From Rhodoluna sp. (GTDB lineage Bacteria; Actinomycetota; Actinomycetes; Actinomycetales; Microbacteriaceae), in the NCBI GenBank assembly GCA_049314335.1, contig JBMOFL010000001.1, positions 1 to 57,150 of the forward strand: a stretch of 57,150 nt of DNA, in the 5' to 3' direction. Made by a program: the position numbers and the translations under genes. This document shows, piece by piece, positions 1-57,150 of the stretch (positions are counted from its first letter, which is position 1; every line of letters starts with the position of its first letter). The notes under the pieces were generated by a model. That model was not told the DNA's origin, did not search any database, and saw only the letters and a list, made by a program, of their open reading frames with translations.

Positions 1-214
1 CAACACGACCTGCTGAGTCCATGATTCTCTGCTTACCTGTGTAGAACGGGTGAGACTCTGAAGAGATTTCTACGTCGAATACTGGGTAAGAGTTGCCATC
101 TTCCCATTCAATTGTCTTGTTGCTTGTGACAGTTGAACGTGTTAGGAATGCAACGCCTGATGCTAGATCGCGGAATACGACAGTCTCGTACTTTGGGTGG
201 ATATCAGCCTTCAT
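1..214 (-). CDS. rpmE: 50S ribosomal protein L31 type B (3' end runs off the window)
   Basis: Not in the ORF track. Manual translation from ATG at 214: [29 protein letters not shown]...[29 protein letters not shown]. Has the IHPxY and HPFYTG signatures and no Zn-binding Cys in the visible part. Confidence 0.95.
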
Positions 215-300
215 AAGAAAACTCTTTCAATTCAAAAGGGGTGTAGTGCTCTTTGGCACTCAGATAAGACTATACCAAAGTCAAGGGAGTTCGCCAGTGG

Positions 301-1083
301 TTATTTGGCTCGAACTGCGAACCTACCGCTCTGAAAGGCCACTTCTAGAGGCAATCCATAGGCTTCGCTGAGTTTTTCCGTGGTGAGTGTGTGATTTATA
401 GGCCCACTAGCGATGATTCTTCCCTGGTTCAATACCAATGCGTGCGTGAAGCCAGCTGGGATTTCTTCTAAGTGGTGTGTGACCATAATGATTGCCGGAG
501 CCTTTGGGTGGGAGGCGTAACCGCTGAGAATCTTGATGGTGGCTTCTCGGGAGCCGATATCCAAGCTAGCGACAGGTTCATCGAGAAGCAAAAGTTCTGG
601 ATCGGGCATGACCGCTCGAGCAATTTGCACCCTCTTCTTCTCTCCGTCGCTTAATGTGCCAAATGGTCGGTCAGCGTATTCACTGAGGTGCCATTCGGTT
701 AGAACTCTCTTAGCTCTGCGCTCATCAACGTCTTCATAGGTTTCTTTGAAGCGTCCAGTGACGGCATATGACGCGGTCATGACGGCATCAAGTACAGTTT
801 CGGAATTGGGGATGCGGCTTGCTATAGCAGTTGAAGCAAAGCCAACTCTGGTCCTGACCTCAAACATGTTTATTTCGCCTAATGCCTCGCCTAGAACACG
901 AGCTGAACCAGTACTTGGTTGAAGTTGGGCGGCAGCAATCTTTAGCAAAGTAGTCTTGCCGGCACCGTTGGGTCCAACAATGACCCAACGTTCGTTGTCT
1001 TGAACGGTCCAGGTAATGCTATCCAGGATGGTTTTGCCTGATCTTTGGACACTTAGATTGCTGAGCGCTAATACTTCATTCAT
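301..1083 (-). CDS. ABC transporter ATP-binding protein (single NBD)
   Basis: Walker A GPNGAGKT, signature LSDGE, Walker B LLLLDEP, H-loop VTHH. No adjacent permease. Confidence 0.9.
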   Translation of the reverse strand: MNEVLALSNLSVQRSGKTILDSITWTVQDNERWVIVGPNGAGKTTLLKIAAAQLQPSTGSARVLGEALGEINMFEVRTRVGFASTAIASRIPNSETVLDAVMTASYAVTGRFKETYEDVDERRAKRVLTEWHLSEYADRPFGTLSDGEKKRVQIARAVMPDPELLLLDEPVASLDIGSREATIKILSGYASHPKAPAIIMVTHHLEEIPAGFTHALVLNQGRIIASGPINHTLTTEKLSEAYGLPLEVAFQSGRFAVRAK

Positions 1084-1173
1084 ATGCTTTCAGCCTAGGC
1101 TATGCCTAATTGTGACAACAAAAGACACACACGAAAGCAGGAAAGTGCAGTAAGGCCAATAAAGCATTAAGGT

Positions 1174-1821
1174 TTGTTTATGAGTCTGAGTCCCCGAATG
1201 CTTGTCATCTTCGATGTTGACTCCACTTTGATTGAGCAAGAAGTCATTGAAATGTTGGCAGATTGTGCTGGTAAACGAGCAGAAGTAGAAGCTGTCACAG
1301 AGCGAGCAATGAGCGGTGAGCTCGACTTTACCGCGAGCTTAAAAGCTCGTGTTCGAGTCCTCGAGGGTCTACCTGAAAGCGTTATTGCACAGACTCTTGC
1401 CAAGTGCACGGTAACTCGAGGAGCAAAAAAACTTATCGAAACCATTCATTTAGCCGGAGGTAAAGTCGGAGCTGTTTCGGGTGGCTTCTCTCAACTGCTT
1501 GAGCCTTTGGCTCAAGAACTCAATCTTGATTTTCATAGAGCTAACACTTTGGAAGTTCTCGATGGATTCCTAACGGGTGAGGTTACAGGCACAATAATCG
1601 ACAAGCCAGCGAAGGCCACTGCTCTAATCGAGTGGGCAACATCCTTGAATCTTGAATTGAAACACACGGTAGCTATTGGCGATGGCGCAAATGACTTAGA
1701 CATGATGCGGGTTGCAGGCTTAAGTATTGGTTTCAATGCCAAACCTAGAGTTCGCGAAGCAGCCGACATCATCTTGGATTCAGCAGACCTGAGTGAGGCT
1801 ATAGGTTTACTCGGTCTTTAG
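1174..1821 (+). CDS. serB: Phosphoserine phosphatase (HAD family, no ACT domain)
   Basis: DVDST motif I, VSGGF, GDGANDL. True start may be ATG 1180 or 1198. Confidence 0.92.
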   Translation: MFMSLSPRMLVIFDVDSTLIEQEVIEMLADCAGKRAEVEAVTERAMSGELDFTASLKARVRVLEGLPESVIAQTLAKCTVTRGAKKLIETIHLAGGKVGAVSGGFSQLLEPLAQELNLDFHRANTLEVLDGFLTGEVTGTIIDKPAKATALIEWATSLNLELKHTVAIGDGANDLDMMRVAGLSIGFNAKPRVREAADIILDSADLSEAIGLLGL

Positions 1822-2585
1822 TGACCAGTTGAGTGCAAACCACCGTCAACGTGAATGATTTCACCTGTGGTCATTGGGAACCAGTCACTCAGTAGCGCAA
1901 CAATTCCTCGTGCGGCAGGTTCAGTGTCGGCAAGCTCCCAACGAAGAGGAGCACGATCTACCCAAATGTCTTCCATGGTCGAAAAACCTGGAATACTCTT
2001 ACCTGCTGGAGTTCTAAGTGGACCAGCAGAGATCAGATTCACGCGAATGTTGTCCTTACCCAGATAGCGAGCTAGGTAACGTGAAGTTGATTCAAATGCT
2101 GCTTTAGCAACACCCATCCAGTCGTATACAGGCCACGAAACAGAAGCATCAAAGGTAAGCCCTGCAACCGATGAACCTTCACGCAAGATTGGTTTAGCTG
2201 CCATCGTGATTGACTTCAGTGAGTAAGCAGAAACTTGAACTGCTGTTGCAACATCAGGCCATTCGGTTTCAAGAAAGTTTCCACCAAGGGCTGTGCCAGG
2301 TGCAAATGCAATAGCGTGCACAATTCCATCGAGGTGAGGAAGGTGCTCTAGGACTCTTGCTGGCAAAGCGGCTAGGTCATCATCATTGGTTGCATCTAAC
2401 TCGATTACAGGACAAGGCTTTGGTAGGCGAAGAGCAATCTTCTCGGTGATAGCCATCATGCGACCATAGGAGGAAAGCACAATGTCGGCACCCTGTTCTT
2501 GAGCCAAACGTGCAACCGTGAAAGCGATGGACGCTTCGGTTAGAACTCCAGTGATTAGAAGTTTCTTGCCCTCTAAAATACCCAT
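1818..2585 (-). CDS. fabI: Enoyl-ACP reductase (InhA/FabI)
   Basis: ITGV..SIAF, YDWMGVAKAA catalytic Y/K, SAGPLRT, TTGEIIHVDGG. Lies downstream of fabG. Confidence 0.95.
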   Translation of the reverse strand: MGILEGKKLLITGVLTEASIAFTVARLAQEQGADIVLSSYGRMMAITEKIALRLPKPCPVIELDATNDDDLAALPARVLEHLPHLDGIVHAIAFAPGTALGGNFLETEWPDVATAVQVSAYSLKSITMAAKPILREGSSVAGLTFDASVSWPVYDWMGVAKAAFESTSRYLARYLGKDNIRVNLISAGPLRTPAGKSIPGFSTMEDIWVDRAPLRWELADTEPAARGIVALLSDWFPMTTGEIIHVDGGLHSTGH

Positions 2586-2654
2586 GATTCATTAATCTTT
2601 CTGATCGACTATTGGTGCCTGTTTTATTCTGCCAGCATGTTGGCGTTTTGAGCT

Positions 2655-3365
2655 CTAGTGACCCATGCCAAGTCCGCCATCAACTGGAATAACTGCTCCA
2701 GAGATATAGGCTGCGTCATCGCTTGATAGCCAAAGAACTACTTTCGCAACTTCCTCCGGTGAGGCGAATCTGCCCGCTGGAATCTTTGATTTGTATTGGT
2801 TTTGCACTTCTTCACTCAGTTCTGCAGTCATGTCCGTATCGATAAAGCCTGGAGCTACGACATTGGCAGTTATGCCTCTACCACCGAGCTCACGAGTTAG
2901 CGATCTGGCCATACCCACTAGACCACTCTTGGCTGCAGAGTAATTGATCTGCCCAGCACTTCCTAACAGCCCCACAACTGATCCGATGAAAATAACGCGA
3001 CCGAATTTAGCCTTCATCATCCCCTTAGTGGCACGCTTTAGGACACGAAATGAACCAGTGAGGTTGGTGTTGAGGACATCTTCAAAATCCTCGTCCGACA
3101 TTCTCATCAACAAAGTGTCTCGAGTGATTCCTGCGTTGGCTACGAGAACTTCAACCGGCCCGAGCTTTTCTTCAATCTCTGCAAACGCCGCATCCAAGGA
3201 AGCGACATCGGTAACGTCAGCCTTAACGCTTAGTGATCCAGCAGGACCTTCACCACTTCTCACAGTTACTGCGACTCTGTGGCCTGCGCGAATGAATTCT
3301 TCGGCGATAGCTTTTCCGATACCTCGGTTGCCGCCGGTAACTAGGACTGTTCTTGGAGTTGACAT
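2655..3365 (-). CDS. fabG: 3-oxoacyl-ACP reductase (MabA/FabG)
   Basis: TGGNRGIG, NAGITRD, YSAAK, PGFIDTDMT, VDGGLGMGH. Confidence 0.95.
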   Translation of the reverse strand: MSTPRTVLVTGGNRGIGKAIAEEFIRAGHRVAVTVRSGEGPAGSLSVKADVTDVASLDAAFAEIEEKLGPVEVLVANAGITRDTLLMRMSDEDFEDVLNTNLTGSFRVLKRATKGMMKAKFGRVIFIGSVVGLLGSAGQINYSAAKSGLVGMARSLTRELGGRGITANVVAPGFIDTDMTAELSEEVQNQYKSKIPAGRFASPEEVAKVVLWLSSDDAAYISGAVIPVDGGLGMGH

Positions 3366-3468
3366 CTCTATTTCGCCTTCTCAGATAACTAGGTGATAAT
3401 TGGCATGTAAGCAACACAAGTCTATATCTGGGCTTGTCCTAAGGGCTTCTGGTTAGGAACCTAAAAAA

Positions 3469-3783
3469 TTGTCTAAAACTCAGTCGGTGACCTCCCTTGA
3501 GATATCCCCTGAATTAGAACGTCGTAACCGCTTCATCAAATACACCATTGCCATGATTGTGCGCGTAGTTTGCATTGTGCTCGCGGTGAGCTTTCCACTT
3601 GGCTGGATAACTTTAGTTTTTGCAGCTGGAGCGATCTTTCTGCCATATTTCGCTGTGATAATCGCTAACGCCCAAGGCTCAAGTTCCAATAGATCAAGCA
3701 GTAAATCCGCGGAAGCGCCAACAATCTCTATTTCTGCTGATGCCTTCCGACAATCAAAGAGTCATGATGAGCGCAAGCAATAG
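3469..3783 (+). CDS. DUF3099-like small membrane protein
   Basis: Y..AM.VR..C and LPYFAVIIANA motifs, two hydrophobic segments. Usual position between fabG and SURF1 in actinobacteria. Confidence 0.8.
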   Translation: MSKTQSVTSLEISPELERRNRFIKYTIAMIVRVVCIVLAVSFPLGWITLVFAAGAIFLPYFAVIIANAQGSSSNRSSSKSAEAPTISISADAFRQSKSHDERKQ

Positions 3784-4567
3784 ACCAATCTCCACATGGC
3801 TAGGCTGGTTGACTCTTGTTGTGGTCTTCACAACCGCATGCGTCTTACTTTCCAAATGGCAATTCGACAGACAGGCCGAAGTAGTCCAGACAAACTCTCG
3901 AATCGCAGCCAGTTACGCCGCTGAGCCTCGCGCTCTTGAGGAGATTCTTACTACTAAACAGCCGTGGGACACCGCGCTGGAATTCAGATCAGCAATAGTG
4001 TCAGGCAAGTACATTCCTGAAGAGAGCTATTTGGTTCGTAATCGCCCATACAACGCATACCCAGGGTTCCTACAACTTGTAGCCTTCCAAACTGACGGAG
4101 GTTCGATCATCTGGGTTGAACGAGGTTGGTTACCGACAGGAAGCGAGTCGGACTCCCCTGATGATATTCCAGCAGTGGACGCTAACCACCGCCAACTAAC
4201 CCTTCGTCTACGTCCATCAGAACCAGCTTTGGATAGAACAGCACCAGCAGGACAGCTTTCAAGTATCAATCTTGAACTAGCTAGTTCGAACCTAGGTGAC
4301 ACAGATACCTATACTCAGGCTTACGGCCGATTGATTAGTGAAGACCCAGAATTACCGACTGGTCAAAGGATTGGCAAACCCGAACTCAGTGAAGGCAATC
4401 ATCTCAGCTATGCAATGCAATGGATATTGTTTGGCTTGATGGCTATAGGTGCAGTGTTCTGGACTATTTCACAGGAGCGTCGCAGAAAGATGGGCCTACC
4501 TCCTCGAAGGCTAAAAATGTTTAACAGAGACAAAGACGCTGAAGTTGAAGACAAGATTCTGGAGTAA
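3740..4567 (+). CDS. SURF1-family cytochrome oxidase biogenesis protein
   Basis: N-terminal TM followed by LSKWQFDR, VERGW, C-terminal NHLSYAMQW plus TM. True start probably ATG 3764 or 3767. Confidence 0.9.
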   Translation: MPSDNQRVMMSASNRPISTWLGWLTLVVVFTTACVLLSKWQFDRQAEVVQTNSRIAASYAAEPRALEEILTTKQPWDTALEFRSAIVSGKYIPEESYLVRNRPYNAYPGFLQLVAFQTDGGSIIWVERGWLPTGSESDSPDDIPAVDANHRQLTLRLRPSEPALDRTAPAGQLSSINLELASSNLGDTDTYTQAYGRLISEDPELPTGQRIGKPELSEGNHLSYAMQWILFGLMAIGAVFWTISQERRRKMGLPPRRLKMFNRDKDAEVEDKILE

Positions 4568-4608
4568 AAAATTGGCCGCCTAGTTTCCTAGACGGCCAAT
4601 ATTTTTTT
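4566..4608. terminator. Bidirectional intrinsic terminator between SURF1 and the rhodopsin gene
   Basis: 13-bp stem ATTGGCCGCCTAG-TTTC-CTAGACGGCCAAT flanked by an A-tract and a T-tract. On the minus strand the mismatch becomes G-U and the loop is GAAA. Confidence 0.85.
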
Positions 4609-4612
4609 AAAC

Positions 4613-5320
4613 TTACTTCTTCACTGCTTTGATTGCAACGATTCCGAAACCAACTTTGTTGATCACATCTGCGAAGACGTAGATGATTGCAGCTAGACAA
4701 ACAGCAAGTTCAATAGTCTTAGCCTCTGAACCGGAGAGCTCCAGGAATTCTTGAATTGCTGTACCAATCGGGTAAATGGCCCAACCGAAGATAACGAACT
4801 TCTTCATGTTCTCAATCGATTTCTTGATTGCTGCCGTTCCCTTGGTTGGCTTTATCTGCCAGATCGTGTAGACGATGTATAGCCATGCGAATGAAGAGAT
4901 AGCGAAGTTCATGTAGTTACCTATTGAACCAGGCTCACCTATTTCACCGAAGTAGCCAGTGATGATCATCACAAGGTCAGCCATCACGAGTCGATAGGTG
5001 GTTCCCTTTGGAGCTCCAGCAAGAGCTGCAATGATTCCAAACTCAACTAATAGAAGTGGAGTGGTTAGTACCCAGTCCAAGTATCTAACCGGCATTGTCT
5101 TTTCGACTGATGCGATGTCAGTCAGATAAGGGAAGGCAACAATGTCTTTCATCTGCCAGTAAAGAATTGCAGCAATGAAAGTGACAAGAGCCGCATAAGT
5201 AGCCGTTGCCTTATGCTCAGGCTTTAGCTCAGTTCTCTCTAACAGGAAGTACAGTGTTCCAGCTGCCATGGCAACAAAACCCAGCATGAACAGTGCTTGT
5301 GTAATGGTAAGTAGGTCCAT
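4613..5320 (-). CDS. Type-1 microbial rhodopsin, DTE motif, ESR/proteorhodopsin-like probable light-driven proton pump
   Basis: Seven hydrophobic helices. Helix C RYLDWVLTTPLLLVEF (D82/T86/E93), helix D ADLVMIITGYFGE, helix F GWAIYPIG, helix G ADVINKVGFG (D218, Schiff-base K222). Confidence 0.95.
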   Translation of the reverse strand: MDLLTITQALFMLGFVAMAAGTLYFLLERTELKPEHKATATYAALVTFIAAILYWQMKDIVAFPYLTDIASVEKTMPVRYLDWVLTTPLLLVEFGIIAALAGAPKGTTYRLVMADLVMIITGYFGEIGEPGSIGNYMNFAISSFAWLYIVYTIWQIKPTKGTAAIKKSIENMKKFVIFGWAIYPIGTAIQEFLELSGSEAKTIELAVCLAAIIYVFADVINKVGFGIVAIKAVKK

Positions 5321-5326
5321 GATTGA

Positions 5327-5355
5327 TCCTTTCTAGATCTGTCTAAACCACACTA
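5327..5355 (-). promoter_or_regulatory. Shine-Dalgarno and candidate -10 element of the rhodopsin gene
   Basis: Minus strand reads TAGTGT (TANNNT, 5350-5355), then AGAAAGGA-TCAATC-ATG. Confidence 0.5.
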
Positions 5356-5378
5356 TTAGAGCACTGACCAGAAACGGC

Positions 5379-6977
5379 CTAAGACAAAACAATCAAATCG
5401 CGATAGCCATCATTCCAGAGATCTTCTTGGCCATCAGGCATCACCAGCACTCGTTCAGGGTTCAGGGCATCAACAGCGCCAACATCGTGGGAAACCAGTA
5501 CCACAGCGCCTGAGAACGAGGCTAGAGCCTTCAGGATCTCTTCGCGGCTGGCAGGGTCGAGGTTGTTTGTCGGCTCATCTAGTAGCAAAACGTTGGCTCT
5601 AGAGACCACCAGTGCAGCCAGAGCAAGTCTTGTCTTCTCCCCTCCGCTGAGTACCTTTGCTGGCTTATCCACATCATCACCAGAGAATAAGAATGAACCT
5701 AGAACCTTACGCGCATCGGTGTCATTTAGCTCTGGTGCCTGAGCCTGCATATTTTGCAGCACAGTTTTGTTGATATCTAGGGTCTCATGCTCCTGAGCGT
5801 AGTAACCAATCTTCAGACCATGGCCTGCGTCAATCTTTCCGGTGTCAGGTTGCTCAACGTCACCAAGTATTCTCAACAACGTTGTCTTTCCTGCACCGTT
5901 GAGTCCGATTATGACAACTCTTGAGCCTCTATCAATCGCCAAGTCAACCGCAGTAAAGATTTCTAGTGAGCCATAGCTCTTACTTAGGTTGTGTCCAAAC
6001 AGCGGAGTCTTTCCACATGCTTGCGGTTCTGGGAATCGAATGTTCGCAACCCGATCTTTTTCACGTACATCATCAAGTGAGCTAAGTAGCTTCTCCGCAC
6101 GTTTATTCATTTGGTGTGCGGCTGATGCCTTGGATGCTTTAGCACCAAATTTCGCTGCTTGTAGTTGAAGAACAGAGGCCTTCTTCTCGGCTATGGCGCG
6201 ATCACGCTTTCTACGCTCTTCATCAGCTTCACGTTGCTTGAGATACGCTCGCCAGCCCATGTTGTAGATATCAATAACTCCACGATTCGCATCCAGATAG
6301 AAAACTCGGTTCACAGTTTCTTCGACGATGTCTATATCGTGACTGATAACAATTAGGCCACCCTGATAGTTCTTTAGAAATTCTCGAAGCCAGATGATGC
6401 TGTCGGCATCCAAGTGGTTAGTTGGTTCATCCAAAATCATGGTGGTTGCATCAGAGAAAAGAATTCTTGCCAACTCGATACGTCTTCGTTGTCCACCTGA
6501 AAGCGTTCCAATTGGCTGACTCAATACATTTGGCTTGAGTCCAAGGTTGCTGGCAATAGCCGCAGCTTCTGCCTCAGCGGCATAACCACCATTTGCTTCA
6601 AATTGATTTTCAAGTCTCTCGTAGCGTTCCATGGCTTGTGAATAGACTGCTTCATCCACTGAACCCATTTGCTCTCTGGTGGCTTCAAGCTTCTTTATGA
6701 TGGTTCCCAGGCCTCTTGCATTCAAGATCCTGTCGCTTGCCAGTTCCTCAAGATCGCCCGTCCTAGGGTCTTGAGGCAGGTAACCAATCTCACCAATACG
6801 CTCAACAGTTCCTGCGCTCTGCTGAAAATCTCCAGCAATGACCTTGGTCAGAGTGGTCTTACCAGCTCCATTGCGGCCGACTAGACCTACTTTGTCGCCT
6901 TTAGATACCTGGAAGTTGACGCCAGACATCAAGACTCTTGCGCCAATCGTTATTTCAAGTTCACGCACGTTAATCAT
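5379..6977 (-). CDS. ABC-F family ribosome-associated ATPase
   Basis: Two NBDs (GRNGAGKT/LSGGQ/LDEPTNHLD and GLNGAGKT/LSGGE/LDEPTNNLD) with a charged linker and no TM segments. Confidence 0.93.
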   Translation of the reverse strand: MINVRELEITIGARVLMSGVNFQVSKGDKVGLVGRNGAGKTTLTKVIAGDFQQSAGTVERIGEIGYLPQDPRTGDLEELASDRILNARGLGTIIKKLEATREQMGSVDEAVYSQAMERYERLENQFEANGGYAAEAEAAAIASNLGLKPNVLSQPIGTLSGGQRRRIELARILFSDATTMILDEPTNHLDADSIIWLREFLKNYQGGLIVISHDIDIVEETVNRVFYLDANRGVIDIYNMGWRAYLKQREADEERRKRDRAIAEKKASVLQLQAAKFGAKASKASAAHQMNKRAEKLLSSLDDVREKDRVANIRFPEPQACGKTPLFGHNLSKSYGSLEIFTAVDLAIDRGSRVVIIGLNGAGKTTLLRILGDVEQPDTGKIDAGHGLKIGYYAQEHETLDINKTVLQNMQAQAPELNDTDARKVLGSFLFSGDDVDKPAKVLSGGEKTRLALAALVVSRANVLLLDEPTNNLDPASREEILKALASFSGAVVLVSHDVGAVDALNPERVLVMPDGQEDLWNDGYRDLIVLS

Positions 6978-7075
6978 GAGAGAACTCCAATTGGGCTTGA
7001 TTTTTGATGAAACCGAGTTTGGCTCCTGCTACTACCCTACAATTAAGAAAACATTCAGGTAAGAAAGGCCACTAA

Positions 7076-7660
7076 GTGAGCATTGCACAACCAAGAAACG
7101 TAACCATCATTGACAGCGTTATTTCTAGATCTCGAGTATCCGATGTGGTTCTAGTTTTGGCTGGTGTTCTTCTCACCGCTTTGGCAGCTCAGGTTCAAAT
7201 TCCTGCTATTCCAGTACCTTTCACTCTGCAGACTTTGGCTGTGCTCGTGATTGGAGCAACATATGGCTCTAGTCGCGGTGCAATCACAATGGGTGCTTAC
7301 GCAGTTGTTGGTGTTCTAGGTTTCCCAGTCTTCGCAGGTGGCGCAAGCGGTATCGATGTTATCTTCGGAGCCACCGGCGGATTCCTACTTGGATTCATGT
7401 TTGCTGCTGCACTTATTGGACGTCTAGCAGAACTCAACTGGAGTTCAGATGCACTAAGAATGTTTGTTAGCTATGTTTTGGGTTCAATTGTGATTTATGC
7501 AATTGGAGTTCCAGTTTTAGCAATGTCAGCCTTTGCTTCTGATTTAGTAGCAGCGACGACTTATATGTTGCCTTACCTAATTTGGGATGCAGTGAAAGCT
7601 GTGTTTGCTGCGGCACTGCTACCTACCGCTTGGGTAGTTGTAAAGAAGATCAAAGGCTAA
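7076..7660 (+). CDS. bioY: Biotin transporter S component BioY
   Basis: PVPFTLQTLAV, G.PVFAGG, GATGGFLLGF motifs. Highly hydrophobic, 194 aa. Confidence 0.92.
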   Translation: MSIAQPRNVTIIDSVISRSRVSDVVLVLAGVLLTALAAQVQIPAIPVPFTLQTLAVLVIGATYGSSRGAITMGAYAVVGVLGFPVFAGGASGIDVIFGATGGFLLGFMFAAALIGRLAELNWSSDALRMFVSYVLGSIVIYAIGVPVLAMSAFASDLVAATTYMLPYLIWDAVKAVFAAALLPTAWVVVKKIKG

Positions 7661-7986
7661 ATAGCAAAACCTATTGCTCGCATTTGCTCTTTACCGTCCT
7701 CGGTAATTAGTTCCTGGCCCCATGGTGGCATCCAAACCCAGTTAATTCTGAAGGCTTCAACAACACCATCTAGCGCCATTCCCATTTGCTCTTCAATCAC
7801 ATCTGTCAAAGGGCAGCCTGCTGAAGTTAGAGTCATGTGGATTAGTAGAGATCCATCCTCTGACTGCTTCAAGTCATAAATTAAACCGAGGTCAACGATG
7901 TTGACACCTATCTCAGGGTCGATGACTTCCTTGATAGCCTCAAGAACTTCGTCATATCTTTCAGGAGTTAGATCTATTTCTGACAA
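7657..7986 (-). CDS. sufT: Metal-sulfur cluster assembly factor (DUF59/SufT)
   Basis: DPE...NIVDLGLIY, MTLTSAGCP, WMPPW. Confidence 0.9.
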   Translation of the reverse strand: MSEIDLTPERYDEVLEAIKEVIDPEIGVNIVDLGLIYDLKQSEDGSLLIHMTLTSAGCPLTDVIEEQMGMALDGVVEAFRINWVWMPPWGQELITEDGKEQMRAIGFAI

Positions 7987-7989
7987 GTG

Positions 7990-8742
7990 TTAAGCCTTTA
8001 CGTATCTGTCGTAACCTTCAGCTTCAAGCTGATCTGCAAGTTCTGCTCCACCCTGCTGAGCTACTTTTCCGTCAACGAAAACGTGCACAAAATCAGGCTT
8101 GATGTACTTCAAGATTCTGGTGTAGTGAGTGATCATTAGCACACCTAGGTCATTGGCCTGGTGAGCTCTGTTGACACCTTCAGAGACGATCTTTAGAGCG
8201 TCAACGTCAAGTCCTGAGTCAGTCTCGTCAAGAATTGCAAAGCGAGGCTTTAGCAATTCAAGCTGCAGGATTTCGTGACGCTTCTTTTCTCCGCCAGAGA
8301 AACCTTCGTTAACGTTTCGCTCTGAGAAAGTGGAATCAATCTTTAGGCCGTCCATTGCTTCACGAACATCCTTAATCCAAGTTCTAAGAGCAGGAGCTTC
8401 ACCAGTAATGGCTGTCTTAGCAGTTCTTAGGAAGTTGGATACCGAAACTCCAGGAATCTCAACTGGATATTGCATTGCTAGGAAAAGTCCTGCACGAGCA
8501 CGCTCATCAACGCTCATCTCCAGAACGTCTTCGCCATCGAGAAGAATCTCTCCCTTGGTCACGGTGTATTTAGGGTGACCAGCAATTGAGTAAGCAAGAG
8601 TTGACTTACCTGAACCGTTAGGGCCCATTACAGCATGAATCTCACCGCTGTTGATGGTTAGATCGACACCCTTGAGGATTTCTTTCGTGCCCTGATCAGT
8701 TTCGACTGATACGTGGAGGTTCTTGATTTCTAGAGTTGCCAT
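7990..8742 (-). CDS. sufC: Fe-S assembly ATPase SufC
   Basis: GPNGSGKST, FLAMQYPVEIPGV, NEGFSGGEKKR, LDETDSGLD. Confidence 0.96.
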   Translation of the reverse strand: MATLEIKNLHVSVETDQGTKEILKGVDLTINSGEIHAVMGPNGSGKSTLAYSIAGHPKYTVTKGEILLDGEDVLEMSVDERARAGLFLAMQYPVEIPGVSVSNFLRTAKTAITGEAPALRTWIKDVREAMDGLKIDSTFSERNVNEGFSGGEKKRHEILQLELLKPRFAILDETDSGLDVDALKIVSEGVNRAHQANDLGVLMITHYTRILKYIKPDFVHVFVDGKVAQQGGAELADQLEAEGYDRYVKA

Positions 8743-8756
8743 GATTTCCTTTTGGC

Positions 8757-9071
8757 CTAAGCCTGTTCGTATTCGATAAAAACTTCGCCGTTTTCGACTA
8801 GTACTTCATAAACTGATACCGGCTCATAGGCAGGTAGGGATAGCGGTGAGCCAGTTTCAAGAGAGAACTTAGCTCCGTGAGCCCAGCACTCAATGGTTTC
8901 GTCATCAACGAAACCTTCGCTCAGAGAGATTTCTCCATGTGAGCACTTGTCATCTAGAGCATGGAATTCTCCGCTAGGGGTTTTGACGATAGCTATAGCG
9001 TGATCGCCAATCTTTACTCGCAAAGCTCTGCCAGGTTTGATGTCATCAACACCACAAATACGAATTGCCAT
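8757..9071 (-). CDS. Rieske-type [2Fe-2S] ferredoxin of the suf operon
   Basis: CSH...CWAH (CxH-CxxH) ligands. Confidence 0.92.
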   Translation of the reverse strand: MAIRICGVDDIKPGRALRVKIGDHAIAIVKTPSGEFHALDDKCSHGEISLSEGFVDDETIECWAHGAKFSLETGSPLSLPAYEPVSVYEVLVENGEVFIEYEQA

Positions 9072-10240
9072 TAGTTACTCCCTAGTTTCTCTTCAACTAC
9101 TTTGGTGAGGCGGTCAACAAGTTCTTCAACACCTGTTCTCTGCAAGATGTCCACCAAGAACCCTAGAACAACTAAACGTCTAGCGTCATCAACGCTTAGA
9201 CCGCGAGCCTGTAAGTAGAACAACTGTTCATCATCAAATCGTCCTGAAGCACTAGCGTGACCAGCACCTTCGATTTCACCAGTTTCGATCTCAAGGTTTG
9301 GAACTGAATCTGCTCTAGCTCCATCAGTTAGCAAAAGGTTTCTGTTGAGTTCGTAGGTGTCTGTGCCTTCAGCAACAACACGAATCAAAACATCGCCGAT
9401 CCAAACAGTGTGAGCTTTATTGCCCTGCAAAGCACCCTTGTAGGTGACTCGTGATTTACAGTTCGGAGCTGCATGGTCAACAAATGGTCTGTTCTCGAGG
9501 TGCTGTCCAGCGCTAGCGAAGTAAACACCGTTCATCTCAACTTCGGCACCAGGACCTGTGAATGTCGTTACTGGAGTTATGCGAACTAGGTCACCACCGA
9601 ACGATGCGATTGAGTGCTTGAGATAAGAGTTTCTTGCAAGTTTCGAGAAATGAGCTGAGACGTGAGCTGAGCCCTTATCCCAGTTCTGGACTGAAACAAT
9701 ATTCAGCTTTGCTTCATCCTGAACATCAATCTCGATAATCTCAGCAAGGTTTCCTAGCCCACTGTGGTCAACAATCAAAGTTGACTTACTGAACTTCTTT
9801 GCCACAACAAAAAGGTGAAGCGCAGAAGGAGACTTGTCTGTTCCTGAAATTGTTACAACTACTGGCTCCGTTACCTCTGCGTTTTCAGCCACTTCAATGA
9901 GAAGAGTTTTGCTGGCATTGGTATAAGCGGCAGCAGCAACGCGATCCTCTGGAACACCAATAGAGCCCACTCTTGAATCAGTACTGTCAATCCACGAGAT
10001 TTTTACGTCATCAGTTGAAGTGAACAAAACTTGAGATTCGTACTCCCCCAAAACATCAGAATCCAAACCATTCAGTTGCTCTGGCTGCAAGTACCGCCAA
10101 AGGTCCTGTAGTGCTGATACCGCTTCAAAATCAGAGACTGATTTTGATGAAGGGCGATCGCTTCTAATTTGCAATGGAACGAACGAGCCGTGCGTGTGCT
10201 CAGCAAGTCCGTGCTGAGCGGTGTTTTGTGAATCTGACAT
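9071..10240 (-). CDS. sufD: Fe-S assembly protein SufD
   Basis: ADSVPNLEI, GAGHASASG, QLFYLQARG. Located between sufB and sufC. Confidence 0.93.
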   Translation of the reverse strand: MSDSQNTAQHGLAEHTHGSFVPLQIRSDRPSSKSVSDFEAVSALQDLWRYLQPEQLNGLDSDVLGEYESQVLFTSTDDVKISWIDSTDSRVGSIGVPEDRVAAAAYTNASKTLLIEVAENAEVTEPVVVTISGTDKSPSALHLFVVAKKFSKSTLIVDHSGLGNLAEIIEIDVQDEAKLNIVSVQNWDKGSAHVSAHFSKLARNSYLKHSIASFGGDLVRITPVTTFTGPGAEVEMNGVYFASAGQHLENRPFVDHAAPNCKSRVTYKGALQGNKAHTVWIGDVLIRVVAEGTDTYELNRNLLLTDGARADSVPNLEIETGEIEGAGHASASGRFDDEQLFYLQARGLSVDDARRLVVLGFLVDILQRTGVEELVDRLTKVVEEKLGSN

Positions 10241-11658
10241 TAACCGACAGCGCCTTCCATTTGCATTTCAATAAGTTTGTTTAGTTCCAGCGCGTATTCC
10301 ATTGGTAGCTCTTTTGCAATTGGCTCGATGAAACCACGCACAATCATTGCCATGGCCTCGTCTTCAGCCATACCTCTGGATTGTAGGTAGAACAACTGCT
10401 CATCGCTCACTCGAGAAACGGTTGCTTCGTGACCCATTGACACATCATCTTCACGAACATCGACAGCCGGGTAGGTATCGCTTCGAGAGATTGTGTCAAT
10501 CAATAATGCGTCACAGCGAACTGTGTTTGCTGAATGGTGTGCTCCAGGGTTAACTCGGATCTCACCGCGGTATGAAGTTCTTCCACCAGCACGAGCAATC
10601 GACTTGGAAACAATAGATGATGAAGTGTATGGAGCAAGGTGAATCATCTTTGCTCCCGCATCTTGGTGCTGTCCTTCACCGGCGAATGCAACAGAAAGAG
10701 TTTCTCCTCTTGCGTGCTCGCCAGCAAGAATGACTGCTGGATACTTCATGGTCACCTTTGAACCGATGTTGCCATCAATCCATTCCATGGTTGCACCTTC
10801 ATGAGCAACAGCACGCTTGGTAACAAGGTTGTAAACGTTGTTTGACCAGTTTTGAATGGTTGTGTATCTAACGCGAGCGTTCTTCTTGACAATGATCTCA
10901 ACAACAGCTGAGTGCAGTGAGTCGCTCTTGTAGATAGGTGCTGTACATCCTTCGATGTAGTGCACATATGAGCCTTCATCAGCAATGATCAAGGTTCTTT
11001 CGAACTGACCCATGTTCTCGGTGTTGATTCTGAAGTAAGCCTGTAATGGAATCTCAACTCGCACACCCTTAGGTACATATACGAAAGATCCTCCGGACCA
11101 AACGGCAGTGTTGAGGGCTGCGAACTTGTTGTCCCCTGCTGGAATCACTGTGCCAAAGTACTCTTGGAAGATTTCTGGATGCTCTTTTAGTGCGGTATCG
11201 GTATCCATGAAGATAACGCCTTGACGCTCAAGCTCTTCATTGATTTGGTGGTAAACAACTTCGGATTCGTACTGAGCGGCAACGCCAGCAACAAGTCTTT
11301 GACGTTCGGCCTCAGGGATACCTAGCTTTTCGTAGGTGTTCTTAATTTCCTCAGGAAGCTCTTCCCACGTTCCAGCTTGCTTTTCGGTTGAACGCACAAA
11401 GTACTTGATGTTATCGAAATCGATGCCACTTAGATCTGCACCCCAGGTTGGCATTGGCTTCTTCTGGAAGTAAGAGAATCCTTTGAGTCTCAGATCTAGC
11501 ATCCACTGTGGCTCAGATTTTAGGTTAGAGATGTTGGTAACAACATCGGTGTTGATTCCTCGTTTAGCACTTGCTCCCGCAGCATCGGTATCAGACCAGC
11601 CGAACTCATAGATACCAAGGCTGTCTAGTTCTGGACGTTCGATGGCTGCATCTGGCAT
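10240..11658 (-). CDS. sufB: Fe-S assembly scaffold SufB (no intein)
   Basis: [42 protein letters not shown]. Confidence 0.97.
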
Positions 11659-11843
11659 GTTGTCTTCTTTCTGAAGGGTTGAAGCTAATGTGAGGAATCT
11701 GAATCTCTTTTTGTGGGCAAATTTCTTTGATGGTTCTAAACTTTTTCGCTCTTCTCAAGATGTTCTCAAGTTTGGCGGATAGTGTAAGTTTACCTAAACG
11801 TTACGAACTAAGTAACCCCAGAAACGAACAGAAAGAGCAAGTT

Positions 11844-12725
11844 TTGATCGACAAGTTGTTTGGCAGCCACAGAATACGACTTTATGCATGGTTGTCTCTA
11901 GGCAGTCAAATCCTTATTGTCGTAACCGGCGGAGCTGTTCGACTTACTGGCTCGGGACTTGGTTGCCCTACTTGGCCTGAATGCGAACCTGGCTCTCTTG
12001 TAAACGTGCCTGAGCAGGGTATCCACGGAGTTATTGAGTTTGGTAACCGACTACTGACTTTCCTTCTGCTATTCATTTCCCTCGGCACATTTATTACGGT
12101 CATGCGATTAAAGAAAGGCCATCGAAAAGGGCTGTTCTGGACCTCCCTTGCTCTTGGCCTTGGAATAGTTGCTCAAGCAATTCTTGGCGGAATCACTGTT
12201 CTTACTGGCTTGAACTCATGGATTGTAGGAGCACACTTCCTTGTATCAATGGGCTTGATTTCGATTGCAACATTCTTGGTTTGGTATTCGAGGGGACGCA
12301 GAAGGTTGGACCATGACAGGTCTCTTTCCAGACTCTCCCTGTTCATGGTTCCAGTTGCTTCCGCAGTAATTGTTATCGGAGTTATTCTGACGGGCTCAGG
12401 TCCGCACGCAGGCGATAGTGAAACACCGCGAAATGGATTAGATTCTGAGCTTTGGTCTCACTATCACGCCTATCCGGCATACCTTTTGGTTCTGCTAACC
12501 ATCGTTCAGGTGGCTTGGCGATGGTCCAAAACTGGACCGAAGAGTGCGAGATTCTCCCTAGCGCTATTGGCCGTTCTAGCGGCTCAAGCTATGCTCGGGC
12601 TGATTCAAACCTGGTTGGGACTTCCACTGATCTTGGTTGGTTTACACATGCTTGGAGCTTCTGTACTAGCAAGTCTCATCACGTATCAAGCGTTGCTAAA
12701 CAAAGCATGGTTTGGTAGCAAATGA
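11844..12725 (+). CDS. ctaA: Heme A synthase (COX15/CtaA)
   Basis: GGAVRLTGSGLGCPTWPEC, IEFGNR, AHF, GSGPHAGD, GLHMLG. Start moved to TTG 11844 after a purine-rich stretch; the ORF track start at 11727 looks too long. Confidence 0.9.
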   Translation: MIDKLFGSHRIRLYAWLSLGSQILIVVTGGAVRLTGSGLGCPTWPECEPGSLVNVPEQGIHGVIEFGNRLLTFLLLFISLGTFITVMRLKKGHRKGLFWTSLALGLGIVAQAILGGITVLTGLNSWIVGAHFLVSMGLISIATFLVWYSRGRRRLDHDRSLSRLSLFMVPVASAVIVIGVILTGSGPHAGDSETPRNGLDSELWSHYHAYPAYLLVLLTIVQVAWRWSKTGPKSARFSLALLAVLAAQAMLGLIQTWLGLPLILVGLHMLGASVLASLITYQALLNKAWFGSK

Positions 12726-14092
12726 GTGCTGTTTTCTGGTTCAGAAGAGATCTTCGTCTCCAAGACAATGAGGCCTTGACCAGAGCGTTTGAGTCCGCAC
12801 CGAATGGTGTTGCCGCAGTTTTCATGTTCAATGAATTGGAGTATCAGGCTCTAGAGGGCATTAGACAGCACAGCTTGACCGAGTCAATCCGATCTTTGAG
12901 CAATGACATCAAGGGACTGCTACACGTCCTAAGTGTTGAATCGGTCAAAGACTTTGGCGAAAGACTTGCCGAAGTTTGTTTACAAAACAACATTTCTCAA
13001 GTCTTTGCAATGCAGTCTTTCGACCCTAAAGGCACATCAGAACAGTCAATAGCTACTCAAGCTCTCAAAGCGAAGGGCATCGATTTACATCTAATTGGAT
13101 CAGCTTATGCAGTTCTGCCAGGCACAGTTCGTAAACCAGATGGAGGCAACTATCGCGTTTATACTCCTTTCTTCAAGGCCTGGTCTCACCTTGCAGATGT
13201 CTTACCTAAAGCCTTGCCTAGCAATGCAACTTGGCTGTCTATAGATGTGAGCAAAGATATACCTCAACCAACAAAGCCCTCACCTATCAAAGTTATTGCT
13301 GGCGAAGCTTTTGCACTCAGAACTTTTGAACGATTCACAAAACGAGCGTTGAATCAGTATGACGAGTTGCGCAACAGAGCAGATCTCAGTGGAACATCTC
13401 ATCTCTCCCACGCTTTAGCACATGGTGAAATTCACCCAAGAACACTGTTGGCAAAATTAGGAGATTCACAAGGGCACGAAGTGTTTCGCAAAGAGATTGC
13501 CTGGCGTGAGTTCTACGCTGATGTTCTTTTCCACTACCCTCACACACTTGATGACTATTACGAACCAAGATTCAGGAAACTACGCTACGACACCGGTGCA
13601 ATTGCCGAAAAACGTTTCCAAGCCTGGTGCAAAGGTGAGACAGGCTTCCCGATGGTCGATGCCGGTATGAGACAACTGCTGGCTGAAGGCTGGATGCATA
13701 ACCGAGTGCGCATGATCGTTGCATCATTCTTGATCAAAGATCTTCACATTGAATGGACGCGAGGTGCTGAACACTTCGAGGCTCATCTGAGCGATTTTGA
13801 CCCTGCTTCCAATTCGCACGGATGGCAGTGGACGGCTGGCTGTGGAACAGATGCATCGCCTTATTACCGAATCTTCAACCCAATCCTGCAGGGTCTCAAA
13901 TTTGACCCTCAAGGTGATTATGTCCGCAAATACGTTCCAGAGCTAAGACACCTAACTGGATCTGCTGCACATGAACCTTGGGAAATTTTTGACGGTTACG
14001 CCCAAGGGTATCCAGAGCAGATAGTTGATCATTCGCAGGAGCGAAATGAGTCGCTGGCAAGACTGGAAGAGCTAAAGAATCTAAACTCTTAG
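12722..14092 (+). CDS. phr: Deoxyribodipyrimidine (CPD) photolyase
   Basis: [64 protein letters not shown]. Confidence 0.92.
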
Positions 14093-15024
14093 AACAGTTT
14101 GATGAAAACCAGCGGATCTACACCAATGGCAATAAACAAAACAGTTAGATAGGTAATCGAGAAGTGGAAAAGCTTCATCGGGTTATCTACTGAACCAGCT
14201 TTAGTCTTCGTCTGAAGAAGATGTGCTTCGATGATGAACCAGATTCCCCCACCAATAGCTGTGACGCTGTAAATCAAACCCATCGGATGAACTGGGATCA
14301 AGAGCAAAGTCGAAGCCACCATCGCGTAGCTATAGATAACTATTTGTTTGGCAACATTCTTGCTGTCTGCCACAACCGGAAGCATAGGAACACCTGCCGC
14401 CTTGTAGTCAGCGAGGTATTTGATGGATAGCGGCCAGTAGTGCGGTGGAGTCCAAAGGAAAATCATAAGAAACAGCACAGCCGCTGACCAGCCAACAGTT
14501 CCAGTCACTGAACTGAAGCCAATTAGAACAGGCATTGCCCCAGCTGCCCCTCCCCAGACTATGTTTTGGGAAGTTCTGCGCTTCAGCAGCAAGGTGTAGA
14601 TAAAAATGTAGAACAACTGAGCTGATAGAGCCAAGATCGAACTCAGCCAATTGACCATAAAACCAAGCCAAAGCACGGAAATAACTCCAATTGCAACAGC
14701 AAAGACTTTGGCTTCAAATAGGCTCAAATGCCCCGTAACTAGCGGTCTTTTCTGGGTTCTGCCCATAATTTTGTCGATATCAGCATCAATAATGCAGTTA
14801 AAGGCATTTGCTGAGCCAGCACTGAGGGATCCGCCGATCAGGGTGGCCAAAACCAGCCAGAGGTCAGGAATCCCCTGTTCGGCAAGAATCATGACCGGGA
14901 CGAGTGTAATCAGCAGTAATTCAATGACTCTTGGCTTGGTCAGAGCAAAATACGCACCCAGCTTACGACCAACGGAAATGGCTGGTTTTGCGCTTGGAGG
15001 GCTGGTAGTTGTTGAGGAAGTCAT
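14089..15024 (-). CDS. ctaB: Protoheme IX farnesyltransferase (heme O synthase)
   Basis: LTKPRVI, N...[31 protein letters not shown]. Start reassigned to ATG 15024. Confidence 0.93.
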
Positions 15025-15212
15025 CTCTGCCAGTCTAAACGAAATACATTCTTCCGTTACAAATCCGTAATCAAATTGCCTGTCGGGTATAGAATTCAAA
15101 GGCGTTGAGAAGAGCCAAAAAGTATTGAAAATGGCTCATTTTGGGCCAAATGAGGGCATTGTCGCCCGCACCAAACGATTTTCAAGTCAAATACATACAA
15201 GGAGAAGGTTCC

Positions 15213-17303
15213 GTGTCATTAATCTGGGACAGCATCGATTCAAAATCTGTTGATACAGCTCGCGTTCTGGCTGCTGATGCAGTTGAGAAGGTTGGCAACG
15301 GCCATCCGGGAACTGCTATTTCGTTGGCACCTGTTGCCTATCTCCTGTTCCAGAAAGTAATGTGCCACGATCCAGCAGATGAAAGATGGACTGGTCGTGA
15401 CCGTTTCATTCTCAGCGTTGGCCACTCTTCTCTAACTATTTACAACCAGTTGTACTTGGCTGGCTACGGTCTTGAACTTGATGACATCAAGGCACTGAGA
15501 ACCTGGGGTTCAGCGACCCCTGGGCACCCAGAGTATGGACACACTAAAGGTGTTGAAATCACCACCGGTCCCTTAGGTCAAGGTTTGGCATCTGCCACTG
15601 GTTTTGCTTATGCAGCCAGATTTGAAAGAGGTCTATTTGACCCGGAGACACCTCAGGGTGAGAGTGCATTTGATCACTTCATTTATGTGATTGCCGGTGA
15701 CGGTGACATGCAAGAAGGTGTGACCAGCGAAGCAGCATCACTTGCCGGGCACCAACAACTTGGCAACCTAGTTGTTATATATGACAGCAACCAGATCTCA
15801 ATCGAAGATGACACGAACATTGCATTCACTGAAAATCTAACCGCACGATACAACGCTTACGGCTGGCACACTCAGACAGTTGACTGGAAAAAGACAGGTA
15901 ACTACGTCGAAGACATTGCCGAGCTTTATGCCGCAATTGAAAAAGCTAAAGCTGAAACAACCAAGCCTTCGCTAATCACTCTTAGAACAATCATCGGTTG
16001 GCCTTCACCTAAGAAGCAGAACACTGGAAAGATTCACGGTTCTGCTTTAGGTGCAGAAGAGCTTGCAGGATTGAAAACAGCTTTAGGTTTTGATCCAGAG
16101 AAAACATTCGACATTTCACCGGAAGTTATCGAACACACTCGCAGCAATGCTGCAGCTCGTGCAAAAGAAGCTAGAGCTTCATGGCAAGCGAAATTCGATG
16201 CTTGGGCTGCGGCTAATCCAGTACATAAGCAGCTTTACGACAGAGTTCAATCAGGTCAAACACCAGATGGCCTTGAATCTGCTCTCCCAGTATTCGAAGG
16301 TGGAACAGAGATCTCCACACGATCAGCCAGTGGAAAAGTAATCAATGCAATTGCAAAGGTTATGCCTGAGCTTTGGGGAGGATCTGCTGACCTTGCTGAA
16401 TCAAACAACACAACTATCGAAGGCGCAAAGTCATTCGTGCCTGCTGAATGGTCTACCCACGAATGGACTGGAACTCCTTATGGACGTGTTCTCCACTTCG
16501 GAATTCGTGAGCACGCGATGGGTGCAATTCTGAACGGAATTGTTTTGCACGGTAACACCAGGGTCTTCGGTGGAACTTTCCTTATCTTCAGCGACTACAT
16601 GAGACCAGCTGTTCGTTTAGCTGCACTTATGAAGGTTCCATCAATCTTTGTTTGGACTCACGACAGCGTGGCTCTAGGTGAAGATGGTCCGACCCATCAG
16701 CCAGTAGAACAGCTTGCTACTCTGCGTGCTATTCCAGGTCTAGACATGGTTCGTCCAGGAGATGCCAACGAAGTTGCCTACGCTTGGAAGACAATCTTGG
16801 AACGAAGACAGAACCCTGCTGGTATCGCGCTAACAAGACAGAACATTCCTGTCTTCAAGCGCGGAGAAGCTGACGAGACAGGCGCTGTATTCGCATCTGC
16901 AGAGTTAACTTCAAAAGGTGCCTACACATTAATTGATGCATCTAACTCAAAGCCAGAGCTGATTCTGATTGCAACCGGATCTGAAGTTCAACTTGCCGTT
17001 CAAGCTAGAACCGTACTAGAAGCAGAAGGAATAAAGACCCGCGTTGTCTCCGCACCTTGTGTCGAGTGGTTCGACGAGCAGTCAGATTCCTATAAAGAAT
17101 CTGTTCTTCCAGCCAGTGTTGAAGCTAGAGTTTCCGTCGAAGCAGGCCTTGCCCTTGGTTGGAGCAAGTATGTCGGTCGTTCAGGTGAGAGTGTCTCTAT
17201 CGAACACTTCGGAGCTTCAGCAGATTACAAAACACTTTTCAGAGAGTTTGGTATGACCGCAGAAGCTGTGGTTAAAGCCGCTCACAAATCACTGAGTAAC
17301 TAG
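15213..17303 (+). CDS. tkt: Transketolase
   Basis: [20 protein letters not shown] ThDP motif, [19 protein letters not shown] 15213 follows a GGAGAAGG SD. Confidence 0.97.
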
Positions 17304-17323
17304 AAAACAACAGGAGAAAAACA

Positions 17324-18430
17324 ATGACAAGTCCACTAGCTCAGGTAGCAGCAAACGGCGTCAGCATCTGGCTCGACGATCTTTCCAGAACAAGGATTTC
17401 TTCCGGTGCCCTAGCCGAACTTATTCACTCCAGAAATGTTGTCGGTGTTACCACCAACCCAACAATCTTCGCCCAGTCGGTTGGTAAGGGTGAAGGATAC
17501 GAAGATCAGGTTGCAGAACTAGCAGCAGCGGGAGCTAGCGCAACTGAAGCAATCTTTGAGATAACCACCAAGGATGTTGCTGACGCCTGTGATGTTTTCG
17601 CCGGTGTTTATAAATCTAGTAATGGTTTCGACGGACGTGTTTCGATTGAGGTTGAACCAGGTCTTGCTAATGACACCGCTGGAACTGTTGCGCAAGCCAA
17701 AGAACTATTTGCCAAAGTTGACCGTGAAAACGTCATGATCAAAATCCCTGCTACCAAAGCCGGCCTTGCTGCAATCACTGAGGTAATTTCAAATGGCATA
17801 AGTGTGAACGTGACATTGATTTTCTCTCTACAGAGATACCGCGAAGTTATCGACGCTTACAAAGCAGGTATTGCTCTGGCGCACGCTTCAGGCAAAGACC
17901 TAAGCAAGATTCACTCCGTAGCTTCCTTCTTTGTATCTCGTGTAGACACAGAAATCGATAAGCGTTTGGTCGCGGTCGGCACCGCCGACGCTCTACAAAT
18001 GAAGAGTAAAGCTGCTCTGGCTAACGCCAGACTCGCTTATGAAGTCTTTGAACAAGAATTTGCTAAAGATGACTGGGCCACACTTGCAGCCGCTGGAGCG
18101 AACAAGCAAAGACCCCTAATGGCGTCAACAGGCGTAAAGGACCCAGCACTGAGCGACACTCTTTACGTGACTGAACTAATTGCCCCTGAGTTAGTGAACA
18201 CCATGCCGGAAAAGACCATGGAGGCGGTATTTGACCATGGTGTTGTTCCTGCCAACAGCATCACCAACAAATACGAAGAAGCTAAGTTGGTACTTCACAC
18301 CATTGGTGCGATGGGTATTTCATACGACGATGTAACTGAACTTCTAGAAAAAGAAGGTGTTGACAAGTTCATCATTTCTTGGAACGAACTTGTTGAGTCA
18401 GTTGACGCAGCACTGAAGGCATCCAAGTAA
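17324..18430 (+). CDS. tal: Transaldolase
   Basis: [23 protein letters not shown] (Schiff-base Lys), [19 protein letters not shown]. Confidence 0.96.
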
Positions 18431-20028
18431 TGGCAATCAGCGTTCAAGTCTTTGGTGCAGCCAAAGATGCCGTGATGAACAACATTGAGCAGCTTGTAAG
18501 CGACAGAGTAGCCAGTCGAGTTGCTGCCAAAGACTTCACCCTATGGGGAAAGGATGCTGAGTCTGAGTCAGCCATCAGGCTTGGATGGGTTAGTTCAGCA
18601 AGCGATTCTCAAGTACTTGTCACAGAAATCCTTGCGCTCAGGGATGAGTTCAAGGCCAAGGGCATTAACCGCTTCGTTTTATGCGGCATGGGTGGCTCTT
18701 CTCTTGCCCCTGAGGTCATCACCAACAAGTACGGTGTTGAGTTGGTCGTTCTAGATTCCACTTCCCCTGATCAAGTTCGCTCTGTTGTGGCTAAAGACAT
18801 TGAAAGAACCGCAATAATTGTTTCCTCTAAGTCTGGTTCAACAGTTGAAACTGATTCTCAGAAGCGCATCTTTGAGGAAGCCTTCACAAACGCTGGAATT
18901 GAGAAAACCGAGCGCATCGTTATTGTTACAGACCCAGGTTCGCCGATGGAGCAAGCAGCTAAGGCTGACGGCTACAAGATCTTTAACGCCGATGCAACAG
19001 TTGGTGGAAGATACTCTGCTCTAACAGCGTTTGGCTTGGTACCTTCTGGTTTTGCTGGAGTTGACATCCAGAACCTTCTTGATGAGGCTAATCAGGCATC
19101 AACTGTACTTTCATCGGACTCGGCAGATAACCCTGCTCTAATCCTTGGTGCGGCTTTGGCAAGATCTGTAAATGGTCAAGGATTCAAAGACAAGATAGGC
19201 CTCCTAGCAGATCAGAGTTCACTACCTGGTTTTGGTGACTGGATTGAACAGCTCGTTGCTGAGTCGACGGGTAAGCATTCCAAAGGAGTACTGCCGGTTG
19301 TTCTTCAAGCAAGCAGTTACGAGAGCTTTGCAGATCTAAATGATATGTTGATGGTAGATATTTCTGCTACTAGAAACGTTGAGCTGGCCGATGGAGTGAG
19401 TGTTCTTGCTCCCCTTGGTGCACAGTTCTTGCTCTGGGAATATGCCACTGTTGTAGCTAGCAGACTTCTTGGAATCAATCCTTTTGACCAGCCAGATGTT
19501 GAATCTGCCAAGATTGCTGCACGCGGCATGCTGGAACAAAGAACAGCTGTTGCACCTAGCGAACACACCTTCGATTCAATCGAAGTGAGCGCTTTGGGTC
19601 TTGACCTTTCAGGAGTCACAGGTGTGGCAACTGCATTGGTGAAACTACTTTCAGAGCTTTCTTCCGACGGATATGTTTCTGTCCACGCATACATGGACAG
19701 AACTTCTCCGGTTAGTGCTGAGGCACTGCGTGACGCTTTAGCATCCGTCTCAGACCGACCAACCACATTCGGCTGGGCACCAAGATTTCTTCATTCAACA
19801 GGTCAGTATCACAAGGGCGGACCGCGTCAAGGTGTTTTCCTTCAGCTGGTAGCAAAGAGTTCCGATGATGTCCAAGTGCCAGGTAGAGAATTCACCTTCG
19901 GTGAACTAATCGCTTCTCAGGCAGCTGGAGATGCGAAGGTTCTGGCAGATTTGGGAAGACCAGTTCTAACTTTGACACTCAATGATCCGGTTGCGGATTT
20001 CAGTAGCGTTTTGGCAGCAATCGGCTAA
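18430..20028 (+). CDS. pgi: Glucose-6-phosphate isomerase
   Basis: GMGGSSL, SSKSGSTVET, VGGRYS, EQLVAESTGK, NPFDQPDVE, HSTGQYHKGG. Confidence 0.92.
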   Translation: MAISVQVFGAAKDAVMNNIEQLVSDRVASRVAAKDFTLWGKDAESESAIRLGWVSSASDSQVLVTEILALRDEFKAKGINRFVLCGMGGSSLAPEVITNKYGVELVVLDSTSPDQVRSVVAKDIERTAIIVSSKSGSTVETDSQKRIFEEAFTNAGIEKTERIVIVTDPGSPMEQAAKADGYKIFNADATVGGRYSALTAFGLVPSGFAGVDIQNLLDEANQASTVLSSDSADNPALILGAALARSVNGQGFKDKIGLLADQSSLPGFGDWIEQLVAESTGKHSKGVLPVVLQASSYESFADLNDMLMVDISATRNVELADGVSVLAPLGAQFLLWEYATVVASRLLGINPFDQPDVESAKIAARGMLEQRTAVAPSEHTFDSIEVSALGLDLSGVTGVATALVKLLSELSSDGYVSVHAYMDRTSPVSAEALRDALASVSDRPTTFGWAPRFLHSTGQYHKGGPRQGVFLQLVAKSSDDVQVPGREFTFGELIASQAAGDAKVLADLGRPVLTLTLNDPVADFSSVLAAIG

Positions 20029-20040
20029 GGAGAATTACCA

Positions 20041-21582
20041 ATGGTTGAAGTGAAGTTAGGTCAGGGATCTAATCCGCTCAGGGACCCCCTCGATCGCAGA
20101 CTGAATCGTATTGCTGGGCCTTCTGGTCTAATAATCTTCGGGGTTACCGGTGACCTAAGTCGCAAGAAACTTATGCCTGCGGTTTACGATCTTGCTAACC
20201 GTGGGTTGCTACCACCAGGTTTTTCACTAGTCGGTTTTGCTAGAAGAGACTGGGAGGACCAAGATTTTGGTCAGGTTGTGAAAGATGCTGTCAAGCAGTA
20301 TTCAAGAACTCCCTGGAGCGAAGAGGTCTGGACCCAACTTTCTAAAGGAATACGTTTCGTATCAGGCGAGTTCGGCGATGACGCAGCCTTCGACAAGTTG
20401 AGAGAAACCATCGAAGCACTTGATGCCGAACGAGGCACCAACGGTAACCACGCCTTCTATCTCAGCATCCCACCCAAAGCTTTCCCACTAGTCACCCAAC
20501 AACTTTCACGTTCAGGCCTTGCAGATCCAAAGCCTGACCAGTTTAGAAGAGTTGTTATTGAAAAACCTTTCGGTCATGATCTGCAATCTGCGCGAGAGCT
20601 AAATGAGGTTGTTGAGTCAGTTTTCCCTGCGGATTCCATTTTTAGAATTGACCACTACCTAGGTAAAGAGACAGTGCAGAACATTCTGGCTCTTCGTTTC
20701 GCAAACCAGTTGTACGAACCGCTCTGGAATAACAACTACATCGATCACGTTCAAATCACTATGGCAGAAGACATCGGTGTTGGTGGCAGAGCAGGTTATT
20801 ACGACGGAATCGGTGCTGCTAGAGATGTAATCCAGAACCACCTCCTTCAGTTACTTGCTCTAACAGCGATGGAAGAGCCTGTATCTTTTGATGCCACTGA
20901 CCTAAGAGCGGAAAAAGAAAAAGTTCTATCTGCGGTCAGGCTTCCTGCAGATTTAGGCAAGCACACCTCTCGTGGTCAATACGTTGGCGGTTGGCAGGGT
21001 GGTGAAAAAGTTACTGGTTTCCTAGATGAAGAAGGAATGAATCCGGAATCTGTTACTGAAACCTTTGCAGCCATGAGGTTGGATATCAACACTCGACGAT
21101 GGGCTGGTGTTCCTTTCTACCTGCGAGCTGGCAAGAGACTTGGGCGAAGAGTTACTGAGATCGCGATCGTCTTCAAGCGTGCCCCGCAACAGATCTTTGG
21201 AGCAAGTCAGACCTCAGCGCTTGGTCAAAACGCATTGGTGATTCGAGTTCAACCTGACGAAGGTGTGACCATTAGATTTGGCTCTAAAGTGCCGGGTGTA
21301 GGAATGCAGGTAAGAGACGTGACTATGGACTTCGGTTATGGTCACGCCTTCACCGAAGCAAGTCCAGAGGCATACGAGAGACTCATTCTTGATGTTTTGC
21401 TCGGCGATCCACCGCTATTCCCAAGGCATGAAGAGGTTGAACTCTCTTGGAAGATTCTTGACCCAATCGAAGAATATTGGGCTAGCAACGGCAAGCCAGA
21501 ACCATATCGGCCAGGCACCTGGGGTCCTGCATCAGCAGATGAAATGATGGCCATTGACGGCCGGGTATGGAGACGTCCATGA
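20041..21582 (+). CDS. zwf: Glucose-6-phosphate 1-dehydrogenase
   Basis: FGVTGDL, EKPFG, RIDHYLGKE, DVIQNHLLQ. Confidence 0.97.
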   Translation: MVEVKLGQGSNPLRDPLDRRLNRIAGPSGLIIFGVTGDLSRKKLMPAVYDLANRGLLPPGFSLVGFARRDWEDQDFGQVVKDAVKQYSRTPWSEEVWTQLSKGIRFVSGEFGDDAAFDKLRETIEALDAERGTNGNHAFYLSIPPKAFPLVTQQLSRSGLADPKPDQFRRVVIEKPFGHDLQSARELNEVVESVFPADSIFRIDHYLGKETVQNILALRFANQLYEPLWNNNYIDHVQITMAEDIGVGGRAGYYDGIGAARDVIQNHLLQLLALTAMEEPVSFDATDLRAEKEKVLSAVRLPADLGKHTSRGQYVGGWQGGEKVTGFLDEEGMNPESVTETFAAMRLDINTRRWAGVPFYLRAGKRLGRRVTEIAIVFKRAPQQIFGASQTSALGQNALVIRVQPDEGVTIRFGSKVPGVGMQVRDVTMDFGYGHAFTEASPEAYERLILDVLLGDPPLFPRHEEVELSWKILDPIEEYWASNGKPEPYRPGTWGPASADEMMAIDGRVWRRP

Positions 21583-22532
21583 TCAAGAATCTACCTAACA
21601 CTACAACTTCACAGATTTCTCGTGAGCTTGTCACAATACGTGAAGAAGGTGGCGCTGTCGCTCTCGGCAGAGTTCTCACTCTCCTAGTTCAGACTAAGTT
21701 CTCAGGCATTGAAGAAGCCATTCTTGCTGCCAACGAGGCATCAAGAGCGCATCCTTGTCGCATCGTCGTTCTTGCCGATGAAGACTCGACAAGCGACTTA
21801 GAACCAAGATTAGATGCTGAGATTCGCGTAGGTGGCGACGCTGGTGCTTCAGAAGTAATTGTGTTGCGAGCTTATGGTGAGGCAGCAAGCGATCCTGAGA
21901 GCCTTGTAACTGGGCTTTTACTTCCAGATGCACCTGTTGTGGCTTGGTGGCCAGGTTTAGCCCCAGCCAAGCCTTCCTCATCTGCCATCGGCCGAATAGC
22001 TCAACGACGAATTACTGACGCTGCTAACCAGCCTGACCCTAGGGCTTGGCTTGATTCACTTGCAGACAACTACGAACCAGGTGACAGCGACTTTGCTTGG
22101 ACCAGACTGACGCTTTGGCGAGCTCAACTGGCAGCACTATTAGATCAGCCACCGTTCGACCCAGTAACTAAGGTAATTGTGACCGGAGCTTCAGATTCAC
22201 CAAGTACAGATTTGCTAGCTGCTTGGTTGGGTCAAAAACTTGGAGTCGAAGTTGAACGAATTATGACCGTGCGAGGTCAGGCTGTAACTGGTATCAAGGG
22301 AGTCAAGCTTGAGAGAGCTTCTGGCGAAATTGAGATAGTAAGAAACCTTCCTGATGTTGCCACGCTCATTCAACCTTCGCAACCTACTCGAGACATAAAT
22401 CTTCCGAGACGTTCACTTCGTGATTGTTTGATTGAGGATTTGCGTCGTTTAGACAGTGACGATGCTTTCGGTGGATTGATCATTAGGGGTTTCGGATCAA
22501 GTAAAGCTAAATCTAACTCCGATAAGAACTAA
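21579..22532 (+). CDS. opcA: G6PDH assembly protein OpcA
   Basis: HPCRI, LLLPDAPVVAWWP, RRITD, DFAWTRLTLWR. ATGA overlap with zwf at 21579. Confidence 0.92.
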   Translation: MIKNLPNTTTSQISRELVTIREEGGAVALGRVLTLLVQTKFSGIEEAILAANEASRAHPCRIVVLADEDSTSDLEPRLDAEIRVGGDAGASEVIVLRAYGEAASDPESLVTGLLLPDAPVVAWWPGLAPAKPSSSAIGRIAQRRITDAANQPDPRAWLDSLADNYEPGDSDFAWTRLTLWRAQLAALLDQPPFDPVTKVIVTGASDSPSTDLLAAWLGQKLGVEVERIMTVRGQAVTGIKGVKLERASGEIEIVRNLPDVATLIQPSQPTRDINLPRRSLRDCLIEDLRRLDSDDAFGGLIIRGFGSSKAKSNSDKN

Positions 22533-22544
22533 GGTATTTGGCTA

Positions 22545-23276
22545 ATGAAGTCTGTTGAAGTTCGCAAAGCAATCAATGCAGCTGATGTGGCTGAACAGGC
22601 TGCACATGAAGTGGTAGAGACACTTTCGGCTCTACTAAAGATCAAGGCAACAGTCAACATCGCTCTAACCGGAGGAACTGTGGGGATTCTCACTCTAGAC
22701 GTTCTTTCAAAAATGGTTGAGAAGAGTCAGATTGATTTCTCCAGAGTTCATTTTTGGTGGGGTGACGAGAGATACGTGTCTAGCGATTCAAAACACCGAA
22801 ATGCGAATCAAGCTAGAGATGCTTTGTTGAATTCACTGGCTCTACCAGAAGAAAACATTCATGAGTTCCCTTCCACTGACAGCGAACTTACTGTGGACGA
22901 TGCTAGAGAACAGTTCGAGAAAACTCTCGATGCAGCGTTTGGTGAGGGCAACCCTGTCATGGACCTAACACTGTTGGGCATGGGTCCTGACGGGCACGTG
23001 GCTTCATTATTCCCTGGGGTTAGCTACCAACAAAACCATGTAGTTGCCATCAGCAACTCCCCTAAGCCCCCTGCTGAGCGACTTTCTCTAAGTATGGAAG
23101 TAATTAACAATTCGGAGAAAATCATTTTTGTTGTCTCTGGCCTGGACAAGTCAGAAGCAGTCGAGGCTGTGCATAAAGATCCTGATTGTGAATTACCAGC
23201 GGCTAAAGTTTCCGCAACAGGTTTAACTCTTTGGATTATCGATGAAGCTGCAGGTGCTTCTTTTTGGAGCTGCTAG
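22545..23276 (+). CDS. pgl: 6-phosphogluconolactonase
   Basis: ALTGG, WGDERYV, LGMGPDGHVASLFP, SPKPPAERLS. Confidence 0.94.
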   Translation: MKSVEVRKAINAADVAEQAAHEVVETLSALLKIKATVNIALTGGTVGILTLDVLSKMVEKSQIDFSRVHFWWGDERYVSSDSKHRNANQARDALLNSLALPEENIHEFPSTDSELTVDDAREQFEKTLDAAFGEGNPVMDLTLLGMGPDGHVASLFPGVSYQQNHVVAISNSPKPPAERLSLSMEVINNSEKIIFVVSGLDKSEAVEAVHKDPDCELPAAKVSATGLTLWIIDEAAGASFWSC

Positions 23277-23684
23277 CTAGGCTTTGCTTCCCTTAGCAGC
23301 TTTCTTTGCTTCAGCTTTAGCCTCTGCTAACAGGCGTACACGACGCTCTTTAACAATTGCAACTGCCTCGTCTAAAAGATCCTTAGCCTCTTGAGCAGTT
23401 CGTCTTTCCTTAACGTATGCAAGGTGCGTCTTATAAGGTTCGTGCTTGGCAATCTGTGGTGGGTTGTCTTTGTCCTGACCTGCAGGTAGACCACAGTGCG
23501 GGCAATCCAGTTCCACTGGCAACTCTGCAGGATCGACGCTTGCTGCGAATGATGTGGTGAAACTGTGGTTGTTGCAGCAGTAGTAACTAAGCTTTACGCG
23601 TTCGGCTTGGAAGCCATTGTCTTGCTCGCCCATTGGGCCTGCTCCGACACGTGAACCTCTAATTGCTGCTGTATTACCGCTCAT
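23277..23684 (-). CDS. rbpA: RNA polymerase-binding protein RbpA
   Basis: IRGSRVG, C..H and CPHC putative Zn ligands, KTHLAYVKERR sigma-interaction segment. Lies downstream of secG. Confidence 0.9.
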   Translation of the reverse strand: MSGNTAAIRGSRVGAGPMGEQDNGFQAERVKLSYYCCNNHSFTTSFAASVDPAELPVELDCPHCGLPAGQDKDNPPQIAKHEPYKTHLAYVKERRTAQEAKDLLDEAVAIVKERRVRLLAEAKAEAKKAAKGSKA

Positions 23685-23687
23685 AGG

Positions 23688-23936
23688 TTATGCCCAAGAA
23701 TACGTTGAAGCCAGTCCAAGAATGATTACTGTGGTTACCCAGACAAGACCCAAGATGATGGTGATCCTGTTTAGGTTGCGCTCTGCAACTCCTGAGGAAC
23801 CCATTGTGGTGTTGATTCCACCGCCGAACATGTCGCTAAGTCCACCGCCACGACCTTTGTGAAGCAGGATAAGTAGGGTAAGCAAAAGGCTGGTAACGCC
23901 AAGAAGGATTCTTAGGGCGATGATGATTCCGGTCAT
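23688..23936 (-). CDS. secG: Preprotein translocase subunit SecG
   Basis: LLHKGRGGGLSDMFGGG, AERNLNRIT, two TMs. Confidence 0.95.
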   Translation of the reverse strand: MTGIIIALRILLGVTSLLLTLLILLHKGRGGGLSDMFGGGINTTMGSSGVAERNLNRITIILGLVWVTTVIILGLASTYSWA

Positions 23937-23981
23937 TATTAGATCTTTCTTCTATCAGAGACTTCTCGTCTCCCTTGTAAA

Positions 23982-24770
23982 TTATAGGCTCAGGTGCTTG
24001 AGGAAGCGAGATATACCTGAGAACTCGTCCACGTCCAAGCTAGCTCCACCCACTAAAACCCCGTCAACTTCAGGACTTCTGAGGAAACCAGCAACATTTG
24101 CTGCTTTTACAGATCCTCCATACAAAATCCTTGTACTTTGGGCGATTTCAGGACCTAGCAGGCCATCTAAAGCCTCTCTTATGGTGCCAGCAACAGTGGC
24201 TGCCTGCTCTGGGGTAGCCACCTGACCTGTTCCAATGGCCCAAACAGGCTCATAAGCCACTATGAACTCGCCTACCTTGGCATGCCCAGCTAGAGCTGCA
24301 AGTACCTGCCTAACTGGCACTGCACTCTGGCCTTCGGCTTCCAACTCTTCTAGAGTCTCTCCCACGCAAATTACTGGAATGAGACCGTGTTTGAACGCTG
24401 CAGCCACTTTAGCCTGCACCAAAGCGTCGTCTTCATGGTGGTAATTTCTGCGCTCGCTGTGACCAATAATGACGTACTGAACACCGAGCTTGTTTAGAAA
24501 TGCTCCGGAAATGTCGCCGGTGTAAGCACCAGAGTCATGTTGGCTCAAGTCCTGAGCACCTAAGGAAAGTGAGTACTTTTCAGCACTGATGAGTGTTTGA
24601 ACCGTACGAAGGTCAGTAAATGGCGGGAAGACCGCTACTTCGGTTTTTGTGTAGTCATGGTTAGCGTCAGTTAGAGTCCAGGAAAGTTTCTGGACGAAGG
24701 CAATTGCCTGCTGGTGATCTAAGTTCATCTTCCAGTTACCTGCGATGAAAGGAACTCTTTCTACAGTCAT
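23982..24770 (-). CDS. tpiA: Triosephosphate isomerase
   Basis: AGNWKMN, GHSERR, AYEPVWAIGTG, YGGSV, LVGGASL. Confidence 0.97.
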   Translation of the reverse strand: MTVERVPFIAGNWKMNLDHQQAIAFVQKLSWTLTDANHDYTKTEVAVFPPFTDLRTVQTLISAEKYSLSLGAQDLSQHDSGAYTGDISGAFLNKLGVQYVIIGHSERRNYHHEDDALVQAKVAAAFKHGLIPVICVGETLEELEAEGQSAVPVRQVLAALAGHAKVGEFIVAYEPVWAIGTGQVATPEQAATVAGTIREALDGLLGPEIAQSTRILYGGSVKAANVAGFLRSPEVDGVLVGGASLDVDEFSGISRFLKHLSL

Positions 24771-25969
24771 TTCAAAACCTCTAATCCTGGCATTTGCTTG
24801 CCTTCCAAGAATTCTAAACTAGCCCCACCACCAGTTGAGATATGTGAGAAAGCAGAGTCCTCAAAGCCGAGAATTCTTACAGCAGCAGCAGAGTCCCCTC
24901 CACCAACAACCGACAATCCATCGACCTCACTTAGTGCCTGAGCTACCTGCTTGGTTCCGTTAGCAAATGCTTCCATCTCAAAAACACCCATAGGGCCATT
25001 CCAGAAAACAGTTTTAGCATTACGAATTACTGCAGCAAAAGCCAGAGCGCTTTCAGGACCGATGTCCAAGCCAAGGCCTGAGGCTCCAAATGGAGTGTTT
25101 TCAATCGCATCAGTAGTTGTGATGACAACCTCAGCGTCAGCTCCGAACTTACTTGCCACAACAATGTCTGTCGGTAAAACTACCTCGACACCTAGTTCAA
25201 GAGCTCTAGCTAAATATCCCTTGACTGTTTCAATCTGGTCTACTTCCAGGAGGCTTGATCCGACCTTGTGACCAAGAGCTGCTAGGAAAGTGAATACCAT
25301 GCCTCCACCTACCAGCAACTGGTTAACGTGAGGAAGCAGATGGTCAATTACACCAAGCTTGTCAGAAACCTTCGAGCCACCCAGTACAACAACATATGGG
25401 CGGTCAGGTGTATGGGTGAGCTTAGTAAGGACTTCCAATTCTTTCTGAATCAACAAACCAGCCGCACTAGGAAGCAATCCAGGAAGTTCATAAACGGAGG
25501 CTTGCTTACGGTGTACAACACCAAAGCCATCGCTCACGAAGAAATCAGCAAAGCTGGCTAGTTCTTGAGCAAAGGCTAGACGCTCTGCTTCGTCTTTTGC
25601 TGTTTCACCAGGGTTGAACCTTAGGTTCTCCAGAACTAGCAATTCACCATCTTGAAGCGAATCAACAGCTGTTGTCGCGGCAGTGCCTGTGGTTGACGAA
25701 CTGAAGGTAACTGGACTGCTAAGCAATTCGGCTAAACGGCTAGCTACAGGCGCGAGCGAGTACTTCTCCAAAACAGCTCCATCAGGGCGGCCTAGGTGAC
25801 TTATCACGATAACTCTTGCGCCAGCTTCAAGAAGAAGGCTGAGAGTAGGAAGAGAAGCCAAGATGCGACCGTCGTCTGTGATTCTTGCACCATCTAATGG
25901 AACGTTAAGGTCGCAGCGAACGATGACTCGCTTGGACTTTAGATTTGGAAGATCAGCTAAAGTGCGCAT
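24767..25969 (-). CDS. pgk: Phosphoglycerate kinase
   Basis: DLNVP, SHLGRP, LENLRF, WNGPMG, GGGDS, STGGGASLE. Confidence 0.97.
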   Translation of the reverse strand: MRTLADLPNLKSKRVIVRCDLNVPLDGARITDDGRILASLPTLSLLLEAGARVIVISHLGRPDGAVLEKYSLAPVASRLAELLSSPVTFSSSTTGTAATTAVDSLQDGELLVLENLRFNPGETAKDEAERLAFAQELASFADFFVSDGFGVVHRKQASVYELPGLLPSAAGLLIQKELEVLTKLTHTPDRPYVVVLGGSKVSDKLGVIDHLLPHVNQLLVGGGMVFTFLAALGHKVGSSLLEVDQIETVKGYLARALELGVEVVLPTDIVVASKFGADAEVVITTTDAIENTPFGASGLGLDIGPESALAFAAVIRNAKTVFWNGPMGVFEMEAFANGTKQVAQALSEVDGLSVVGGGDSAAAVRILGFEDSAFSHISTGGGASLEFLEGKQMPGLEVLK

Positions 25970-25975
25970 TAAGAA

Positions 25976-27001
<1,026 letters not shown>

Positions 27002-27075
27002 CTAGGCATCAAGACTGATGCAATTTGGGGGTGATTTGGCTTCTAACCACGCAACGTCGGGTGGAATACCTACTT

Positions 27076-27699
27076 TTAGGGTAGCAGAAGAGTCGAAGTG
27101 TTCTTGCTAGCTTCAAGGAAGCGCTCCTGGACGTCGGCCCAGTTGACGATGTTCCAGAATGCCTTCACATACTCTGGCTTGACGTTCTGGTAGTCCAAGT
27201 AGAACGCGTGCTCCCACATATCCAGCATCAATAGTGGAATCGAGCCAACAGACAGGTTGCCCTGGTGGTCATACAACTGCTCAATGATTAGCTTTTGACC
27301 GAGAATGTCCCAAACCAAAATGGACCAACCAGAACCTTGGATACCTAATGCGCTAGCACTGAAATGTGCCTTGAAAGCATCAAAGCTCCCGAAGTACTCA
27401 TCAATGGCTGCTGCCAATTCACCGGTCGGCTTGTCGCCGCCTTCTGGAGACATGTTCTTCCAGAAAACAGTGTGGTTGACGTGACCAGCCAAGTTGAAGG
27501 CAAGGTCCTTTTGGAACTTATTCACCATAGTGAGGTCGTTCTTGTCTCTGGCCTCAGCTAGAGCGTCTAAAGCCGAGTTGGCACCATTGACATATGCAAG
27601 GTGGTGCTTGTCGTGGTGGAGTTCCATGATCTTGCCGGAAATGTTTGGCTCAAGTGCTCCATAGTCGTAACTTAGGTCTGGCAATACGTATTTGCTCAT
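27076..27699 (-). CDS. sodA: Fe/Mn superoxide dismutase
   Basis: [27 protein letters not shown]. Confidence 0.96.
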
Positions 27700-27714
27700 G
27701 GTGTATCTCCCTTA

Positions 27715-28689
27715 TTAATCTTCGTTTTCGCTTGAATCAAGTTCAGTGTTAGGAATTCCCTGCTCTGCTGCTACTTTATCCGCTAAAGCAAGCAAACGAC
27801 GTATACGACCAGCGATGGCGTCTTTGGTTAGTGGCGGAGTGGCTAATCGTCCTAAATCATCAAGGCTCGCGTCACGATTGTTCAAACGGAGTTCACCAGC
27901 AACTTTGAGATGCTCTGGGATGTCATCGCCAAGAATCTCCATGGCTCGCTTGACTCTTTGGCCAGCGGCTACAGCTGCTTGAGCAGATCTCATCAGATTA
28001 GCGTTATCAAAGTTCGCCAGTCTATTCTGCTTTCCTCGGACTTCTCTTCTGACTCTTAGTTCCTCGTACTTGAGAACCACACCATGTGCTCCAACGTGTT
28101 TCAGAATCTCGACTATCGCATCGCCTTCTCTGACCACAACGCGGTAAACACCTCGAGCCTCGCGGACCTTTGCGAATACGTCAAGCCTTCTAGCAATACC
28201 AACTAGAGCCATCGCTGCTTCATTGCCTGGCGCTGTGATTTCAAGAGTTGCTGATCGACCTGGGTCGGTCAGTGAACCGTGAGCAAGGATCGCTCCTCTC
28301 CAGACAGCTTCAGCGTCGGCTTTGCTACCTGAAACCAGTGCAGCTGGTAAACCACGAACAGGACGGTTTTTGGTGTCAATAAGACCAGTTTGACGCGCAA
28401 GAGTCTCTGCGTTTTCAGTTACTTTGATTCTGTAGTGAGTTGTCTTTCGTATTCCCCCAGCAGCGATTACAGCTAGTTCACTATCTGCTCCATAAACCTC
28501 TGCGAGGTCCTTACGTACTCTACGTGCTAGTTGAGCTGTATCTACTTCTACTTCAACGACGATTCTTCCTGCTACTAGGTGTAGGCCGCCACAAAAGCGC
28601 AGGATGGTCGCTAACTCTGCTGCACGAACTGTGCTCTTAGAAACTTCGATGCGTGCAAGTTCGTCCTTCAACTCAGCCGTTAAAGCCAT
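27715..28689 (-). CDS. whiA: DNA-binding protein WhiA
   Basis: [46 protein letters not shown]. Confidence 0.95.
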
Positions 28690-28691
28690 AG

Positions 28692-29567
28692 CTACTCTTT
28701 TCCTAGGTCTCTGTGCTTGATACTTACTTCAATTCCTGGAAGGTTTTCAAGACGTTTAGCAATCTCGATTGCAGTTGCAACTGATCTGTGCTTTCCACCG
28801 GTGCAACCGATTGCAAATGAAACTCGCTTGCGGTTTTCCCTGATGTAACCATTGAGCACAGGTTTGATAGCTGCTACAAAACTTGTGATGAATTCCTCAG
28901 CACCTTCCTGAGCGAGAACATAATCTGCAACCTGATGATCTGTTCCGTTGAACGGTCTGAGTGCTTCATTCCAATAAGGGTTCGGAATAAATCGCATGTC
29001 AGCAATCATGTCGGCATCGGTTGGTGATCCATACTTGAACCCAAAGCTTTGAATAATAAGTTTCAGTTTGTTTGATTGCTCATTAGAAAAGCTCTCGGCA
29101 ATCTTGGAACCCAGTTGATAGATATTCAGATCGCTACTGTCGATAACCAAGTCGGCTTGTTCCCGCAGCGGTAGTAGTCGAGCCCGCTCAATAGCTATAC
29201 CGTCAGAAATAGTGCCGTCACCTTGCAACGGGTGTGGACGTCTTACTTGTTCGAATCTCTTGATAAGCGCAGCGTCACTAGCTTCAAGGAAGAGCACCTG
29301 AACGTCGATGTTCTCAGATTGTAATGAGCCTAAATGCTCGTTCAGATCTTGGAAAAGCTCTCCACCTCGCGCATCAATGACCACAGCGAGCCTGGGAAGA
29401 GTTTTCTCAGTTATCGAAAACAGTTCCGCCATCGGCTTCAGCATTTGCGGTGGCAGATTGTCCACCACATACCAGTCCATGTCTTCTAGTGCGTTGGCTA
29501 CAGTTGATCGTCCTGCCCCAGACATGCCAGTTACAACTAGTAACTCGTATGACTTTGAAGTATTCAA
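28692..29567 (-). CDS. rapZ: RNase adapter / P-loop NTPase RapZ (YvcJ)
   Basis: [39 protein letters not shown] start with a GAAAGG SD. Confidence 0.95.
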
Positions 29568-29648
29568 CTCGGACCTTTCAACTGCCTAGTGCTAACTCTA
29601 GCCACTTTGCGACACGCCCGAGTTCCAAATGCCAAATTGCCTAAGTCT

Positions 29649-31508
29649 TTAGTTATCCGAATCAGCCAGTGTCTGGGCTATGGAAGCAGCTAAAACAGGC
29701 CCAATCCCCGCTACTTCGGCTATTTCATCAACGCTCGCAACTCTTAGTCGTTTGGCGGACCCAAACCTTCTCAGGAGGGCTGAGACCCGCTTCTCCCCAA
29801 GCCCCTCGATAGCACCGAGCTCGGTGGCAATGCTGGATTTGCGTTGTTTTCGTTGGGCAGTGATGGCGAAACGGTGAGCCTCATCACGGATGCGTTGCAG
29901 TAGGAACAGGGACTCGGACCCTCTTGGCAAGATAACCGGGAATGGATTGTTCGGAAGCCAAATCTCCTCAAGTCGTTTGGCTAGACCAATGACCGCGAGA
30001 TCCTTAACACCGCTATCTTCTAGGGCTCTAGCAGCTGCATTAACCTGAGGTTGTCCTCCATCGACCACCAGCAAGCCAGGTCGATAACTGAACTTATTCT
30101 CGTTGTCTTCAACTCCGGCAACTAGATACTTCAGTCTTCTCGAGAGCGTTTGGTACAGGGACTCGGTGTCATCGCTTGATGACTCGATGTTGAATTTTCG
30201 ATACAAGTTCTTCTTAGGCAAACCATCTTCAAATACAACCATCGATGAAACAATTCCAGTTCCACCTAGATGTGAAACGTCGAAACACTCTATGCGAAGA
30301 GGAGCCGTAGTGAGGTTTAGTGCTTTTTGCAGTTCCGATAAAGCCTCACTTCTCGCGCTGAAATCTGCTGTTCTGCGCATCTTGTACAGTCCCAACGCAT
30401 GCTTCGCATTGGTGTGAGCTGTTTCTGCTAAAGCGCGTTTATCTCCTCGCTGCGGGATTCTTAGATCTACTTTGGCTCCTCGAATCTCTGATAACCATTG
30501 ACCAAGGGCCTCGGCGTCAGCAGGTAGCACAGGTACCAAGACTTCGCGCGGAACATCTGATGCGAAGGTAGCATCTTTGCCATAAACGTTTTGGAGAAGG
30601 TACTCGACCAGTTCGCTTTGGTCACGCTCAAGTTCTTTATCAACAACCCAGCCTCTGACTCCACGAATTCTTCCACCACGAACCCTGAATAAACTCACTG
30701 CAGCTGCGAGTTCATCGTCGGCAACTCCGAACAAATCGGCATCTGTTTGATCTGTGAAAACAACCGTGCTTTTCTCAAGGACCGTGTCCAAGGCGTAAAT
30801 GTTGTCTCGTAGTTTGGCTGCCAGCTCAAAATTATTCTCGTCAGATGCCTTCAGCATTCTGGCTCTAAGCGTTTCGACATGCGACTCATCTCCGCTTTGT
30901 AAGAAGTCCGCGAATCCTTTTGCGAGTTCCTTGTGCTTCTCTGGAGTTGTTCTTTCAACACATGGAGCTGCGCACTTACCGATGTCAGCTAATAGACAAG
31001 GACGGTTAGTCGACTTAGCAGTGTTGAATACCCCTATGGAACAAGAACGAATAGGAAAAACCTTGAGCATGCTGTCCAAAGTGTCTCTGATTGCCCAGGC
31101 TTGAGTGTATGGACCAAAGTATTTGGCACCCTTGATGTCTCTGTTTCTTGTGATGAAGACCCTAGGAATCTTGTCAGCAATCGTGATTGCTAGATATGGA
31201 TAGGACTTATCGTCTTTGAATCTCACGTTGAAAGGCGGATTGAATTCTTTGATCCAAGTGAACTCAAGTTGCAAAGCTTCGAACTCTGTTTTGACTATCG
31301 TCCAGTTAACATCTCTTGATGCAGTGACCATGCGACGAGTCTTCTCTTGCAGAGTGTTTAGTGGGGCAAAATATGAAGTCAGCCTTGCTCGCAGGTTCTT
31401 AGCCTTGCCAACATAAAGAACTCTGCCTGTTTCATCAAGGAATCTATAAACTCCTGGATTGGTAGGTATCTCAGAGCTCTTTGGTCTAAAGCTGAGGTCG
31501 TTAGCCAT
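29649..31508 (-). CDS. uvrC: Excinuclease ABC subunit C
   Basis: GIY-YIG (GVY..YVGKA), [23 protein letters not shown]-terminal HhH. Confidence 0.97.
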
Positions 31509-31510
31509 GT

Positions 31511-34372
31511 CTAACTAAGAATTTCCTTGAGGAACTTGCCCGTATGTGACTTTGTCGACTTGGCTATTTGCTCTGGTGTTCCTACCGCAACAACTTCCCC
31601 ACCACGTGAGCCACCTTCAGGACCAATGTCGACAACCCAGTCTGAACTCTTGATTACATCAAGGTTGTGTTCAATCACAATCACAGTGTTGCCTTTATCA
31701 ACAAGACCGTTTAACACCAACAACAACTTGCGAACATCTTCGAAGTGCAAACCAGTTGTTGGTTCATCAAGCACATAGATGCTCCTGCCATAGGAGCGTT
31801 TCTGCAGTTCGGTAGCCAGTTTCACTCTTTGAGCTTCGCCACCAGACAGCGTGGTGGCGCTCTGACCTAAACGAACGTAACCCAAACCAACATCAACCAA
31901 AGTGTCCAGGTACCTTGAGATAGAGGTAATTGCAGCGAAGAACTCCGCACCTTCGGCAATAGGCATCTCAAGGACTTCTGCGATTGATTTGCCCTTGTAT
32001 TTGACTTGAAGTGTTTCTCTGTTGTATCGAGCACCGTGGCAAACTTCGCACGAAACATAAACATCAGGAAGGAAGTTCATCTCAATCTTTAGAGTGCCAT
32101 CACCGCTGCAAGCCTCACAACGACCACCCTTAACGTTGAAGGAGAATCTGCCCTGCTGATAACCACGAGCCTTAGATTCTTGTGTGTCTGCGAATAGTTT
32201 GCGAATGTGATCGAAGACACCTGTATAGGTAGCGGGGTTCGAGCGAGGGGTTCTACCAATAGGGTTCTGGTCTACGTGAACTACTTTGTCTAGCTGATCT
32301 AGCCCTTCAACTCTGGTGTGCTTTCCAGCAACTCCCTTAGCTCCATTGAGTTTGTTAGCTAGAACCTCATAGAGCACATCGTTGACAAGCGATGACTTCC
32401 CTGAACCACTAACCCCAGTAACCGATGTGAACGTGCCGAGAGGGAAGGTTACGTCTATGTTCTTGAGGTTATTCTCTCGAGCACCAACCACGTTGATTAG
32501 GCGACTCTCATCAATCGGACGGCGCTTCTTTGGCGTTTCAATCGATTCCCTGCCACTTAGGAATGCGCCGGTTACTGAATCCTTATTGGTGAGAATAGCT
32601 TTATAGCTTCCACTGTGGACGACTTCACCACCGTGGATACCAGCACCAGGTCCAATGTCAACTAGCCAATCAGCTGCCTTGATGGTGTCCTCATCGTGTT
32701 CAACGACAATCAAAGTGTTACCAAGGTTCTTGAGCTTGATCAACGTTTCAATTAAGCGCATGTTGTCTCGTTGGTGCAAACCAATGCTTGGCTCGTCAAG
32801 CACATATAAAACACCGGTTAGTCCTGCACCGATTTGAGTGGCTAAACGTATGCGTTGCGCCTCACCACCGGAGAGAGTTGCTGCTGCTCTTTCTAGAGAA
32901 AGGTAATCAAGGCCAACCGCAATCAAGAAATCTAGCCTCGACCTGATCTCTCGCAGCACCTGAGCAGCAATCTTCTCATCACGCTTGTCCAGCTTAAGTT
33001 TTTCGAAGAATGCGAATGACTCTCCCAAGCTCATAAAGCAAACATCAGCGATAGAGCTGTTGCCAACCTTAACTGCTAAAACCTCGGGTCTGAGTCTGGC
33101 CCCATTACAGTCTGGACAAGGAGTTTCTCTTAGATACTCAGACCACCTACCCCTTGCCCAATCATTGTCTGCCTCTAGGTATTTACGTTCAATGTAATTA
33201 ACAGCACCTTCAAAACCAGTGGTGTACTTGAGTTCACGCCCGTACTTGTTCTTCCACTTCATTTGAACTTCGAAGTTATTGCCATAAAGAACTGCGTCTT
33301 GGATTTCTTCAGGTAGATCTGACCAAGCTGTATTTAGTGAGAAATCTAAATCTTTGGCAAGTCCTGCGAGCAATCTCGTGTAGTAGGAGAACAAACCTTT
33401 ACCTTGAGTTGACCAAGGTCGAATAACACCACCGTTGATTGATTCCGAAACATCACCAATAATCAGCTCTCTATCGACAGCCATCTTCACACCAAGGCCA
33501 GAACACTTAGGGCATGCTCCAAATGGCGCATTGAACGAGAAGGTTCTAGGTTCAATCTCGGTTAGAGCCAAAGTATGTTCATTAGGGCAAGACATCTTCT
33601 CGCTAAAGTTGCGAAACTTACCGTCACCTTTGACATCAACAAAGTCAATCGTGAGTCTTCCACTAGCTACCTTTAGAGCTGTCTCGACAGAGTCAGTTAG
33701 TCGCTGGGTGATGTCATCTTTGGCTACCAAACGGTCGATAACAACTGAGATATCGTGCTTGTATGTTTTGCGAAGTGGTTTTGCGTCAGTTAGCTGAACT
33801 ACTTCCCCATCCACTACGGCTCTAGCGAAGCCCTGGCTGATTAGCTCACGGAAGAGATCAGAGAACTCTCCCTTCTTTTGGTCAACGACCTGAGCAAGTA
33901 TCTGGTACTTGGTTCCAGTCTTGAACTGCATAATCTGATCAACAATTTGTTGCGCGGTTTGCTTTGTTATCTTCTCGCCACATTCGGAGCAGTGTGGAAC
34001 TCCGATACGAGCCCAAAGCAACCTTAGATAGTCGTGGATCTCGGTAATTGTTCCAACTGTGGATCTAGGGTTTCGGTTAGTTGATTTCTGGTCGATGGAA
34101 ACTGCAGGACTTAGACCCTCAATGAAATCTACGTCCGGGCGATCTACTTGCCCAAGAAACTGTCTCGCATAAGCACTAAGCGATTCAACATATCGTCTTT
34201 GACCTTCAGCAAATATCGTGTCAAATGCCAGTGAGGACTTTCCCGAACCACTCAAGCCGGTAAAAACGACCATAGCGTTCTTCGGTATCTCTAGGTTCAG
34301 GTTCTTGAGGTTATGAACCCGTGCACCCTTGATTACAAGCTTCTCTTTAGTGGGGATGGCGATGTGCGGCAT
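31511..34372 (-). CDS. uvrA: Excinuclease ABC subunit A
   Basis: [18 protein letters not shown], two LSGGEAQR signatures, Zn fingers. Confidence 0.98.
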
Positions 34373-34399
34373 TGGTACAGTTTAACGCCACTGGCACGG

Positions 34400-36463
34400 C
34401 TAAACCTTGTCTATCTGCCTAAGCGTGTACTTGAGTTCGCTGATTTCGTCTCGAAGTCTGGCCGCTAGTTCGAACTTGAGTTCAGCAGCAGCCGATTTCA
34501 TCTGCTGATCGAGGTCAACTACAAGATCTAACAACTCATCGTAACTGGCGTTCTGGTTCGGGCGAGCCTTAAGCGGGCTGATTGCCTTGTTGCCAGTTCG
34601 CTTGGTCTTTGCGTTTTCTAGAAGCTCAGCGGTGTCCTGCTCTTCCCTAAGAATGCTGTCAGTAATGTCAGCTATCTTCTTGCGAAGCGGTTGCGGATCA
34701 ACTCCCTTTTCAAGGTTGTAGGCAACCTGTTTTTCTCTCCTGCGATTGGTCTCATCTATCGCCCTAGCCATCGAATCAGTGATTCGATCTGCATACATGT
34801 GAACCTCACCACTTACGTTACGAGCTGCTCGACCTATAGTTTGAATCAGCGATGTAGTAGATCGAAGGAAACCTTCCTTGTCTGCATCCAGAATGCTCAC
34901 CAAAGAAACCTCTGGAAGGTCGAGACCTTCTCTAAGTAGGTTGATTCCAACCAGCACATCGTAAACGCCGCTTCGAAGTTCTCTTAGAAGTTCGACTCTT
35001 CTTAAGGTGTCAACGTCGCTGTGCAGGTATCTGACTCGCACACCTGCCTCTGTGAGGAACTCAGTTAGTTCCTCCGACATCTTCTTTGTGAGAGTAGTTA
35101 CTAGAACCCGCTCATCTTTGGCAGCGCGAATACGAATCTCTTCCAATAGATCGTCTATTTGGCCCTTTGAAGGTTTGACAACAATCTGTGGATCGATAAG
35201 TCCCGTAGGTCTAATGATCTGTTCCACAGTTCCATCAGCAACACCTAGCTCGTACTTACCAGGAGTTGCAGAAAGATAAACAGTTTGACCTACGCGATCT
35301 AAGAACTCAGGCCACTTCAATGGCCTGTTGTCCATAGCGGAAGGCAAACGAAATCCATGCTCCACAAGTGTTCTCTTACGAGACGAATCCCCCTCATACA
35401 TCGCTCCAATCTGCGGAACGGTTACGTGTGACTCGTCAATGACGGTGAGGAAATCTTCAGGAAAGTAATCAAGTAAACAGGAAGGTGAAGAACCTGGCTC
35501 TCGACCATCTAAATGGCGAGAATAGTTCTCGATACCGCTGCAGAAACCTAACTCGCGAATCATTTCGAGGTCGAAGGTGGTTCTCATCTTGATTCGTTGA
35601 GCTTCTAGTAGCTTTCCTTGAATCTCGAACTCTTTTACTCGAGCTGCCATTTCTTCTTCGATGGCTTCTAGTGCCGGACCCATACGCTCAGCAGAAGTTA
35701 CGTAGTAACTAGCAGGATAAACAGAGATGGTGTCCATGGCTCTAACGATCTCTCCGGTGAGAGGATGCAACTGGTAAATATTCTCAATATCATCGCCAAA
35801 GAGTTCTAACCGAATAGCTAGTTCATCATAGACAGGAATGATTTCAATAGTGTCACCTTTGACTCTGAAGTTACCTCGCGAGAAGTCATAATCATTGCGC
35901 TGGTACTGCATTGCTACGAACTCTCGAATCAGCTCATCACGGTCAATTGTCTGCCCTTTATGAAGTGGCATGGACATGTCCAAGTATTCGCTCGGTGCTC
36001 CTAGTCCATAGATGCAAGATACGGTTGAGACAACTACTACATCTCTTCTGGACAAAAGGCTCATAGTGGCGGAGTATCGAAGACGTTCAACTTCTTCGTT
36101 AATCGAAGAATCCTTTTCAATAAACGTATCGGTTTGTGGAACATAAGCTTCAGGCTGGTAGTAGTCGTAGTAGCTTACAAAGTACTCGACAGCGTTGTTA
36201 GGTAAGAGTTCTCTGAACTCGTTGACCAGTTGCGCAGCTAGGGTCTTATTGTGTGCAAGCACCAATGTCGGACGCTGAAGTTTTTCGATTAGCCAAGCAG
36301 TAGTTGCTGATTTTCCAGTTCCAGTAGCACCGAGTAGGACGACGTCTTTCTCTCCGTTGTTGATACGTTCTGTTAGTTCTGCGATTGCTGTTGGTTGGTC
36401 ACCGGAAGGTGTGTATTCGCTGATTACTTGGAAAGGAGCGAAAGTTCTGGTTGGCCCCTTCAA
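34400..36463 (-). CDS. uvrB: Excinuclease ABC subunit B
   Basis: [18 protein letters not shown] beta-hairpin, [14 protein letters not shown]-terminal UVR domain. Confidence 0.98.
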
Positions 36464-37068
36464 TCTCTTCCTCGTTCGTTCTTGGCTCTAAAAGAATCAA
36501 ATAATCTGGTTGCATCTGCTGTAAGACCCGCTAGAGACTGATTGGAATTCAGAATGTGATCAGCTTTGGCGGCTCTCTCGACGGCACTTGCTTGGGACTT
36601 AATTCGAGCAAGTGCCTGCTCAAGAGTCATGCCTCTGGAACTCACGAGCCTCTGAGCTCGCTCCGATTCAGGGGCTTCCACACTCACAATCACATCAAAC
36701 GGTAATTCAACGTTTGCCTCAACCAAGAGCGGAACTGTGTAGATAACAATCGAATCGTTCGGAACGCTCTTCAAAATCTCCTGTGCTCTTTGGCGCACTA
36801 AAGGATGAACGATAGATTCCAAAACCTTTCTTTGCGAATCATTGTTGAAAACAATCTCGCCCAAAGCTTTCCTATCAAGTGAACCTGAGTCGTCAAACAC
36901 CGACTCCCCGAAGTGCTCCTTGATCTTTGCTAAGCCAGCGCTACCAGGCTTGATAACCTCTCTGGCCAGCACATCGGCATCAATCTCAATCGCTCCCAAG
37001 GATACCCAGATGCTAGCAACGGTAGATTTACCAGCTGCGATTCCTCCAGTAAGACCAATCAAGAACAT
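36460..37068 (-). CDS. coaE: Dephospho-CoA kinase
   Basis: [35 protein letters not shown]. Confidence 0.95.
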
Positions 37069-37095
37069 GCTCTAAGCCTAACCCCAAGTTAAATG

Positions 37096-37131
37096 AAAGT
37101 CGGGTTGAGCCTTATGGCCCAACCCGACTTT
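37096..37131 (-). terminator. Intrinsic terminator of rpsA
   Basis: Minus strand AAAGTCGGGTTGGGCC-ATAA-GGCTCAACCCGACTTT followed by CATTT, just after the rpsA stop. Confidence 0.85.
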
Positions 37132-37143
37132 GAGTTCTTAAAA

Positions 37144-38616
37144 CTACTCTGCGCTCTTTAGTTGGTCGCGAAGTGCAGATAGTGCCTCGTCTTCAGAAAG
37201 AGTTCCCTCTGAAGCAGTGACACCTTCAGATGAAGATGAGGTAGTTGTGCTGGCCTGAACTTCTGGCTTCACATCAGGAAGTGTTGCTGCAAGAGCATTA
37301 GCTGCTGCAACCTGCTTCTTGTGCTCTTCCCAGCGAGCGTGAGCTTCAGCGTATTCCTTCTCCCACTTAGCCTTCGCACCTTCGAATCCAGGCTTCCACT
37401 CGCTAGTTTCAGAGTTGAATCCTTCTGGGTACTTGTAGTTACCCTGGTCGTCGAAGTCAGTAGCCAATCCGTAAAGAGCTGGATTGAAGTCAGTTCCCTC
37501 TGGGTTTACTTCTTCAGTTGCCTGCTTCAATGACAGTGAAATACGACGGCGATCTAGATCTATGTCGATAACCTTTACGAATACATCTTGGTTTACAGTT
37601 ACAACCTGGCTAGCAAGATCGATGTGCTTTGCAGATAGTTCACTAATGTGAACTAGACCTTCAATGCCATCTGCAACACGAACGAAAGCTCCGAATGGAA
37701 CAATCTTTGTGACTACACCAGGTGCGTACTGACCGATTGCGTGTGATCTAGCAAATACCTGCCATGGGTCTTCCTGTGTTGCCTTGAGTGATAGCGATAC
37801 ACGCTCTCTCTCGCCATCAACTTCAAGAACCTCAACAGTTACTTCCTGTCCGATCTCAACAACTTCGCTTGCGTGCTCAATGTGCTTCCATGAAAGCTCG
37901 CTTACGTGAACTAGACCGTCAACACCGCCGAGATCAATGAATGCACCAAAGTTCACGATAGATGAAACAACACCCGTGCGAATCTGACCCTTAGCAAGAT
38001 CTGCTAGGAATGTGCTGCGGTTAGCAGACTGTGACTCTTCTAGAAGAGCTCTGCGTGAAAGAACAACGTTGTTGCGGTTCTTGTCTAGTTCCAAAATCTT
38101 TGCGTCAACATTTTGACCAAGGTAAGGAGTTAGATCGCGAACGCGACGAAGTTCGATTAGAGATGCTGGAAGGAATCCACGGAGACCGATGTCAACGATA
38201 AGTCCACCCTTAACAACTTCGATTACCAAACCGGTAACGACGCCATCGGTTTCCTTAATCTTTTCTACATCGCCCCACGCGCGTTCGTACTGAGCGCGCT
38301 TCTTGGAAAGAATTAGTCGGCCCTCTTTGTCTTCTTTCTGAAGAACAAGTGCCTCGATAACATCACCGACAGCAACAATGTCGCCTGGGGCTGCATCGTG
38401 TCGGATTGATAGTTCGCGAGAAGGAATCACACCTTCAGTTTTGTAACCTACGTCGAGAAGAACTTCGTCGCGGTCAATCTTGACAACGATACCCGCGATT
38501 AGATCGCCGTCGTTGAAAGATTTTAGGGTTTTTTCGATTTCTGCTAATAGCTCTTCAGCTGTGCCGATGTCGTTTACTGCTACCTGCTTAGGAGCTTTGT
38601 CGGTGCTACTTGTCAT
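37144..38616 (-). CDS. rpsA: 30S ribosomal protein S1 (four S1 domains, actinobacterial type)
   Basis: KTEGVIPSRELS, LILSKKRAQYERAW, VDGLVHVSELSW, YKYPEGF tail. Confidence 0.97.
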   Translation of the reverse strand: MTSSTDKAPKQVAVNDIGTAEELLAEIEKTLKSFNDGDLIAGIVVKIDRDEVLLDVGYKTEGVIPSRELSIRHDAAPGDIVAVGDVIEALVLQKEDKEGRLILSKKRAQYERAWGDVEKIKETDGVVTGLVIEVVKGGLIVDIGLRGFLPASLIELRRVRDLTPYLGQNVDAKILELDKNRNNVVLSRRALLEESQSANRSTFLADLAKGQIRTGVVSSIVNFGAFIDLGGVDGLVHVSELSWKHIEHASEVVEIGQEVTVEVLEVDGERERVSLSLKATQEDPWQVFARSHAIGQYAPGVVTKIVPFGAFVRVADGIEGLVHISELSAKHIDLASQVVTVNQDVFVKVIDIDLDRRRISLSLKQATEEVNPEGTDFNPALYGLATDFDDQGNYKYPEGFNSETSEWKPGFEGAKAKWEKEYAEAHARWEEHKKQVAAANALAATLPDVKPEVQASTTTSSSSEGVTASEGTLSEDEALSALRDQLKSAE

Positions 38617-38738
38617 AGAGAGGTTGTCTCGATCTTGTTTTTACTCGGGCCAATCACCGCTATCACTACAGGCGTAGCAACTCACAGCAATTGAACTTGG
38701 ACTGGGTTTGTTAGGCCCAAAAAGGGCCTTGGGCAAGT

Positions 38739-39005
38739 CTATACGGTCTTTTCGCCTGAAACAATGCGGACTAAAGACTCTAGGACAGCGCTCTCATCCG
38801 GACCATCGACTTCAATAACGAGCTCTTCGCCGTGCTTTGCGCCAAGGCTTAGCACGCCAAGAATGCTTGTTCCAATTGCTTTCTTACCTGAACGGTTTAC
38901 TAGGTGAACCTTATGACCACTTTGCGTGGCAACCCTGACGAAGTCAGCCGCAGGCCTGGCGTGTAAGCCAACCTCCGGACCAACAGTTACTGAGCCCTTA
39001 ACCAC
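38739..39005 (-). CDS. ptsH: HPr family phosphocarrier protein
   Basis: GLHARPA (His15) and TSILGVLSLG (Ser46 region), 88 aa. Confidence 0.9.
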   Translation of the reverse strand: MVKGSVTVGPEVGLHARPAADFVRVATQSGHKVHLVNRSGKKAIGTSILGVLSLGAKHGEELVIEVDGPDESAVLESLVRIVSGEKTV

Positions 39006-41671
39006 TAGTGGGCAGCCTCATCCCAGCTCTTTCCAACTCCAACGCTTACTTCTAGAGGAACAGCAAGGTTTGCCGCCTCGTTCATTCCTTGAATAACCAG
39101 AGATTTGACCTTCTCCAGTTCACCTTTAGCTACTTCAATGACCAATTCGTCATGTACCTGAAGAAGAATACGGCTTTTTACTTTCGCTTTTACCAGAGCC
39201 CTATCCACATTGATCATGGCTGTTTTCATGATATCGGCTGCAGTGCCCTGGATGGGAGCATTCAGAGCAGCCCTGCGTGCGTTCTCTTTTACTGCGAAAA
39301 TCTTGCTCTGCAAATCAGGGAAAGGCCTTCTTCGCCCTGCAATGGTCTTTGTGTAGCCGAGATCTTTCGCTTCTTCAACAACTTCACTCAGGTATCTTCT
39401 GACCCCACCGAATCGAGCGAAGTAGTCGGCCATTAGTTGCTTGGCATCCGCATTAGTGATTCTGAGCTGTTTGGCCAAACCATACTCGCTTAGTCCGTAG
39501 ACAAGTCCGTAGGACATGGCCTTAACCTTAGATCTCATAGCTCCAGTCACTTCAGCGGGCGAAACGCCGTAGATTCTTGAACCAACGAATTTGTGGAGGT
39601 CCTCGCCTGACTTGAAGGCTTCTATCAGGCCTTCATCCTGACTCAGGTGAGCGAGGATTCTCATTTCGATCTGCGAATAGTCAGCAGTTAGTAGTGTTTC
39701 GAAACCATCTCCGACGATGAATGCATCCCTAATAAGTCTTCCTCTGTCGCTTCTGACTGGGATGTTCTGCAAGTTTGGGTTCTCAGAAGAGAGCCTGCCC
39801 GTTGAAGTGCCAGTCTGAACATAAGTCGTGTGAATCCTGGCATCACTGCCAACAGACTTGCTGATTGTCTCGACTATTTGTCTAATCTTGGTCACTTCTC
39901 GATGGGCTAGCAGTTTCTCTAGGAAAGGGTGTCCGTTCTGTTCAAAAAGTGTGGTGAGTGCTTCAGCGTTAGTTGAGAAGCCAGTCTTAACTTTGCTAGT
40001 GCCCGCCATACCTAGATCTTCAAACAGCACTGTTTGCAGTTGCTTCGGGGAAGCCAGATTTATTTCTTTACCGATTATTTCGTAGCATTCAGCTGCAATC
40101 GCTGCAATCTCTTTATCGAGTTTCTTGACTAGTTTGGCAAGACCTTCAACATCTACCGTTATGCCTGTGTGCTCCATTTTCGCTAATGGGTTACTTGAAG
40201 CAAGTTCAACTTCTCTATAAACATCTGTTTGTTTTGACCTCGTAAGCACACTTGCAATTGTGCTGTTCAGCTGAAAAACGTGCCAAGCGAGCGAGGAAAG
40301 GTCCTTGTCTGGCTGCACCAACTCTTCCGCTGACTCTGTGGCGAGCTCAACACCTAAGTACTCAGCTATCAAAGCTTCAGCCTCAAAGCCTCTCCGCAGC
40401 GGGTTATCGATGTAGGCCATCAGCATTGGATCGTCTGACACGCCTTCTAGATGCTTGCCATCGCCTAGCAATGAACGCTCCGCTGCTTTAGCGTTGAATA
40501 CTATTTTTGGATGACTTGATGCAAGCCAAGCGAAGAACTCTTTGTCGAACTCCTTAGATGTTAGAGAAGTTCTTGAACTCTGATTTGCAATACCAGCCCC
40601 AAGAATGTTCTCATCACCAAAATCGAAGTAGACCGCGCTCGGCTTAGGTGAGGCGTAAATCTTGGCAAGTGACTCAGCCTTGTTCTTCGCTTCCTTAGGC
40701 ATGGATAGTTCTACTCGCGTTGAAACTTCTTCAACAATTTCTTTAGCTTCAGGCTCTGAACTTGGTGCTGGTTTACTCTCCTCGGCTACTCCTAGAGAAC
40801 GAAGCACGCGCTCAAGTAAAGATCTAAAGTGCATCTTGGCAAAGGAGTCACGAACAGCGGTCTCGTTTACAGGCTTCATTGCGAACGCGTCAAAAGAGTA
40901 TCCACAGTCAAGATCTCGCACTAGGTGATTGAGTCTCCTGTTTCGAACTGCAAGCTCTTGATGCTCTCTAAGACTCTCGCCAACCTTTCCAGGAATTTCA
41001 TTCTGTGCTGCCAATACACCGGAAAGGTCTCCATATTGCTGAAGCCACTTGGCAGCTGTCTTAGGTCCAACGCCAGGAACACCAGGCAAATTGTCTGAGG
41101 TCTCACCAACTAGGGCAGCTAAGTCTGGATACTGCTTGGCATGGATTCCATACTTTTCCAAGACAGCCGCATCGTTCATGCGCGCGAGATTCATTACGCC
41201 TTTGACTGGATAGAGAATCGTCACATCATCTTGAATTAGTTGAAATGTGTCTCTATCTCCCGAAACAATAAGAACTTTGTATCCAGCGGCAGCACCCTGA
41301 TCTGCAAGGCTAGCTATAACGTCATCTGCTTCGAAGTTCTCTCTTGTCAGAGTAAGTATGTTCATGGCCGCTAGTGCTGAAGTAAGCAACTCTGTTTGCC
41401 CATTGAACTCTGGTGGGCTTTCACCTCTAGTCCCCTTGTACTCTGGATACTCTTCAGTTCGAAACGAATGACGAGAAAGATCGAAAGCAACCGCAAGGTG
41501 TGTTGGTTTCTCGTTCTGCAGAATGTTTAGCAACATCGAAATGAAACCGTGCACTGCGTTGGTGTGCTGACCATCGGGAGTCTTAAATGCGTCTGGGCTC
41601 AACGCGTAGAACGCCCTGAATGCCAATGAGTGTCCATCAATCAGCAAAAGAGTAGGCTTGGACTTGGTCAT
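39005..41671 (-). CDS. polA: DNA polymerase I
   Basis: 5'-3' exonuclease (DGHSLAFRAFY, EADD, GETSDN), TGRLSSENPNLQNIP, DYSQIEMR, QVHDEL. Confidence 0.98.
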   Translation of the reverse strand: MTKSKPTLLLIDGHSLAFRAFYALSPDAFKTPDGQHTNAVHGFISMLLNILQNEKPTHLAVAFDLSRHSFRTEEYPEYKGTRGESPPEFNGQTELLTSALAAMNILTLTRENFEADDVIASLADQGAAAGYKVLIVSGDRDTFQLIQDDVTILYPVKGVMNLARMNDAAVLEKYGIHAKQYPDLAALVGETSDNLPGVPGVGPKTAAKWLQQYGDLSGVLAAQNEIPGKVGESLREHQELAVRNRRLNHLVRDLDCGYSFDAFAMKPVNETAVRDSFAKMHFRSLLERVLRSLGVAEESKPAPSSEPEAKEIVEEVSTRVELSMPKEAKNKAESLAKIYASPKPSAVYFDFGDENILGAGIANQSSRTSLTSKEFDKEFFAWLASSHPKIVFNAKAAERSLLGDGKHLEGVSDDPMLMAYIDNPLRRGFEAEALIAEYLGVELATESAEELVQPDKDLSSLAWHVFQLNSTIASVLTRSKQTDVYREVELASSNPLAKMEHTGITVDVEGLAKLVKKLDKEIAAIAAECYEIIGKEINLASPKQLQTVLFEDLGMAGTSKVKTGFSTNAEALTTLFEQNGHPFLEKLLAHREVTKIRQIVETISKSVGSDARIHTTYVQTGTSTGRLSSENPNLQNIPVRSDRGRLIRDAFIVGDGFETLLTADYSQIEMRILAHLSQDEGLIEAFKSGEDLHKFVGSRIYGVSPAEVTGAMRSKVKAMSYGLVYGLSEYGLAKQLRITNADAKQLMADYFARFGGVRRYLSEVVEEAKDLGYTKTIAGRRRPFPDLQSKIFAVKENARRAALNAPIQGTAADIMKTAMINVDRALVKAKVKSRILLQVHDELVIEVAKGELEKVKSLVIQGMNEAANLAVPLEVSVGVGKSWDEAAH

Positions 41672-41728
41672 TTCAATAGCCTAACTTGACCTTTGAAAAA
41701 CTATCGCCAACAGGGCTAAGAGGGAATT

Positions 41729-42148
41729 ATGTCTTCTGAATTGACTCCAGAAATGGCTGCTTGGATTGAAAAACGCGGTCTCGGCGAACTAGCAGACCGC
41801 ATGGGAATCAAGATTGTTTCCATAAATGGAACCCACGGTGTAGCTACCATGCCAGCTGAAGGAAACAAACAGCCTCTAGGTATCGTGCACGGCGGAGCCT
41901 ACGTAGTTCTTGCGGAAACCTTAGGCAGCATGTGCGCTACTTTGGCGGCTGGACCGGATAGGCATGCGGTTGGAATTGAGATCAACGCCTCACACACTAA
42001 GAGTTGTACTGAAGGAACGATTACAGCAACAGCAAGAGCAATCAATGTTGGACGTAACTTAGCTACTCACGAGGTTGTGGTCGATGATGACAAAGGCAAC
42101 AGACTCTCAACTGTTCGTATAACTAATTTTCTAAGAGATAACCGCTAG
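41729..42148 (+). CDS. PaaI/MenI-like hotdog-fold thioesterase
   Basis: QPLGIVHGGA...LAETLGS, VGIEINASH. Confidence 0.9.
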   Translation: MSSELTPEMAAWIEKRGLGELADRMGIKIVSINGTHGVATMPAEGNKQPLGIVHGGAYVVLAETLGSMCATLAAGPDRHAVGIEINASHTKSCTEGTITATARAINVGRNLATHEVVVDDDKGNRLSTVRITNFLRDNR

Positions 42149-42738
42149 CTCTTATCTGAGAGTTGCTCGATCACAGTCTGGGCAACCTGCTTCATTGACA
42201 GCCTTCTATCCATTGATGCCTTTTGAATCCAGCGGAACGCTTCAGGCTCATTGAGTTTCATTTTCTCGGTCAACAACCCCTTAGCCCGATCAACTAACTT
42301 CCGTGTTTCAAGCTTCTCGTTTATCTCATCAACTTCGTTGGCAGACTTAGTCATTCGCTCATGTAGAGAGAGAGCAATTCGCAGGGCTGGGATCAGATTG
42401 CTTGGATTAAAAGGTTTCACAACATAGCTATAGACACCCGCAGCGCTTGCGCGATCTACTAGGTCTGGTGAGCTAAAAGCAGTCAGCAGTACGACCGGAA
42501 GATTGTGCTCGGCCAGAATCTCTGCAGCTTGCAGACCATCTGTGCCTGGCATTTTGATGTCCATGAGCACGAGGTTTGGCTTTAGCTCCAGTGCTAAGCG
42601 AACTGCTTCAGCACCATCGCCAGCCTGCCCAACAACATCAAAGCCAGACTCTCGCAAGGTTTCAACGATGTCCAGTCTGATGATTGCCTCATCTTCAGCA
42701 ACGACAACTCTAGGCATGGCGTCAGCTGGTGTACTCAT
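42145..42738 (-). CDS. pdtaR: ANTAR-domain response regulator (PdtaR orthologue)
   Basis: Receiver domain (AEDE, MDIKMP, KPF) plus ANTAR domain (RKLVDRAKGLL, EAFRWIQKASMDRR). Usual position between polA and tRNA-Leu. Confidence 0.92.
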   Translation of the reverse strand: MSTPADAMPRVVVAEDEAIIRLDIVETLRESGFDVVGQAGDGAEAVRLALELKPNLVLMDIKMPGTDGLQAAEILAEHNLPVVLLTAFSSPDLVDRASAAGVYSYVVKPFNPSNLIPALRIALSLHERMTKSANEVDEINEKLETRKLVDRAKGLLTEKMKLNEPEAFRWIQKASMDRRLSMKQVAQTVIEQLSDKS

Positions 42739-42800
42739 GTCTTTAGATTACTGGGATAAACGTAAATCGCTGGAATGGTTTAGACTTTTCATCGTTACTT

Positions 42801-42886
42801 GCCGAAGTGGCGAAATGGCAGACGCGGAGCACTCAAAATGCTTTGCTCGAAAGGGCGTGTGGGTTCGACTCCCACCTTCGGCACCA
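42801..42886 (+). tRNA. tRNA-Leu(CAA)
   Basis: Acceptor GCCGAAG/CTTCGGC, D-arm, anticodon stem GAGCA-CTCAAAA-TGCTT, long variable arm GCTC-GAAA-GGGC, GGTTCGACT T-loop, encoded ACCA end. Confidence 0.97.
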
Positions 42887-42924
42887 AAGATAAACCCCCA
42901 AGAATCTTGGGGGTTATTTCTTTA
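42887..42924. terminator. Bidirectional terminator between tRNA-Leu and pyk
   Basis: Perfect inverted repeat AACCCCCAAG-AAT-CTTGGGGGTT (42893-42915) with A-rich and T-rich flanks. Confidence 0.8.
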
Positions 42925-44364
42925 TCTTTCGTATGCAGGCGCTGCACCATTAATGGCATCGCCAACTCGATGAACTCGAAGTGAGTTCGTTGAACCTGGT
43001 ATGCCTGGAGGTGTTCCTGCAACAACTACTACTTCATCACCGATCTTGGCTAAGCCTTTACCGATAAGAATCTCGTCAACCTGATGCATCATTGCGTCGG
43101 TATGGCTTACTTCCTGAACCAAGTGAACATTAGATCCCCAAACCAGAGATAGTCTGCGCTGGGTTTCTTCGGACGGAGTGAAGGCGATGGTTGGAATCTC
43201 GTGACGCAATCTTGAAACTCTCCTCAACGAGTCACCGCTTTCGGTGAAAACACAGATGTACTTGGAGCCAAGTAGTTCTGCAATCTCAGCTGCTGCAAGA
43301 GTTACAGCTCCACCGTGGGTGTGTGGCTTGGTGCCAAGTGGCGGAATACGGCTCAAGCCGTTGTCTTCAGTTGATTCGATAATGCTGGCCATAGCAGCAA
43401 CGGTTTCGACTGGGAACTCTCCTACTGAGGTCTCTCCCGAAAGCATTAAGCAGTCAGCACCGTCCAACACAGCGTTAGCAACATCGCTGGCTTCTGCTCT
43501 AGTTGGTCTTGACGCGCTAATCATCGATTCAAGCATTTGAGTTGCAACGATAACAGGCTTAGCCCATCTTCTGGATAGTTCGATAGCTCGCTTTTGTACC
43601 AAAGGTACTTGCCAGAATGGCAGTTCGACACCTAAGTCACCACGGGCAACCATGACACCATCGAAGGCGTCAATAATTTCTTCCAAAGCTTCAACAGCCT
43701 GAGGTTTTTCAATCTTCGCTATAACCGGTAGGAACTTGCCTTCCTCTTTCATGATCTCGTGCACGCGCACAATGTCGGAGGCATTTCTGACGAAAGAAAG
43801 AGCAATCATGTCTACACCTAGGCGAATACCCCAGCGTAAGTCATCCTCATCTTTTTCACTGAGCGCTGGAACATTCACTGCTACGCCAGGAAGGTTAATT
43901 CCTTTGTTGTTACTGATTACCCCTGGTACTTCCACAACGGTTGTTACAGACTTGTCGTCAACGGCAGTTGCTCTTAGTCCAACTTTGCCGTCATCGATTA
44001 GTAGCACATCCCCTACATTCACATCACCTGGAAGACCCTTGAAGGTGGTCGAGCAGATGTTAATGTCGCCCTGAATGTCTTCGATTGTTATGGTGAAGGT
44101 TGCGCCTTTGGTTAGAGTTACCGGTCCATCGGCAAAGCGACCCAGTCTAATCTTCGGTCCCTGTAGGTCCACGAAGATTCCGACCGGTTTGTTTAGATCT
44201 GCGGCTACCTGCCTAACAATCTTGTATAGGCCTTCATGAACGTCGTAACTTCCATGGCTGAGGTTCATTCTTGCAACATCCACACCAGCTTCAACAATTG
44301 CTTTGATGGATTCGTAGGTTGATACTGCTGGCCCTAGGGTCGCAATTATTTTGGCGCGTCTCAT
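42922..44364 (-). CDS. pyk: Pyruvate kinase
   Basis: AKIIATLGP, RMNLSHG, DLQGPKIR, AKIEKP, MVARGDLGVE, ATQMLESM, MLSGET. Confidence 0.98.
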   Translation of the reverse strand: MRRAKIIATLGPAVSTYESIKAIVEAGVDVARMNLSHGSYDVHEGLYKIVRQVAADLNKPVGIFVDLQGPKIRLGRFADGPVTLTKGATFTITIEDIQGDINICSTTFKGLPGDVNVGDVLLIDDGKVGLRATAVDDKSVTTVVEVPGVISNNKGINLPGVAVNVPALSEKDEDDLRWGIRLGVDMIALSFVRNASDIVRVHEIMKEEGKFLPVIAKIEKPQAVEALEEIIDAFDGVMVARGDLGVELPFWQVPLVQKRAIELSRRWAKPVIVATQMLESMISASRPTRAEASDVANAVLDGADCLMLSGETSVGEFPVETVAAMASIIESTEDNGLSRIPPLGTKPHTHGGAVTLAAAEIAELLGSKYICVFTESGDSLRRVSRLRHEIPTIAFTPSEETQRRLSLVWGSNVHLVQEVSHTDAMMHQVDEILIGKGLAKIGDEVVVVAGTPPGIPGSTNSLRVHRVGDAINGAAPAYER

Positions 44365-44408
44365 GTTTTCCTTTTTACTTGCATTGCATTAGTTAGCCTA
44401 CCGAACAG

Positions 44409-45863
44409 CTAGGCATGTATCCCGACATCGGTTGGTTTGACAGGGAAAGGTAGTGATGTGGAGCCCTCTAGGTACTCATCGATAGCAGATGCTGCTGCTC
44501 GGCCTTCGGCGATTGCCCATACAATTAGGCTCGCTCCTCTACCAGCATCACCAGCTACGAAAACACCATCTATGTTTGTTGAGTACTTCTGATTGCGAGC
44601 AAGGTTCTCTTTAGCATCAGTTTCAACAGCGGTTGCATCGACAGAGATCGCTGTTTCTGGACCTGTGAAGCCTAGAGCTAGTAGCACTAGATCAGCCTCG
44701 ATCACTGTCTCTGTTCCAGGCTTAGGAACACGCCTACCATCAACAAACTCTGTCTCAGCTATTTCGATTCCTGTTACCTCACCATCAGTACCGATAAATC
44801 GAACTGTGTTTGCTAGGTACTTTCTCTCACCGAATTCTTCGTGCGCGCTGGCAATCTCGAACAAGTTAGGAAAGGTTGGCCAAGGTTGGTTCTCGCTACG
44901 CTCTGTTGGTGGCTGGTTGCCGATTGCCATTGTGGTAACTGAGGTAGCACCCTGTCGAGTGGCGGTGCCTAGACAGTCAGCTCCAGTGTCACCACCACCC
45001 AAAATCACTACCTTCTTACCGCTGGCAACAATCTGGTCCGCTACATCTTGACCCGCGACAGACCAGTTAGCTTGAGTTAGATAGTCCATGGCGAAGTGAA
45101 TGCCCTTAAGCTCTCGTCCTTCAATCTTCAGGTCGCGAGGCTTGGGAGCACCAGTTGCTATTAGTACTGCTTCATATCTTCTGAACAGATCGTCCCAGGT
45201 AATGTCTGTGCCGATAGCTACACCTGTGCGGAATCTGGTTCCCTCGGCTTCCATTTGCTCAAGTCTGCGATCGATGTGATGTTTTTCCATCTTGAAATCT
45301 GGGATGCCGTATCGAAGTAGTCCGCCAATTTGTTGGTCTTTCTCGTATACGGCGACAGTGTGACCTGCGCGAGTAAGTTGCTGAGCTGCAGCAAGTCCAG
45401 CAGGGCCAGATCCTACAATCGCAACTGTCTTGCCAGTCATTCTTTCTGGAGCATGTGCATGTACCCAACCCTTATCGAACGCCTGCTCGATAATTGAAGC
45501 CTCGATCTCCTTGATAGTTACAGCTGGTTGGTTAATACCTAAGACGCAGGAGCTTTCGCAAGGTGCGGGACAAAGCTTTCCAGTGAACTCAGGGAAGTTG
45601 TTGGTGGCATGCAATCTCTCGATAGCTGACTTGCCATCCTGTCGCCAAGTCAGGTCATTCCATTCAGGTATCAGATTTCCCAATGGGCAGCCATGGTGGC
45701 AGAACGCTATTCCGCAATCCATGCATCTACCTGCTTGGTTCTTTAGTACCGCTGTATCGGTAGGCTCGTAAACCTCTTTCCAGTCCTTGATACGCACTTC
45801 AATCGGACGACGTTTAGCTGTCTCTCGCTCAGTTACTTTAAGAAATCCTCTAGGATCGGCCAT
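44409..45863 (-). CDS. gltD: Glutamate synthase small subunit
   Basis: [35 protein letters not shown]. Confidence 0.97.
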
Positions 45864-48800
45864 TGACGCTCACCTCCAAAATCCTTTGCCACACTGCTGA
45901 ACCATCAAGGTCCTCACCATTCAAAATTGCTGCCGCCTGAATCTTCTTGACGTTTGCATAGTCTCTTGGCAGTACCTTGGTGAACTCTTTCACGGTTGCA
46001 TCGAAATCAGCTATTAGTCTCTCGGCTAACTTCGAACCGGTTTCGGTTTGATGCCTAATCAAAATGGCTTTCAAAACTTCTTGGTCTGACTCATCAAGAG
46101 GAAGAAGATCAAGTTCACCATCGGCTAGCGCACTATGGTTTACTAGGTCAGCTCTGAGTTTGTAGACATAAGCTACACCTCCAGACATGCCAGCAGCAAA
46201 GTTTTTACCAGTCCTACCTAGAATGACGGCTTTGCCACCAGTCATGTATTCCAAGCCATGATCGCCAACACCCTCAACAACTGCAGTTGCTCCCGAGTTT
46301 CTAACTAGGAATCGCTCGCCCACAATACCTGAAAGGAACATGCTTCCGCTGGTCGCACCGTAACCTATAACGTTTCCTGCAATAACGTTTTGTTCAGCTG
46401 GGAAGACGGAACTCTCTGAAGGCTTAACAACAATCACACCACCTGATAATCCCTTACCTACATAATCGTTTGAGTCACCAGAGATAGTGAGTTTGACTCC
46501 TTTAGGAATGAAAGCTCCAAAAGATTGACCAGCTGAGCCAGTTACACGAATGTCAATAGTTCCTTCGGGTAACCCAGCAACGCCATAGAGTTTGGTAACT
46601 TCATGGCCAAGCATGGTGCCTACTGCCTGAGCAGTGTTTCTTATAGGTAATTCGATGATGACCTTCTGCGCATCTTCTAGCGCTGCGGTGCTCAATGCAA
46701 TTAGTTCATGGTCGAAGTGCTTCTCAAGCTCGTGATCCTGGTAAGTGAATCTTCGCAATGGCCCGGTGTTTGGTTGAGGAGCAGACAGGATTGGTGTCAG
46801 GTCAAGACCATCTGCCTTCCAATGTGAAATTGCTCTGTTGGCATCAAGAAGTTCACTGTGACCGATAGCTTCATCCAGTGATCTGAAACCAAGGTTCGCT
46901 AAGTATTCTCTTACCTCTTCCGCCAAGAAAAGGAAGAAGTTCACAACATGCTGAGCCTGTCCAGTGAAGCGTGCTCTTAGGTCAGGGTTCTGAGTCGCAA
47001 CACCTACAGGACAGGTGTCTAAGTGGCACACTCGCATCATCACACAACCTGATACCACCAGAGGTGCTGTTGCAAAACCAAACTCTTCAGCACCAAGTAG
47101 TGCGGCGATAACAACATCTCGCCCAGTCTTCATCTGTCCGTCAACCTGAACGGATACACGATCTCTTAGGCCATTGACCATTAGAGTCTGTTGTGTTTCT
47201 GCAAGTCCTAGCTCCCAAGGAGTACCGGCGTGCTTAAGCGAGTTTAGCGGTGATGCACCAGTGCCACCGTCATGACCAGAAACCAGAATCACATCAGCTT
47301 TAGCTTTAGCAACACCGGCAGCGACAGTTCCAATACCAACTTGGCTAACTAACTTGACGTGCACACGAGCACTTGAGTTTGCTCGCTTGAGGTCAAAGAT
47401 GAGTTGCTTGAGGTCTTCAATTGAATAGATGTCGTGATGCGGTGGTGGAGAGATTAAGCCCACTCCAGGGGTTGAGTGTCTAATGTCTGCAATCCACGGG
47501 TAGACCTTGTTAGGAGGTAACTGGCCACCTTCGCCAGGCTTCGCTCCTTGAGCCATCTTGATTTGAATATCATCTGCGTGTGAGAGGTACATGCTGGTAA
47601 CACCAAAACGCCCCGATGCAACCTGCTTGATCGCACTTCTTCTTGCTGGGTCCAGTAGACGTCCAACCTCTTCGCCACCTTCACCGGTGTTTGACTTAGC
47701 GCCAAGCATGTTCATTGCTATAGCCAAGGTTTCATGAGCCTCAGGTGAAATCGAACCGTAAGACATCGCCCCTGTTGAGAATCGTTTGACGATTTCTGAG
47801 GCTGGTTCAACCTCGCTAAGTGGAACAGCAGGTCGCAAACCCTCGCGAAGCAGGAATAGCCCTCGTAGAGTCATTAGTTGCTCAGCCTGATCGTCAATCA
47901 GCTTTGTGTACTGCTTGAAAATGTCGAAGCGCTTGGTCTTAGTTGCGTGCTGCAACTTGAATATCGTTTCTGGGTTGAAAAGGTGCGGCGGACCCTCTCG
48001 ACGCCACTGGTATTCGCCACCTACTTCAAGTTCCTCGTGTGGTCGTATCGCTCGTTCGATTGGATACGCACTTGAATGTCTTGTTGTGATCTCTTGAACG
48101 ATAACTTCAATGCCGATTCCACCGAGCTGGCTTGTTGTTCCGGTGAAATAGGCATCAACAAACTCTTGTGAAAGACCAATTGCTTCGAAGCATTGAGCGC
48201 CTGAGTAGGAAGACACAGTCGAGATTCCCATTTTCGACATGATCTTTAGAACACCTTTACCAAGACCCTTAATCATGTTCTTGGTGGCCTGCTCAATGGT
48301 CAAGCCCTGAATAGTTCCATTGCGAACCATCAGTTCAACCGATTCGATAACGAGGTAAGGGTTAATTGCCGCAGCTCCGAAGCCAATAAGTGCCGCAACG
48401 TGATGAACCTCTCTAACATCTCCAGCCTCAACAACTAAACCAACCTTGGTTCGGTTACCAGTTTTGATGAGATGGTGATGAACAGCTGAAGTGAGCAACA
48501 GGCTAGGGATTGGAGCTAGCTCTCTGTTACTGTCACGGTCTGAGACCACAACGAAGTTGCAACCAGCTGCAACAGCTTCATCCAATTCGAGACAAACTTC
48601 TTTCAGTCGCTGAACTAGTGCGTCTGATCCTTCATCAACCCTGAAAAGTCCCTTAACGATATGAGATTTACCGATGCCGGAGTCTTCGCTGAACTTAATC
48701 TTCGAGATTTCATCATTGGTGAGAACCGGGAAATCAAGAACTACCATTCGGGCATGTTCAGGTGTAGCGGTGAGAAGGTTTTGTTCAGGTCCGATACCAA

Positions 48801-50409
48801 CTCCGAGCGAGGTAACGATCTCTTCGCGAATGCTATCTAGTGGAGGGTTAGTAACTTGGGCAAACTGTTGCACAAAGTAGTCAAAGAGTAACCTTGGTCT
48901 ATCGCTCAGTGCAGCTATTGGAGTATCGGAACCCATAGCACCAAGCGGCTCTGCTCCTGTTCGTGCCATTGGCGCAATTAGGATACGAAGTTCTTCTTCG
49001 TTATAACCAAATGTTCGTTGCCTGCGGCTTACTGAACTCTTTGTGTAGGCAACGTGCTCGCGCTCAGGCAAATCTTTTAGGTTGATCCGGTTCTCAGCAA
49101 GCCACTTACCCCATGGCTCTGCAGCAGCTATCTCGGCTTTGATTTCGGAGTCATCGATTAGACGGCCTGTTGCAGTGTCAGCTAGGAACATACGTCCAGG
49201 TTGCAATCTGCCTTTGCGTACGATTCGACTTGGATCGATGTCGACAACACCAATTTCAGAAGCTAAAACAACTAGTCCATCTTCCGTGACAATGTATCTT
49301 CCAGGTCTAAGTCCGTTGCGGTCGAGAGTTGCCCCCACCAAGTTTCCATCGGTGAAGATCACAGCAGCTGGACCGTCCCACGGTTCCATAAGCATGGAGT
49401 GGTATTCGTAGAAGTCACGCAACTGAGGGTCCATGTCGGTTTGCTTTTCCCAAGCTTCAGGGATCATCATCATCATTGCGTGTGGCAGCGACCTACCTGA
49501 CTGCACTAGAAGTTCTAGAACCTCATCAAACGATGCTGAGTCGCTTCCTCCAGGTGTAACGATTGGCTTCAGTAGATCGATTTCAGTCAGAAGCTCGGAG
49601 CTAAGCCGTGCTTCCCTAGCTCGCATCCAGTTTCTATTGCCCTTTACAGTGTTGATTTCACCATTGTGCGCAATCATTCTGAACGGGTGTGCCAATGGCC
49701 AAGAAGGGAAAGTGTTAGTTGAGAAGCGTGAATGAACAAGAGCAAGCTTTGATTCGAATGTCTCATCGCTTAGATCTGGATAGAAAGGTTCGAGTTGCAA
49801 GGTAGTGACCATGCCTTTGTAGACAATGGTCTTTGTCGATAGTGAAGGATGGTAAACCGTTGACTCTCGCTCAGAAATCTTTCTAACGAAATATAGTTCA
49901 CGCTCGAGACTTTCAGATGGTATGCCCTTAGCAGCTGCTACGAAAACCTGAAAAATCTGAGGCATGGCTGCTCGTGCTAAATCACCGAGTGAGTCTGGAT
50001 TAGTTGGAACGTCTCGAACTCCGAGAAGATTCAGTCCACGTGATTCACATATCTTGGCAAACGATGCTGCAAAGTTGCGTGAATCGTGTTCCTCATCGAG
50101 GAAAACAAGTCCAGCACCATAAGCGCCAGATTCCGGAAGATCGAAATCAACTACAGATCTAAAGAATCGGTCAGGAATCTGTGTAATGATTCCTGCACCA
50201 TCGCCAGTTCCTGCATCAGAACCTATTGCGCCACGGTGTTCGAGATTCCTTAGTGCGCCTAAAGCGGTGTCGATGATGTCATGACCTGCTGTGCCACGAA
50301 GTGTTGCAACCATGGCAAGGCCACAGGCGTCTTTATCGCGGGCAGGGTCGTATAGGCCTGATGCTGCTGGAGCGGTATTGAACCGCTCAAACGGCGACTG
50401 ACCAGACAT
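45850..50409 (-). CDS. gltB: Glutamate synthase large subunit
   Basis: KDA/CG N-terminal nucleophile, [46 protein letters not shown] 50409 has a GGAG SD (ORF track start 50421). Confidence 0.97.
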
Positions 50410-50474
50410 GTCGAACTCCATTCAAATTGATGTGATGGGGACGACGATGGCCCAAACTTCGGTGAAGAGGGAAC

Positions 50475-51446
50475 TTAGTCCTTCTCTTTGGATTGAGCCA
50501 ATTCTACTTCAGACTCCTCGACTGCAGAAGTAAGGCTTTCATCAGCACTGGCACTTTGAGCCGCTGCGAGCTGCTTGTTGCTGCGTCCAGGTAAATAGCC
50601 AGTGGTCTCAATCCCAGTGTGGCGGGCCCTCTGTATCATAAACAGCGCCAAACCAAGTAACAAGCCAACCAGAGCCGATATTTGGTTAGTTCTAAGACCC
50701 AGCACAACATCGCTCGGGTCAAGCCTGATCCCCTCAATGAAGAATCTTCCGAATGAATACCACATTAGATATAGGGCGAACATACGTCCCCAACGTAGGT
50801 TGAATCTCTGCTCGAGAAGCAAAAGTATGACCACACCCAGCAATGACCACAATGATTCATAGAGGAAAGTTGGGTGGAAGGTTAGTCCTTCCGGAAGGCC
50901 AAGTGGATAACTAGGGTTGAAGCTTGATATCTCTAAACCCCACGGGAGGTCAGTTGGAGCGCCAAATAGCTCGTTGTTGAAGTAGTTACCCCAACGTCCA
51001 AGTGCTTGAGCTGCCAATAGTCCTGGCACAAGGGCGTCTGCAAAACTTAGGAATCGAATTCCAGCTGATTCAATCTTGAGAGCCTTGATGTCGACCTGAC
51101 ATGCAATGTATGCACCGATAGATCCAAAGATGATAGCTCCATAGATTGCAAGACCACCCTCCCAGAGCCTGAACATTGAAGTCCAATCGCGACCTGGGCC
51201 AAAATAATCATTAAGGTGTGTGGCGACGTGGAATAAACGTCCACCGATAATTCCAAAAGGAACAGCCCAGATAGCAATGTCAATTGCAAGTCCGGCTTCC
51301 ATTCCTCTGGCTTTCATTCGCCCAGCGGTAACAACTGTCGCAACAACAATACCTGCGAGTATGAACAGTGCATAGTAGTGAACAGTTATTGGACCGAGCG
51401 TGAAACTCGATACTGTCGGTGATGGAATTGAATAGAAAACTGACAT
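50475..51446 (-). CDS. lgt: Prolipoprotein diacylglyceryl transferase
   Basis: GGRLFHV, WEGGLAIYG, GRWGNYFNNELFG, HPTFLYES, RFFIEGIR. Confidence 0.95.
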   Translation of the reverse strand: MSVFYSIPSPTVSSFTLGPITVHYYALFILAGIVVATVVTAGRMKARGMEAGLAIDIAIWAVPFGIIGGRLFHVATHLNDYFGPGRDWTSMFRLWEGGLAIYGAIIFGSIGAYIACQVDIKALKIESAGIRFLSFADALVPGLLAAQALGRWGNYFNNELFGAPTDLPWGLEISSFNPSYPLGLPEGLTFHPTFLYESLWSLLGVVILLLLEQRFNLRWGRMFALYLMWYSFGRFFIEGIRLDPSDVVLGLRTNQISALVGLLLGLALFMIQRARHTGIETTGYLPGRSNKQLAAAQSASADESLTSAVEESEVELAQSKEKD

Positions 51447-51448
51447 GG

Positions 51449-52228
51449 TTACATACCGCCCTTGAGTTGTTTTACAGTCTTACGTAGCTCTGCAATCCCA
51501 CCGTCACGGTAGGCCCTAATGAAAACGCTTCCCACGATAGCCCCATCAGCGTAAGAGTTTACTTCAGAGACTTGATCTGCAGTTGATATTCCGATACCCA
51601 CACAGACAGGTACCTGAGTGTGAGTGTCTCGAACACCGGAAACAACTCCTCGTGCTTTAGCGTCGAGGTCTTCCCTAGCCCCAGTTATACCCATTGTGGA
51701 AACTGCGTAAATGAATCCTCTGCTCAACTTGCCTACTTGCTCGAGGCGTTTCTGAGATGAAGAAGGTGTGGCCATGAATACTCTGTCAAGCTCTAGCTGG
51801 TCTGAAAAATCTAGCCAGTCAGCAGCTTCATCAGGAATCAAATCAGGTGTTATTAGTCCTGCTCCACCGGCGGCTTTAAGGTCTTTTGCAAATCTCTCGA
51901 CTCCGTACTGCATAATCGGATTCCAGTAGCTCATAACTAAGACAGGTGTATCGACCCGAGAGGTAATTTCCTTAACCATGTTGAAGAACATGCTCAGTTT
52001 GAAGCCGTTAGTCAAAGCTTGCTCGGTCGCAACTTGAATCACTAGACCGTCCATAACTGGGTCACTATATGGAACACCAAGTTCTAGAATATCGATTCCT
52101 GATTCGCACATGGCAACGCATGCTTCAACAGAATCTGCAACCGTTGGGTAGCCAGCTGGGAAGTATCCAATGAGAGCAGGTTCGCCCTTCTTGGCTAGAT
52201 CGTGCAGAAGCTCTTCAGTTCTACTCAT
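51449..52228 (-). CDS. trpA: Tryptophan synthase alpha chain
   Basis: ELGVPYSDPVMDG, MSYWNP, GITGAR, DGAIVGS. Confidence 0.96.
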   Translation of the reverse strand: MSRTEELLHDLAKKGEPALIGYFPAGYPTVADSVEACVAMCESGIDILELGVPYSDPVMDGLVIQVATEQALTNGFKLSMFFNMVKEITSRVDTPVLVMSYWNPIMQYGVERFAKDLKAAGGAGLITPDLIPDEAADWLDFSDQLELDRVFMATPSSSQKRLEQVGKLSRGFIYAVSTMGITGAREDLDAKARGVVSGVRDTHTQVPVCVGIGISTADQVSEVNSYADGAIVGSVFIRAYRDGGIAELRKTVKQLKGGM

Positions 52229-52231
52229 GAT

Positions 52232-53437
52232 TTACTCCAGGAATCCAAAGTATTTACCGACAGTTTCCATGTCTTTATCACCACGACCACTTAGGTTCAA
52301 TAGCACCGAAGAACCAGCAGGCAGAGTATGGCCATACTTGATTACGCCAGCCAGAGCATGAGAGGTTTCGATTGCTGGAATAATTCCCTCGGTCTGTGAC
52401 AGAGCTTTCAACGCTTGCATAGCTTCGTCATCACTTATTCCGAAGTACTGGGCTCTATTCAAATCCTTCAACCATGAATGCTCAGGGCCAACGCCAGGGT
52501 AATCAAGGCCTGCAGAGATCGAGTGGCTTTCTACTGTTTGTCCATCTTCGTCTTGCAACATGTAACTCTTGGCTCCGTGCAGAACCCCAACTTTGCCTTT
52601 GTTCAGAGTAGCCGCATGACGCATGGTGTCCATTCCATCACCAGCAGCTTCGAAACCCCATAGAGCAACATCTTCATCATCTAGGAATGCGTGGAACAAG
52701 CCAATCGCGTTTGAGCCTCCACCTACACATGCAGTTACTACATCTGGAAGGAAGCCGAAGTCATCAAGCATCTGCTGGCGGGCCTCGCGTCCGATCACAG
52801 AGTGAAAGTCTCTAACGATTGTTGGGAATGGGTGCGGCCCTGCTACTGTGCCAAGAAGATAGTGAGTGTCATCTACGTTGGCAACCCAATCGCGCAATGC
52901 CTCGTTGATTGCATCCTTTAGAGTTCTTGAACCTGTTGTCACAGGAACAACTTCAGCTCCCAGTAACTTCATTCTTGCTACGTTTAGTGCTTGTCTTTGA
53001 GTATCAACTTCACCCATGTAAACAACACACTCAAGACCGAATAACGCGGCTGCTGTTGCACTGGCTACTCCATGCTGACCTGCTCCGGTTTCAGCAATAA
53101 TCCTCTTCTTACCCATACGTTTAGCAAGTAGTGCTTGACCGATAACGTTGTTAATCTTGTGCGAGCCTGTGTGATTTAGATCTTCACGCTTTAGCAGCAC
53201 GCGTATGTCGCCGGCAAGTGCTGCAAACTTAGGAACCTCTGTGATGATTGATGGTCTACCTACATATGTCTTGTTGAGTTCATCTAACTCGAGGGCAAAC
53301 GTAGGGTCTGCCTTCGCCAGAGCGTAAGTCTCTTCCAACTGGTCCAGAGCGGCAATAAGGGATTCAGGCACGAAGCGGCCTCCATACTCTCCAAAGTATG
53401 GGCCATCTTGCGCTTTAAGCGAGATCTTGTCTGTCAT
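52232..53437 (-). CDS. trpB: Tryptophan synthase beta chain
   Basis: [12 protein letters not shown] (PLP Lys), [33 protein letters not shown]. Confidence 0.98.
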
Positions 53438-53440
53438 CTT

Positions 53441-54226
53441 CTAAAGTCTAATCTTTGGAACTGATGTGAACTGCTCCAAAAGTGATTGCGCATCGCCTAT
53501 AACTAGGGCTTCACCAACAAGGACCATGTCAGCACCTGAGTTTGCATAGGCCTTGACGTCGGCTTCGTTACGAACAGCTGACTCCGCTACTGCAATGCAG
53601 TCGGCTGGAAGTGCGACAGCCAGGGTCTGGAAAAGCTCTCGGTCTGTTTCAAAAGTGGACAGATCCCTCGCGTTTATGCCTATCAATTTGGCGCCAACAT
53701 CTATAGCCCTCGATACTTCGTCAGCGTTATGAGTTTCGACAAAAGGTGTCATTCCAAAGCTCTCGACAAAACGAGTTAGATGTTCGAGATCCTTCTGCTC
53801 AAGGCCTGCAACTATTAGCAGTACTAGATCTGCTCCATAAGCCCTAGCTTCAAGAACCTGTTGCTCAAGTGCTACAAAGTCCTTACGAAGGATAGGGATA
53901 GACACTGCACTTCGAACATTTGCCAAATCCTCTAAAGTTCCCTTGAACTTGCGACCTTCGGTGAGCACACTTATTGCGGAAGCTCCACTTGCTTCGTAAA
54001 TTTTTGCTAAACCTGCAGCGTCTGGAATCTCAGCGAGATCACCTTTAGATGGACTTGCACGTTTGATCTCTGCGATGACTTGAATGTTGTCGCCTGAATC
54101 AAAGCTGGCTAGAGCATTGATTGGCGGAAGTGCAGATGCGATCAATCTTTCTAAGTCAGGTATGGAGACGGAATCCAAACGGGCGTGAGCATCAGCGATA
54201 GCGCCAGCGTAGAGATCCTTGAGCAT
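53441..54226 (-). CDS. trpC: Indole-3-glycerol phosphate synthase
   Basis: IAEIKRASPSKG, SVLTE, LRKDF, GINARDL. Confidence 0.95.
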   Translation of the reverse strand: MLKDLYAGAIADAHARLDSVSIPDLERLIASALPPINALASFDSGDNIQVIAEIKRASPSKGDLAEIPDAAGLAKIYEASGASAISVLTEGRKFKGTLEDLANVRSAVSIPILRKDFVALEQQVLEARAYGADLVLLIVAGLEQKDLEHLTRFVESFGMTPFVETHNADEVSRAIDVGAKLIGINARDLSTFETDRELFQTLAVALPADCIAVAESAVRNEADVKAYANSGADMVLVGEALVIGDAQSLLEQFTSVPKIRL

Positions 54227-54450
54227 TACTTCTTAGAGGATGTGGCTCGGTCGACGCCGTAACCTAGCTTGGACAACACTGGGCCCAATGGAATTGCAAG
54301 AACTGTGAGTACGGTGCCGACAGCAACTAGAGTTCCATCTGGAATGACGACACCTAAGGTGCCCAGCGTAACGCCAATAGTTGCTGTGATTACTGCAGAC
54401 CATGCTGCAATTGAATGACCGTGACCTGGTTCGTTTTCGTGATTACTCAT
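54226..54450 (-). CDS. HGxxPAAW-type small membrane protein of the trp cluster
   Basis: GHGHSIAAW motif, two TMs, C-terminal LGYG. AGGAGAGG SD; 1-nt overlap with trpC. Confidence 0.8.
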   Translation of the reverse strand: MSNHENEPGHGHSIAAWSAVITATIGVTLGTLGVVIPDGTLVAVGTVLTVLAIPLGPVLSKLGYGVDRATSSKK

Positions 54451-54509
54451 TTGATGCCTCTCCTAATTCAATCTTAACAACAGTTGTTCACTGGTCAGAA
54501 CATTCATGC

Positions 54510-56021
54510 TTACCTATTGCCAAAAAGTGCATTTGCTTGGTCTATTGACGCAAGCACAGCTGACATCTTGGCTAGAGTTTCCTGATACTCCGACTCTGGC
54601 ACTGAATCTAAGACGATGCCCGCTCCAGCTTGGACTCTTGCTACGCCATCCCTAATAAAAGCAGTTCTGATTGCAATGGCTAAGTCAGCATTACCTTCAA
54701 AGTCAAGATAGCCAACTACCCCACCGAATATGCCTCTGTTGGAATTTTCAAGATCGTTGATAATCTCGAGAGCTCGCGGCTTAGGTGCTCCAGAAAGCGT
54801 TCCAGCGGGGAAAGTCGCTTTGAAAACATCCACAGAAGTATTCCCCGCTGCTAAATCACCTTCAACCGTGGATACCAAGTGCATGATGTGACTAAATTTC
54901 TCTATCTTCATGAACTGGGTGACGGTGACAGAAGACGGTTCACAAACTTTAAGTAGGTCGTTTCTGGCTAGGTCAACCAGCATTAGATGCTCGGCCCGCT
55001 CTTTCTGATCTGCAAGTAGCGAATCAGCAAACTGCTCATCCTGAACTTGGCTTTCGCCTCTTGGTCTTGAGCCCGCAATTGGATGCATAACGACCTTAGT
55101 CCCGGATACTTTGACTAGGGCCTCGGGCGAAGAACCAACAACTGCATATTCGCCATGGGAGTCCGAGTAGTTGAGTAGATACATGTAAGGAGAAGGATTC
55201 AAAGCTCTGAGCACGCGATACACATCAATAGGCCGAGCTTGAACTTCCACATCTATGCGCTGAGACAAGACCACTTGGAAAACGTCACCTAGTCTTACGT
55301 GCTTCTTTGCAGTCTCGACGACATCAAGGAATTCTGAATGAGATGTTCTTGATTTACGCTCAAGCATATTTTGTCCAGTAGCCGCCGAAAGAGTCTGCTT
55401 TGTTGGCTCGGCGAGCGAAGTTTGAAGTTCTAGAATCCTGTCAATAGCAGCGTCATAAGAGACTGAATAATCGGAACTGTTGTCACAGTAAACGTTAGAC
55501 ACTATGAGCACACTGCTTGTCTTGTGATCAAGAACAATAATGTCCCGAACCATCTCAAGGTGAATCTTAGGTCGGTTGTAATCAAGTTCTGGAGCAACCG
55601 CAAGGTTCTCAATATCACGAATTACATCCCAGGAGAATAATCCAACAAGTCCTGAAGTCAGTGGTGGCAAGTTGTCCATAGGCATTGTGTTCCATGAGGA
55701 TTGAACAAGCCTCAATGCATCAAGCGGTTTGCTGGGTAGCATGCCCCCGTCTGGAAGAGCAAGTTCGATACCGTTGACAATAAAGTCTTCATCAGTTTCG
55801 ATGAAGCTCGCCCGACTAGAAACACCTATAAAGCTATATCTAGACCAAACCCCTTGCTCAGCAGACTCTAAAAGAAATGTGCCTGATCGGCCTGAAGAAA
55901 GCTTCTCGTATATTCCAACAGGAGTGTCGTTTCCCCCGAAAAGAGTTAGGAAAACTGGAACTACTTGTCCAAGTTTTGCCGTCGCTAGAAAGTCCTCTTT
56001 AGAAATGTTGAAGTTAGTCAT
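54510..56021 (-). CDS. trpE: Anthranilate synthase component I
   Basis: FLLESAE, FQVVLSQR, NPSPYM, SSPEAL, PIAGSRPRG, AEHLMLVDLARND, PAGTLSGAPK. Start probably ATG 56021, preceded by GGAGG. Confidence 0.95.
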   Translation of the reverse strand: MTNFNISKEDFLATAKLGQVVPVFLTLFGGNDTPVGIYEKLSSGRSGTFLLESAEQGVWSRYSFIGVSSRASFIETDEDFIVNGIELALPDGGMLPSKPLDALRLVQSSWNTMPMDNLPPLTSGLVGLFSWDVIRDIENLAVAPELDYNRPKIHLEMVRDIIVLDHKTSSVLIVSNVYCDNSSDYSVSYDAAIDRILELQTSLAEPTKQTLSAATGQNMLERKSRTSHSEFLDVVETAKKHVRLGDVFQVVLSQRIDVEVQARPIDVYRVLRALNPSPYMYLLNYSDSHGEYAVVGSSPEALVKVSGTKVVMHPIAGSRPRGESQVQDEQFADSLLADQKERAEHLMLVDLARNDLLKVCEPSSVTVTQFMKIEKFSHIMHLVSTVEGDLAAGNTSVDVFKATFPAGTLSGAPKPRALEIINDLENSNRGIFGGVVGYLDFEGNADLAIAIRTAFIRDGVARVQAGAGIVLDSVPESEYQETLAKMSAVLASIDQANALFGNR

Positions 56022-56355
56022 TGCTGATGACCTCCGAACCAAATTCGATTCGCTGGGTATCAAAGCATGATTCTGTACCGTTGTGGCAGCTTGGGCCAGC
56101 TGGTTTAGCTAACACCAGAATTGAATCTGAATCGCAATCAAACTCCATGGCTCTAACATTCAGGATGTTTCCTGAAGTTTCACCCTTCTTCCAAATCTCG
56201 TTTCTAGATCTTGACCAGAAATGACAAAGACCAGTGGACTTGGTTAGGTCGAATGCTTGTCTGTTCATGTAAGCAAGCATAAGAACTCTGCCAGTGTCAG
56301 CATTCTGAACAATGGCTGGAATTAGCTCGTTCTTCTCGAAGTCAGGTTTCAGCAT
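56014..56355 (-). CDS. hisI: Phosphoribosyl-AMP cyclohydrolase
   Basis: VLMLAYMN, WSRSR..W.KGETSG, DCDSD, CHNG..SCF. Confidence 0.95.
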   Translation of the reverse strand: MLKPDFEKNELIPAIVQNADTGRVLMLAYMNRQAFDLTKSTGLCHFWSRSRNEIWKKGETSGNILNVRAMEFDCDSDSILVLAKPAGPSCHNGTESCFDTQRIEFGSEVISND

Positions 56356-56359
56356 CAGG

Positions 56360-57124
56360 CTACAGTCTAACTTTGACGCCTTGATTATCGAGAGCTGCCT
56401 TTACATCTCCTATGGTTAGAGCACCACTGTGGAATACCGATGCAGCTAGAACGGCATTGGCCCCTGACTGCACTGCAGCTAAGAAATCATCTGCTGTGCC
56501 AGCCCCACCACTAGCGATTAGGGGTAGAGCTGAAACTTCTCTCACAGCTCTGATCAACTCAGTATTGAAGCCTGATTTTGTGCCGTCAGTGTCGACGCTG
56601 TTTATAAGTAGCTCCCCTATTCCCCTGTGCTGATTGGCTGTAATCCATTGAATGGCGTCTACCCCTGTGAACTTAGTGCCACCATGTGTTGTTAGAGAGT
56701 ATCCGGATGGAGCGTCCTGGTCTTGAATTACGTCTAGGGATACAACAACAATCTGATTACCGTACCGAGCGGCTATCTCACTAATCAGCTCGGGGTTAGT
56801 AATGCTTGATGAACCGATGCTGATTTTATCTGCACCCGCCTCGAGATAACTCGAAACATCTGAGAGTTTAGAAATACCTCCACCAACAGTAAGTGGAATG
56901 AAGATGCTCTCTGCTGTTCTAGTTATGACCTCCAGCATGGCAACTCGTCCTTCAATGCTGGCTGAAACGTCCAAGAAAGTGATTTCGTCAGCACCTGCTT
57001 CGTAGTAGAGCTTGGCCAGTTCTACTGGATCACCAATGTCTTGCAAGCCCTTGAACTGGACTCCCTTGACTACCCTGCCGTCTTTGACGTCGAGACAAGG
57101 AATGATTCTGATTGAGAGAGTCAT
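56360..57124 (-). CDS. hisF: Imidazole glycerol phosphate synthase cyclase subunit
   Basis: RIIPCLDV, VVKGV, GADEITFLD, PLTVGGGI, DGTKSG, IASGGAG, LAASVFH. Confidence 0.96.
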   Translation of the reverse strand: MTLSIRIIPCLDVKDGRVVKGVQFKGLQDIGDPVELAKLYYEAGADEITFLDVSASIEGRVAMLEVITRTAESIFIPLTVGGGISKLSDVSSYLEAGADKISIGSSSITNPELISEIAARYGNQIVVVSLDVIQDQDAPSGYSLTTHGGTKFTGVDAIQWITANQHRGIGELLINSVDTDGTKSGFNTELIRAVREVSALPLIASGGAGTADDFLAAVQSGANAVLAASVFHSGALTIGDVKAALDNQGVKVRL

Positions 57125-57126
57125 TA

Positions 57127-57150
57127 CTAGATTCGTGCTGCGTGAATCGC
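57127..57150 (-). CDS. 3' end of an upstream gene, probably ATP phosphoribosyltransferase (HisG)
   Basis: Reads AIHAARI-stop immediately before hisF, resembling actinobacterial HisG C-termini. Only 7 codons are visible. Confidence 0.5.
   Translation of the reverse strand, partial: AIHAARI

What the first reader, a model, noticed from the sequence alone, without database searches (positions are those of the whole stretch)
4613..5320. Exiguobacterium-type (ESR-like) rhodopsin in an actinobacterium instead of the expected actinorhodopsin
Seen: a complete 235-aa 7-TM opsin with K222 and D82/T86/E93. Established: planktonic Microbacteriaceae typically carry actinorhodopsins of the xanthorhodopsin branch. 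From my recollection of the ESR sequence, the N-terminal third (GFVAMAAGTLYFLLER...TATYAALVTFIAAI.Y..MKD), TTPLLLVxF, FAWLYIVY, GWAIYPIG and NKVGFG match Exiguobacterium sibiricum rhodopsin closely, and marine actinobacterial MACR more loosely. Inference: this may be an uncharacterised rhodopsin subclade, possibly acquired horizontally and possibly a second opsin in this genome.
Basis: partly seen in the sequence, partly recalled or inferred. Interest (0 to 1): 0.85.

Follow-up and report, generated by a model that had tools for sequence, protein, structure and literature searches.

The report
Histidine-less second rhodopsin in Rhodoluna
A plankton bacterium, likely Rhodoluna, carries beside its usual actinorhodopsin an intact second rhodopsin of a lineage already reported in its family; it likely pumps protons in green light, yet it and its whole lineage lack the histidine that is called fully conserved in such bacterial pumps, which would make it a natural test of how they work.

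Summary
Observation confirmed. 4613-5320(-) is an intact 235-aa type-1 opsin (D82/T86/E93, K222). Its best solved relative is ESR (4HYJ). It sits in a Microbacteriaceae clade (100/100) inside the ESR branch, and grouping with actinorhodopsin is rejected (AU p=3e-6).

It comes in addition to actinorhodopsin, not instead: the genome also encodes an ActR-type opsin and a heliorhodopsin; no blh was found (84% complete).

The clade is already in print (Pontimonas 2018, lake opsins 2023, Luna-1 2025). A 59%-identical Pontimonas orthologue bound retinal at 538 nm; pumping was not tested. Within Rhodoluna the gene is old and inherited at one site, not a recent transfer.

Not found in my literature searches: ESR His57 is Leu/Met/Phe in 230 of 230 clade sequences. 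The helix-G Arg-Glu pair is also lost, a new Glu191 appears, and a Lys donor re-arose at least twice.

Best reading: a green-light outward proton pump with a lone-Asp acceptor, probably using scavenged retinal (0.78). The scan earlier noted lysine-donor ESR-type opsins in two other genomes, not this clade.

The parts
4613..5320 (-). ESR-branch type-1 opsin gene, 235 aa (P0001): R79, D82, T86, L90, E93, D218, K222; Leu53 at the His57 position of ESR; Ala210-Ala211 at ESR Arg213-Glu214; Glu191
5327..5333 (-). Ribosome-binding site GAAAGGA, 6 nt before the ATG
   Evidence: sequence; a GAAAGG/GAAGGG core is seen upstream in the carrier loci aligned
5350..5355 (-). Putative -10 promoter element TAGTGT (TANNNT), 30-35 nt before the ATG; suggests the gene has its own promoter (inferred)
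   Evidence: a TANNNT at about this place in 29 of 31 loci aligned, counted by eye (L034 and L185 share one upstream sequence). The sigma-70 scan did not report it
4571..4600 (.). 13-bp hairpin flanked by A/T runs between the convergent SURF1 and opsin genes; likely a bidirectional intrinsic terminator
   Evidence: fold -24.6 kcal/mol, z -5.75, 0 of 200 shuffles as stable
3740..4567 (+). SURF1-family gene, left flank of the site; not part of the opsin system
   Evidence: PF02104, E 5e-28; it abuts the ABC-F gene in 34 of 34 non-carrier loci
5379..6977 (-). ABC-F type ATPase gene, right flank; not part of the opsin system
   Evidence: two ABC_tran domains plus ABC_tran_Xtn; present at the site with or without the opsin

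Best explanation
The gene encodes an intact rhodopsin of the Microbacteriaceae sub-clade of the ESR branch, a second type-1 opsin beside actinorhodopsin, that likely works as a green-light outward proton pump with a lone-aspartate acceptor and likely relies on scavenged retinal. Shown: the sequence has Lys222, Arg79, Asp82, Thr86, Glu93 and Asp218; Leu53 replaces the conserved His; Ala-Ala replaces the helix-G Arg-Glu pair. Inferred cycle: retinal on Lys222 isomerises, the Schiff-base proton passes to Asp82, which has no His partner (as in bacteriorhodopsin), and Glu93 reprotonates the Schiff base from the cytoplasm. The proton would leave through Arg79 with Glu126 and/or the clade-specific Glu191, because ESR's Asp85-His57-water-Glu214 route is missing. 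Absorption is predicted near 535-540 nm, with no carotenoid antenna (bulky Phe139). Its value beside ActR is likely a different pH range or oligomer dependence; this is the weakest step.
For: R79, D82, D218 and K222 are invariant in all clade rows that cover them, and E126 in 230 of 230. 21 of 24 retinal-pocket residues equal those of Pontimonas WP_104913209.1, which is 59% identical and gave a 538-nm pigment in E. coli (PMC7979833). ESR-K96E pumps like wild type (PMC8387761). His-to-Met mutants of His-Asp pumps stay functional: PR function at low pH is restored (PMC12002130), and GR H87M shows M, O and proton transfer even as a monomer, pKa about 3.7 (PMC6656774). dN/dS is 0.03-0.14 in 12 of 13 pairs, the other pair saturated. 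In 5 of 5 near-complete genomes of four other genera it is the only PF01036 opsin, and 3 of those 5 have blh. No transducer gene is adjacent.
Against: I found no report of pumping by any member of this clade; Inoue et al. assayed transport only for four other proteins. In ESR itself H57M raises the Asp85 pKa from 2.3 to 6.3 (PMC11155677), the opposite direction to PR and GR, so the pH consequence cannot be predicted. Why Rhodoluna keeps two pumps is unexplained. Several ESR-branch lineages that lack His also lack a donor (DTI, DTM, DTN), and Proteo-SR, a related group, is sensory (PMC10519204). The role of Glu191 rests on sequence position only; model coordinates could not be measured.
Confidence: 0.78

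Rival explanations
1. It binds retinal but is a slow-cycling sensor or a very weak pump; ActR does the energy work and this protein signals light.
For: The extracellular release route of ESR and MAR (His, helix-G Glu) is gone. 5 of 5 near-complete Rhodoluna carriers tested also hold a second PF01036 opsin. A sensory offshoot related to DTK pumps exists. DTS and Lys-less derivatives occur in the clade.
Against: Acceptor and a carboxyl or lysine donor are kept: E 212, K 18 of 230. No transducer or soluble partner is next to the gene in the loci examined. It is the sole PF01036 opsin in 5 of 5 genomes of other genera. Cho et al. found no homologue of the Exiguobacterium transduction system in Pontimonas.
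Confidence: 0.14
2. It transports another ion, or protons inward or passively, because the remodelled extracellular half changes selectivity or direction.
For: Clade-wide changes at positions 53, 187, 191, 210, 211 and 215 against Exiguobacterium.
Against: The DTE motif with Asp218 is the outward proton-pump signature. It has neither NDQ, NTQ or TSA motifs nor the Pro for Asp212 of xenorhodopsins (motif rules recalled, not from a call).
Confidence: 0.04
3. It is a recently transferred gene from an Exiguobacterium-like donor, a bin contaminant, or a decaying copy.
For: Patchy in the genus (33 of 183 genomes). GC3 0.483 is the highest of 12 window genes compared (others 0.33-0.46).
Against: Same site beside SURF1 in 34 of 34 carrier loci. 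24 of 29 splits are shared with the flanking-gene tree. Only 38-45% identical to Bacillota copies. A long stem (1.11) separates the clade from its relatives. Purifying selection, and conserved promoter-like and RBS motifs.
Confidence: 0.04

Closest known systems
Pontimonas salivibrio rhodopsin (WP_104913209.1 / AVG23627.1; 'Exiguobacterium subcluster' of Cho 2018, 'ESR Type-1' clade of PMC12422013)
   Same: Same clade (100/100); 59% identity; DTE; Met at the His position, Ala at helix-G Glu, Glu191; 21 of 24 pocket residues.
   Different: Different genomic site. Sole type-1 opsin there, and that genome has blh; here it accompanies ActR and HeR and no blh was found.
Exiguobacterium sibiricum rhodopsin (ESR, PDB 4HYJ) and the DTK pumps
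   Same: Best solved match by sequence and fold; same branch (98/96); shares TTPLL, Arg82/Glu130 equivalents and NKVGFG.
   Different: Glu donor instead of Lys96; Leu instead of His57; Ala-Ala instead of Arg213-Glu214; no FPLLxG or LRE motifs; Thr instead of Tyr at the BR189 position; extra Glu191.
Green proteorhodopsins and MAR/MACR
   Same: DTE motif; Leu at the BR93 tuning site; Asn-Lys on helix G.
   Different: Separate clades, 31-36% identity. They keep His: 96 of 102 non-clade DTE sequences fetched have it.
Actinorhodopsin (xanthorhodopsin branch)
   Same: Same hosts, DTE motif; one is encoded on contig C39 of this genome.
   Different: 28% identity; monophyly with this clade rejected, AU p 3.2e-6; ActR keeps His and helix-G Glu.

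Membership tests
Type-1 microbial rhodopsin | 7-TM opsin fold, PF01036 above cut-off, Schiff-base Lys on helix G | tested here: met
   142 bits against cut-off 24.6; model and Foldseek; K222
Type-1 microbial rhodopsin | Binds retinal to form a pigment | not testable with these tools
   Orthologue at 59% identity gave 538 nm; this protein is untested
ESR branch (phylogenetic sense) | Groups with Exiguobacterium rhodopsins to the exclusion of PR, MAR and XR/ActR | tested here: met
   29-row group 98/96 in the mixture-model tree; 52-row group SH-aLRT 98; exact sister unresolved
ESR-type DTK pump (strict sense) | Lys proton donor (K96) | tested here: not met
   E93; K in 18 of 230 clade sequences
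ESR-type DTK pump (strict sense) | His57-Asp85 counterion pair | tested here: not met
   L53; 0 of 230 clade sequences have His
ESR-type DTK pump (strict sense) | FPLLxG (helix C end) and LRE (helix G) motifs named in PMC10519204 | tested here: not met
   FGIIAA and LAA instead
Microbacteriaceae ESR-branch clade (Pontimonas/Microcella/Rhodoluna) | Monophyly with the Pontimonas salivibrio and Microcella opsins | tested here: met
   100/100; SH-aLRT 100
Actinorhodopsin / xanthorhodopsin | Placement in the XR/ActR clade | tested here: not met
   AU test p 3.18e-6
Actinorhodopsin / xanthorhodopsin | Gly fenestration at the BR138 / XR156 position for a carotenoid antenna | tested here: not met
   F139 in 232 of 232; position mapped through the 24-residue pocket; the Gly rule is recalled
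MACR / MAR | Placement with MAR; His51-Asp72 pair | tested here: not met
   MAR-like row branches outside (99/94); 31% identity
Outward proton pump (function) | Light-driven, CCCP-sensitive acidification | not testable with these tools
   Motif-based inference only; no member assayed in the papers seen

The most novel reading that the evidence does not exclude
Aquatic Microbacteriaceae carry a natural eubacterial DTE proton pump that has discarded the whole proteorhodopsin-type extracellular apparatus (His-Asp acceptor pair and helix-G Glu). It has converged on a bacteriorhodopsin-like design, with a lone Asp acceptor and a new helix-F Glu191 release group. This would let it pump in a pH range or oligomeric state where the co-resident actinorhodopsin stalls. 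Natural Glu/Lys donor variants differing by a single residue exist within the clade.
Probability: 0.3. Interest if true: 0.65.

Novelty: new variant of a known kind. Interest (0 to 1): 0.4.

Why it matters
The host and phylogeny are not news. What could matter is mechanism. [quoted passage not shown] Here a selected, widespread lineage with a culturable member that expresses in E. coli lacks both residues. It offers a natural, not engineered, test of whether the pair is needed for vectorial transport. It could also explain why about a fifth of Rhodoluna species keep two type-1 opsins, and it supplies natural Glu/Lys donor pairs.

Tried and rejected
Expression: no RNA holder was listed. Laying the two same-study metatranscriptomes gave only 35-37-base pieces of unrelated contigs; uninformative.

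NCBIfam has no model for these opsins. The sigma-70 promoter scan found nothing upstream of the gene.

blh (PF15461) and RPE65-type oxygenase (PF03055) were not found in the 84%-complete genome. The blh search does ring in 9 of 183 genus genomes, none of them among the 34 carriers examined.

No close copy of the degenerate paralogue P0134 was found in 183 genus genomes; all hits were intact opsins at 29-36%.

The E. sibiricum sequence was seen only in the alignment, so trees use other Exiguobacterium and Bacillota proteins.

'His loss is unique to this clade' was considered and rejected: 32 of 99 non-clade DTK and 6 of 102 non-clade DTE sequences fetched also lack it, most often with Asn. 'Recent HGT' was rejected.

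Three primary papers on the ESR and PR histidine (PMC3415241, PMC2631968, PMC3732926) are not held; their results are cited second-hand. No complex prediction was run, as no binding claim is made.

Full report
1. Observation. The ORF 4613-5320 on the minus strand gives an intact 235-aa protein. It matches PF01036 at E 2.6e-41. The AlphaFold2 model (pLDDT 93.9) has an opsin-like helical bundle. ESR (4HYJ) is the best PDB match by sequence (3.8e-48 against 1.7e-26 for the next) and by fold. Upstream lie an RBS and a TANNNT motif seen in 29 of 31 aligned loci, counted by eye. Downstream lies a 13-bp hairpin, z -5.75.

2. Host and other opsins. The genus is likely Rhodoluna. A record titled Rhodoluna sp. 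(L034) has the same gene order with a 96%-identical ABC-F protein, and its upstream region is identical to that of a same-genus genome. The genome (84% complete) holds a second PF01036 opsin on C39 that groups with xanthorhodopsin-like rows, and a heliorhodopsin on C56. So the gene is additional to actinorhodopsin. crtB and crtI are present. blh and RPE65-type oxygenases were not found. blh occurs in 9 of 183 genus genomes, none of them among the 34 carriers examined, so scavenged retinal is inferred, as discussed for most Luna-1 genomes in PMC12422013 (passages).

3. Phylogeny. With 45 rows and a mixture model, the protein falls in a 13-row clade with the Pontimonas and Microcella opsins (100/100, stem 1.11). 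That clade lies inside a 29-row ESR branch (98/96), apart from PR, MAR and XR/ActR; its sister is unresolved (35 of the 80 rows were dropped as long or redundant). Forcing it with ActR is rejected (AU p 3.2e-6).

4. Distribution and history. Copies were found in 26 of 120 other genus genomes, one a fragment; 21 of the 26 also show a second opsin match. An indirect query finds 33 of all 183. In the family, 22 of 300 sampled genomes carry it, 8 of 98 genera counting this genome's. None of 400 others sampled across the order does. All 34 carrier loci examined have the gene beside SURF1; ABC-F is seen in 30, the rest being cut by contig ends. In 34 of 34 non-carrier loci, SURF1 and ABC-F abut. 32 of the 34 carriers plus one empty-site genome form one host clade (SH-aLRT 100); two carriers lie elsewhere. 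Opsin and flank trees share 24 of 29 splits, and dN/dS is 0.03-0.14 in 12 of 13 pairs. Other genera keep the gene at other sites. In 5 of 5 such genomes it is the only PF01036 opsin, and 3 of the 5 have blh. This reads as an ancient gain, donor unknown, with vertical descent and losses, not a recent transfer.

5. What is in print. PMC6106888 (passages) placed the Pontimonas opsin in the Exiguobacterium subcluster, outside actinorhodopsins. bioRxiv 2022.08.01.502354 (passages) lists Luna1 and Luna2 in the ESR branch. PMC12422013 (passages and a supplement search) reports 'AcR' plus 'ESR Type-1' copies in several Rhodoluna species and suggests acquisition by a common ancestor. PMC7979833 (section 8, passages, supplement rows) expressed Pontimonas WP_104913209.1 and measured 538 nm, but tested transport only for four other proteins. 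I matched that accession to P0301, 59% identical to the window protein, with 21 of 24 pocket residues shared.

6. What I did not find in print (searches; subscription papers and bioRxiv supplements unseen). ESR His57 aligns to Leu53. Among the protein and its 120 best hits the position is Met 46, Leu 40, Phe 32, gap 3. Among 232 distinct sequences at 50% identity or more it is Met 104, Leu 90, Phe 37, Asn 1. After dropping the Asn outsider P0399 and the apparently chimeric P0114, 0 of 230 have His. Many of these are near-duplicates, so they are not independent. The clade also has Ala at ESR Glu214 (230 of 232), Ala or Ser at Arg213 (230 of 232), Thr or Val at the BR189 Tyr (230 of 232), and a new Glu191 (212; Gln 18). 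Glu126, the ESR Glu130 equivalent, is invariant. PMC11155677 (passages) proposes Asp85-His57-water-Glu214 as ESR's exit path. [quoted passage not shown] Against overstating this: His is also absent from 32 of 99 non-clade DTK and 6 of 102 non-clade DTE sequences I fetched (a biased sample). The distinctive feature is therefore the combination of DTE, a hydrophobic residue at the His site and no helix-G acid.

7. Mechanism. Shown: the residues above, selection, and pigment formation by an orthologue. Inferred: outward proton pumping with Asp82 as lone acceptor and Glu93 as donor. ESR-K96E pumps (PMC8387761, abstract and section 5). His-to-Met mutants keep or widen function in PR and GR (PMC6656774, passages). 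In ESR the same change raises the Asp pKa to 6.3, so the direction of any pH shift is open. Glu191 lies one residue before the place of bacteriorhodopsin's Glu194 when counted from the helix-F YP motif (BR numbering recalled); a release role is a guess. A sensory role (compare Proteo-SR, PMC10519204, passages) is the main rival, but no transducer is adjacent and the donor is kept. PMC12137139 and PMC10138546 were read in passages and added nothing on this clade.

8. Donor switching. On a tree built without columns 53 and 93, Lys appears twice among 122 clade rows, always with Phe53 (Phe-Lys 13, Phe-Glu 19, Leu-Glu 42, Met-Glu 48). P0021 and P0024 differ only at residue 93; P0024 alone could be a sequence error, but two genomes carry AAA Lys codons on separate branches.

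9. Verdict. The feature is real and the ESR-branch call is right. The lineage and its co-occurrence with ActR are already published. The clade-wide loss of the His-Asp pair and helix-G Glu makes it a mechanistically untested variant: interest 0.4.

Noticed in passing
P0021 / P0024; L018 (G005) and L183 (G427): A Lys donor (DTK) arose at least twice inside the DTE clade, only on a Phe53 background; P0021 and P0024 differ solely by E93K. 17 of 18 Lys-donor sequences also have Leu176 where 213 of 213 Glu-donor ones have Val.
   Followed up: partly
P0133, P0134: Highly diverged proteins that nest among Rhodoluna copies on long branches. P0134 has lost the counterion and the Schiff-base Lys; P0133 has Glu at the acceptor and Ala at the donor. 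Possibly retinal-free derivatives; no close copy in 183 genus genomes.
   Followed up: partly
L035:2965-3690, L037: Clade members with a DTS motif (no donor), from Microcella-like loci; L035's record title names Pseudomonas, which looks like a mislabel.
   Followed up: no
L142 (G109): Empty SURF1/ABC-F site inside the carrier host clade: a clean loss of the opsin.
   Followed up: yes
L028, L029 (G062, G024): Divergent copies (63%, Gln at 191, different upstream region) at the same site but in hosts outside the main carrier clade, suggesting the site is ancestral in the genus or the host tree is uncertain there.
   Followed up: partly
window 12722-14092 (+): DNA photolyase gene 7.4 kb from the opsin, between ctaA-like (11727-12725) and, by eye, ctaB-like (14089-15099) genes; no link to the opsin shown.
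   Followed up: no
L003:1435-2304 (G000 C56) and L002:1447-2304 (G000 C39): Heliorhodopsin and His-bearing actinorhodopsin of the same genome: three rhodopsin types in a 1.16-Mb assembly.
   Followed up: yes
P0114: Clade-type N-terminal three quarters joined to a proteorhodopsin-like C-terminus; likely an assembly chimera or a recombinant.
   Followed up: no
P0123, P0398-P0400, L038-L039 and others: Much of the wider ESR branch has Asn, Gln, Met or Ser at the His site, with donors K, I, M, N or V; an under-described set of motifs.
   Followed up: partly
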